Source: a virus
Taxonomy: Duplodnaviria > Heunggongvirae > Uroviricota > Caudoviricetes
DNA length: 9,140 nt
Reading direction: 5' to 3' (one strand)
IMG/VR virus record: IMGVR_UViG_2698536549_000008
In this document: positions 1 through 9,140 of the stretch, piece after piece
Numbering within the stretch: the first letter of the stretch is position 1
How the letters are laid out: each line of letters opens with the position of its first letter
Translations under genes and position numbers: made by a program
Notes under the pieces: generated by a model
Told to the model about the DNA's origin: nothing
Database searches by the model: none
What the model saw: only the letters and a program-made list of their open reading frames with translations

Positions 1-167
1 CAACGCGGACGGATAACACGAAATCCTGCGAACTGGCAAAACCTAAGTGAATAAAAGTAAAAAACCCGTTTGTTAGCAGCAGGTGGGGTTTTGTGTTTCC
101 TGACTCCGGAAAAGTCAAAGGAGAAAGTGTGTTTGATTTTAGCAAACTGATTCGGGAGATTTGAGTG

Positions 168-266
168 ATGGCTGAAAAATTATCCACCTGGAAGTTCATC
201 CTTATCTGGCTGGTGTTTGTGATTATGGCCCCCGGTTATTTCATCGGTCAGATACGCTGGTGGTGA
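168..266 (+). CDS. Hypothetical small single-pass membrane peptide (32 aa), directly upstream of Rz
   Basis: ATG at 168 preceded by GGGAG (154-158) and an in-frame TGA at 162-164; translation [32 protein letters not shown] has a ~20-residue hydrophobic core; stop TGA 264-266 lies 1 nt before the Rz ATG at 268. Not in the supplied ORF track (too short). No homolog recognised. Confidence 0.35.
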
Positions 267-267
267 A

Positions 268-679
268 ATGAACCGCGTTCTGTGTGTGGTCATCATTGCC
301 CTGCTGGTGGCCTGTGGTGCGCTTAGTCTGGGGCTGAATCATTACCGCGATAACGCCATCACCTACAAAGAGCAGCGCGATAAAAAAGCCAGAGAGCTGG
401 AGCTGGCAAACGCAACCATTACTGATATGCAGCAGCGCCAGCGCGATGTTGCTGCGCTCGATGCAAAATACTCGAGGGAATTAGCCGATGCGAGAGCTGA
501 AAATGAANNNNNNNNNNNNNNNNNNNNNNNNNNNNNNNNNNNNNNNNNNNNNNNNNNNNNNNNNNNNNNNNNNNNNNNNNNNNNNNNNNNNNNNNNNNNN
601 NNNNNNAGAGCGGTTGATGATGATGCAGAAGCAGCTGGAAGGGGCGCAGGAATATATCCGCACTCAGTGCCTGAAATAA
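268..679 (+). CDS. Rz: Rz i-spanin (inner-membrane spanin subunit), interrupted by the N gap
   Basis: First 79 aa ([79 protein letters not shown]) align residue-for-residue with lambda Rz as recalled; after the gap, [23 protein letters not shown] (608-679) matches the lambda Rz C-terminus. The track ORF 268..834 is an artefact of reading through the gap in the wrong frame. Confidence 0.9.
488..617 (+). CDS. Rz1: Rz1 o-spanin (outer-membrane lipoprotein spanin), embedded in Rz in the +1 frame; mostly hidden in the gap
   Basis: ATG at 488 in the +1 frame relative to Rz gives MRELKM..., positionally and sequence-wise like the lambda Rz1 start MLKLKMM; after the gap the +1 frame ends ...SG* at TGA 615-617, like lambda Rz1 ...ERG*. 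The lipobox and proline-rich core fall in the Ns and cannot be seen. Confidence 0.5.
507..606. other. Assembly or masking gap of 100 N
   Basis: Run of exactly 100 n characters. Rz and Rz1 frames on either side are offset by +1, so 100 is a placeholder; the true length must be a multiple of 3, about 150 nt if Rz is lambda-length. Confidence 0.97.
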
Positions 680-894
680 GTTTTGCTGATGCGCCGTATC
701 GTCGCCGTATTCCCGTATTAACAGAGACCGCAGCCCGACAGGGAGACTCCTCTGCGAGAGTGTGCGGGGATAATCAAAAACGATACACACCGGGGTTTAC
801 CGCGTTAACGGAGCGCGGCGTTGTCCCCTCATAGTCGCCTGTCCGGTGCGATGGTGGAAGAAACTGGATTTGTTGCAACTGATAACCATTATCA

Positions 895-1115
895 TTTTCT
901 CGGGTCCTTTCCGGCATATGGACCCGTTACGGGGCGGCGACCTCGCGGGTTTTCGCTATTTATGAAAATTTTTCGGGAAAAAGCATGTCAGTTCTTCTTG
1001 TTGTTAACCTATTGTTTTTAAAGAAATAATCATCAAGAAAGAAACGACATCAGAACGCTGAAAAATCTGTCTTTTTTGGCATTTCATGTCGTAACTGATT
1101 TTTGATAAGGAATTG
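895..1115 (+). promoter_or_regulatory. cos: cos region: cosQ-like segment, cosN, and cosB-like terminase-binding region ahead of Nu1
   Basis: 896-931 (TCTCGGGTCCTTTCCGG...GACCCGTTACG) resembles the lambda right-end sequence before cosN; 944-981 (CGCGGGTTTTCGCTATTTATGAAAATTTTTCGGG) is near-identical to the first bases after the lambda left cohesive end; further downstream lie segments resembling lambda R3/R2/R1 (e.g. GTTCTTCTTGTTGTTAA, GAAAGAAACGACA). cosN to Nu1 ATG is 188 nt, 190 in lambda. Confidence 0.8.
932..943. other. cosN: cosN: 12-nt cohesive-end sequence GGGCGGCGACCT (terminase nicking site)
   Basis: Exact match to the lambda 12-nt 5' cohesive end as recalled, in the expected position between the lysis genes and Nu1. 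Confidence 0.8.
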
Positions 1116-1119
1116 CTGA

Positions 1120-1668
1120 ATGAATGTTAATAAAAAGAAGCTTGCTGAAATCTTTAATGTCGATATACGCACTATTGATCGCTGGCAAACTCAGGGGCTC
1201 CCTCAGATATCTGGTGGAGGAAAAGGTGTTGAGGTCATCTTTGATTCTGCGAAGGCGATCGAATGGTATGCTCAGCGCGAAGCTGATATTGAAAATGAAA
1301 AACTCCGTAAAGAGGTCGAGGATTTGAGGGCGGCCAGCGAATCAGACCTTCAGCCCGGCACCATTGATTACGAACGTTACCGACTGACGAAGGCACAGGC
1401 AGATGCACAGGAACTGAAAAATGCCCGCGACAGTGGGCAGGTCATTGATACAGGGTTTTGCCTTTTTGCTCTGGGAAGACTGGCACAGGAGATCTCTGCC
1501 ATTCTTGACTCCATTCCATTGTCCATGCAGAGACAGTTTCCGGCACTGACGCCCGCTATGCTTGATTTCCTGAAAACCGATATAGCAAAGGCGGCAAACC
1601 GATGCGCATCAACGGCAGAGAAGTTACCGGAGATGCTGGATGAATACCTCAGAGAAGCAGCTAAATAA
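1120..1668 (+). CDS. Nu1: Terminase small subunit (gpNu1-like)
   Basis: 182 aa; [41 protein letters not shown]... aligns with lambda gpNu1 (MEVNKKQLADIFGASIRTIQNWQEQGMPVLRGGGKGNEVLY...), including the N-terminal HTH and the GGGKG motif; shallow SD-like AAGGA about 10 nt upstream. Confidence 0.93.
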
Positions 1669-3568
1669 CTTTGCTGTTGTTTGTGGAGTGGCACTTCGTG
1701 GGCTTTTACGCCCACTGCCTGTAACCACCGTTGAATGGGCCGATCAAAATTATTATTTGCCCCCGGAGTCCTCTTATCTTGCTGGGCGGTGGAAGACGTT
1801 GCCCTTTCAGGTGGCAATAATGAACTGCATGGGTAATGACCGGATCCGCACAATTAATCTTATAAAATCAGCTCGAGTCGGTTACACCAAAATGCTGATG
1901 GGCGTTATTGGTTACTTTATTGAGCATAAAAACCGTAACAGTCTTCTGTTTCAGCCTACGGATTCTGCCGCTGAAGATTTTATGAAGTCTCATGTGGAGT
2001 CAACATTACGGGATGTTCCCTGTCTGAAAATTCTTTCCCCCTGGCTGGGGCGTAAGCACCGGGATAACACACTGACATTAAAAAGATTCACGTCCCGTGT
2101 GGGGTTCTGGTGCCTGGGTGGTGCTGCCGCCAAAAACTACCGTGAAAAATCAGTGGATGTGGTCTGCTATGACGAACTTTCCTCATTCGAGCCGGATGTC
2201 GAAAAAGAGGGCTCGCCAACCCTGCTGGGGGATAAGCGTATTGAGGGCTCGGTATGGCCAAAATCTATTCGCGGCTCGACGCCTAAAATAAAAGGCACCT
2301 GCCAGATCGAAAAAGCGGCCAACGAGTCGGCGCATTTCATGCGTTTTTATGTGCCCTGCCCGCACTGTGGGGAGGAGCAGTATCTGAAATTTGGCGATGA
2401 ATCCACGCCTTTTGGCCTTAAATGGGAGAAGGACAGCCCCGAAAGCGTTTTCTATCTCTGTGAACATCATGGCTGCGTGATCCATCAGTCTGAGCTTGAC
2501 CAGAGCAACGGGCGGTGGATCTGTGAAAACACGGGCATGTGGACCCGTGACGGCCTGACGTTTTTCAGCGCTGCGGGTAATGAAATTCCGCCGCCGCGCT
2601 CCATCACTTTCCATATCTGGACGGCGTACAGTCCGTTCACCACCTGGGTACAGATAGTCTATGACTGGCTGGATGCACTGAAAGATCCCAACGGCCTGAA
2701 AACTTTTGTGAACACCACGCTGGGCGAGACCTGGGAAGAGGCCGTGGGCGAAAAACTCGATCACCAGGTGCTGATGGATAAGGTCGTGCATTACACGGCA
2801 GCGGTGCCTGCCCGGGTGGTTTATCTGACGGCGGGCATTGACTCGCAGCGTAACCGTTTTGAGATGTATGTCTGGGGATGGGCTCCGGGAGAGGAAGCCT
2901 TTCTGGTGGATAAAATCATCATTATGGGGCGTCCTGATGAGGAAGAGACGCTGTTACGTGTGGATGCGGCGATCAACAAAAAATACCGCCATGCAGACGG
3001 TACCGAAATGACCATTTCCCGTGTCTGCTGGGACACCGGGGGGATCGATGGTGAAATTGTTTATCAGAGATCAAAAAAACACGGTGTTTTCCGGGTGCTG
3101 CCGGTAAAAGGCGCATCTGTCTATGGCAAGCCGGTGATCACCATGCCAAAAAACCGCAATCAGCGGGGCGTGTATCTGTGTGAAGTGGGGACAGACACCG
3201 CAAAAGAAATTCTCTATGCCCGTATGAAAGCCGATCCCACGCCTGCGGATGAAGCCACGTCGTATGCCATCCGTTTTCCTGATGATCCGGAGATTTTTTC
3301 GCAGACAGAGGCGCAGCAACTGGTGGCGGAAGAACTGGTGGAGAAGTGGGAAAAAGGAAAGATGCGTCTGCTGTGGGATAACAAAAAGCGGCGTAACGAA
3401 GCGCTGGACTGCCTGGTGTATGCCTACGCGGCATTACGTGTGTCCGTGCAACGCTGGCAGCTTGATCTGGCTGTACTGGCAAAATCCCGGGAAGAAGAGA
3501 CGACCCGGCCAACCCTGAAAGAACTGGCAGCGAAGCTGTCCGGAGGAGTGAATGGTTACAGTCGCTGA
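1640..3568 (+). CDS. A: Terminase large subunit (gpA-like; packaging ATPase and cos endonuclease)
   Basis: 642 aa, collinear with lambda gpA (641 aa) over the full length (e.g. [20 protein letters not shown] at residues 76-84 = nt 1865-1891, [37 protein letters not shown]); start overlaps the Nu1 3' end by 29 nt as in lambda. Confidence 0.95.
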
Positions 3569-3758
3569 ACTGCAGGCGCTGCGTCAGGCGCGCCTTGATT
3601 TATTAACCGGTAAACGGGTGGTGTCTGTCCAGAAAGATGGTCGCAGAATTGAATATACGGCGGCTTCTCTGGATGAGCTTAACCGTGCGATCAATGATGC
3701 GGAGTCGGTACTGGGGACAACCCGACGTCGCCGTCGTCCGCTGGGAGTGAGGTTATGA
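3552..3758 (+). CDS. W: Head-tail joining / head completion protein (gpW-like)
   Basis: 68 aa, same length as lambda gpW; LLTGKRVVSVQKDGRRIEYTAASLDEL matches lambda [32 protein letters not shown] SD at 3542-3546; start overlaps the A stop. Confidence 0.9.
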   Translation: MVTVAELQALRQARLDLLTGKRVVSVQKDGRRIEYTAASLDELNRAINDAESVLGTTRRRRRPLGVRL

Positions 3759-5347
3759 AACGAACGCCTGTCCTGATTGATGTGAACGGCGTTCCGCTTC
3801 GGGAGAGCCTCAGCTACCACGGGGGCGGTGCAGGATTTGGCGGGCAAATGGCGGAGTGGTTGCCACCGGCGCAGAGTGCCGATGCGGCCCTGCTGCCCGC
3901 GTTGCGTCTGGGGAATGCCCGTGCAGATGATCTGGTGCGCAATAACGGGATAGCGGCTAATGCGGTGGCCCTGCATAAGGATCATATTGTCGGGCATATG
4001 TTTCTTATCAGCTACCGTCCGAACTGGCGCTGGCTGGGGATGCGGGAGACTGCGGCAAAAAGTTTTGTCGATGAGGTGGAGGCGGCCTGGTCGGAATACG
4101 CAGAAGGGATGTTTGGCGAGATCGACGTGGAAGGGAAACGCACGTTCACGGAATTTATCCGTGAAGGTGTGGGCGTTCATGCCTTTAACGGCGAAATCTT
4201 TGTGCAGCCGGTCTGGGATACGGAGAGCACGCAGCTGTTTCGTACGCGTTTTAAAGCCGTGAGTCCGAAACGGGTGGACACGCCAGGGCACGGTATGGGG
4301 AACCGCTTTCTGCGGGCCGGTGTGGAGGTTGATCGATATGGCCGTGCCGTTGCGTACCATATCTGTGAGGATGATTTTCCGTTCTCTGGTAGTGGACGAT
4401 GGGAACGGATCCCGCGTGAACTTCCCACCGGGCGTCCGGCCATGCTGCATATTTTCGAGCCGGTGGAGGACTGGCAGACCCGTGGGGCCAATCAGTTTTA
4501 CAGCGTCATGGAACGGCTGAAGATGCTGGATTCCCTGCAGGCAACACAGCTTCAGTCGGCCATTGTTAAAGCCATGTATGCAGCGACGATTGAAAGTGAA
4601 CTTGATACCGAAAAGGCCTTTGAATATATCGCGGGGGCACCGCAGGGTCAGCAGGATAATCCGCTTATTAATATTCTGGAGAAGTTCTCCAGCTGGTATG
4701 ACACGAATCATGTGACGCTGGGCGGTGTCAAAATTCCGCACCTTTTCCCCGGTGATGATCTGAAACTGCAGACCGCGCAGGATTCAGACAATGGATTTTC
4801 GGCGCTTGAACAGGCGCTGCTGCGGTATATCGCCGCCGGTCTTGGCGTTTCCTACGAACAGTTGTCCCGTGATTACTCGAAGGTCAGTTATTCAAGTGCC
4901 CGCGCCTCTGCCAATGAGTCGTGGCGCTATTTTATGGGACGACGAAAATTTATTGCGGCCCGGCTGGCCACGCAGATGTTTTCCTGCTGGCTGGAAGAGG
5001 CACTTCTTCGGGGGATTATCCGTCCGCCACGGGCACGTTTTGATTTTTATCAGGCGCGATCAGCCTGGTCACGGGCCGAGTGGATTGGTGCCGGAAGAAT
5101 GGCCATTGACGGGCTCAAGGAGGTCCAGGAATCGGTGATGCGTATTGATTCCGGACTGAGCACGTATGAGAAAGAGCTGGCGCTGATGGGTGAGGATTAT
5201 CAGGACATTTTCCGCCAGCAGGTCAGGGAATCCGCAGAGCGGGAAAAAGCCGGACTCTCACGTCCGGTGTGGATAGCGCAGGCGTATCAGCAGCAGATAG
5301 CGGAGAGCCGCAGGCCGGAAGAGGAGACAACACCACGTGAGACGTAA
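3755..5347 (+). CDS. B: Portal protein (gpB-like)
   Basis: 530 aa; long collinear blocks shared with lambda gpB (YHGGGAGFGGQ, GNARADDLVRNNG, FEPVEDWQTRGAN, QLQSAIVKAMYAATIESELDT, LLRYIAAGLGVSYEQLSR, GRMAIDGLKEVQE); ATGA start/stop overlap with W. Confidence 0.95.
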   Translation: MKRTPVLIDVNGVPLRESLSYHGGGAGFGGQMAEWLPPAQSADAALLPALRLGNARADDLVRNNGIAANAVALHKDHIVGHMFLISYRPNWRWLGMRETAAKSFVDEVEAAWSEYAEGMFGEIDVEGKRTFTEFIREGVGVHAFNGEIFVQPVWDTESTQLFRTRFKAVSPKRVDTPGHGMGNRFLRAGVEVDRYGRAVAYHICEDDFPFSGSGRWERIPRELPTGRPAMLHIFEPVEDWQTRGANQFYSVMERLKMLDSLQATQLQSAIVKAMYAATIESELDTEKAFEYIAGAPQGQQDNPLINILEKFSSWYDTNHVTLGGVKIPHLFPGDDLKLQTAQDSDNGFSALEQALLRYIAAGLGVSYEQLSRDYSKVSYSSARASANESWRYFMGRRKFIAARLATQMFSCWLEEALLRGIIRPPRARFDFYQARSAWSRAEWIGAGRMAIDGLKEVQESVMRIDSGLSTYEKELALMGEDYQDIFRQQVRESAEREKAGLSRPVWIAQAYQQQIAESRRPEEETTPRET

Positions 5348-6842
5348 TCTTTCACACATTATTGCCGCAGCATTCAATGAACCGCTGCTTCTGGAGCCCG
5401 CCTATGCGCGGGTTTTCTTTTGCGCGCTCGGGCGCGAGATGGGGGCAGCAAGTCTTTCGTTACCACAACAGCAGGTACAGCTTGATGCTCCCGGGATGCT
5501 GGCTGAAACGGACGAGTACATGGCCGGAGGTAAACGACCGGCCCGTGTTTACCGGGTGGTGAACGGTATTGCGGTACTGCCGGTGACCGGCACGCTGGTG
5601 CACCGGCTGGGTGGTATGCGGCCATTTTCCGGAATGACAGGCTATGACGGCATTGTTGCCTGTCTTCAGCAGGCAATGGCGGACACCTCTGTCCGGGGCG
5701 TACTGCTGGATATTGACAGTCCGGGCGGGCAGGCCGCCGGTGCGTTTGACTGCGCTGACATGATTTACCGCCTCCGGCAGCAGAAGCCGGTCTGGGCACT
5801 GTGTAATGACACGGCCTGTTCTGCGGCCATGCTGCTGGCGTCGGCCTGCTCCCGACGGCTGGTTACCCAGACATCCCGTATCGGCTCCATTGGCGTGATG
5901 ATGGGCCATGTCAGCTATGCCGGTCATCTGGCGCAGGCCGGAGTGGATATCACGCTGATTTATGCCGGGGCGCATAAGGTGGATGGCAATCAGTTTGAAG
6001 CCTTACCGGCAGAGGTGTGTCAGGACATGCAGCAGCGTATTGATGCGGCGCACCGGATGTTTGCCGAAAAAGTGGCGATGTATACGGGGCTGTCTGTGGA
6101 AGCTGTCACGGGGACAGAGGCTGCCGTTTTTGAAGGTCAGTCCGGTATTGAGGCCGGGCTGGCGGATGAGTTAATCAATGCGTCGGATGCCATCAGCGTG
6201 ATGGCTGCGGCGCTGAACACACATGATACAGGAGGCACTATGCCGCAATTAACTGCAACGGAAGCCGCCGCGCAGGAGAACCAGCGAGTGATGGGGATCC
6301 TGACGTGTCAGGAAGCGAAAGGACGTGAACAGCTTGCCACGATGCTGGCAGGACAACAGGGCATGAGCGTTGAACAGGCCCGGGCGATTCTGGCTGCGGC
6401 AGCACCACAGCAGCCGGTGGCATCCGCGCAGAGTGAAGCCGATCGCATTATGGCGTGTGAAGAAGCTAAAGGTCGTGAACAACTGGCGGCAACGCTGGCG
6501 GCGATGCCGGATATGACGGTGGAAAAAGCCCGCCCGATCCTGGCTGCTTCACCGCAGGCGGATGCCGGACCCTCACTCCGTGATCAGATTATGGCTCTGG
6601 ATGAGGCAAAAGGGGCTGAGGCGCAGGCTGAAAAACTGGCGGCCTGCCCGGGAATGACCGTGGAGAACGCCCGGGCTGTGCTGGCTGCGGGATCAGGTAA
6701 GGCAGAACCGGTTTCTGCATCCACAACCGCCCTGTTTGAACATTTCATGGCGAACCATTCACCGGCAGCGGTACAGGGTGGTGTGCCACAGACGTCAGCA
6801 GACGGTGATGCGGACGTGAAAATGCTCATGGCCATGCCATGA
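5337..6842 (+). CDS. C: Head maturation protease (gpC-like, S49/ClpP-fold peptidase) with C-terminal scaffold domain
   Basis: 501 aa; N-terminal two-thirds collinear with lambda gpC (AFNEPLLLEPAYARVFFCAL, NGIAVLPVTGTLV, GAFDCADMI, SRRLVTQTSRIGSIGVMM, ITLIYAGAHKVDGN, GLADELINASDAI). Apparent GTG start at 5337 with GAGGAG 10 nt upstream, overlapping the B stop; start codon choice is uncertain. About 60 aa longer than lambda gpC. Confidence 0.9.
   Translation: MRRNLSHIIAAAFNEPLLLEPAYARVFFCALGREMGAASLSLPQQQVQLDAPGMLAETDEYMAGGKRPARVYRVVNGIAVLPVTGTLVHRLGGMRPFSGMTGYDGIVACLQQAMADTSVRGVLLDIDSPGGQAAGAFDCADMIYRLRQQKPVWALCNDTACSAAMLLASACSRRLVTQTSRIGSIGVMMGHVSYAGHLAQAGVDITLIYAGAHKVDGNQFEALPAEVCQDMQQRIDAAHRMFAEKVAMYTGLSVEAVTGTEAAVFEGQSGIEAGLADELINASDAISVMAAALNTHDTGGTMPQLTATEAAAQENQRVMGILTCQEAKGREQLATMLAGQQGMSVEQARAILAAAAPQQPVASAQSEADRIMACEEAKGREQLAATLAAMPDMTVEKARPILAASPQADAGPSLRDQIMALDEAKGAEAQAEKLAACPGMTVENARAVLAAGSGKAEPVSASTTALFEHFMANHSPAAVQGGVPQTSADGDADVKMLMAMP
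6240..6842 (+). CDS. Nu3: Scaffolding protein (gpNu3-like), in-frame internal start within C
   Basis: ATG at 6240 is in frame with C and preceded by AGGAGG (6230-6235), the strongest SD in the window; gives a 200-aa product sharing the C stop, matching the lambda C/Nu3 nested arrangement. Confidence 0.55.
   Translation: MPQLTATEAAAQENQRVMGILTCQEAKGREQLATMLAGQQGMSVEQARAILAAAAPQQPVASAQSEADRIMACEEAKGREQLAATLAAMPDMTVEKARPILAASPQADAGPSLRDQIMALDEAKGAEAQAEKLAACPGMTVENARAVLAAGSGKAEPVSASTTALFEHFMANHSPAAVQGGVPQTSADGDADVKMLMAMP
6285..6700 (+). repeat. Three tandem degenerate protein-level repeats (~40 codons each) in the C/Nu3 scaffold region
   Basis: Units RVMGILTCQEAKGREQLATMLAGQQGMSVEQARAILAAAAP (from 6285), RIMACEEAKGREQLAATLAAMPDMTVEKARPILAASP (from 6444) and QIMALDEAKGAEAQAEKLAACPGMTVENARAVLAAG (from 6585); lambda has one copy of this motif as recalled (SRIMGILNCEEAHGREEQARVLAETPGMTVKTARRILAAAP). 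The DNA copies differ at many synonymous positions. Confidence 0.6.
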
Positions 6843-6878
6843 AGCCAGTGCTGACCATCAATAGGAGGTTTTAACAAT

Positions 6879-7226
6879 ATGGTGACGAAAACCATCACTG
6901 AACAACGTGCAGAAGTACGTATTTTTGCCGGTAATGATCCGGCTCATACCGCCACAGGCAGCAGCGGGATTTCTCAGGCAACACCGGCACTGACGCCCCT
7001 GATGCTGGATGAAGCCAGCGGGAAACTGGTGGTCTGGGACGGACAGAAAGCCGGTAGTGCGGTTGGCATACTGGTACTGCCGCTTGAAGGCACAGAGACG
7101 GTGCTGACGTATTACAAGTCGGGGACCTTTGCGACGGAGGCAGTCCGCTGGCCTGAAAGTGTGGATGAACACAAAAAGGCCAACGCCTTTGTCGGCACAG
7201 CCCTGAGTCACGCGGCGCTGCCGTAA
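6879..7226 (+). CDS. D: Head decoration protein (gpD-like)
   Basis: 115 aa; DPAHTATG, TPLMLDEASGKLVVWDG, AVGIL, YYKSGTF match lambda gpD motifs (DPAHTATA, TPLMLDTSSRKLVAWDG, AVGIL, FYKSGTF); AGGAGG SD at 6864-6869. Confidence 0.92.
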   Translation: MVTKTITEQRAEVRIFAGNDPAHTATGSSGISQATPALTPLMLDEASGKLVVWDGQKAGSAVGILVLPLEGTETVLTYYKSGTFATEAVRWPESVDEHKKANAFVGTALSHAALP

Positions 7227-7283
7227 CACGTTATCAGGCCACCGCGTTGGCCTGACTGATTTCTGAATGAAAGGAACTGATTT

Positions 7284-8312
7284 ATGGGATTGTTTACGAC
7301 CCGCCAGTTACTCGGTTATACCGAACAAAAAGTGAAATTTCGTGCGCTGTTTCTGGAGCTGTTTTTCCGCCGTACGGTGAATTTCCACACCGAAGAGGTG
7401 ATGCTGGATAAAATTACCGGAAAAACGCCGGTGGCAGCCTATGTCTCCCCGGTTGTTGAAGGAAAAGTGCTGCGTCATCGTGGTGGTGAAACCCGCGTGT
7501 TGCGTCCGGGCTACGTCAAGCCGAAACACGAATTTAATTACCAGCAGGCGGTGGAGCGCCTTCCCGGTGAAGATCCGGCGCAGCTGAACGACCCGGCCTA
7601 CCGTCGTCTGCGTATCATCACCGATAACCTCAAACAGGAAGAGCACGCCATTGTCCAGGTGGAAGAAATGCAGGCGGTGAATGCCGTTCTGTATGGCAAA
7701 TACACCATGGAAGGGGAGCAGTTTGATACTGTCGAGGTTGATTTCGGGCGCTCTGAAGGAAATAACATTGAGCAGGCTGACGGTAAAAAATGGTCTGAGC
7801 AGGACCGTGATACGTTTGATCCGACGCATGATATTGACCTCTACTGCGATCAGGCCAGCGGTCTTGTGAATATCGCCATTATGGACGGTACGGTCTGGCG
7901 TCTGCTGAATGGCTTTAAGCTGTTCCGCGAAAAACTGGATACCCGTCGCGGCTCAAATTCACAACTCGAAACGGCAGTGAAAGACCTGGGGGCGGTGGTG
8001 TCTTTCAAGGGGTATTACGGTGATCTGGCCATTGTGGTGGCGAAAACATCTTATGTGGCAGAGGACGGTACCGAAAAACGTTATCTGCCGGAGGGCACGC
8101 TGGTCCTGGGAAATACGGCTGCTGATGGCATCCGTTGCTATGGTGCCATTCAGGATGCGCAGGCGTTGTCCGAAGGTGTGGTGGCCTCTTCCCGTTATCC
8201 GAAACACTGGCTGACCGTTGGCGATCCGGCCCGTGAATTCACCATGACGCAGTCCGCTCCGCTGATGGTGCTGCCGGATCCGGATGAGTTTGTGGTGGTT
8301 CAGGTGAAATAA
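7284..8312 (+). CDS. E: Major capsid protein (gpE-like)
   Basis: 342 aa vs 341 for lambda gpE; collinear throughout (PGYVKPKHE, QVEEMQAVNAVLYGKYTMEGE, KLDTRRGSNSQLETAVKDLG, TGDPAREFTMTQSAPLM, PDEFV); SD-like AAAGGA upstream. Confidence 0.95.
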   Translation: MGLFTTRQLLGYTEQKVKFRALFLELFFRRTVNFHTEEVMLDKITGKTPVAAYVSPVVEGKVLRHRGGETRVLRPGYVKPKHEFNYQQAVERLPGEDPAQLNDPAYRRLRIITDNLKQEEHAIVQVEEMQAVNAVLYGKYTMEGEQFDTVEVDFGRSEGNNIEQADGKKWSEQDRDTFDPTHDIDLYCDQASGLVNIAIMDGTVWRLLNGFKLFREKLDTRRGSNSQLETAVKDLGAVVSFKGYYGDLAIVVAKTSYVAEDGTEKRYLPEGTLVLGNTAADGIRCYGAIQDAQALSEGVVASSRYPKHWLTVGDPAREFTMTQSAPLMVLPDPDEFVVVQVK

Positions 8313-8319
8313 TCCGTGA

Positions 8320-8349
8320 GCGGGGGCGATATGCCCCCGTGTCTTTTTT
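8320..8349 (+). terminator. Putative rho-independent terminator or attenuator after the major capsid gene
   Basis: GC-rich hairpin CGGGGGC(8321-8327) / loop GATAT / GCCCCCG(8333-8339), followed by TGTCTTTTTT (8340-8349), starting 8 nt after the E stop. Confidence 0.6.
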
Positions 8350-8363
8350 CACAGAGGGCTGAG

Positions 8364-8747
8364 ATGGCAACAAAAGAAGAAAATCAGAAACGTCTTCGTG
8401 AACTGGCTGGCCTGCTGGGGCGCGAGGCAGATATGTCGGGGAGTGCAGCGGATATTGCTCAACGTGTGTCTGAGTGGGAAGAGGAGCTTGCTGTTTCCCC
8501 GGAAGGCATTATGCACTCTGATGAGAGCGGGTCTGATCAAAATTACACAGACGATGGTGAGCAGTTGAACAACACTGATGCTCCGGATGATGTTAAAGCC
8601 GTCCGGGTACGGAAGTGCCTGCAAGTGATGGGGTATTGCCCGGAGACAGGTCGTCCCGTTGAGCTGGCGTTACGGGGTATGCGTGTTCTGGTGCCATCAT
8701 CACTGGCAACGGCCATGATACAGCACGGAGCGGCTGAGTATGCGTGA
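8364..8747 (+). CDS. FI: DNA-packaging accessory protein (gpFI-like)
   Basis: Position between E and FII as in lambda; 127 aa, similar to lambda gpFI length, acidic central region; GAGGG SD 5 nt upstream of ATG 8364. The track ORF start at 8316 lies inside the terminator hairpin with no SD, so the internal ATG is preferred. Sequence similarity to lambda FI is weak, so the call rests largely on synteny. Confidence 0.75.
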   Translation: MATKEENQKRLRELAGLLGREADMSGSAADIAQRVSEWEEELAVSPEGIMHSDESGSDQNYTDDGEQLNNTDAPDDVKAVRVRKCLQVMGYCPETGRPVELALRGMRVLVPSSLATAMIQHGAAEYA

Positions 8748-9093
8748 TTTTCAGAATGCCTTTGATGCCGCCCTTGCGGGGGTGGACAGCACGATTGTTG
8801 AAGTGATGGGGATCCGTGCGCAGTTCACCTCCGGAGCACAACGTGGCGGTGAAGTTCAGGGGGTTTTTGACGATCCGGAGTCGCTGGGTTTTGCCGGTGG
8901 CGGGGTCCGTATTGAAGGAAGCAGCCCGTCATTATTTGTGCGGACGGATACGGTGCGTGCTGTGCGGCGTGGTGACACGCTGACCATTAACGGCGAGATA
9001 TTCTGGGTGGATCGTGTTTCTCCGGATGACGGGGGCAGCTGTTATCTCTGGCTCAACCGTGGGCAACCACCCGCTCTTAACCGGCGACGATAA
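8740..9093 (+). CDS. FII: Head-tail joining protein (gpFII-like)
   Basis: 117 aa, same as lambda gpFII; GVFDDPES, VRIEGSSPSLFVRTD, RRGDTLTI, FWVDRVSPDDGGSCYLWL, NRRR* align with lambda FII; start overlaps the FI stop by 8 nt. Confidence 0.9.
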   Translation: MRDFQNAFDAALAGVDSTIVEVMGIRAQFTSGAQRGGEVQGVFDDPESLGFAGGGVRIEGSSPSLFVRTDTVRAVRRGDTLTINGEIFWVDRVSPDDGGSCYLWLNRGQPPALNRRR

Positions 9094-9108
9094 ACGCAGG
9101 GTGAAATT

Positions 9109-9140
9109 ATGGCGATAAAAGGGCTTGATCAGGCGATTGA
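9109..9140 (+). CDS. Z: Tail completion protein (gpZ-like), 5' fragment truncated by the window end
   Basis: ATG 9109 gives MAIKGLDQAI..., matching the lambda gpZ N-terminus MAIKGLEQA as recalled; lies 15 nt after the FII stop with an SD-like AGGG upstream. Only 10 codons are visible. Confidence 0.6.
   Translation, partial: MAIKGLDQAI

Follow-up and report, generated by a model that had tools for sequence, protein, structure and literature searches.

A reading frame abutting Rz is probably the 3′ remnant of a conserved 45-codon phage gene for a small membrane peptide

Comparison of a 9,140-nt stretch of tailed-phage DNA (IMG/VR record IMGVR_UViG_2698536549_000008; hereafter the window) with its relatives indicates that the 32-codon open reading frame at 168–266 on the plus strand corresponds to the final two-thirds of a conserved 45-codon gene that a rare nonsense mutation has interrupted. 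With a probability of about 0.5, we favor a reading in which this frame is the surviving 3′ part of a conserved late gene for a late-expressed accessory peptide of the inner membrane, which is truncated in the window. An accessory role in lysis is proposed more tentatively, at somewhat less than even odds. The window copy itself is probably impaired, and the chances that a functional peptide is still made from it are about even.

The frame corresponds to codons 14–45 of the family gene and opens at ATG 168–170, with GTG 165–167 as an alternative start. A GGGAG sequence lies at 154–158, 9 nt 5′ of ATG 168, and an in-frame TGA stands upstream at 162–164. The 32-residue product has one strongly hydrophobic stretch (best 19-residue Kyte–Doolittle window, 2.09), forming the membrane helix, and a C-terminal RWW. 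Its TGA stop (264–266) is separated by a single A at 267 from the Rz start codon (ATG 268–270), which gives a TGA-A-ATG junction at 264–270. The Shine–Dalgarno (SD) sequence, the upstream in-frame stop, the hydrophobic helix and the 1-nt gap to Rz had all been described in an earlier sequence-only reading, and each was confirmed. The window begins ~30 nt past the endolysin gene of a lambdoid, Stx-phage-like prophage. In the matching E. coli genome STEC1585, which is identical over window positions 1–507, endolysin gene R ends 32 nt before position 1, so that the R–Rz gap is ~300 nt; the proposed placement between R and Rz thus holds, but R itself lies outside the window. The gene order in STEC1585 is class II holin, hypothetical gene, lysozyme, the ~300-nt gap, Rz and terminase. 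No CDS is annotated at the ORF in that genome, and RefSeq has none beneath most of the matches in other genomes. The description of the frame as unannotated is therefore accurate for STEC1585, but relatives carry a 45-residue "hypothetical" or "putative bacteriophage protein", and the exact 32-residue peptide is a called protein on 31 contigs (P0023).

The Rz (i-spanin) gene occupies 268–679 on the plus strand, with its C-terminal frame ending at 679; it is labeled "lysis protein" in STEC1585 and matches PF03245 in homologous loci. A run of 100 N (507–606) within Rz stands in for ~156 nt of STEC1585 and hides part of the gene, including most of the embedded Rz1, and the 188-residue ORF reported by the ORF tool at 268–834 is thus an artefact of reading through the N run. 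About 250 nt past Rz, at 932–943, lies GGGCGGCGACCT, which we take to be the lambda-type cohesive-end sequence (cos); no bor-like gene is found between Rz and this site, and a Nu1-like small terminase gene follows at 1120–1668. Identity to STEC1585 is 100% over 1–507, 98.9% over 607–973 and 95.6% over 1730–5458, with no match at ~974–1729, thus indicating that the prophage is a mosaic when set against the closest complete genome, the break falling just past cos.

The 32-residue peptide matches PHROG 6632 with E=2.9e-19, its residues 1–32 aligning to profile positions 14–45, and the 45-residue form matches with E=6e-30. PHROG 6632 is a catalogued family without assigned function whose genes are 44–49 codons long (45 in the E. 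coli form). The window ORF, which lacks the first 13 residues and carries a Ser35-to-Pro change, is by this alignment a truncated member of the family, and we class it among the small phage accessory membrane proteins. GenBank relatives include the "putative bacteriophage protein" CAH23245.1 of phage CP-1639 and WP_000459345.1, both from the same family and the same position before Rz. A word-index search returned 81 homologues, and a family HMM built from 32 members, which recovers relatives, found 79 cluster representatives at E≤1e-3 in an exhaustive search of 1.84 billion proteins; a profile search of genome contigs gave two loci. The hosts are Escherichia, Salmonella, Enterobacter, Citrobacter, Klebsiella, Trabulsiella, Providencia and P. 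aeruginosa, and further homologues come from metagenomes. The unit spanning 59–266, described below as the cassette, was located at 1251 places distributed over 899 of 5426 complete E. coli genomes (17%), with several copies per genome and many copies in degraded prophages.

Searches of Pfam and NCBIfam gave no real match to the peptide or family, the PADLOC defence models none either, and sequences in the PDB a single chance match. Rfam yielded sub-threshold chance matches on window positions 1–500 and nothing on the whole window. Literature searches with peptide strings, covering full texts and the supplements of two small-ORF surveys, found neither the peptide nor anything bearing on its function. 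The papers on EHEC prophage sRNAs (AgvB, AsxR and the Pas sRNAs) place those genes near Q/stx or on the holin side, outside the R–Rz gap.

Across relatives, codons 14–45 have pS values of 0.5–0.9, near saturation, with pN values of 0.07–0.35, and Nei–Gojobori dN/dS is ~0.06–0.3 with synonymous sites saturated. Together with the PHROG 6632 match, this purifying selection bears out the earlier reading of the frame as a possible gene for a peptide with a single membrane helix. The proposed check for conservation gave an intact frame in 273 of the 281 sampled places, which goes beyond nucleotide-level conservation alone, and homologues at 30–50% identity retain the succession of helix, break and membrane helix.

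In the window, the 5′ end of the ancestral gene can be traced at 129–164 on the plus strand as a GTG start, codons 2–11 (FDFSKLIREI) and a premature TGA at 162–164. In an alignment with E2865 and CP-1639, these relatives read CGA (Arg12) at 162–164 and start at GTG 129, with AAGGAG 5 nt upstream. The nonsense allele is present in 4 of 901 matching E. coli records. The frame is thus bounded by an upstream stop, as had been noted, but that stop is a derived mutation, and the 32-codon unit, taken at first for a native gene, is better described as what remains of a 45-codon one. Because of the stop at codon 12, the native 45-residue protein cannot be made from the window copy, and the full-length family architecture (DFSKLIRELRxM motif plus membrane helix) is absent from the window, where one ORF spans profile positions 14–45 only. 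Re-initiation could still yield the 32-residue part, and is plausible since TGA 162–164 directly precedes GTG 165 and ATG 168 and GGGAG lies upstream.

The strongest competing explanation, which we rate a little short of an even bet, is that the window copy is a decaying pseudogene whose 32-codon ORF is untranslated and without use. With the nonsense codon, the protein loses its best conserved segment, and the allele is limited to four genomes. Relative to E2865, Ser35 is replaced by Pro (231–233) within the membrane helix. Changes at 64, 75, 82 and 84 have also weakened the upstream hairpin P1, whose stability is −8.7 kcal/mol in the window and between −14.6 and −24 in relatives. Seven of the eleven differences from the nearest intact relative (506 nt compared) fall within the 208-nt cassette, but this excess is not significant (Fisher p=0.14). 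The stop–restart geometry and the internal SD sequence favor translation of the remainder, a natural lineage encodes the 32-residue part alone in a lysis cassette, and other copies with N-terminal damage (L152–L156, about 3000–3400) all keep codons 14–45 open. Among these loci, L152, L153 and L155 each have two rearranged copies ~250 nt apart that lack P1 and the start codon, in L156 the segment from P1 to codon 6 is missing and what remains is fused to the end of a baseplate-spike gene, and in L154 the cassette is intact.

Database entries of 32 residues were also considered as a true short form of the protein. This was mostly rejected: P0115 and P0071 keep an intact N-terminal extension upstream, their short entries being due to the start chosen by the gene caller, which is often the equivalent of ATG 168. 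Only the P0118 lineage is truly short, consisting of the 32-residue part alone.

The family pattern is x-D-F-S-K-(L/I)-I-R-E-(L/V)-R-x-M-x-E-K-L-(P/S)-x-W-(K/R)-F, followed by ~20 hydrophobic residues and usually RWW, which is the common C-terminal end among homologues. Conservation is highest in the N-terminal motif x-D-F-S-K-L-I-R-E-L-R-x-M, and conservative substitutions (K/R, I/L/V) occur throughout the N-terminal and membrane helices. AlphaFold2 modeling of a full-length relative gave helices at residues 4–17 and 20–43 (pLDDT 81). The full-length product is accordingly an amphipathic helix of ~17 residues, a Pro/Ser break, a W-K/R-F interface segment, a membrane helix of ~20 residues and RWW. 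Five basic and three acidic residues precede the membrane helix and three residues follow it; this charge distribution and the three-residue tail suggest that the N-terminus is in the cytoplasm and that the peptide is likely a tail-anchored, single-pass protein of the inner membrane. Two features of holins are present, namely a membrane helix and a lysis-cassette position between the lysozyme gene and Rz. The charged hydrophilic C-terminal tail typical of holins is absent, the charged segment being N-terminal. Spanin features are lacking as well, with only three residues past the membrane helix, no Cys or lipobox, and no match to PF03245 or related Pfam families. With 44–49 residues and one membrane helix, the product does fall within the size and hydrophobicity range of type I toxins (<~60 residues).

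Homology between different genomic contexts extends from the A-run of P1 to the stop codon, which delimits a cassette of ~210 nt made up of P1, a short leader, a strong SD sequence, the start codon and the ORF. P1 (59–97, plus strand) is a terminator-like G+C hairpin flanked by an A-run and a T-run, with the stem at 65–87 and a T-rich tail, and forms the 5′ edge of the cassette. It lies ~35 nt upstream of the start codon in nearly all long-form copies, across contexts and hosts. Covariation supports the structure: 94.8% of cells are paired, and 36 double-change cells were counted, compared with 9.1 in shuffles (0/500), with slid controls falling far lower than the true alignment. The leader (98–128, plus strand) contains the ancestral SD sequence AAGGAG at 118–123, 5 nt before GTG 129, and a short, variable hairpin, P2. 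In relatives, P2 has 4–7 bp with the arms CCTTG/CAAGG, CCTG/CAGG, GACT/AGTC, CGTTA/TAACG, GGCAG/CTGCC or CCTTCTG/CAGAAGG. Comparison of the unpaired probability of the SD sequence with that in shuffled leaders gave no type below 0.05, and the SD is open in several types, which makes occlusion by P2 a weak possibility. The leader was also unremarkable in its thermodynamic z-scores.

Starts are GTG or TTG in the sampled enteric and Pseudomonas loci and ATG in three more distant full-length homologues (L286, L289 and L290). The G+C content of the cassette is 44%, compared with 53% in the flanks. A plus-strand promoter scan within the cassette, where only ~35 nt separate P1 from the start, found none, and no terminator lies 3′ of the gene, whose stop codon abuts the next gene. 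The 60 nt before P1 (window 1–58; L086 2375–2440; …GCGGACGGATAACACGAAATC…) are common to the lysis contexts of E. coli and Salmonella phage SPN3UB; since identity between the two is 68% over 380 nt, the block shared by lysis contexts exceeds the portable cassette.

Searches with tblastn and context look-ups, which answer the earlier call for a TBLASTN test of conservation at this position, found the gene between endolysin and spanin genes, but also in quite different neighborhoods, at least five in all. The commonest is that between endolysin and i-spanin genes, where the adjoining endolysins belong to the GH24 SAR-type, peptidase M15_4, GH108 and GH19 families and the spanins to Rz (PF03245), DUF2570 with LysC, or an unclassified pair of TM and lipobox proteins. 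Of 92 loci with an Rz-type gene downstream, 76 have a gap of 1 nt, and a CGCTGGTGGTGA(A/T)ATG junction precedes both Rz-type (PF03245) and DUF2570-type i-spanin genes. The abutment on Rz is thus a conserved feature, but the gene is not spanin-specific and also occurs in baseplate, tail and toxin–antitoxin contexts. The cassette is carried at the baseplate-spike/gp25-like gene junction of myovirus-type prophages, within a head/tail cluster and, in P. aeruginosa prophages, in an accessory island flanked by tail genes K and I. A distant member, P0093 (L286–L288, 1900–4700), lies in a type II toxin–antitoxin island just upstream of the terminase gene; the pairs beside it are ParE/RelB-like, YafQ/RelB, HicAB and BrnA. 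In the distant lineage with the 32-residue part only, the gene is ATGA-coupled in a run of small, holin-like TM genes immediately ahead of a lysozyme gene. All of the contexts seen are late or packaging-proximal phage regions. Lysis cassettes are the most frequent and account for about half of the independent contexts, with varied positions and partner families.

Further small frames were observed at related loci. A divergent member of the E. coli "AIKG" type (L112, 235–693; ~90 IMG/VR copies) ends in ...LIVAIKG and is followed 2 nt later by a 43-residue hydrophobic ORF (381–512), while the Rz start remains joined to an RWW-type 3′ remnant (MSNEIAVLVRAIRWW*, 647–693), an arrangement suggestive of a nested replacement in which the former junction survived. 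A small hydrophobic ORF with a GWGW motif lies 5′ of the cassette, where the endolysin gene ends or just past that point, in L086 (about 2290–2345; MAAVICFTAAFLLACDGRNGWGWFLLVGLFVMQALSA) and L294 (2158–2271; ...AISGNDGWGWLIFAGIIIL), and may be a second conserved micro-gene of the R–Rz gap.

A role in lysis, which had been suggested from the position beside Rz, remains the leading idea in view of the placement between endolysin and i-spanin genes of several partner families, but the same cassette is also found without lysis genes nearby. A mechanism is proposed in which synthesis of the peptide would occur only upon read-through of P1 by antiterminated late transcription, as suggested by the position of P1 upstream and the lack of a cassette promoter; the non-ATG start would keep output low. 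During the lysis phase, the peptide would then serve as a dispensable accessory factor in the cytoplasmic membrane, where it would modulate holin timing, spanin timing or membrane energisation. Where the two genes abut, the conserved TGGTGGTGA(A/T)ATG junction points to translational coupling with the following i-spanin gene. In the window copy, ribosomes terminating at 162–164 could restart at GTG 165 or ATG 168 to give the 32-residue membrane part. Lambda lacks this gene, and its R overlaps Rz, which indicates that the gene is dispensable for lysis. Lysis genes are scattered in many phages, and contexts among structural genes are thus compatible with a lysis role. Conversely, the varied combinations of endolysin, this gene and spanin could stem from recombination in a conserved cassette instead of a functional link.

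The 5′ part of the gene evolves differently from the rest. Over five independent pairs, synonymous divergence was 0.24 in codons 2–13 and 0.63 in codons 14–45, a ~2.5-fold slower rate in the former (Fisher p=6e-5). This part includes a nucleotide-conserved island at 135–170 (codons 3–14), which contains GGGAG at 154–158, ATG 168 and, on the minus strand, the extended −10-like sequence TGCTAAAAT (plus-strand positions 136–144). Individual codons are fixed against the usage elsewhere in the same genes: D3 is GAT in 39/39 (elsewhere GAC in 6/6), F4 is TTT in 36/36 (elsewhere ~50%), S5 is AGC in 41/41 (elsewhere 26%), E10 is GAG in 41/41 (elsewhere GAA in 32/32) and R12 is CGA in 40/41 (elsewhere 22%). 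Such fixed synonymous codons indicate a nucleotide-level signal overlapping codons 2–13, for which we infer two candidate sources. One is an internal ribosome-binding site, as the GAG codon of E10 keeps GGAG 9 nt before an internal ATG (Met14). The other is a minus-strand promoter, in which the D3–K6 codons would supply TGCTAAAAT as an extended −10 and the CGA codon of R12 the −35, giving a putative antisense sRNA of ~70–75 nt. The combination of a GTG or TTG start with an internal ATG that has its own SD is conserved in the sampled enteric and Pseudomonas cassettes, and position 14 varies farther out. A family-wide dual start was accordingly rejected: Met14 is replaced by Leu, Ile or Phe in distant homologues. 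A second promoter-like match on the minus strand (251–222) was dismissed because it overlies residues that are not conserved in other types. The broader idea of a two-layer switch, a gene for a 45-residue peptide whose first 13 codons also encode a promoter for an antisense sRNA, an internal ribosome-binding site for a 32-residue isoform, or both, appears unlikely on present comparisons.

The putative antisense signal also raises an alternative in which the cassette is a type I toxin–antitoxin-like module. Here the peptide would be a membrane toxin, and a cis-antisense sRNA of ~70–75 nt, starting from the extended −10 in codons 3–6, crossing the start codon and SD and ending at P1, would silence translation until late transcription swamps the sRNA. 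Type I toxins with cis-antisense control include hok/sok, ibs/sib and zor/orz, and the gene resembles them in its hydrophobic product of <60 residues, in the putative antisense promoter within the 5′ coding region and in being a mobile, multi-copy unit; the terminator hairpin in the leader recalls Sok. TGCTAAAAT or a variant (TAATAT, TAGAAT or TAAACT) occupies the same place in all long-form cassettes, distant ones included, the synonymous positions that form it (D3 GAT, F4 TTT, S5 AGC) are invariant, and the R12 CGA codon puts TCG at the −35 with a 17-bp spacer. A- and T-runs on both sides of P1 could permit termination on either strand. Most copies have a non-ATG start, genomes carry several copies, and one homologue resides within a type II toxin–antitoxin island. 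However, the −35 is poor (3/6), the plus-strand form of P1 is slightly the more stable one in 24 of 29 sequences, no Rfam family matches, and the cassette has no conserved promoter for a toxin mRNA. Fixation of the E10 GAG codon fits an internal SD and not an antisense promoter, and the short-only lineage lacks such an RNA. Known toxins usually have an N-terminal membrane helix, whereas here a polar helix comes first and the membrane helix last, and the gene belongs to phage late operons. We consider this explanation improbable.

An equally doubtful explanation is that the gene is a moron that benefits the lysogen, its peptide binding a host inner-membrane protein and thereby blocking entry of superinfecting DNA or altering host membrane function. 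HK97 gp15, an example of a lambdoid-phage moron, reportedly blocks superinfecting DNA entry. Like morons, the gene is an extra one between conserved late genes, patchily distributed between otherwise conserved neighbors, deviant in G+C (below its flanks) and coding for a small inner-membrane protein; the P. aeruginosa island at the junction of tail genes K and I is a classic moron site, and the cassette is kept in 17% of complete E. coli genomes, many times in degraded prophages. Its hairpin lies 5′ of the gene, in contrast to the moron order of promoter, gene and terminator, neither a cassette promoter nor a 3′ terminator was found, and no PADLOC defence model matches. The weakest alternative, a chance ORF in the R–Rz spacer (an option that the sequence-only reading had left open) or an RNA-level element of terminator and leader with an incidental frame, draws on the shortness of the ORF, the strong hairpin and the nucleotide-level conservation of the 5′ part, but chance is refuted, and this whole explanation made negligible, by the retention of amino acids in codons 14–45 at saturated synonymous sites, the open frame in 273/281 places and the helix pattern kept at 30–50% identity.

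To return to the favored reading of a late accessory peptide, several small lysis proteins offer a comparison. Dual-start holins and antiholins such as lambda S105/S107 and phage 21 S68/S71 are likewise small, late membrane proteins of the lysis cassette with two possible in-frame starts and an RNA hairpin upstream. In contrast, the present gene encodes one C-terminal membrane helix and no charged C-terminal tail, its possible products differ by 13 residues where those of holins differ by 2–3, and Met14 is not conserved in distant homologues. The MS2 L-like lysis proteins of ssRNA phages share a polar or basic N-terminal segment, a C-terminal hydrophobic helix and very small size, but have no sequence relation to this family, which belongs to dsDNA temperate phages already equipped with holin, endolysin and spanin genes. 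The gene thus resembles holins/antiholins, type I toxins and morons in part, and fails one defining feature of each.

Since the window holds only a broken allele, the direct importance of this copy is small; the cassette architecture is unusual, and an intact allele is worth experiment. The family is present in many prophages of pathogenic E. coli (including Stx1a, Stx2a and Stx2c phages) and in prophages of Salmonella, Enterobacter and P. aeruginosa, and its usual site is the lysis cassette, which governs the release of phage and of toxin. Standard annotation pipelines usually miss the gene or take the wrong start. The fixed 5′ synonymous codons and the co-travelling hairpin offer a clear opportunity to test the overlap of coding and regulatory information within a gene of 45 codons. 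If a two-layer switch were true, it would constitute a portable unit carried by phages and comparable to a type I toxin or a lysis timer, spread among the late operons of enterobacterial and Pseudomonas prophages and carried by about one-sixth of E. coli genomes. If the peptide tunes lysis timing or membrane integrity, it would be a fourth component beside holin, endolysin and spanin in these phages.

What the first reader, a model, noticed from the sequence alone, without database searches (positions are those of the whole stretch)
680..931. Very short Rz-to-cos interval with no bor-like accessory gene
Only about 250 bp separate the Rz stop from cosN, and I find no credible ORF on either strand. 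In lambda this interval is about 2 kb and carries bor and other small ORFs. The segment contains a short direct repeat (CGCCGTATCGTCGCCGTATTC, 701-721) and small inverted repeats (e.g. CCGCG...CGCGG around 800-818) of unknown function.
Basis: partly seen in the sequence, partly recalled or inferred. Interest (0 to 1): 0.35.

Follow-up and report, generated by a model that had tools for sequence, protein, structure and literature searches.

The report
Conserved folded RNA unit before cos
The short gap between the lysis gene Rz and the packaging site cos is the cargo-free form of a common prophage junction, filled by the left part of cos and a sharply bounded 180-base unit, also found in phage lambda and E. 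coli K-12, that appears to fold as an RNA of unknown function matching no Rfam family.

Summary
Rz stops at 677-679, the lambda-type cohesive end GGGCGGCGACCT starts at 932, the gap is 252 nt, no credible ORF lies in it, and lambda has 2,075 bp there.

The gap is not featureless. Bases 690-869 are a sharply bounded unit found after the lysis genes in about 400 phage records and in 4,146 of 5,426 complete E. coli genomes. These include lambda (46,865-47,036) and K-12 DLP12. Its flanks are unrelated between contexts.

In late-transcript sense it keeps eight helices, including a long-range rod and an H-type pseudoknot. 96% of cells pair, 20 pairs carry compensatory changes, and G-U cells outnumber A-C cells 360 to 20. 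It has no codon periodicity and no Rfam match.

Bases 877-931 are the left part of cos, including cosQ (902-908).

Relatives carry cargo (bor, rha, ybcV, ylcI and others) on either side of the unit, never inside it.

Function is not shown. My best guess is a cis-acting element of the late mRNA. The short interval itself is ordinary; the RNA-like unit is the interesting part.

The parts
268..679 (+). Rz (i-spanin) gene. Bases 508-606 are an N mask that hides 155 real bases, including most of the embedded Rz1. The stop codon TAA is at 677-679.
680..689 (+). Short spacer between the Rz stop and the conserved unit. It is conserved only among phages with this Rz type.
690..869 (+). Conserved 180-nt unit, a structured-RNA candidate in late-transcript sense. 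The covariance model hit spans 687-872 at 212.7 bits.
696..786 (+). P1, a long-range helix of GTATCGT (696-702) with ACGATAC (780-786). It closes the 5' domain.
708..772 (+). P2, an 11-bp helix of TATTCCCGTAT (708-718) with GTGCGGGGATA (762-772). Four of its pairs show compensatory changes. Its 5' arm is the other half of the 'direct repeat'.
734..760 (+). Two small hairpins at the tip of the 5' domain: CCC/GGG (734-736 with 741-743) and CTC/GAG (750-752 with 758-760). Both are almost invariant, so covariation does not test them.
792..828 (+). P3, GGG (792-794) with CCC (826-828), enclosing P4. This is the weakest helix.
800..818 (+). P4 hairpin, CCGCG (800-804) with CGCGG (814-818). The stem sequence differs between lineages while pairing is kept.
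834..852 (+). PK, the pseudoknot stem GTCGC (834-838) with GCGAT (848-852). It was found by covariation and was not part of the model used to align the sequences.
841..869 (+). P5, GTCCGGT (841-847) with ACTGGAT (863-869). All 7 pairs show compensatory changes. With PK it forms an H-type pseudoknot whose third loop (853-862, GGTGGAAGAA) has an invariant purine-rich core.
877..897 (.). Imperfect palindrome AACTGATAA / TTATCATTT just left of cosQ. It is shared with the lambda right end (lambda about 48,453-48,470) and phage 21. Similarity to the lambda cos region starts here.
902..908 (+). cosQ heptamer GGGTCCT, 23 nt before the cohesive end as in lambda. The same heptamer is annotated as cosQ in the phage 21 record.
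932..943 (+). cosN cohesive-end sequence GGGCGGCGACCT, identical to lambda.
944..1119 (+). cosB-like region between cosN and Nu1, partly alignable with lambda bases 13-190.
1120..1668 (+). Terminase small subunit Nu1 (Pfam Phage_Nu1, E = 1e-81).
1640..3568 (+). Terminase large subunit gpA (Pfam GpA_ATPase and GpA_nuclease).

Best explanation
The 252-nt Rz-to-cos interval is the cargo-free form of a junction shared by lambdoid prophages, and two non-coding parts fill nearly all of it.

(1) Bases 690-869 are a conserved 180-nt unit. Read in the sense of the late (pR') transcript, it folds into a 5' domain and a 3' domain. The 5' domain is closed by two long-range helices, P1 and P2. The 3' domain has hairpins P3 and P4 and an H-type pseudoknot (PK plus P5) with an invariant purine-rich loop.

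(2) Bases 877-931 are the left part of a lambda-type cos site: a palindrome, cosQ, and the spacer up to the cosN nick.

In relatives, accessory genes sit between Rz and the unit (bor, rha and others) or between the unit and cos or the terminase genes (ybcV, ylcI, a TonB-C-like gene and others). They never sit inside the unit. This phage has both slots empty.

Shown here: the boundaries, conservation, base-pair covariation, strand bias, lack of coding signal, fixed position and fixed orientation.

Inferred, not shown: the unit has no promoter or terminator of its own, so it is made as part of the late polycistronic mRNA. It then acts in cis at the border between the lysis genes and the packaging genes. 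The most likely roles are an RNA processing or stability element (an RNase III-like rod, or a barrier to 3' exonucleases), or a signal that keeps transcription going across the long untranslated cos region.
For: Boundaries:
- Across 68 distinct contexts, column entropy is 1.66 and 1.71 bits in the 45 nt on either side and 0.52 bits inside. The change falls at 690 and 869.
- BLAST end points agree.

Spread:
- 398 phage records hold a match, including lambda, 21, VT1-Sakai, VT2-Sakai (933W-like) and ES18, which have different terminase types.
- E. coli genomes hold 11,123 places in 4,146 of 5,426 genomes.
- Full-length model hits occur in lambda at 46,865-47,036 and in K-12 DLP12 at 579,006-579,178.

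Structure:
- On a plain MAFFT alignment, 96.7% of cells pair against 38-61% when partners are slid. Ten pairs carry compensatory changes, and 0 of 500 shuffles reach this.
- With 69 distinct sequences and the pseudoknot added, 96.4% pair and 20 pairs carry compensatory changes. Cells changed on both sides number 117 against 30 +/- 6 in shuffles.
- The PK stem was found by covariation and was not in the model that made the alignment. It is still 95% paired, with pair types GU/CG/UG/AU, UA/CG/UG and CG/AU/GC.
- On a neighbour-joining tree there are 29 independent pair-keeping double substitutions. Random re-pairings of the same columns give a mean of 2.7 and a maximum of 9.

Strand:
- G-U cells number 360 and A-C cells 20.
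- The unit always has the orientation of Rz.

Not coding:
- Lengths of 170-206 nt are not multiples of three, and no frame is open in all members.
- Variable sites fall 36/34/30 on the three codon positions.

cos:
- cosQ, the spacing and the cohesive end are identical to lambda.
- Nu1 and gpA are confirmed by Pfam.

Cargo slots.
Against: - No transcription, processing or phenotype data were available, so the cis role is inference only.
- The predicted fold of the window's copy is no more stable than shuffled sequence (z = -0.63).
- Sequence identity of the unit to lambda is 74% in the 5' domain and 57% in the 3' domain. That is no higher than four-fold sites of the neighbouring Rz (72%), although it is far above Nu1 four-fold sites (36%). 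Selection is therefore supported by the pattern of changes and the sharp boundaries, not by conservation as such.
- The sequences come from a narrow group, enterobacterial lambdoid phages.
- P1, P2a and P2b hardly vary, so covariation does not test them.
- The tree count also finds 45 pair-breaking events.
- P22 lacks the unit, so it is not essential for lambdoid phages in general.
- Q-modified RNA polymerase already resists terminators, so an anti-termination role would be redundant.
Confidence: 0.55

Rival explanations
1. The unit is a trans-acting non-coding RNA. It would be cut out of the late transcript and would bind a host or phage factor, for example Hfq through the (ARN)n-like loop GGAAGAAAC, CsrA, a small-RNA partner (acting as a sponge), or a defence component.
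For: - Unpaired stretches are invariant, for example AUAAUCAAAAACGAU and the GGAAGAA core of the P5 loop.
- The fold is compact, has two domains and contains a pseudoknot.
- Genomes hold up to 11 copies.
- The 3' arm of P2, GCGGGGAUAAUC, matches 11 of 12 nt of the E. coli type I-E CRISPR repeat (GCGGGGAUAAAC). This comparison uses the repeat as I recall it and was not tested with a tool.
Against: - No promoter or terminator travels with the unit. The flanks are unrelated, and no promoter-like or terminator-like site lies in 680-931.
- Its position and orientation in the late operon are fixed, which is unusual for free-standing cargo.
- Its conserved loops have no better-than-chance complementarity elsewhere in the window.
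- The CRISPR-like stretch is absent from the ES18 copy (GCAAUGAUAAU), and the hairpin loop is replaced by 43 nt.
Confidence: 0.15
2. The unit is only a recombination 'linker', a stretch of shared DNA at which lambdoid phages exchange lysis modules, cargo and packaging modules. It would have no function as RNA.
For: - Mosaic joints fall at its two ends in many contexts.
- Cargo can be flanked by two full copies (L055 at 5054-5238 and 6004-6188), or by a full copy plus a partial 3' copy (L174).
- Its sequence identity is about that of Rz four-fold sites.
Against: - A passive linker would not keep base pairing through 29 independent double substitutions.
- It would not show an 18-fold excess of G-U over A-C cells on one strand.
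- Homology would not end exactly at the foot of helix P5 and 6 nt before P1.
Confidence: 0.12
3. The interval is a featureless short spacer. The small repeats are chance, and the shortness only reflects the absence of morons.
For: - The small repeats are at chance level on their own.
- The fold is not unusually stable.
- No Rfam family matches.
Against: - Conservation with sharp boundaries in about 400 phage records and 76% of E. coli genomes.
- Covariation.
- Both repeats map onto conserved helix arms.
Confidence: 0.05
4. The unit works as folded single-stranded DNA of the + strand, for example as a priming signal or a recombination signal during late replication.
For: The strand bias and the hairpins would also fit G-T pairs in single-stranded DNA. 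Cargo flanked by copies is reminiscent of cassette sites.
Against: No recombinase or primase is linked to it. Lambdoid DNA is double-stranded at entry and during packaging. Its co-orientation with a very strong late transcript gives a simpler source of single strands.
Confidence: 0.05
5. The unit encodes a small protein, the family PHROGs calls phrog_6954 'Rz-like spanin' (81 aa).
For: The 81-aa ORF over the unit in VT2-Sakai matches phrog_6954 end to end (E = 3.7e-60). The window's 24-aa fragment at 760-834 matches it weakly (E = 3.6e-6). Some records annotate a 'hypothetical protein' or 'Rz-like spanin' here.
Against: - Only 2 of 69 distinct copies hold an ATG-started ORF of 50 codons or more.
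- The window has no start codon and a stop at 832-834 in that frame.
- Indels of 1, 10 and 17 nt occur between members.
- The third codon position is not more variable than the others.
- No Pfam family matches.
Confidence: 0.03

Closest known systems
Lambda cos site (cosQ, cosN, cosB with Nu1 and gpA terminase)
   Same: The cohesive end GGGCGGCGACCT, the cosQ heptamer GGGTCCT, the 23-nt spacing between them and the palindrome left of cosQ all match lambda. Nu1 and gpA follow.
   Different: The cosB part and Nu1 are diverged: 62% amino-acid identity, 36% identity at four-fold sites. cos here lies 252 nt after Rz, against 2,075 nt in lambda.
Unannotated copies of the same unit in lambda (46,865-47,036, between bor and the ybcV-like gene) and in E. 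coli K-12 DLP12 (579,006-579,178, between borD and ybcV)
   Same: Both are full-length hits of the covariance model (124 and 129 bits). P1, P2 and P5, including the GGAAGAAAC loop, are kept, and the orientation relative to Rz is the same.
   Different: The middle of the 3' domain (P3 and P4) is shortened and diverged in these copies. They are flanked by cargo on both sides. The records I read carry no RNA annotation there.
phrog_6954 'Rz-like spanin' (a PHROGs protein family)
   Same: It covers the same DNA. The 81-aa ORF that spans the unit in VT2-Sakai-type phages matches it end to end.
   Different: Across the family of DNA copies there is no conserved frame, start codon or codon periodicity. 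The protein family is most likely a set of ORF calls made over a non-coding element.
Moron slots of lambdoid late operons (bor in lambda, 21 and 933W; rha in ES18)
   Same: Relatives carry bor, rha, ybcV, ylcI and other small genes at this junction.
   Different: This phage has no cargo in either slot. The new point is that cargo always lies on one side or the other of a fixed unit, often within a few bases of its ends.
Cis-acting RNA elements inside phage or bacterial operons: HK022 put, lambda nut (boxA/boxB), Bacillus EAR, T7 RNase III sites, REP-type mRNA stabilisers
   Same: It is a structured RNA embedded in a long operon, without its own promoter, at a border between gene blocks. The coaxial P1 and P2, about 18 bp with an internal loop, resemble an RNase III substrate. 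This is a resemblance from established knowledge and was not tested.
   Different: There is no sequence or model match to any Rfam family. 'CGCAUUAACA' only partly resembles boxA. The loop of the small hairpin is not conserved, so it is not a boxB. At 180 nt with a pseudoknot it is larger and more complex than put or nut.
P22 sncRNA P22G (PMC13397905)
   Same: It lies after rha, downstream of the lysis genes and upstream of the terminase genes. P22G shares with ES18 the sequence GCGAAACAACCCAAGCCAG.AAGUGGGGGAAA.UAACA, which lies immediately left of the unit in ES18.
   Different: P22 diverges exactly where the ES18 unit begins and has no model hit (best 5.8 bits). P22G is not a homologue.

Membership tests
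Lambda-type cos site | 12-nt cohesive-end sequence GGGCGGCGACCT at cosN | tested here: met
   An exact match lies at 932-943.
Lambda-type cos site | cosQ heptamer GGGTCCT upstream of cosN at the lambda spacing | tested here: met
   It lies at 902-908, 23 nt before the cohesive end as in lambda. The same heptamer is annotated as cosQ in the phage 21 record.
Lambda-type cos site | cosB with Nu1-binding R sites and an IHF site between cosN and Nu1 | tested here: inconclusive
   944-1060 aligns in part with lambda 13-130, and R-like repeats (ATGTCG...) are visible. Binding cannot be tested here.
Lambda-type cos site | Nu1 and gpA terminase genes immediately downstream | tested here: met
   Pfam Phage_Nu1 at E = 1e-81, GpA_ATPase at 2e-55 and GpA_nuclease at 2e-71.
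bor-like or other accessory (moron) gene in the Rz-cos interval | An ORF with a homologue in relatives, usually with its own promoter and terminator | tested here: not met
   ORFs are at most 66 aa and match no real family. The window's place falls in the Rz-to-Nu1 class with no Bor match. No promoter-like or terminator-like site lies in 680-931.
Any described RNA family (Rfam 15) | A covariance-model match at or near the gathering score | tested here: not met
   No match with E <= 1 in 1-1800. In 675-935 the only match is a chance miRNA hit at E = 4.8.
Conserved structured RNA element (generic) | Base pairs kept through compensatory changes beyond the controls | tested here: met
   (0 of 500 shuffles; slid controls 36-61% paired). 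The tree-based count is 29 against a mean of 2.7.
Conserved structured RNA element (generic) | Strand-specific G-U pairs, which separate RNA sense from antisense | tested here: met
   360 G-U cells against 20 A-C cells.
Conserved structured RNA element (generic) | A fold more stable than shuffled sequence | tested here: not met
   z = -0.63 for the + strand and 0.07 for the - strand.
Conserved structured RNA element (generic) | The element is transcribed | not testable with these tools
   It lies between Rz and Nu1 in the late operon, in the same orientation. No expression data were at hand.
Small protein family phrog_6954 ('Rz-like spanin') | A conserved reading frame with a start codon and a coding pattern of substitutions | tested here: not met
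   Only 2 of 69 copies hold an ATG-started ORF of 50 codons or more. Variable sites fall 36/34/30 by codon position. Indels are not multiples of three.
Intrinsic terminator | A G+C-rich hairpin followed by a run of U | tested here: not met
   No terminator-like site lies in 680-931. P5 is followed by UUUGUUGCAAC in the window and by unrelated sequence in other contexts.
nut-like antitermination site (boxA, boxB, boxC) | boxA consensus CGCUCUUA / UGCUCUUUAACAA, and a boxB hairpin with a conserved GNRA-like loop | tested here: not met
   Only 'UUAACA' is shared. The loop of the CCC/GGG hairpin varies (GACA, GACG, UGAC, UUGC, UUAAU and others). The consensus sequences are from my own knowledge.
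RNA anti-CRISPR / solitary CRISPR repeat mimic (type I-E) | Similarity to the host repeat over its whole length, including hairpin and handle, kept across members | tested here: not met
   Only about 11 of 12 nt of the 3' arm match. A 43-nt insert takes the place of the loop, and the stretch is lost in ES18. The repeat sequence is from my own knowledge.
RNase III processing site | About two turns of double-stranded RNA with an internal loop, cleaved by RNase III | not testable with these tools
   The predicted coaxial helices P1 (7 bp) and P2 (11 bp), separated by a 5-nt/7-nt internal loop, fit the shape. Cleavage is untested.

The most novel reading that the evidence does not exclude
A previously undescribed class of structured RNA sits in the late operon of lambda itself and of most E. 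coli lambdoid prophages. It is about 180 nt long. It has a riboswitch-like 5' domain closed by long-range helices and a 3' H-type pseudoknot with an invariant purine-rich loop. It would control late gene expression, for example by processing, by sensing a ligand or protein, or by anti-termination, or it would counter a host defence. It has gone unnoticed partly because some databases translate it as a small 'spanin-like' protein.
Probability: 0.45. Interest if true: 0.75.

Novelty: new member of a known kind. Interest (0 to 1): 0.58.

Why it matters
The short interval itself is an ordinary variant: the junction without morons.

What matters is the conserved, sharply bounded, RNA-like unit inside it. 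The unit is present in three quarters of complete E. coli genomes, in phage lambda and in K-12. It is absent from Rfam, and no RNA is annotated over it in the records I read.

If it is a working RNA, three things follow:
- One of the best-studied genomes in biology carries an unrecognised regulatory element in its late operon.
- The element marks the fixed point around which virulence-related cargo such as bor/iss is inserted.
- A PHROGs 'spanin' family would need to be re-labelled.

The question is directly testable in lambda with a 172-bp deletion and compensatory helix mutants.

Tried and rejected
RNA family and stability checks
- Rfam at permissive thresholds found nothing.
- The stability z-score is not significant on either strand.

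Protein-coding readings of every ORF in the interval were rejected. Pfam and PHROGs give no real family. The phrog_6954 match is explained as ORF calls made over the unit.

Own promoter or terminator: none lies in 680-931.

Mobile element (MITE or IS): there are no terminal inverted repeats, and the copies always lie at one position in lambdoid late operons.

Known prophage small RNAs
- The Pas sRNAs are described next to the holin/lysozyme operon and near the Q antiterminator gene. That paper does not mention terminase or lysis.
- P22G shares only a flank with ES18, and P22 lacks the unit.

Literature searches found nothing. I searched for the sequence itself, for borD and ybcV, and for RNAs between lysis and terminase genes. 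The ES18 genome paper is not held.

Resemblances judged weak
- nut-like boxA/boxB/boxC and the type I-E CRISPR repeat: see the membership table.
- Chi-like GATGGTGG (850-857): it varies between lineages and is never the true Chi octamer.

Other tests
- The conserved loops show no better-than-chance complementarity elsewhere in the window.
- Naive all-against-all covariation is dominated by shared ancestry. I kept only the PK stem from it, because neighbouring pairs covary and it passed the separate count.
- Sequence conservation is not evidence of selection here, since it is no higher than at Rz four-fold sites.
Full report
**What the window is**

The window matches a prophage of E. coli strain CFIAFB20190157 at 100% identity (NZ_CM143728.1). 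RefSeq annotates a 'lysis protein' (Rz) there, then nothing for 440 nt, then the terminase small and large subunits.

In the window, Rz runs from ATG 268 to TAA 677-679. The N-run 508-606 replaces 155 real bases with 99 N. That is why the two halves of Rz seem to lie in different frames. Nu1 (1120-1668) and gpA (1640-3568) are confirmed by Pfam.

**Check of the observation**

- The lambda cohesive-end sequence GGGCGGCGACCT lies at 932-943. The cosQ heptamer GGGTCCT lies at 902-908, 23 nt upstream, exactly as in lambda. The same heptamer is annotated as cosQ in the phage 21 record. The Rz-to-cosN interval is therefore 252 nt.
- In lambda the same interval is 2,075 bp, from the Rz end at 46,427 to the genome end at 48,502.
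- ORFs that touch the interval are 24-66 aa and have no support.
The inverted repeat CCGCG/CGCGG is at 800-804 and 814-818.
- On their own these repeats are at chance level.

**A conserved unit inside the interval**

BLAST against phage records showed that the segment after Rz is shared by many phages whose neighbouring genes differ. 398 records hold a match. They include VT1-Sakai, VT2-Sakai (933W-like), phage 21, ES18 and SPN3UB, at 75-97% identity.

In lambda the match lies after bor, at 46,868-46,981 by BLAST. The covariance model extends it to 46,865-47,036.

Among complete E. coli genomes there are 11,123 places in 4,146 of 5,426 genomes, up to 11 per genome. 691 of them are on plasmids, and the plasmid places listed are partial copies. 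K-12 carries a copy in DLP12 between borD and ybcV, at 579,006-579,178.

With 68 distinct copies anchored on the model, column entropy is 1.66 and 1.71 bits in the 45 nt to the left and right, and 0.52 bits inside. The step falls at window 690 and 869.

**Conserved base pairing**

RNAalifold on a plain MAFFT alignment of 38 representatives gave two long-range helices and a terminal hairpin:
- P1: 696-702 with 780-786.
- P2: 708-718 with 762-772.
- P5: 841-847 with 863-869.

The variable hairpin P4 (800-804 with 814-818) keeps pairing with quite different sequences. Examples are CCGCG/CGCGG, UCUCAU/AUGGGA, CUGUG/CGCAG, CAGC/GCUG and UCGCA/UGCGA.

Counts on three alignments:

| Alignment | Sequences | Cells paired | Pairs with compensatory changes |
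|---|---|---|---|
| MAFFT | 38 | 96.7% (slid controls 38-61%) | 10 (0 of 500 shuffles reach this) |
| Covariance model | 89 distinct | 97.6% | 16 |
| Covariance model plus PK | 69 distinct | 96.4% | 20 |

An all-against-all covariation scan was mostly noise from shared ancestry. It did show two neighbouring covarying pairs, which define a further stem, PK (834-838 with 848-852). PK was not in the model that made the alignment, yet it is 95% paired, with pair types GU/CG/UG/AU, UA/CG/UG and CG/AU/GC. In the PK alignment, 117 cells are changed on both sides against 30 +/- 6 in shuffles.

PK and P5 together make an H-type pseudoknot. Its third loop (853-862, GGTGGAAGAA) has an invariant purine-rich core.

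Counting events on a neighbour-joining tree gives 29 independent pair-keeping double substitutions. 200 random re-pairings of the same columns give a mean of 2.7 and a maximum of 9.

G-U cells outnumber A-C cells 360 to 20. The folded strand is therefore the + strand, the sense of Rz and Nu1.

**Cautions on the structure**

- The fold of the window's copy is no more stable than shuffled sequence (z = -0.63).
- P1 and the two small tip hairpins hardly vary, so covariation does not test them.
- P3 is weak.
- The tree count also finds 45 pair-breaking events.
- Identity of the unit to lambda is 74% in the 5' domain and 57% in the 3' domain. That is no higher than four-fold sites of the neighbouring Rz (72%), though far higher than those of Nu1 (36%).

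The case for selection therefore rests on the pattern of substitutions and on the sharp boundaries, not on conservation alone.

**Not a gene**

- Copy lengths range from 170 to 206 nt and are not multiples of three. No frame is open in all copies.
- Variable sites fall 36/34/30 on the three codon positions. Only 2 of 69 copies hold an ATG-started ORF of 50 codons or more.
- PHROGs has a family over this DNA, phrog_6954, called 'Rz-like spanin'. It matches the 81-aa ORF that happens to be open in VT2-Sakai-type copies (E = 3.7e-60) and a 24-aa fragment in the window. I read it as a set of ORF calls made over a non-coding element.
- No Rfam family matches, even at E <= 10.

**The rest of the interval**

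Similarity to the right end of lambda starts at about 881 (GATAACCATTATCA) and runs through cosQ to the nick.

The interval is therefore made of these parts:
- about 10 nt of spacer (680-689);
- the unit (690-869);
- about 7-11 nt of spacer;
- the left part of cos (877-931).

Almost every base is accounted for.

**Context in relatives**

In 169 places the unit always has the orientation of Rz and always lies between the lysis genes and the packaging genes.
- Between Rz and the unit, relatives carry bor on the opposite strand, rha (ES18), a DUF4406 gene, or two small genes of Ss-VASD.
- Between the unit and cos or the terminase genes, they carry ybcV and ylcI on the opposite strand, a TonB-C-like gene, or nothing.
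- The stop codons of ybcV and ylcI lie within -2 to +7 nt of the unit's 3' end.
- One contig has two full copies flanking a cargo gene. Others have a full copy plus a partial 3' copy after ybcV and ybcW.
- P22 lacks the unit. It shares with ES18 the sequence to the left of the unit and diverges exactly where the unit starts.

The window's arrangement, with both slots empty, is one of the common states. Rz-unit-Nu1 occurs in 16 of the 169 places, and Rz-unit-terminase of the VT1 type in 22.

**How it most likely works**

Shown: the unit is a selected, strand-specific, folded, non-coding element with a fixed place and orientation in the late operon. It has no promoter or terminator of its own.

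Inferred: it is made as part of the pR' late transcript and acts there in cis. The coaxial P1 and P2 (about 18 bp with an internal loop) look like an RNase III substrate. The rod together with the pseudoknot would also make a good barrier to 3' exonucleases, which could uncouple the stability of the lysis and packaging parts of the mRNA. A role in keeping transcription going across the untranslated cos region is also possible, but it would be redundant with Q.

Rivals, all considered in the rival entries of this report:
- a trans-acting RNA released from the late transcript;
- a mere recombination linker;
- a folded single-stranded DNA signal;
- a small protein;
- a featureless spacer.

The covariation and the strand bias argue against the linker, protein and spacer readings. 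Nothing here separates a cis role from a trans role.

**Is it known?**

No RNA is annotated over the unit in the lambda, phage 21, ES18 or K-12 records, or in RefSeq E. coli genomes. Searches of the held literature found no description, and neither did a search for the sequence itself. That library lacks most subscription journals, so an earlier mention cannot be ruled out.

**Verdict**

The interesting result is the conserved RNA-like unit, which is a new member of a known kind (structured RNA motifs in phage operons) with function still unknown.

Noticed in passing
window 508-606: The N-run is not length-preserving. 99 N stand for 155 real bases of Rz, including most of the embedded Rz1. As a result Rz looks frame-shifted, and a false 188-aa ORF (268-834) runs on into the interval.
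   Followed up: yes
window 165-266 (and 65-87): A 33-aa hydrophobic ORF ([33 protein letters not shown]) ends just before the Rz start. It matches phrog_6632, of unknown function, at E = 7.8e-20, and recurs upstream of Rz in locus L174. RefSeq does not annotate it in the source genome. A terminator-like hairpin at 65-87 precedes it. In VT1-Sakai the R-to-Rz gap holds an antirepressor gene (ant), so this gap looks like another cargo slot.
   Followed up: partly
phrog_6954; L009:1493-1738: The PHROGs family labelled 'Rz-like spanin' (81 aa) corresponds to an ORF read across the conserved non-coding unit in VT2-Sakai/933W-type phages. The label, and probably the family itself, look like annotation artefacts.
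   Followed up: yes
L055:5054-5238 and 6004-6188: Two full copies of the unit, 950 nt apart, flank an ORF of about 200 aa with no Pfam match. A DUF4406 gene sits between Rz and the first copy. This suggests that cargo is gained by recombination between copies.
   Followed up: partly
L174:3126-3266 (also L176, L172): A partial 3' copy of the unit (the P5 region, about 20 bits) lies about 1 kb downstream of the full copy. It follows ybcV- and ybcW-like cargo and precedes the terminase small subunit gene.
   Followed up: partly
E. coli plasmids, e.g. NZ_CP010147.1 86542-86636: 691 places are on plasmids. Those listed match only bases 8-101 of the unit, at 81% identity. I suspect, without checking, that these are the iss (bor-derived) regions of ColV-type plasmids carrying a piece of the unit with them.
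   Followed up: no
window 871-883 and 1087-1099: The direct repeat TGTTGCAACTGAT / TGTCGTAACTGAT (85% identity) links the stretch just right of the unit with the cosB region next to Nu1. It may be an extra Nu1-binding (R4-like) site left of cosQ.
   Followed up: no
window 850-857: GATGGTGG differs from the Chi octamer GCTGGTGG by one base. It lies 75 nt from the cos end, in the orientation Chi would need there. It varies between lineages and is part of PK and the third loop, so it is probably a coincidence.
   Followed up: partly
Genome-contig hits L011-L047: Many 'hits' in unrelated bacteria (Pseudomonas, Cohnella, Flavobacterium and others), on contigs of about 48.4 kb or about 3.5 kb, look like lambda control DNA left in assemblies rather than real prophages.
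   Followed up: no

Follow-up and report, generated by a model that had tools for sequence, protein, structure and literature searches.

This locus raises two questions: whether an exact copy of the lambda cohesive-end sequence, lying inside a stretch of viral DNA, belongs to a complete packaging site, and which packaging specificity such a site would have. Lambda-like cos sites are defined by 12-base 5′ cohesive ends related to those of lambda, accompanied by the subsites cosQ, cosN and cosB (PMC4669245). Only three packaging specificities, those of lambda, 21 and N15, had been documented as of 2015 (PMC4669245). The whole stretch of DNA that was analysed, 9,140 nt in length, is referred to here as the window, and base pairs of the site are numbered such that bp 1 is window position 932. 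The sequence indicates, with a probability that we put at about 0.9, that positions 901-1100 are the complete cos of a lambda-like (cos-type) prophage of E. coli with a head module of the phage 21 type and a recognition allele of the 21 branch. The cos site is ordinary and apparently complete; its recognition part, together with the small terminase subunit (TerS), is an uncharacterised variant that is closest to phage 21.

The 12-mer GGGCGGCGACCT is present once in the window, on the + strand at 932-943, as the preliminary description had stated. Shuffling the sequence 200 times gave a mean of 0.08 matches with at most one mismatch, and any such match was found in 16 of the 200 shuffles. The full 16-bp cosN, CG-GGGCGGCGACCT-CG (930-945, + strand), is identical at 16 of 16 positions to both lambda and 21, and GTTACG is shared with lambda in addition to these 16 bp. 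By inference from lambda (PMC9026076), the top strand would be nicked at 931/932 and the bottom strand at 943/944. Window positions 700-1130 were aligned with the right and left ends of lambda joined together (NC_001416), and a second, three-way alignment compared the window, lambda and phage 21. Because the flanks align as well, the 12-mer is not an isolated match; with a single occurrence and aligning flanks, a chance match was ruled out. Among the related loci described below, the pattern at bp 7-12 of cosN agrees with the published functional asymmetry of this subsite, and the window carries the lambda/21 sequence there.

To the left of cosN, the packaging-termination signal cosQ (GGGTCCT, 902-908, + strand) matches lambda and 21 at seven of seven positions each. 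It starts 30 bp before bp 1, as it does in both of these phages, at the position annotated in the phage 21 record OL657228, and it is contained in a block, CGGGTCCTTTCCGG (901-914), that is identical to lambda. The block GGGTCCTTTCCGG is near-invariant over about 70 distinct left arms of related loci. The spacer between cosQ and cosN (909-925, + strand) agrees with lambda at 9 of 17 positions and with 21 at 8 of 17. Its segment 915-925 varies freely among relatives and in the window contains GGACCC, the inverted cosQ core, so that a perfect 7-bp inverted repeat (CGGGTCC at 901-907, GGACCCG at 920-926) pairs cosQ with the sequence left of cosN. We considered this inverted copy as a hairpin or a second termination signal and rejected it, as the spacer around it is hypervariable and just three of six loci of the same TerS class have it; it is probably fortuitous and non-functional. 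An Rfam scan of the window returned zero matches, and a promoter and terminator scan of 650-1300 gave nothing above chance.

To the right of cosN, bp 13-45 (944-976, + strand) are identical to lambda at 32 of 33 positions and to 21 at 30 of 33. The I2 element, which in lambda is a bent spacer essential for an early packaging step and in which bp 30-35 are critical (PMC4856287), corresponds to bp 18-50 (949-981, + strand), with the critical TATGAA at 961-966 the same as in lambda. Near-identity to lambda spans only about 80 bp, however, and ends at about bp 46 (window 977); the region that follows, cosB (bp 46-188, 977-1119), is 57% identical to lambda and 61% identical to 21. An earlier claim of near-identical flanks on both sides is therefore borne out for 901-914 and 944-976, but not for the cosQ-cosN spacer or for cosB. 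Similarly, the proposal that conservation is higher at the packaging site than in the genes is correct for cosQ, cosN and I2 when lambda is the reference, but does not extend to cosB, whose 57-61% identity is no better than that of the Nu1 gene (62% DNA identity to lambda, 64.5% to phage 21).

Within cosB, mismatch searches located three R boxes. R3 (CATGTCAGTTCTT, 984-996, bp 53-65, + strand) is the predicted critical TerS-binding site; its 16-bp box (981-996) has coordinates equal to those of phage 21 R3, bp 50-65. At bp 56 (987) it has G, as in 21, and at bp 59 (990) it has A, which is unique to the allele class of the window. R2 (GATGTCGTTTCTT, 1039-1051, bp 108-120, − strand) is inverted relative to R3 and R1, and its position is the same as that of lambda R2 and 1 bp off that of 21 R2 (bp 107-122). 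R1 (CATGTCGTAACTG, 1085-1097, bp 154-166, + strand) is the weakest box, with three mismatches to the 13-mer consensus; it starts at bp 154, compared with bp 153 in 21, where the annotation covers bp 150-166, and bp 155 in lambda. The three boxes are thus in + − + orientation, each within 1 bp of its phage 21 counterpart, and the earlier suggestion of R-like segments within 985-1100 was well placed. Between R3 and R2 lies I1, an IHF-like sequence (AAACAATAGGTTA, 1005-1017, bp 74-86, − strand) with one mismatch to WATCAANNNNTTR. It is one of three IHF-like matches in the whole window and sits exactly at the annotated I1 coordinates of phage 21. This cosB is therefore of the complex kind, with the order R3-I1-R2-R1, an inverted R2 and an IHF-like site between R3 and R2.

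The 13-mer consensus for the R boxes was built from the same three window copies. As an independent check, the 9-mer TCATGTCGG, taken from the phage 21 R boxes and allowed up to two mismatches, gave 26 matches in 18 kb of strand. It matches at all three sites, on the right strand and within 1 bp, an outcome with a chance probability of about 1e-7 by arithmetic from this match count. A finder of direct and inverted repeats run on 880-1125 missed the R family, whose copies have diverged too far to share exact seeds; its output was limited to two short inverted pairs without apparent significance. A comparison of ungapped identity to phage 21 between boxes and inter-box sequence (Fisher p 0.18) was uninformative owing to the 1-bp offset of R2 and R1.

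The terminase genes follow directly. TerS, or Nu1, is a protein of 182 aa encoded at 1120-1668 on the + strand (Pfam Phage_Nu1, E 1e-81), and its start codon falls at bp 189, as does that of phage 21 TerS. The protein matches the PDB entries 1J9I (the DNA-binding domain of lambda Nu1, E 3e-25) and 6HN7 (E 3e-42). A winged helix-turn-helix DNA-binding domain occupies codons 1-68 (1120-1323, + strand), with the recognition helix RTIDRWQT at residues 17-24 (1168-1191, + strand). The amino acid identity of TerS is 62% with lambda Nu1, 64% with 21 gp1 and 100% with the TerS of phage PhiR5_1; between the lambda and 21 proteins it is 52%. Identity to 21 is distributed unevenly, at about 80% over residues 1-100 and 20-55% over the last 80 residues or so. 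The large subunit TerL, or gpA (1640-3568, + strand; Pfam GpA_ATPase and GpA_nuclease), is 65% identical to lambda in amino acids. At the TerS-binding end, over the first 30 or so codons, it has diverged from lambda as well as from 21, and the remainder is 21-like; in 30-aa bins, identity to 21 rises through 30, 70, 87 and 93% to 100%. With cosN, cosQ at its proper distance, I2, a complex cosB, and Nu1 and gpA directly downstream, the window has the sequence features of a lambda-like cos.

Discrimination between lambda and 21 depends on a small number of positions. The TerS recognition helix comprises residues 17-24 and contacts R3 at bp 55-63 (PMC4669245, PMC9026076), and genetic work as summarised in PMC4669245 assigns the lambda/21 discrimination to residues 20 and 24 and to bp 56 and 59. 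In the window the helix is RTIDRWQTQ (D20, T24) and bp 53-61 of R3 read CATGTCAGT, with G at bp 56 and A at bp 59. Lambda has the helix RTIQNWQEQ with CGTTTCCGT at bp 53-61 (T at bp 56, C at bp 59), and phage 21 has RTIERWQSQ with CGTGTCGGT (G at both positions). None of the four lambda determinants (bp 56 T, bp 59 C, Q20, E24) is present in the window, which has G, A, D20 and T24 in their places, and its R core is CATGTC[A/G] rather than CGTTTCC. Judged against 21, the window has the expected G at bp 56, A at bp 59 of R3 with G at the equivalent position of R2 and R1, and conservative replacements at residues 20 and 24. At the position of the second G of 21, both R2 and R1 of the window carry T. 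The label of a lambda-type site given in the preliminary description is thus right as to the family of cos, although the specificity determinants (R core, helix and G at bp 56) belong to the phage 21 branch.

To place this combination among its relatives, 147 related loci were gathered from species-representative genomes and from IMG/VR, and cosN and TerS were both readable in 105 of them. The class of the recognition helix and the R3 core are associated without exception in these 105 loci, an association that we read at the level of classes because the loci are related and non-independent and because many of the lambda-class ones are lambda contamination of unrelated assemblies. Helix class QN..E/D (62 loci) occurs with the R3 core C.TTTC[CT]GT, class ER..S/T/M (33 loci) with C[AG]TGTCGG, class DR..T (six loci) with CATGTCAGT, which contains CATGTCAG, and class TA..S (three loci) with CAGATCCGT (CAGATCC). 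This co-variation by class favours the earlier proposal that the R elements would match the DNA-binding domain of the adjacent Nu1. Short contigs that are 99-100% identical to lambda (L025-L036, L043-L054 and L059-L061) come from assemblies of unrelated organisms that include Kitasatospora, Paenibacillus, Bradyrhizobium, Psychrobacter, Oceanobacillus and Limosilactobacillus; such lambda-identical contigs are almost certainly lambda DNA contamination.

Loci with a helix of the form RTIT[AG]WQSQ (L084, L085 and L120 of IMG/VR, and L008) carry CAGATCC in all three R boxes. L008 is the partial record SerU-LTIIb, with the helix RTITGWQSQ and CAGATCC boxes. TerS of L084 and L085 is 91% identical overall to that of the window, and their R boxes are nonetheless different. 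No description of this class was found in the literature examined. The left arm, which bears cosQ, is unlinked to the helix class: the same left arms are found with lambda-type and with 21-type helices, which implies recombination at the shared cosN/I2 core.

Comparison with individual phages shows which parts of the site are shared. Phage 21 has the same cosQ and cosN, the same order and orientation of R3, I1, R2 and R1 at coordinates within 1 bp, a common R core CATGTCG and a recognition helix that differs at two of nine positions. It differs from the window in having G rather than A at bp 59 of R3, where the window also has T at bp 62, in having TGTCGG rather than TGTCGT in R2 and R1, in having E20 and S24 in place of D20 and T24, and in the unrelated C-terminal 80 or so residues of TerS and first 30 or so residues of TerL (20-55% identity). 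Lambda shares the tripartite cosB with its IHF site, identical cosQ, cosN and TATGAA, and an R2 at bp 108-120, but has the R core CGTTTCC, the helix RTIQNWQEQ, TerS and TerL proteins that are 62% and 65% identical, and head genes with 50-66% DNA identity. The cosB of the N15 type is simple: it has one R3, lacks an IHF site, and its rR2 lies at a distance, within the TerS gene, in contrast to the three R boxes and I1 of the window, and N15 TerS is 36% identical to that of the window. Phages phi80 and 434 have the same packaging specificity as lambda. PhiR5_1 and E. coli prophages such as that of NZ_CM143728 have the same allele as the window in the same context between Rz and the head genes.

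Phages of the PhiR12 type (PV340549-PV340554) share with the window cosQ, cosN, I2, TerS's C-terminal half, TerL and the head genes; beyond the cassette the DNA is 95% identical. At its N-terminus their TerS has a domain (MATQTEVARHLSLTDRQLRRLQ...) unrelated to that of Nu1, and their cosB repeats are CATGTCCGGTT and AACCGGACATG (L009, PhiR12_2_star, 817-1011). This arrangement appears to represent a natural whole-domain swap of the recognition cassette only. The C-terminal 80 or so residues of TerS and the first 30 or so of TerL (window 1441-1730) are 50-75% identical to those of the PhiR12 type (L009, PhiR12_2_star) but dissimilar to those of lambda and of phage 21 (L160). This C-terminus of TerS and N-terminus of TerL look like a third TerS-TerL docking pair, one that would be separable from the DNA-binding domain.

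The allele itself is widespread in E. coli. Of 5,426 complete E. coli genomes, 548 contain window positions 944-1330 at 80% coverage or more, and the number of records in which identity reaches at least 95% is about 219. The 17-mer GCATGTCAGTTCTTCTT has 15 exact matches in IMG/VR, eight of them in a cos context; six of these eight show the TerS of the window directly, and in the other two a 1-bp change in the length of a T run between R2 and R1 shifted a frame reading made at fixed offset. Six distinct copies of cosB within the allele have nine variable columns, none in the R3, R2 or R1 boxes. This lack of variation in the boxes has a probability of about 0.02 by our own arithmetic and is weakly significant. 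The variable base within I1 (1009) sits at the unspecified NNNN of the IHF consensus. In PhiR5_1 (PV340545; host given in the record as E. coli C), TerS is 100% identical and the cos region is 98-100% identical to the window. The same cos/TerS allele is carried by the Stx2d prophage of E. coli STEC434 (NZ_CP129383; L006 17367-19669), in which 944-1330 is 100% identical and an IS21-family element, ISEc12, is inserted between Rz and cos. None of the records with this allele starts at a cohesive end, PhiR5_1 having been deposited in prophage (permuted) order. The cos site is unannotated in PhiR5_1 and in the prophage records, where the only label is 'terminase small subunit / Nu1', and no published description of the allele or of the PhiR phages was found in open-access text.

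The genes around the site are those of a lambdoid late region. The lysis gene Rz (268-678, + strand; Pfam Phage_lysis) is the last late gene before cos. It is broken by a run of 99 N (508-606), a scaffold gap or masked stretch that stands in for 155 bp, as sized by comparison with the 155-aa 'lysis protein' of NZ_CM143728. An ORF of 188 aa (268-834) was considered as an unusual Rz fusion and dismissed as a frame-shift artefact of the N run, the true stop being TAA at 676-678. After TerS come gpA, W, the portal, an S49 protease/scaffold, D, E, FI and FII, so that none of the nine packaging and head ORFs of the window is truncated, and each matches its family strongly. DNA identity to 21 is 91% for A (1724-3568), 99% for W, 96% for each of B, C and D, 91% for E and 90% for FII, and the head genes beyond about 2100 are, FI excepted, within 90-99% of 21. 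Against lambda the same genes, FI included, have 44-66% DNA identity. The impression that the adjacent proteins are clearly diverged was accordingly an effect of comparing them with lambda only, and it does not survive comparison with 21, with which A, W, B, C, D, E and FII share 90-99% of their DNA sequence.

FI (8316-8747) has 59% identity to 21 between neighbours, E and FII, of about 90%, and gpFI is 384 bp in the closest prophage compared with 432 bp here; FI is another mosaic patch in the head operon. By the same comparison cosB, Nu1 and the first 30 or so codons of A are the block least conserved relative to 21, a swapped specificity cassette. Against a phage collection the window is 96% identical to PhiR5_1 and, from 1724 onward, 93% identical to phage 21. 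Its best match over the whole length (99.4%) is a lambdoid prophage of about 45 kb in the chromosome of E. coli CFIAFB20190157, where cos lies between 'lysis protein' and 'terminase small subunit'. Since this nearest match is a chromosomal prophage and cos lies between Rz and the terminase and head genes, the window is in prophage or circular order and not in the linear order of virion DNA, as had been supposed.

Several other explanations of the site were weighed. That it has true lambda packaging specificity, its R boxes being merely drifted lambda R sequences, might be argued from the virtual identity of cosQ, cosN and I2 to lambda and from the right halves of R3 and R2 (TTCTTCTT and TTTCTTTCTT), which resemble those of lambda. 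However, the R core is CATGTC[A/G] rather than CGTTTCC, the helix has D, R and T at residues 20, 21 and 24 where lambda has Q, N and E, and in all 62 loci with a lambda-type helix the core is TTTC[CT] and never TGTC. The G at bp 56 is also adverse, as Glu24 of lambda TerS is reported to clash with the G:C pair found at this position in phage 21, and bp 59 is not C (PMC4669245). We regard lambda specificity as very unlikely. In enterobacterial PICIs a cosN of the helper type is coupled to a cosB that differs (PMC9026076), which would allow the site to be the cos of a PICI or other satellite that mimics the cosN of its helper. The genes of the window refute such an element: Rz precedes the site, and directly after it come a TerS and a TerL of its own and the portal, protease, decoration, capsid, FI and FII genes; moreover, the R boxes match the class of the adjacent TerS, and the nearest relative embeds the site in a full lambdoid prophage of about 45 kb. 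A satellite origin is thus extremely improbable. The site could instead be a relic in a defective prophage, no longer used, a view favoured by the integrated or permuted arrangement from which the window comes, by the 99-N gap in Rz, and by relatives of which one has the IS21-family element between Rz and cos and another a frameshifted capsid gene. Nine full-length packaging and head ORFs, the intactness of every cos subsite and the invariance of the R boxes among diverged copies make this improbable, and the identical TerS and 98% identical cos of PhiR5_1, whose record is that of a phage propagated on E. coli C, argue that the system works.

The relation to phage 21 is more evenly balanced. 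It is somewhat probable that the TerS and cosB of the window are functionally interchangeable with those of phage 21, having the same specificity and differing by neutral drift only. The window shares the core CATGTCG with R1 and R2 of 21, the helix changes are only E20D and S24T, both conservative, TerS residues 1-100 are about 80% identical, and there are intermediate alleles in which the helix is RTIERWQTQ, R3 is like that of 21 and R1 is like that of the window. Yet the differing residues, 20 and 24, are exactly the reported lambda/21 discriminators; bp 59 of R3, reported to be critical, is A here and G in 33 of 33 ER-class loci; and R2 and R1 have T in place of the second G of 21. We put forward only tentatively that the D20/T24 helix, the R3 with CATGTCAG and the R2 and R1 with TGTCGT might constitute a specificity not interchangeable with phage 21, lambda or N15. 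Non-interchangeability of the window TerS/cosB with those of 21 in particular is possible on these sequence differences, though we lean towards doubting it.

Our preferred reading, a complete lambda-like cos with a recognition allele of the 21 branch, suggests a mechanism by analogy with lambda and 21. TerS dimers would bind the three R boxes of cosB through their winged helix-turn-helix domains. IHF acting at I1 would fold the DNA such that R3 and the inverted R2 are brought face to face, with R1 assisting, and the TerL anchored in this manner would nick cosN at positions 12 bp apart to yield 5′ GGGCGGCGACCT cohesive ends. The bent I2 spacer would be needed at an early step, and cosQ, 30 bp upstream, would be read when the motor arrives at the next cos, at which point packaging would terminate. 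The subsites presumably read by the large subunit or at the termination step, cosQ, cosN and I2, are near-unchanged relative to lambda and 21. The recognition allele (CATGTC[A/G] with RTIDRWQTQ) travels as a cassette with the diverged C-terminus of TerS and N-terminus of TerL.

As a cos site this locus is textbook biology. It keeps the cutting and termination signals of lambda and 21 and sits between the two best-studied specificities, and it offers a natural variant for testing how TerS reads R sequences, as it differs from 21 at residues 20 and 24 and at bp 59. If its TerS and cosB are indeed not interchangeable with those of phage 21, lambda or N15, they would represent a further natural specificity class among phages with lambda-like cos sites. 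The allele also occurs in Stx2d prophages, and having a packaging specificity in common bears on cross-packaging, interference and recombination among co-resident prophages of STEC. The related loci include at least five helix/R-box classes and one unrelated DNA-binding domain (PhiR12), all with one common cosQ-cosN-I2 core, which suggests that packaging specificity among enterobacterial lambdoid phages may be far more varied, and more like a cassette, than in the three cases so far characterised.

Follow-up and report, generated by a model that had tools for sequence, protein, structure and literature searches.

Gene 5 of the head operon described here encodes a homologue of the lambda C protein, and a preliminary description of this DNA had placed a threefold protein repeat near the end of that gene, at 6285-6700. 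The locus thus raises the question of whether the repeat is real, whether it is old and maintained by selection on the protein, and whether a scaffold with three such units would engage its partners differently from the lambda scaffold with one.

The head-gene block and its record in phage 21

The window (the whole 9,140-nt stretch of DNA analysed) is the head-gene block of a phage-21-type lambdoid prophage of E. coli. The best match of the whole window is an E. coli chromosome, at 99.4% identity. The head operon of this prophage type is very common in E. coli: 4836 of 5426 complete genomes match at least part of the window, and in 1234 of the 5426 at least 80% of it is covered. The open reading frame map gives the following order of genes.

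Left end of the window: spanin gene, Rz-like as judged from its translation, broken by a run of N
1120-1668: Nu1
1640-3568: A
3552-3758: W
3755-5347: portal gene B
5337-6842: C homologue, 501 aa
6879-7226: D/shp
7284-8312: E
Beyond E: FI-like and FII-like genes

The C homologue lies between portal gene B and the genes for decoration (D) and the major capsid protein (E), the position typical of its family, and the gene order of the window is colinear with the annotated records of phage 21, lambda, and Gifsy-1. The likeness to lambda comprises the order of the head operon (Nu1-A-W-B-C/Nu3-D-E-FI-FII), the identity of the products (61% for B, 59% for the C protease, 60% for D, and 62% for E), a scaffold start nested in frame, and a repeat unit that follows the protease domain. 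The features of the C homologue, referred to below as gene 5, and of the nested gene 6 are listed here.

5337..6842, + strand: gene 5, lambda C homologue, 501 aa (open reading frame, Pfam, PHROG, identity to phage 21)
6240..6842, + strand: gene 6, nested in frame, lambda Nu3 (scaffold) homologue, 200 aa (start with ribosome-binding site, homology)
6270..6410, + strand: R1, aa 312-358, AQENQRVMGILTCQEAKGREQLATMLAGQQGMSVEQARAILAAAAPQ (unit-HMM i-E 2e-27), the 'Tri1 box'
6429..6560, + strand: R2, aa 365-408, QSEADRIMACEEAKGREQLAATLAAMPDMTVEKARPILAASPQA (unit-HMM i-E 2e-29), the 'Tri box'
6570..6704, + strand: R3, aa 412-456, PSLRDQIMALDEAKGAEAQAEKLAACPGMTVENARAVLAAGSGKA (unit-HMM i-E 7e-29), the 'Tri3 box'
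6705..6839, + strand: C-terminal tail after the repeats, aa 457-501 (conservation, predicted helix)

In the gene 5 product, an S49 serine-protease domain is followed by a linker, the three repeat units, and the C-terminal tail. The Pfam model Peptidase_S49 (PF01343) covers aa 146-293 (E 6.9e-34) and scores 117.5 bits against a cut-off of 24.9, so that the product possesses the S49 domain of the lambda C/gp5 family; moreover, PHROG 53, 'head maturation protease', matches the product with an E value of 9e-226. Among the PHROG profiles annotated as scaffold, capsid assembly, or head protease, several match the repeat part three times, and no model in Pfam or NCBIfam covers that part of gp5.

Gene 6 is predicted to be made separately from the internal in-frame start at 6240. 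The putative start codon, ATG 6240, is preceded by AGGAGG at 6230-6235, 5 nt upstream, and coincides with the annotated start of gene 6, or scaffolding protein, in M81255.1 and OL657228.1; it also aligns with lambda Met309, which likewise has a strong Shine-Dalgarno sequence. By homology to lambda Nu3, gp6 would be the scaffold, that is, a transient protein that binds the capsid protein and is lost before packaging. All three repeat units are common to the protease gp5 (501 aa) and the scaffold gp6 (200 aa).

The triplication itself is already known, as it has been annotated for phage 21. In a megablast search of the C gene against the phage collection, full-length ungapped matches were obtained to M81255.1, OL657228.1, and related phages. 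Gene 5 of phage 21 is likewise 1506 nt long; it is 95.5% identical to the window gene in DNA, its product shares 479 of 501 amino acids, and both the nested gene 6 start and the three units stand in identical positions. The window protein differs by 22 substitutions, 7 of which fall within aa 364-444 in the repeat region, and the window derives from a prophage in an E. coli genome, not from the laboratory phage. Within gene 6, three repeat_region features are annotated in M81255.1 ("Bacteriophage 21 head gene operon", 1993): the "Tri1 box", the "Tri box", and the "Tri3 box", all of them described as "function unknown; putative". Since the alignment to M81255.1 is free of gaps over the 1506 nt, the boxes can be mapped directly onto the window, where they fall on R1, R2, and R3, so that three tandem copies are present at the Tri-box positions.

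Tri1 box: L001 3971-4074, window 6307-6410 (offset +2336)
Tri box: L001 4111-4221, window 6447-6557
Tri3 box: L001 4252-4365, window 6588-6701

Searches of the literature available here returned no text on the Tri boxes, and the view of the original authors is taken from the GenBank feature notes. As the window gene is a near-identical prophage copy of the gene annotated with Tri boxes, its repeat carries little weight as a discovery; what is new here may be descriptive only, namely a series of one to four copies, the orthology of the repeat positions, and recombinant forms. The unit has neither a Pfam or NCBIfam model nor a solved structure, and the present data could support the definition of a domain.

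Three copies of one unit

The triplication in the tail of gene 5 is confirmed: three copies of one unit of approx. 45 residues follow each other, and the extent given in the preliminary description agrees with the units at 6270-6410, 6429-6560, and 6570-6704. The 501-aa protein contains three EAKG motifs, at residues 326, 376, and 423, and a scan with an HMM derived from the three units yields exactly three strong matches. A weak match of the same HMM within the S49 domain (aa 243-256, MYTGLSVEAV; i-E 0.06-4) lacks significance and was dropped. A self-BLASTP search with the whole protein returned the trivial full-length match only, and segment-versus-segment alignment with shuffling was used in its place. 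In pairwise Smith-Waterman comparisons, the R1-R3 segments score 108, 84, and 103, against 25-26 +/- 5 for shuffled sequences (z = 17.2, 11.9, and 15.9), and the observed scores were reached by 0 of 2000 shuffles. The internal repeat expected from a self-comparison is therefore significant. The mutual protein identity of R1-R3 within the window is 43-60%.

The residues E-A-K-G, L-A, M-[ST]-V-E-x-A-[RK], and L-A-A are constant in all copies, and the consensus pattern proposed earlier was essentially right, apart from one point, namely three extra residues (GIL) that R1 carries after the first helix and that R2 and R3 lack. R1 also keeps the ENxR[VI]MGILxC head of the lambda unit, which is missing from R2 and R3. 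At the DNA level, the repeat is detectable for R1 and R2 only (97 nt, 71% identity, spacing 150), and Tandem Repeats Finder reported no repeat in the DNA, a result to be expected because the copies are so old. An assembly artefact is excluded, as had been presumed, because phage 21, at least 67 IMG/VR contigs, and more than 1200 complete E. coli genomes share the three-unit gene.

The structure of gp6 was modelled with AlphaFold2 from a shallow alignment of 25 sequences, and that of R1 alone from 3 sequences. The homologue search with gp6 yielded mostly fragments and partial proteins; it served for the folding alignment and not for copy counts, which were taken from individual loci and the representative-protein library. 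The gp6 model has a mean pLDDT of 68.6 and a pTM of 0.28. In it, each unit is predicted to consist of three helices, the first of them short; an EAKG(R)E turn separates the first from the second, and a PGM[TS] loop the second from the third. The units reach a pLDDT of 76-82, and the linkers and most of the C-terminal tail remain below about 65; the linkers between units are rich in Pro, Ala, and Gln and are predicted with low confidence. Folded alone, R1 is predicted as a helix-loop-helix with a core pLDDT of about 90, in which the first two helices are merged. The full-length gp6 and single-unit models thus differ at EAKG, where only the former breaks the first helix, and this break is uncertain. 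The low pTM fits, without proving, an arrangement of the units as independent modules on flexible linkers.

Searches of PDB sequences gave no match, and fold searches against solved structures returned generic helical hairpins only. In the tail that follows the repeats, a helix is predicted (TTALFEHFMANH, gp6 residues 161-172) with low pLDDT; F166 and M170 of gp6 are nearly invariant, and a terminal LMxxP is conserved (alignment A2).

Age of the copies and their number across the family

The divergence of the copies was measured by Nei-Gojobori counts over a 34-codon core. Between copies, pS is 0.61-0.68 and pN 0.18-0.32, which corresponds to a pN/pS of about 0.27-0.5, and dN/dS is 0.12-0.28; the DNA of the copies is 60-70% identical over the same core, and the differences are mostly synonymous. 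Synonymous sites between the copies are thus near saturation and the protein is conserved, and all three repeat positions are under purifying selection. These values bear out the preliminary description, in which the copies had been called synonymous-diverged and the duplication old, selected at the protein level, and not a product of recent slippage.

The age of the triplication is further indicated by orthologs of each position in other genera. R1 of the window is closest to R1 elsewhere (Trabulsiella 84%, Gifsy-1 76%, Providencia 76%), R2 to R2 (Gifsy-1 76%, Providencia 71%, Trabulsiella 64%), and R3 to R3 (Trabulsiella 68%, Gifsy-1 63%). Judged by this positional orthology, the triplication is older than the separation of the prophage lineages of Escherichia, Salmonella, Trabulsiella, and Providencia, and the positions have evolved separately since. 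The gpC homologue of the Salmonella prophage Gifsy-1 (STM2605) likewise contains three units, ordered as in the window and each most similar to its positional counterpart there; its scaffold part is only 57.5% identical to that of the window, while E and B are 88% and 82% identical, respectively. By its sequence, R1 is the lambda-like copy, though the identities to lambda's unit (62% for R1, 60% for R2, and 45% for R3) make it only marginally the closest.

Lambda C (439 aa) carries one unit, at aa 356-400, and phi80 C (447 aa) likewise carries one; the single copy ascribed to lambda in the preliminary description is thereby corroborated, and the triplication is not a feature shared by lambda. 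Three units are found in the Gifsy-1 C homologue (498 aa). The preliminary description had also attributed the greater length of the window protein, about 60 aa, to the repeats. The direction of this claim holds, as the 501-aa homologue exceeds lambda C by a net 62 aa, but the difference is no simple sum: the two extra units and their linkers account for approx. 98 aa, whereas the linker from the protease domain to the unit in lambda is approx. 36-40 aa longer than that in the window.

The number of units was followed in three collections. Relatives in IMG/VR were found with the protease domain only as query, and of these 80 loci, 67 have three units, 11 four, and 1 two, the remaining one being cut by a contig end. 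The 11 four-unit loci form one lineage, the protease of which is 72-74% identical to that of the window. In a survey of GTDB with one genome per species, three units occur in Escherichia, Shigella, Trabulsiella guamensis, and Providencia alcalifaciens, and approx. 40 other loci, with lambda-type and phi80-type genes, have one unit; their hosts are Kluyvera, Enterobacter, Serratia, Erwinia, Klebsiella, Citrobacter, Cedecea, and an Aeromonadaceae MAG. A search of 1.84 billion representative proteins with the unit profile gave 518 matches at E <= 1e-3, and re-scoring of the best 144 of the 518 assigned one unit to 131, two to 7, and three to 6. An S49 peptidase domain is present in all eight long profile matches that were tested. 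Two distant stand-alone proteins, P0133 and P0204, have two units, which suggests that their duplications arose independently of the phage 21 triplication. As one unit dominates across the family, a single copy is the common and presumably the ancestral state, and three units are derived in the phage-21/Gifsy clade.

Copy number is still changing, within a range of 1 to 4. A two-unit gene, L053, possesses an R1/R2 hybrid in which the DNA switches from R1-type to R2-type within a shared octamer, CGTGAACA, and the loss amounts to exactly 50 codons, a pattern characteristic of recombination between R1 and R2. Among R2-R4 of the four-unit genes, identity is 81-95% at the protein and 81-82% at the DNA level, and copies so alike are either younger or homogenised. 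Truncated variants also exist (L011, L029, and P0095) and may belong to defective prophages.

Possible roles of the units

Lambda Nu3 is a transient scaffold that binds the capsid protein and is present in proheads and absent from mature heads; it interacts with E, with C, and with itself, and it is needed for incorporation of the portal protein B (PMC3224144). Within the scaffold part, no other piece is as well conserved across the C/Nu3 family as the unit, and the units are probably the protein-binding modules of the scaffold. In the general reading that we consider fairly probable, the unit is the scaffold's contact module, and the presence of three units gives the chain a higher valency. 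In particular, each unit would contact the major capsid protein (gp7/E) on its inner face, mediate self-association of the scaffold, or both, and the copies would act as small helical beads on a string of linkers. As the protease gp5 also contains these units, identical contacts would bring it into the prohead during assembly. Relative to lambda with its one unit, a chain with three would make this contact with higher valency or avidity, and the earlier proposal that such multivalency could change the capsid-binding stoichiometry is plausible as a hypothesis. A literature search for cryo-EM of Nu3 in the prohead found nothing relevant.

In P22 and phi29, a helix-turn-helix of the scaffold with conserved charged residues binds the capsid protein (PMC11922011). 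The likeness of the window units to P22 gp8 and phi29 gp7 is one of function only: these scaffolds have a small helix-loop-helix, and such a hairpin is predicted for the units. A relationship in sequence or fold between these scaffolds and the window unit is not detectable; moreover, they have one such element per chain, and their genes are neither fused to nor nested in a protease gene.

The units might instead be modules for self-association or for recruitment of the portal, with the extreme C-terminal tail of the scaffold binding the capsid; the triplication would then alter the geometry of scaffold oligomers or the incorporation of the portal and not the capsid-binding stoichiometry. The self-association of lambda Nu3 and its requirement for portal incorporation (PMC3224144) speak for such a division of labour. 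So does the tail after the repeats, which has a conserved helix of its own and the conserved LMxxP end, and which could itself be the capsid-binding element, a point that counts against capsid binding by the units; these would then serve another purpose, for instance oligomerisation, portal recruitment, or spacing. In the nested protease/scaffold pair UL26/UL26.5 of herpesviruses, the last approx. 25 residues bind the capsid protein, and a tail of this type in gp6 might act in the same manner. Nevertheless, it is the unit that is best conserved within the scaffold part across the family, and in P22 and phi29 the capsid-binding element is the helix-turn-helix (PMC11922011). We consider this division of labour possible but less probable than the contact-module reading. 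That the extra copies are neutral passengers, which add a harmless length of spacer to a largely disordered scaffold, we consider improbable. Lambda works with one unit, and its relatives and those of phage 21 differ in copy number, from 1 to 4, both of which speak for passengers; in addition, Medina et al., by the title of their 2011 paper, reportedly describe lambda gpNu3 as intrinsically disordered. However, pN lies well below pS between the copies, R1, R2, and R3 are each conserved across genera as a separate ortholog, and the invariant residues are kept in all copies, which is not the behaviour of neutral sequence, since such sequence would have decayed over so long a time.

A role of the repeat in the DNA or RNA, as CII-type regulatory sites or as RNA structure, with the protein repeat being secondary, is suggested by OL657228.1, in which two TTGYN6TTGY 'CII binding sites' are annotated on the minus strand of gene 6. 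The window contains both of these patterns, at 6245-6258 and 6479-6492. However, it has 3 occurrences of the pattern where 1.7 are expected, and 42 of 200 shuffled sequences contain at least 3, so that a DNA-level role by way of the annotated sites was rejected as matching chance frequency. Moreover, the pattern falls in just one of the three units, the copies are only 60-70% identical in DNA, with mostly synonymous differences, and Tandem Repeats Finder detects no repeat in the DNA. We therefore regard a primary action of the repeat at the nucleic acid level as extremely unlikely.

The reading of the units as contact modules of raised valency can be taken a step further, if only tentatively and as a suggestion that may well be wrong. 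The valency of the C/Nu3 scaffold could be open to evolutionary adjustment through the number of units, which recombination between copies would change, with measurable effects on the kinetics or fidelity of prohead assembly or on the amount of packaged protease; in the phage-21/Gifsy clade, three units would have become fixed that are not interchangeable and that each make a contact of their own. Nothing on copy-number tuning in the C/Nu3 family emerged from the literature searches, and to our knowledge such tuning has not been described for it. The natural series of genes with 1, 2, 3, and 4 units provides test material for the effect of scaffold valency on the assembly of a lambda-type T=7 capsid. 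The lambda capsid, equal in design, is built with one unit, and three units are thus not required by the architecture.

Internal start and divergence of the scaffold

In RefSeq record NC_001416, lambda nu3 is annotated as starting at Met239 of C, which gives a product of 201 aa. However, both the internal start of the window at 6240 and the start of phage 21 gene 6 align with lambda Met309, not with Met239 (2333 versus 2543 for the two lambda start positions, numbered as in L003, the lambda locus from NC_001416). Met309 is preceded by a strong Shine-Dalgarno sequence, AGGAGGG, and would yield a product of 131 aa, and the residue of the window aligned with lambda Met239 is Ile. Taken together, the alignment of these starts, the Shine-Dalgarno sequence and the Ile at the annotated position argue that Met309 is probably the homologous scaffold start in lambda.

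Between the window and the Salmonella prophage Gifsy-1, the scaffold part (6240-6842) is 57.5% identical, compared with 88% for capsid protein E and 82% for portal B; judged from these identities, the scaffold is evolving faster than E and B, its presumed partners. Upstream of the scaffold part, within the S49 protease domain, the HMM built from the three repeat units of C (R1-R3) gives a weak, nonsignificant match (i-E 0.06-4) at window 6063-6104, i.e., C amino acids 243-256 (MYTGLSVEAV). Of five C proteins tested, all but that of lambda give such a match, and its sequence is similar to the GM[ST]VExA loop-helix of the unit; the match is probably due to chance.

Rearranged and probably artefactual C sequences

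Several database sequences carry altered forms of C, as follows.

Truncated, deleted and chimeric variants of C (L, loci; P, proteins of the representative library)
L011 (IMG/VR): three-unit gene ending prematurely within R3, 451 codons
L029 (IMG/VR): three-unit gene, R2 with an internal deletion of 19 codons
P0095: three-unit gene lacking the stretch between the end of the protease domain and a point within R2
P0042: chimera of a foreign N-terminal stretch and a three-unit scaffold tail
P0127: chimera, tail protein L fused to lambda-type C
P0144: chimera, C fused to a tape-measure N-terminus

The first three are natural truncation or deletion variants and may mark decaying prophages. The three chimeras are probably either deletions in defective prophages or misassemblies; a DPPY motif suggests that the foreign stretch of P0042 is possibly methyltransferase-like.

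Lambda-type C genes of 494 codons each, all matching the query with nearly the same statistics, occur at L100, L102, L103, L105-L107, L109, L110, L113 and other genome-contig loci. They lie on short or ~48-kb contigs of low coverage in assemblies labeled Shewanella, Pseudomonas, Kitasatospora, Oceanobacillus, Leeuwenhoekiella, Akkermansia, Chromatium and others, and look like contaminating or spiked-in lambda DNA. P0210, a 258-aa protein of the representative library, is a C tail of the Gifsy-1 type with systematic substitutions (A to V, T to I/M, P to L and S to F), the pattern expected if C-to-T converted DNA (bisulfite-type reads) had been assembled and then translated.

Left end of the window

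The ORF at 268-834, read as an Rz-like spanin gene, contains 99 consecutive N at 508-606. Because these N stand for either masked sequence or a gap in the assembly, the translation across them has no meaning.

What the first reader, a model, noticed from the sequence alone, without database searches (positions are those of the whole stretch)
6229..6242. Strong internal ribosome-binding site for in-frame scaffold (Nu3) expression
AGGAGG followed 4 nt later by ATG 6240, in frame with C, is the best SD match in the window. It is placed exactly where a nested scaffolding protein sharing the C terminus of the protease would start, as in lambda C/Nu3. That such a strong SD lies inside a coding region argues that the internal start is used.
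Basis: partly seen in the sequence, partly recalled or inferred. Interest (0 to 1): 0.4.

Follow-up and report, generated by a model that had tools for sequence, protein, structure and literature searches.

The report
Known internal start for phage scaffold
The strong ribosome-binding site inside the head-protease gene is real and marks the start of the nested scaffolding-protein gene, but the same start is already annotated in phage 21 and has an equivalent in lambda, so it is an ordinary, known feature.

Summary
AGGAGG lies at 6230-6235, followed by CACT and ATG 6240, in frame with the 501-codon S49 protease/scaffold ORF (5337-6842). The nested product is 200 aa.

The window is a phage 21-like head operon from an E. 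coli prophage. Both phage 21 GenBank records annotate this RBS and CDS as gene 6, the scaffolding protein, which is 96% identical to the product here.

Within the window alone the motif is not statistically remarkable, and it is not uniquely the best SD. Comparison with relatives is what makes the case. An in-frame ATG sits at the protease/scaffold boundary in every full-length relative examined. In the enterobacterial lambdoid lineages a GGAG core precedes it in different codon registers, over changing amino acids. That pattern argues for selection on the RNA motif, not the peptide.

Lambda carries the identical AGGAGG-N4-ATG at 5342, giving a 131-aa, 13.4-kDa product. The database nu3 start at 5132 is not the homologous site.

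The most likely mechanism is efficient internal initiation that makes abundant scaffold, alongside scarce full-length protease made from a weak GTG start coupled to the portal gene. The shared C-terminus would then carry the protease into the procapsid. Translation itself was not tested.

Verdict: already known, low interest.

The parts
6230..6235 (+). Shine-Dalgarno sequence AGGAGG of the nested scaffold gene. In the C frame it encodes part of Thr-Gly-Gly.
   Evidence: duplex energy -10.3 kcal/mol. Annotated as an RBS in phage 21. The GGAG core is conserved in the lambdoid relatives in different codon registers.
6240..6842 (+). Nested in-frame scaffolding-protein gene (phage 21 gene 6 / lambda Nu3 equivalent), 200 aa, sharing its stop codon with C.
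   Evidence: 96% identical to phage 21 gp6. Matches PHROG 8399 'head scaffolding protein', 1.3e-35, in 3 stretches. 54% identical to lambda Nu3 over the module.
5337..6842 (+). Full-length gene C / gene 5, 501 codons with a GTG start. It has an N-terminal S49 (SppA-like) prohead protease domain followed by the scaffold domain. Its start overlaps the end of the portal gene B (3755-5347) by 11 nt.
   Evidence: 53% identical to lambda gpC; PF01343, 6.9e-34; SppA structures; start context.
6276..6413 (+). Scaffold module copy 1 (phage 21 'Tri1 box').
6432..6557 (+). Scaffold module copy 2 (phage 21 'Tri box').
6573..6698 (+). Scaffold module copy 3 (phage 21 'Tri3 box').

Best explanation
The AGGAGG-CACT-ATG at 6230-6242 is the translation-initiation region of a nested gene. 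Ribosomes load internally on the late head-operon mRNA and translate the last 200 codons of gene C in the same frame. The product is the scaffolding protein, the equivalent of phage 21 gp6 and lambda gpNu3. Full-length C (S49 protease plus scaffold domain) starts at a GTG that overlaps the end of the portal gene, so it is probably made in small amounts by translational coupling. The strong SD and ATG of the internal start should give much more scaffold. Because the two proteins share a C-terminal scaffold domain, a few protease molecules co-assemble with the scaffold into the procapsid, where the protease later removes the scaffold. Shown here: the sequence anatomy, the homology, the conservation of the start across lineages, and the domain boundary. 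Inferred: that the start is used, the relative yields, and the co-assembly logic. The inferences rest on established lambda C/Nu3 biology (Shaw & Murialdo 1980; Ray & Murialdo 1975; Medina et al. 2010, 2011), known to me only from memory and from reference lists in PMC8508860, PMC3224144 and PMC9295703.
For: (1) The site has exact positional identity with the annotated RBS and gene 6 CDS of phage 21, with 95.5% DNA identity and 96% protein identity.
(2) The start lies immediately after the S49 domain, and the nested product matches scaffold families.
(3) Lambda has the same AGGAGG-N4-ATG at the aligned position. It is the strongest in-frame internal SD-start in lambda C.
(4) All 13 annotated phages examined have an in-frame ATG at the boundary, from Escherichia, Salmonella, Aeromonas, Vibrio, Xylella, Burkholderia and Pectobacterium hosts, down to 27-33% identity. 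The upstream SD-like element is strong in the lambdoid phages (-9.3 to -12.0 kcal/mol), moderate in Sano, BcepNazgul, Chi and MA11 (about -6.4 to -6.9), and weak in phiARM81ld, K288 and FelixO1 (-3.8 to -4.3). Two of these records (Sano, BcepNazgul) independently annotate the nested gene.
(5) In 86 distinct full-length C genes, the strongest in-frame SD-ATG falls at the boundary in 78: 73 by an automatic window covering about 9% of the gene, plus 5 assigned by eye because the boundary motif was not found.
(6) Across 13 enterobacterial lambdoid lineages the peptide over the SD varies (TGGT, RGGT, SGGR, KGGD, LGGT, PGERN, TQENT, TKENT, TQEDR) while GGAG persists in shifted codon registers. This points to selection on the RNA.
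(7) Negative control: the equally strong AAGGAGGT inside the portal gene (5117-5124) has no GGAGG at that position in phage 21, lambda or D2, although the LKEV peptide is kept.
(8) Synteny is portal - C/Nu3 - decoration - major capsid.
(9) The local RNA is not unusually structured (z = +0.56), so the SD should be accessible.
Against: No protein, ribosome-profiling or N-terminal data exist for this element or were retrievable. Within the window alone the motif counts are compatible with chance. The 4-nt spacer is at the short end of the efficient range, though lambda uses the same spacing. Some distant relatives (phiARM81ld, K288, FelixO1) have only weak SD-like elements before the boundary ATG. 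PGAP annotation of the nearest E. coli prophage lists only the full-length peptidase. The 86 genes in the conservation count are not phylogenetically independent; roughly 15-17 lineages are represented.
Confidence: 0.93

Rival explanations
1. The AGGAGG is a by-product of coding: a Gly-Gly flexible linker or protease cleavage site at the end of the S49 domain that happens to be spelled GGA GGN. The following Met is an ordinary internal residue. Only full-length C is translated, and any scaffold-sized species arises by proteolysis.
For: A Gly at this column is nearly invariant in the protein alignment (G299). Motif counts in the window are at chance level. An equally strong SD-like motif inside the portal gene is clearly just coding.
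Against: GGAG persists where the peptide is Q-E or G-E rather than G-G, in a shifted codon register. The ATG follows in frame in every full-length relative. GGA is used for the first Gly codon in every Gly-Gly lineage shown. By my own knowledge, lambda genetics defined Nu3 as a separate cistron overlapping C (Shaw & Murialdo 1980, cited in PMC8508860).
Confidence: 0.04
2. The internal SD acts as an elongation pause site, through anti-SD pairing with translating ribosomes. The pause would give the protease domain time to fold before the scaffold domain emerges, and the site would not be an initiation site.
For: The position at a domain boundary would suit co-translational folding. The SD is strong.
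Against: This reading does not explain the conserved in-frame ATG 4-9 nt downstream. It does not explain why distant relatives with weak SD-like elements still keep the ATG. By my own knowledge, SD-induced pausing has been largely attributed to profiling artefacts. A pause role could also coexist with initiation.
Confidence: 0.02
3. The scaffold start is elsewhere: at the position equivalent to the database lambda nu3 start (inside the protease domain), or at Met-319 (MGILTCQEAK).
For: GenBank and RefSeq lambda annotate nu3 at 5132. In-frame GTG-318 and ATG-319 have a moderate SD-like CAGGAG upstream (-7.4).
Against: The residue aligned with lambda Met-239 is Ile here, so no start exists at that position. 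Lambda 5132 has only a weak, distant SD (-6.9), against -10.8 at 5342. A start at Met-319 would cut into the conserved scaffold module, and it is far weaker than 6240. The 131-aa product from lambda 5342 weighs 13,394 Da, which matches the 13.4 kDa I recall for purified gpNu3. PHROG 8399 'head scaffolding protein' has a 131-position profile.
Confidence: 0.01

Closest known systems
Phage 21 genes 5 and 6 (GenBank M81255.1, annotated with RBS, gene 6 CDS and Tri1-3 boxes; OL657228.1 CPT_21_05/06 'capsid protease/scaffolding protein' and 'scaffolding protein')
   Same: The architecture is the same base for base. GTG-started 501-codon gene 5; RBS and ATG of gene 6 at the same offset (codon 302); 200-aa product 96% identical; three Tri repeats; same flanking portal, shp (decoration) and major capsid genes.
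   Different: About 4.5% nucleotide divergence. The 14 nt just upstream of the SD differ, giving peptide NTHDT here and NSNVR in phage 21, so the SD is ACAGGAGG here and AGAGGAGG in phage 21 (-10.3 vs -12.0 kcal/mol). The element here sits in an E. coli chromosome as a prophage.
Bacteriophage lambda C / Nu3 overlapping genes
   Same: S49 protease gene with an in-frame nested scaffold gene sharing the C-terminus. Identical AGGAGG-N4-ATG at the aligned position (lambda 5332-5344). GTG start of C overlapping the end of portal gene B. 53% identity over C.
   Different: Lambda's product from this site is 131 aa, with one scaffold module and a long Ser/Thr/Ala-rich linker. Here it is 200 aa, with three modules and a short linker. 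Database lambda records place nu3 at 5132 (201 aa), which is not the homologous site.
Other nested protease/scaffold gene pairs, such as phage Mu I/Z and herpesvirus UL26/UL26.5 (from my own knowledge, not tested here)
   Same: The same logic applies: a protease and an abundant scaffold share a C-terminal capsid-binding domain because the scaffold is expressed from an internal in-frame start.
   Different: The protease folds are unrelated (herpesvirus assemblin, and a different protease class in Mu), and in herpesviruses a separate promoter is used rather than an internal RBS. No sequence homology was tested.

Membership tests
Lambda-type C/Nu3 (phage 21 gene 5/6) nested protease-scaffold gene pair | The long ORF has an N-terminal S49 (SppA-like) serine protease domain. 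| tested here: met
   Pfam PF01343, 6.9e-34, residues 146-293. SppA structures 3rst and 4kwb, about 1e-15. PHROG 53 'head maturation protease', 5e-147.
Lambda-type C/Nu3 (phage 21 gene 5/6) nested protease-scaffold gene pair | An in-frame internal ATG preceded by an SD, located just after the protease domain. | tested here: met
   AGGAGG 6230-6235, ATG 6240, codon 302. This is the strongest in-frame internal SD-start in the gene.
Lambda-type C/Nu3 (phage 21 gene 5/6) nested protease-scaffold gene pair | The nested product is homologous to the known scaffold proteins gp6 and gpNu3. | tested here: met
   96% identical to phage 21 gp6. 54% identical to lambda Nu3 over the module, E = 1e-17. PHROG 8399 'head scaffolding protein', 1.3e-35.
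Lambda-type C/Nu3 (phage 21 gene 5/6) nested protease-scaffold gene pair | Gene order terminase - W - portal - C/Nu3 - decoration protein - major capsid protein. | tested here: met
   ORF map. Annotations of phage 21, lambda and the nearest E. coli prophage.
Lambda-type C/Nu3 (phage 21 gene 5/6) nested protease-scaffold gene pair | The internal start is conserved across relatives at the nucleotide level, independently of the encoded peptide. | tested here: met
   An in-frame boundary ATG is present in all full-length relatives. In the 13 enterobacterial lambdoid lineages aligned, GGAG lies within about 15 nt upstream in three codon registers. Three distant relatives have only weak SD-like elements.
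Lambda-type C/Nu3 (phage 21 gene 5/6) nested protease-scaffold gene pair | The nested protein is actually synthesised from the internal start, in molar excess over C. | not testable with these tools
   Requires proteomics, N-terminal sequencing or ribosome profiling. No such data were found in the held literature.
Lambda-type C/Nu3 (phage 21 gene 5/6) nested protease-scaffold gene pair | The product acts as a procapsid scaffold and is removed by the protease. | not testable with these tools
   Inferred from lambda biology (Ray & Murialdo 1975; Medina et al. 2010, 2011), seen only as citations in PMC3224144, PMC9295703 and PMC10695390.

The most novel reading that the evidence does not exclude
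The most novel reading not excluded lies beside the start site, which is itself known. The number of 42-aa scaffold modules downstream of the start varies from 1 to 4 among otherwise syntenic lambdoid head operons (1 in lambda and phi80-like phages, 2 in L048 and L069, 3 here and in phage 21 and Gifsy-1, 4 in L056 and L063). This variation could be an adaptive, recombination-driven tuning of scaffold valency or length. The phage 21 record still labels these 'Tri boxes' as 'function unknown'. A minor corollary is that the GenBank and RefSeq lambda nu3 coordinate (5132) is probably a legacy mis-annotation, with the conserved start at 5342.
Probability: 0.25. Interest if true: 0.3.

Novelty: already known. 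Interest (0 to 1): 0.08.

Why it matters
The finding has little discovery value. The nested scaffold gene and its RBS were annotated in phage 21 decades ago, and the principle was established for lambda C/Nu3 in 1980. The practical value is for annotation. Automated pipelines (PGAP on the nearest E. coli prophage, and several phage records) call only the full-length S49 peptidase and omit the scaffold gene. The reference lambda records carry a nu3 start that is not the conserved, SD-preceded one. The comparative pattern reported here gives a simple rule for annotating the scaffold gene in the lambdoid members of this large family: an in-frame ATG directly after the S49 domain, preceded by GGAG 4-9 nt upstream.

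Tried and rejected
- Within-window statistics. AGGAGG, AGGAGG-N3-10-ATG and GGAG-N4-11-ATG are all at or near chance, so the window alone cannot establish function.
- Tandem Repeats Finder found nothing in 6200-6900, because the modules are too diverged at the DNA level. They were recovered with the repeat finder (71% identity for copies 1 and 2) and by protein alignment.
- RNA folding of 6190-6290 gave no special structure (z = +0.56). A structural RNA element was therefore rejected.
- The CII-binding-site match on the minus strand at 6245-6258 (TTGCN6TTGC) is annotated in OL657228. It occurs once against 0.72 expected, so it was rejected as chance.
- The AAGGAGGT at 5117-5124 in the portal gene was considered as a second internal start. 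It was rejected because it lies 10-13 nt from GTG/ATG and has no GGAGG counterpart in phage 21, lambda or D2.
- Pfam has no family for the scaffold part.
- Literature. Medina et al. 2010 and 2011, Casjens & Hendrix 2015 and the phage 21 head-gene paper are not held. No held paper states the Nu3 start or mass.
- Structure prediction and the large protein-database searches were not run, because they would not bear on whether an internal start is used.

Full report
**1. What is in the sequence**

One search shows ...gatac AGGAGG cact ATG ccg caa tta act....

The ORF list has a 501-codon ORF at 5337-6842 that starts with GTG. ATG 6240 is 903 nt (301 codons) downstream, in the same frame. The nested ORF 6240-6842 encodes 200 aa, MPQLTATE...LMAMP, with a mass of 20.5 kDa and pI 4.7.

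**2. Is it more than chance within the window?**

Not on the window alone.
- AGGAGG occurs three times on the + strand (5118, 6230, 6863), against 3.5 expected from shuffles.
- AGGAGG-N3-10-ATG occurs twice (the site in question, and the decoration-protein gene start at 6879), against 0.49 expected. 18 of 200 shuffles reach that count.
- By anti-SD duplex energy the site scores -10.3 kcal/mol. That is stronger than the SDs of the other annotated genes examined in the window, except shp/D (-10.9).
- It is weaker than AAGGAGGT inside the portal gene (-12.1), which lies 10-13 nt from the nearest GTG or ATG.

'Best SD in the window' is therefore only approximately true.

**3. Context**

The window is a lambdoid head operon: terminase small and large subunits, W, portal (3755-5347), C (5337-6842), decoration protein (6879-7226), major capsid protein (7284-8312), then FI-like and FII-like genes.
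- It is 99.4% identical to a prophage in E. coli CFIAFB20190157, and related prophages occur in most complete E. coli genomes.
- The C region is 95.5% identical to phage 21.
- The N-terminal 300 residues of C form an S49/SppA-type peptidase domain: PF01343 at residues 146-293, 6.9e-34, and SppA crystal structures at about 1e-15.
- The C-terminal 200 residues match PHROG 'head scaffolding protein' and 'capsid assembly protein' families.

**4. The feature is already annotated**

GenBank M81255.1 (phage 21 head gene operon) annotates a putative ribosome_binding_site and the gene 6 CDS. Mapped through the alignment offset, these are window 6229-6233 and 6240-6842. The complete phage 21 genome OL657228.1 annotates the same CDS as 'scaffolding protein', with its RBS. 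The product here is 192/200 identical to phage 21 gp6.

PGAP annotation of the nearest E. coli prophage, and several phage records, list only the full-length peptidase.

**5. Comparative evidence that the start is functional**

*Lambda.* Aligning C with lambda gpC (53% identity) puts 'DTGGTMPQLT' opposite lambda 'LSGGRMTKETQ'. The lambda DNA there reads tc AGGAGG gcga ATG acc, which is the same hexamer, the same 4-nt spacing and the same frame. It is by far the strongest in-frame internal SD-start in lambda C: -10.8, against -6.9 for the next.

*Annotated phages.* In 13 annotated phages, with 27-96% identity to the query, every C gene has an in-frame ATG at the end of the S49 domain. The nested products are 129-200 aa.
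- The SD-like element 4-9 nt upstream is strong in the lambdoid phages (-9.3 to -12.0 kcal/mol).
- It is moderate in Sano, BcepNazgul, Chi and MA11 (about -6.4 to -6.9).
- It is weak in phiARM81ld, K288 and FelixO1 (-3.8 to -4.3).
- Xylella phage Sano and Burkholderia phage BcepNazgul independently annotate the nested gene.

*IMG/VR loci.* Among 80 loci plus the annotated phages there are 86 distinct full-length C genes. The strongest in-frame SD-ATG falls at the boundary in 78. Of these, 73 fall inside an automatic window covering about 9% of the gene. Five more were assigned by eye at Met-306, because the boundary motif was not found. In the remaining full-length genes the boundary ATG is still present. 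These genes are not independent; they represent roughly 15-17 lineages.

*Register shifts.* Across 13 enterobacterial lambdoid lineages, the peptide encoded over the SD changes: T-G-G-T, R-G-G-T, S-G-G-R, K-G-G-D, L-G-G-T, P-G-E-R-N, T-Q-E-N-T, T-Q-E-D-R. The GGAG core persists, sometimes in a shifted codon register, for example ACA CAG GAG AAT ACG ATG. The flanking linker is otherwise poorly conserved. This is the signature of selection on the mRNA motif rather than on the protein.

*Negative control.* The stronger AAGGAGGT inside the portal gene encodes a conserved LKEV, but there is no GGAGG at that position in phage 21, lambda or D2.

*RNA structure.* The RNA around the site is not unusually structured (z = +0.56).

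**6. Mechanism**

Shown: the anatomy, the domain boundary, the homology and the conservation.

Inferred:
- Internal initiation at ATG 6240 yields the scaffold.
- Full-length C starts at a GTG that overlaps the last 11 nt of the portal gene. It is probably translated at a low level by coupling.
- The result would be a small amount of protease and a large amount of scaffold with a common C-terminal domain, so the protease is carried into the procapsid.
- This is the lambda C/Nu3 model (Shaw & Murialdo 1980; Ray & Murialdo 1975; Medina et al. 2010, 2011). I could see these papers only as citations, and the content is from my own knowledge.

**7. A correction to the lambda comparison**

GenBank J02459 and RefSeq NC_001416 place nu3 at 5132-5737, giving 201 aa. 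That Met has four problems:
- It lies inside the S49 domain.
- It has only a weak, distant SD (-6.9).
- It aligns with Ile in this window.
- It is not conserved in the family.

The conserved site at 5342 gives 131 aa and 13,394 Da. This matches the 13.4 kDa I recall for purified gpNu3 (memory, unverified) and the 131-position PHROG 8399 'head scaffolding protein' profile.

**8. Why 200 aa here**

The scaffold part contains three copies of a module of about 42 aa, (E/D)xxRIMGILxCxEAKGREQLAxxLAxxPGMTVExARxILAAAP. They lie at 6276-6413, 6432-6557 and 6573-6698 and correspond to the 'Tri boxes' of M81255. Lambda has one copy. IMG/VR relatives have 1, 2, 3 or 4 copies.

**9. Rivals**

- A coding by-product (Gly-Gly linker) is contradicted by the register shifts and by the conserved in-frame ATG.
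- An elongation-pause role does not explain the ATG.
- Alternative starts, either the lambda-5132 equivalent or Met-319, are absent or much weaker, and Met-319 would truncate the conserved module.

**10. Verdict**

The feature is already known and is annotated at the same position in phage 21. Interest is low. The residual value is for annotation: the scaffold gene is missing from PGAP calls, and the lambda nu3 coordinate appears to be a legacy one.

Noticed in passing
L003 (NC_001416) 2333 vs 2543, i.e. lambda 5132 vs 5342; also J02459 (L014): The reference lambda records annotate nu3 at 5132 (201 aa), inside the S49 domain, behind a weak SD, at a non-conserved Met. The conserved AGGAGG-N4-ATG is at 5342 and gives 131 aa, 13,394 Da. 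This is probably a legacy mis-annotation. HK630 copies it.
   Followed up: partly
window 6276-6413, 6432-6557, 6573-6698; L047, L048, L056, L063, L069: The ~42-aa scaffold module (phage 21 'Tri boxes', annotated 'function unknown') is present 3 times here, once in lambda and phi80-like phages, and 2 or 4 times in IMG/VR relatives. Nested-product length therefore ranges from about 131 to 236 aa in otherwise syntenic head operons.
   Followed up: partly
window 5117-5124 (+), inside the portal gene: AAGGAGGT is the strongest anti-SD match in the window (-12.1 kcal/mol). In-frame GTG 5135 and ATG 5138 lie 10-13 nt downstream. It encodes a conserved LKEV, but there is no GGAGG at that position in phage 21, lambda or D2, so it is most likely a coding by-product.
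   Followed up: yes
window 6245-6258 (-): TTGCAGTTAATTGC matches the CII-binding consensus TTGCN6TTGC just inside the nested gene, and is annotated as a CII site in OL657228. It occurs once against 0.72 expected by chance, so there is no support for function.
   Followed up: yes
window 6216-6229 vs L001 2380-2393: The 14 nt immediately upstream of the SD differ sharply between this window (NTHDT) and phage 21 (NSNVR), within an otherwise ~95% identical gene. Both versions recur in IMG/VR loci, which suggests two allelic linker variants or a small mosaic patch ending exactly at the SD.
   Followed up: no
window 5337 (GTG) / 5347 (portal stop): Gene C starts at a GTG that overlaps the end of the portal gene by 11 nt, as in lambda, phage 21, Gifsy-1 and D2. 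This is consistent with low-level, translationally coupled expression of the protease.
   Followed up: partly
L097 7340-8367 (NZ_CM143728.1); L049, L070, L071: In the nearest E. coli genome the major capsid gene of this prophage is flagged as frameshifted. Three IMG/VR relatives have truncated or frameshifted C genes. Some copies of this head module are therefore decaying prophages.
   Followed up: no

What the first reader, a model, noticed from the sequence alone, without database searches (positions are those of the whole stretch)
8320..8349. Intrinsic terminator-like hairpin directly after the major capsid gene
A 7-bp G/C stem with a 5-nt loop and a T-rich tail sits between E and FI. In a late operon driven by antiterminated transcription this would be read through, but it could stabilise the upstream transcript 3' end or attenuate expression of downstream genes, in line with the high stoichiometric demand for D and E.
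Basis: seen in the sequence. Interest (0 to 1): 0.4.

Follow-up and report, generated by a model that had tools for sequence, protein, structure and literature searches.

The report
Terminator-type hairpin after capsid gene
A strong RNA hairpin followed by a run of U sits just after the major capsid gene of this phage-21-type prophage; it is an unannotated copy of a stem-loop already noted in lambda, HK97 and P22, and its role is still unproven.

Summary
Positions 8320-8340 form GCGGGGGC/GAUAU/GCCCCCGU (7 G:C pairs plus one G·U, about -17 kcal/mol), followed by GUC and U6 (8344-8349). The element lies in the 51-nt gap between gene E (stop 8310-8312) and FI (ATG 8364). It is the best terminator-like site in the window.

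It is not chance. A GC-rich hairpin sits just after the E-type capsid gene in 14 unrelated stem-sequence families, down to 42% protein identity, including lambda (7163-7180). Pairing is kept by compensatory changes. Four-base loops are UNCG or GNRA, which points to selection on the sense RNA. Most families carry a T-rich tail.

It is not new as a kind. The P22 RefSeq record annotates a stem-loop after its coat gene as [quoted passage not shown], and HK97 annotates a putative terminator there. A 2020 phage L paper says the roles of such intra-operon terminators are unknown.

Most likely mechanism (inferred): Q-modified polymerase reads through it. The hairpin then marks or protects the 3' end of D-E message, by partial termination, an exonuclease block, or both. 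It also stops unmodified polymerase. Its terminator score is borderline. No transcript data could be consulted.

The parts
6879..7226 (+). Head decoration gene (D / shp), upstream abundant-protein gene
   Evidence: ORF list; Pfam PF02924, E = 6e-24; annotated as D/shp in relatives
7234..7255 (+). Companion hairpin in the D|E gap: TCAGGCCA-CCGCGT-TGGCCTGA, with a weak T-containing tail CTGATTTCTG
   Evidence: Second-ranked site in the terminator scan. Conserved in relatives; lambda-type modules carry a canonical terminator at this position
7284..8312 (+). Major capsid protein gene (E / phage 21 gene 7), stop TAA 8310-8312
   Evidence: Pfam PF03864, E = 9e-67; 96.9% nucleotide identity (query 7200-9140) to PhiR12 phages and about 90% to phage 21, annotated as major capsid protein
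8320..8340 (+). Core RNA hairpin: 8-bp stem (7 G:C plus G·U), 5-nt loop GAUAU
   Evidence: -16.8 kcal/mol. P(paired) 0.92 for the basal G8320 and about 1.0 for the other seven 5'-arm bases in the ensemble. Conserved with pairing-preserving changes
8318..8343 (+). Extended stem: adds G8318-C8343 and A8319-U8342 across a bulged G8341, so the stem abuts the U tract
   Evidence: MFE of 8313-8349, -17.7 kcal/mol. No covariation evidence for the two extra pairs
8344..8349 (+). T6 (U6) tract, the terminator-type tail. It can also pair weakly with the FI Shine-Dalgarno region
   Evidence: T enrichment after the stem across 14 hairpin families. The second hairpin adds -4.2 kcal/mol
8354..8358 (+). Shine-Dalgarno GAGGG of FI, 5 nt before the ATG
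   Evidence: Sequence; an RBS is annotated at the equivalent place in M81255
8364..8747 (+). DNA-packaging protein FI gene, the first gene downstream of the hairpin
   Evidence: Pfam PF14000, E = 8e-14; the same 384-nt CDS is annotated in PV340551

Best explanation
The element is a selected, sense-strand RNA hairpin of the intrinsic-terminator type. It is the phage-21-type version of the stem-loop that follows the major capsid gene in lambda, HK97 and P22. Proposed mechanism: during lytic growth the late operon is transcribed by Q-modified RNA polymerase, which largely ignores it. Once the RNA has left the polymerase the hairpin folds. It then defines a 3' boundary for upstream (D-E) message, either because a minority of polymerases terminate in the U tract, or because 3'-to-5' exonucleases working back from downstream cleavages stall at the GC stem. 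Either way E-coding RNA outnumbers or outlasts FI-and-beyond RNA. Any polymerase not modified by Q is stopped here. Shown: the structure, its position, its conservation, and the strand-specific RNA signature (confidence about 0.9 for that part). Inferred: termination, read-through, exonuclease blocking, and any effect on expression ratios. The overall confidence given here refers to this functional part.
For: The structure is real and exceptional within the window.

A hairpin sits 2-25 nt after the E stop codon in 14 unrelated stem-sequence families, from Escherichia, Shigella, Providencia, Serratia, Trabulsiella, Pseudoalteromonas, Photobacterium and others. In each locus it is among the strongest 1-14% of 75-nt windows (top 6% or better in 10 of 14) and beats base-composition shuffles (p <= 0.02).

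Within the homologous phage-21-type set, every stem substitution keeps pairing: C->U giving G·U at three positions, and one G:C->A:U double change in a Shigella prophage. The loop and the spacer vary freely. RNAalifold recovers the hairpin from alignments that were not anchored on it, and in 16 lambda-type sequences it is the only consensus structure.

In every independent family with a 4-nt loop, that loop is UNCG or GNRA: UUCG, UACG, UGCG, GAAA. These are stabilising only on the sense RNA.

T enrichment after the stem: 8 of 14 families have at least 6 T in 10, and T after the stem exceeds A before it (p = 0.026).

Lambda has a hairpin at the same place (7163-7180). It is one of only three intergenic plus-strand terminator-like sites that the scan found in lambda 1-20 kb; the scan missed the D|E terminator found later. 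The D|E gap also carries a hairpin, which is a canonical terminator in lambda-type modules, so both abundant-protein genes end in one.

Public annotation: P22 carries stem_loop 6102-6119 'similar in location to stem-loops in phage HK97 and phage lambda', and HK97 carries a putative terminator at 5192-5213.

Literature: the Q-lambda nozzle precludes terminator hairpin formation (PMC9388147 abstract). Leaky terminators balance expression in T7 and other phages (PMC9163698).
Against: No transcript 3'-end, coverage or half-life data were available, so every functional step is inference.

The terminator discriminant is borderline: +5.9 for the window and +9.7 for lambda E|FI, against +25 to +40 for lambda t_oop, tR2 and the lom terminator. 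The formula was re-implemented from memory.

With the core stem, 3 nt (GUC) separate the stem from the U6.

Three hairpin families have no T tail (Trabulsiella L010, Buttiauxella L012, Cedecea L048). Three distant lineages have no hairpin at all (L054, L056, L058).

Q antitermination should suppress termination almost completely. From memory (paper not held), Sampson et al. 1988 found near-uniform mRNA across the lambda late genes.

Lambda has no comparable hairpin after the major tail gene V, where the gap is only 15 nt. 'Abundant gene, therefore hairpin' is thus not general.
Confidence: 0.5

Rival explanations
1. Fail-safe or insulator terminator. Its only real job is to stop polymerases that are not Q-modified (leak through tR', spurious internal starts, read-in during lysogeny). 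This keeps downstream head-completion and tail genes silent. It has no effect on stoichiometry in the lytic cycle.
For: It has canonical terminator anatomy, and the T tail is conserved in most families; an exonuclease barrier alone would not need a T tail. Authors of the phage L genome paper list this as one of two possibilities (PMC8022706). Q-type nozzles block hairpin formation, so the element should be inert for Q-loaded polymerase (PMC9388147).
Against: Leak from pR' would cross the lysis and terminase genes long before reaching E, so the position after the capsid gene is hard to explain by insulation alone. The same position recurs in three non-homologous capsid modules, which points to the capsid gene itself. 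Several family members lack a T tail yet keep the hairpin.
Confidence: 0.22
2. Translation-context element for FI. The hairpin and U-rich tract set FI initiation. They could isolate the FI ribosome-binding site from the heavily translated E message, offer a U-rich S1/standby site, or damp FI through pairing between the U tract and the Shine-Dalgarno.
For: The stem ends 16-27 nt before the next ATG in 13 of the 14 families (11 nt in L010), at the 5' edge of the ribosome-binding site. In the window GUCUUUU pairs with AGAGGGC; this adds -4.2 kcal/mol and leaves the Shine-Dalgarno bases only 18-45% unpaired.
Against: The tight spacing is expected anyway in a compact genome. Pyrimidine tails pair with purine-rich Shine-Dalgarno sequences by default, and this pairing was not tested for conservation. 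The same hairpin type follows D and precedes E, the most highly translated gene, so a damping role is unlikely to be general.
Confidence: 0.15
3. Source of a 3'-end-derived small RNA: the end of the E message plus the terminator hairpin and U tail is released as an Hfq-binding regulator.
For: A hairpin plus U tail is the standard Hfq-binding 3' module. Antitermination-linked phage sRNAs do exist (StxS, PMC7547250; lambda 6S/LPR2).
Against: A lambda RIL-seq study reports three Hfq sRNAs (PreS, LPR2, 6S), none at the E 3' end. The sequence upstream of the hairpin is constrained as coding. Stem sequences turn over completely between families, with no conserved seed.
Confidence: 0.05
4. Chance palindrome or a DNA-level element (protein-binding inverted repeat, recombination or module-boundary site) with no RNA function.
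For: E|FI lies close to a mosaic joint: relatives fall into two FI 5'-sequence types, and some phage alignments break downstream of E.
Against: There are 14 independent stem sequences at one position with pairing kept. UNCG and GNRA loops and the T tail are strand-specific RNA features. No promoter-like site was found.
Confidence: 0.03

Closest known systems
Stem-loop between E and FI of phage lambda (NC_001416 7163-7180, AUGGCCC-UUCG-GGGCCAU + UGUUUCUCU)
   Same: Same position in a homologous head module: directly after the PF03864 capsid gene and before FI. GC-rich 7-8 bp stem, pyrimidine-rich tail, about 20 nt before the FI ATG.
   Different: Unrelated stem sequence. Lambda has a cUUCGg tetraloop; the window has the 5-nt loop GAUAU. 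Lambda's tail is an interrupted U run; the window has U6 after a 3-nt spacer. Neither is annotated in NC_001416 or J02459.
Annotated stem-loop / putative terminator after the coat genes of P22 (6102-6119) and HK97 (5192-5213), and the putative terminator at the end of the procapsid module of phage L
   Same: Hairpin plus T-rich tail immediately after the major capsid gene, inside a single antiterminated late operon (PMC8022706). The P22 record explicitly links it to lambda and HK97.
   Different: The capsid genes of these three phage types belong to different sequence families (assessed from annotation and prior knowledge, not compared here), so the likeness is positional and functional, not by descent. 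Experimental roles are stated to be unknown.
T7 T-phi, the leaky terminator after major capsid gene 10 (established knowledge; inefficient T7 terminators balancing expression are cited in PMC9163698)
   Same: A terminator-type hairpin directly after the capsid gene that lets some transcription continue into downstream structural genes.
   Different: T-phi acts on T7 RNA polymerase and its partial termination is measured. Here the polymerase is the host enzyme carrying Q, and termination efficiency is unknown.
Intercistronic 3' stabiliser hairpins in polycistronic mRNAs (for example REP in malE-malF, or the puf operon hairpins; established knowledge)
   Same: A stable stem-loop at the 3' side of the cistron needed in larger amount. 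The proposed action is as a barrier to 3'-to-5' exonucleases.
   Different: REP elements are a repeated about 35-nt sequence family without a U tail. This element was not compared with the REP consensus, and differential decay was not measured.

Membership tests
Intrinsic (Rho-independent) terminator | GC-rich stem of about 5-14 bp with a 3-8 nt loop on the transcribed-sense strand | tested here: met
   8-bp stem with 7 G:C pairs, 5-nt loop, -16.8 kcal/mol
Intrinsic (Rho-independent) terminator | U tract starting immediately (0-2 nt) after the stem | tested here: inconclusive
   With the core stem, GUC separates the stem from the U6. With the extended bulged stem (8318-8343) the U6 abuts it. 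The Shigella variant L007 has UUUUU directly after the stem
Intrinsic (Rho-independent) terminator | Discriminant score comparable to proven terminators | tested here: inconclusive
   d = +5.9, against +25 to +40 for lambda t_oop, tR2 and the lom terminator. Background windows average -60, and only 3 of 227 exceed 0. The formula was re-implemented from memory
Intrinsic (Rho-independent) terminator | RNA 3' ends in the U tract, in vivo or in vitro | not testable with these tools
   No transcript data were accessible. Term-seq of EHEC Sakai exists (GSE143631, PMC7547250) but could not be read
Post-capsid-gene stem-loop of lambdoid late operons (lambda / HK97 / P22 kind) | Lies directly after the major capsid gene stop and before the next head-completion gene, on the late-transcript strand | tested here: met
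   7 nt after the E stop and 23 nt before the FI ATG. Annotated counterparts
Post-capsid-gene stem-loop of lambdoid late operons (lambda / HK97 / P22 kind) | Structure kept while sequence turns over among related modules | tested here: met
   14 stem families. 97.5% and 94.6% of cells paired, against 33-63% in slid controls (those alignments were anchored on the hairpins). Recovered from unanchored alignments by RNAalifold
mRNA 3' stabiliser hairpin | Upstream segment is more abundant or longer-lived than the downstream segment, dependent on the stem | not testable with these tools
   Needs RNA half-life or coverage measurements and stem mutants
Any curated RNA family (Rfam 15) | Match at or above a family's gathering score | tested here: not met
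   No match in the whole window on either strand
Hfq-dependent 3'-end-derived sRNA | A discrete small RNA bound by Hfq and ending at the terminator | not testable with these tools
   Only the 3' module (hairpin plus U tail) is present. A lambda RIL-seq study lists no sRNA at the E 3' end

The most novel reading that the evidence does not exclude
The two conserved hairpins that bracket gene E (D|E and E|FI), together with nozzle-type Q antitermination, form a shared post-transcriptional device in lambdoid phages. Polymerase reads through, the hairpins fold behind it, and processing yields discrete long-lived D and E messages. Capsid stoichiometry would then be set partly by segmental mRNA stability rather than by translation initiation alone. 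A variant of this reading: the terminators are tuned to be partly resistant to Q.
Probability: 0.15. Interest if true: 0.5.

Novelty: new member of a known kind. Interest (0 to 1): 0.25.

Why it matters
A textbook antiterminated operon keeps terminator-shaped hairpins right after its most abundantly expressed genes. They have persisted across many lineages and through complete turnover of the stem sequence, and a 2020 genome paper still calls their roles unknown. Showing whether they set mRNA ratios, protect message ends or only stop unmodified polymerase would settle a small but long-standing question about how lambdoid phages balance structural proteins. The answer would also help in designing synthetic phage operons. 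For this window specifically the finding is ordinary: an unannotated instance of a known feature, present in prophages of over a quarter of complete E. coli genomes.

Tried and rejected
Rfam scan of the whole window: no family.

Promoter in the gap: none.

Minus-strand terminator: the complementary hairpin folds (-15.9 kcal/mol) but has no T tail on that strand. It was rejected.

N-terminal extension of FI from GTG 8316 across the hairpin (ORF 8316-8747). Rejected, because relatives with 1-nt indels in the gap break that frame (L132, L090, L139), and records annotate the ATG that has a Shine-Dalgarno.

E-3' sRNA idea: no support in the lambda RIL-seq paper.

Exact hairpin sequences appear in no searchable paper.

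Papers that would bear directly on function were not held: Liu 2013 PNAS, Sampson 1988 PNAS, Casjens and Hendrix 2015, and the two P22 genome papers. Several literature searches gave only general context.

Technical dead ends. My first next-start heuristic picked the ATG inside the loop and was replaced. Alignment A3 misplaced three unrelated hairpins and was redone as A4. The lambda tR' positive control was not captured by my scoring window. The built-in scan misses lambda's D|E terminator because its T run is counted into the stem.

Not done: a test of whether the U-tract:Shine-Dalgarno pairing is conserved, and a comparison with the REP consensus.

Full report
**What the window is.** The 9.1-kb window is a phage-21-type lambdoid head gene cluster in an E. 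coli prophage. A 281-nt segment spanning the site is 100% identical to strain 89-3156, and related copies occur in 1,546 of 5,426 complete E. coli genomes. The region 7200-9140 is 96.9% identical to the PhiR12 phages and about 90% to phage 21. The ORF order is Nu1, A, W, B, C/Nu3, D, E, FI, FII. Pfam confirms D (PF02924), E (PF03864), FI (PF14000) and FII (PF05354).

**The observation.** E ends with TAA at 8310-8312, and FI starts at ATG 8364 behind a GAGGG Shine-Dalgarno at 8354-8358.
- In the 51-nt gap, 8320-8327 (GCGGGGGC) pairs with 8333-8340 (GCCCCCGT) around the loop GATAT. That gives seven G:C pairs plus a basal G·U.
- The stem is followed by GTC and T6 at 8344-8349.
- The core hairpin is worth -16.8 kcal/mol. 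An alternative fold adds A8319-U8342 and G8318-C8343 across a bulged G, which places the U6 directly against the stem (-17.7 kcal/mol).
- It is the top terminator-like hit in the window.
- It is the third strongest 30-nt fold on the plus strand. The two stronger ones lie inside the C/Nu3 coding region and have no T tail.
- The 56-nt context folds with z = -2.2 against shuffles.

**Is it more than chance?** I collected 163 loci that encode E homologues, from one-genome-per-species contigs and from IMG/VR. I then read the sequence after each E stop codon; 144 loci were usable.
- They gave 56 distinct downstream sequences.
- Apart from three distant lineages whose next gene starts 8-10 nt after the stop, all carry a GC-rich hairpin 2-25 nt after the stop and 16-27 nt (11 nt in one lineage, L010) before the next ATG.
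- The stems fall into 14 unrelated sequence families. Examples: GCGGGGGC/GCCCCCG in the window and phage 21; GCGGGAGC/GCUCCCG in a Shigella prophage; CGGCGGG-GAAA-CCCGCCG in Providencia; AUGGCCC-UUCG-GGGCCAU in lambda; CAUGCCCC/GGGGCAUG; AUGGCCGC/GCGGCCAU; AAGCCGC/GCGGCUU; AUGGGGC/GCCCCAU.
- In each locus the hairpin is among the strongest 1-14% of 75-nt windows (top 6% or better in 10 of 14) and beats composition shuffles (p <= 0.02).
- Among 87 phage-21-type sequences (18 distinct) every stem substitution preserves pairing: three C->U changes giving G·U, and one G:C->A:U double change. The loop and the spacer before FI vary freely.
- Loop-anchored alignments show 97.5% and 94.6% of cells paired, against 33-63% when the partner is slid by 1-3 columns. 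Double changes occur at 7 of 8 and 3 of 7 pairs. Those alignments were built from hairpins I had already detected, so the paired percentage is partly circular.
- Independent support comes and from RNAalifold on alignments anchored only on the coding flanks. RNAalifold recovers the hairpin, and in 16 lambda-type sequences it is the sole consensus structure.

**RNA or DNA?** In every independent family with a four-base loop, that loop is UNCG or GNRA: UUCG, UACG, UGCG, GAAA. This includes P22 and HK97.
- By my calculation the chance expectation is about 0.05 per loop.
- These loops are stabilising only in the sense-strand RNA.
- The 10 nt after the last G:C pair are T-rich in most families. Eight of 14 have at least 6 T, where P is about 0.02 each at genome composition. 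T after the stem also exceeds A before it (p = 0.026).
- Caveat: U-rich sequence upstream of a Shine-Dalgarno is common in any case.

Together these features mark a sense-strand RNA element of the terminator type.

**How good a terminator is it?** I re-implemented the d'Aubenton-Carafa discriminant from memory, so I use it only for relative comparison.

| Site | Score |
|---|---|
| Window E\|FI | +5.9 |
| Lambda E\|FI | +9.7 |
| Shigella variant (L007) | +24.9 |
| P22 | +22.7 |
| HK97 | +26.8 |
| Lambda t_oop | +29.6 |
| Lambda tR2 | +25.0 |
| Lambda lom terminator | +40.4 |
| Background 75-nt windows | mean -60; 3 of 227 above 0 |

The window's element is terminator-like but borderline. Three families keep the hairpin with no T tail (L010, L012, L048).

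**Context.** Within lambda 1-20 kb the built-in scan finds plus-strand, intergenic terminator-like sites only at E|FI, J|lom and after lom.
- The D|E gap also holds a hairpin. In the window it is 7234-7255 (TCAGGCCA-CCGCGT-TGGCCTGA).
- In lambda-type modules the D|E hairpin is a canonical terminator (AAAGGCCGC-CUGU-GCGGCUUUU + UUU, score +22), which the built-in scan misses.
- Both abundant head-protein genes therefore end in a hairpin.

**What is already known.**
- The P22 RefSeq record annotates stem_loop 6102-6119 after coat gene 5 as [quoted passage not shown].
- The HK97 record annotates a putative terminator at 5192-5213 after gp5, and others around the major tail gene.
- The phage L genome paper notes a putative terminator at the end of the procapsid module inside the late operon. 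[quoted passage not shown] It suggests either partial termination or the stopping of transcription that lacks antitermination (PMC8022706).
- Neither the lambda records nor the phage 21 record annotate the E|FI hairpin.

This is therefore an unannotated member of a known kind.

**Mechanism.**
- Q-lambda forms a nozzle on the RNA exit channel that precludes terminator hairpin formation (PMC9388147 abstract). From prior knowledge (Yin et al. 2019, cited in PMC8022706 only for its structure and binding site), Q21 acts the same way.
- Late transcription should therefore pass the site, and the hairpin should fold afterwards in the mRNA.
- My best reading (about 0.5) is that it then defines or protects a 3' boundary for D-E message, through residual termination, a block to 3' exonucleases, or both, while stopping any unmodified polymerase.
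- The conserved T tail argues that termination itself matters. The tail-less families argue that the stem alone has value.
- Rivals are a pure fail-safe terminator (0.22), a translation-context element for FI (0.15), a 3'-derived sRNA (0.05), and a DNA-level element or chance palindrome (0.03). For the translation rival, the U tract can pair with the Shine-Dalgarno for an extra -4.2 kcal/mol. For the sRNA rival, lambda RIL-seq gives no support.
- Against strong attenuation: from memory (paper not held), Sampson et al. 1988 reported near-uniform late mRNA levels in lambda.
- No transcript data could be examined here, so the functional steps remain inference.

**Verdict.** The kind of element is already known, so interest is low to moderate.

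Noticed in passing
window 7234-7255 (lambda about 6095-6120 in L164): A second conserved hairpin lies in the D|E gap, so gene E is bracketed by hairpins. In lambda-type modules it is a canonical terminator (AAAGGCCGC-CTGT-GCGGCTTTT + TTT). In phage-21-type relatives it is usually TCAGGCCAC-CGCG-GTGGCCTGA, and it is disrupted in 4 of about 20 variants.
   Followed up: partly
window 5397-5412 (+ TTTTCTTTT); lambda 4484-4505: A hairpin plus T tract lies about 50 nt after the portal gene stop, inside the 5' part of gene C. It is shared by the window and lambda. It is one of only three plus-strand windows with a positive terminator score. HK97 annotates a putative terminator at the end of its portal gene.
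   Followed up: partly
window 8310-8366: E and FI are in the same reading frame, with no stop between the E TAA and the FI ATG (ORF 8316-8747 from GTG). Read-through of TAA would fuse E to FI. The frame is not kept in relatives with 1-nt indels. The protein database holds E-FI fusion calls (P0005, P0103, P0108, P0112; PF03864 + PF14000).
   Followed up: partly
window 8304-8309 and 8347-8352: GTGAAA (the last two E codons) is the exact complement of TTTCAC at the end of the T tract. RNAalifold draws an outer helix enclosing the hairpin. It has no covariation support and is lost in the Shigella variant.
   Followed up: partly
window 7283-7527: The Aeromonas phage AP1 record MT713136 (254 kb) contains 245 nt that are 98% identical to the 5' part of this E. 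coli capsid gene. This looks like an assembly chimera or contamination.
   Followed up: no
loci L013-L028, L046, L049, L051, L060-L080: Short, low-coverage contigs carrying lambda gene E appear in genome assemblies of unrelated taxa (Kitasatospora, Paenibacillus, Bradyrhizobium, an Akkermansia MAG, Prevotella and others). This is almost certainly lambda DNA contamination.
   Followed up: no
window 5579-5608 and 6136-6165: The two strongest local RNA folds in the window (-21.0 and -20.6 kcal/mol) lie inside the C/Nu3 coding region and have no T tail.
   Followed up: no
loci L054, L056, L058: Three distant E homologues (42-43% identity; Cedecea, Kluyvera, Superficieibacter) have no post-capsid hairpin. 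A different downstream gene starts 8-10 nt after the stop.
   Followed up: no
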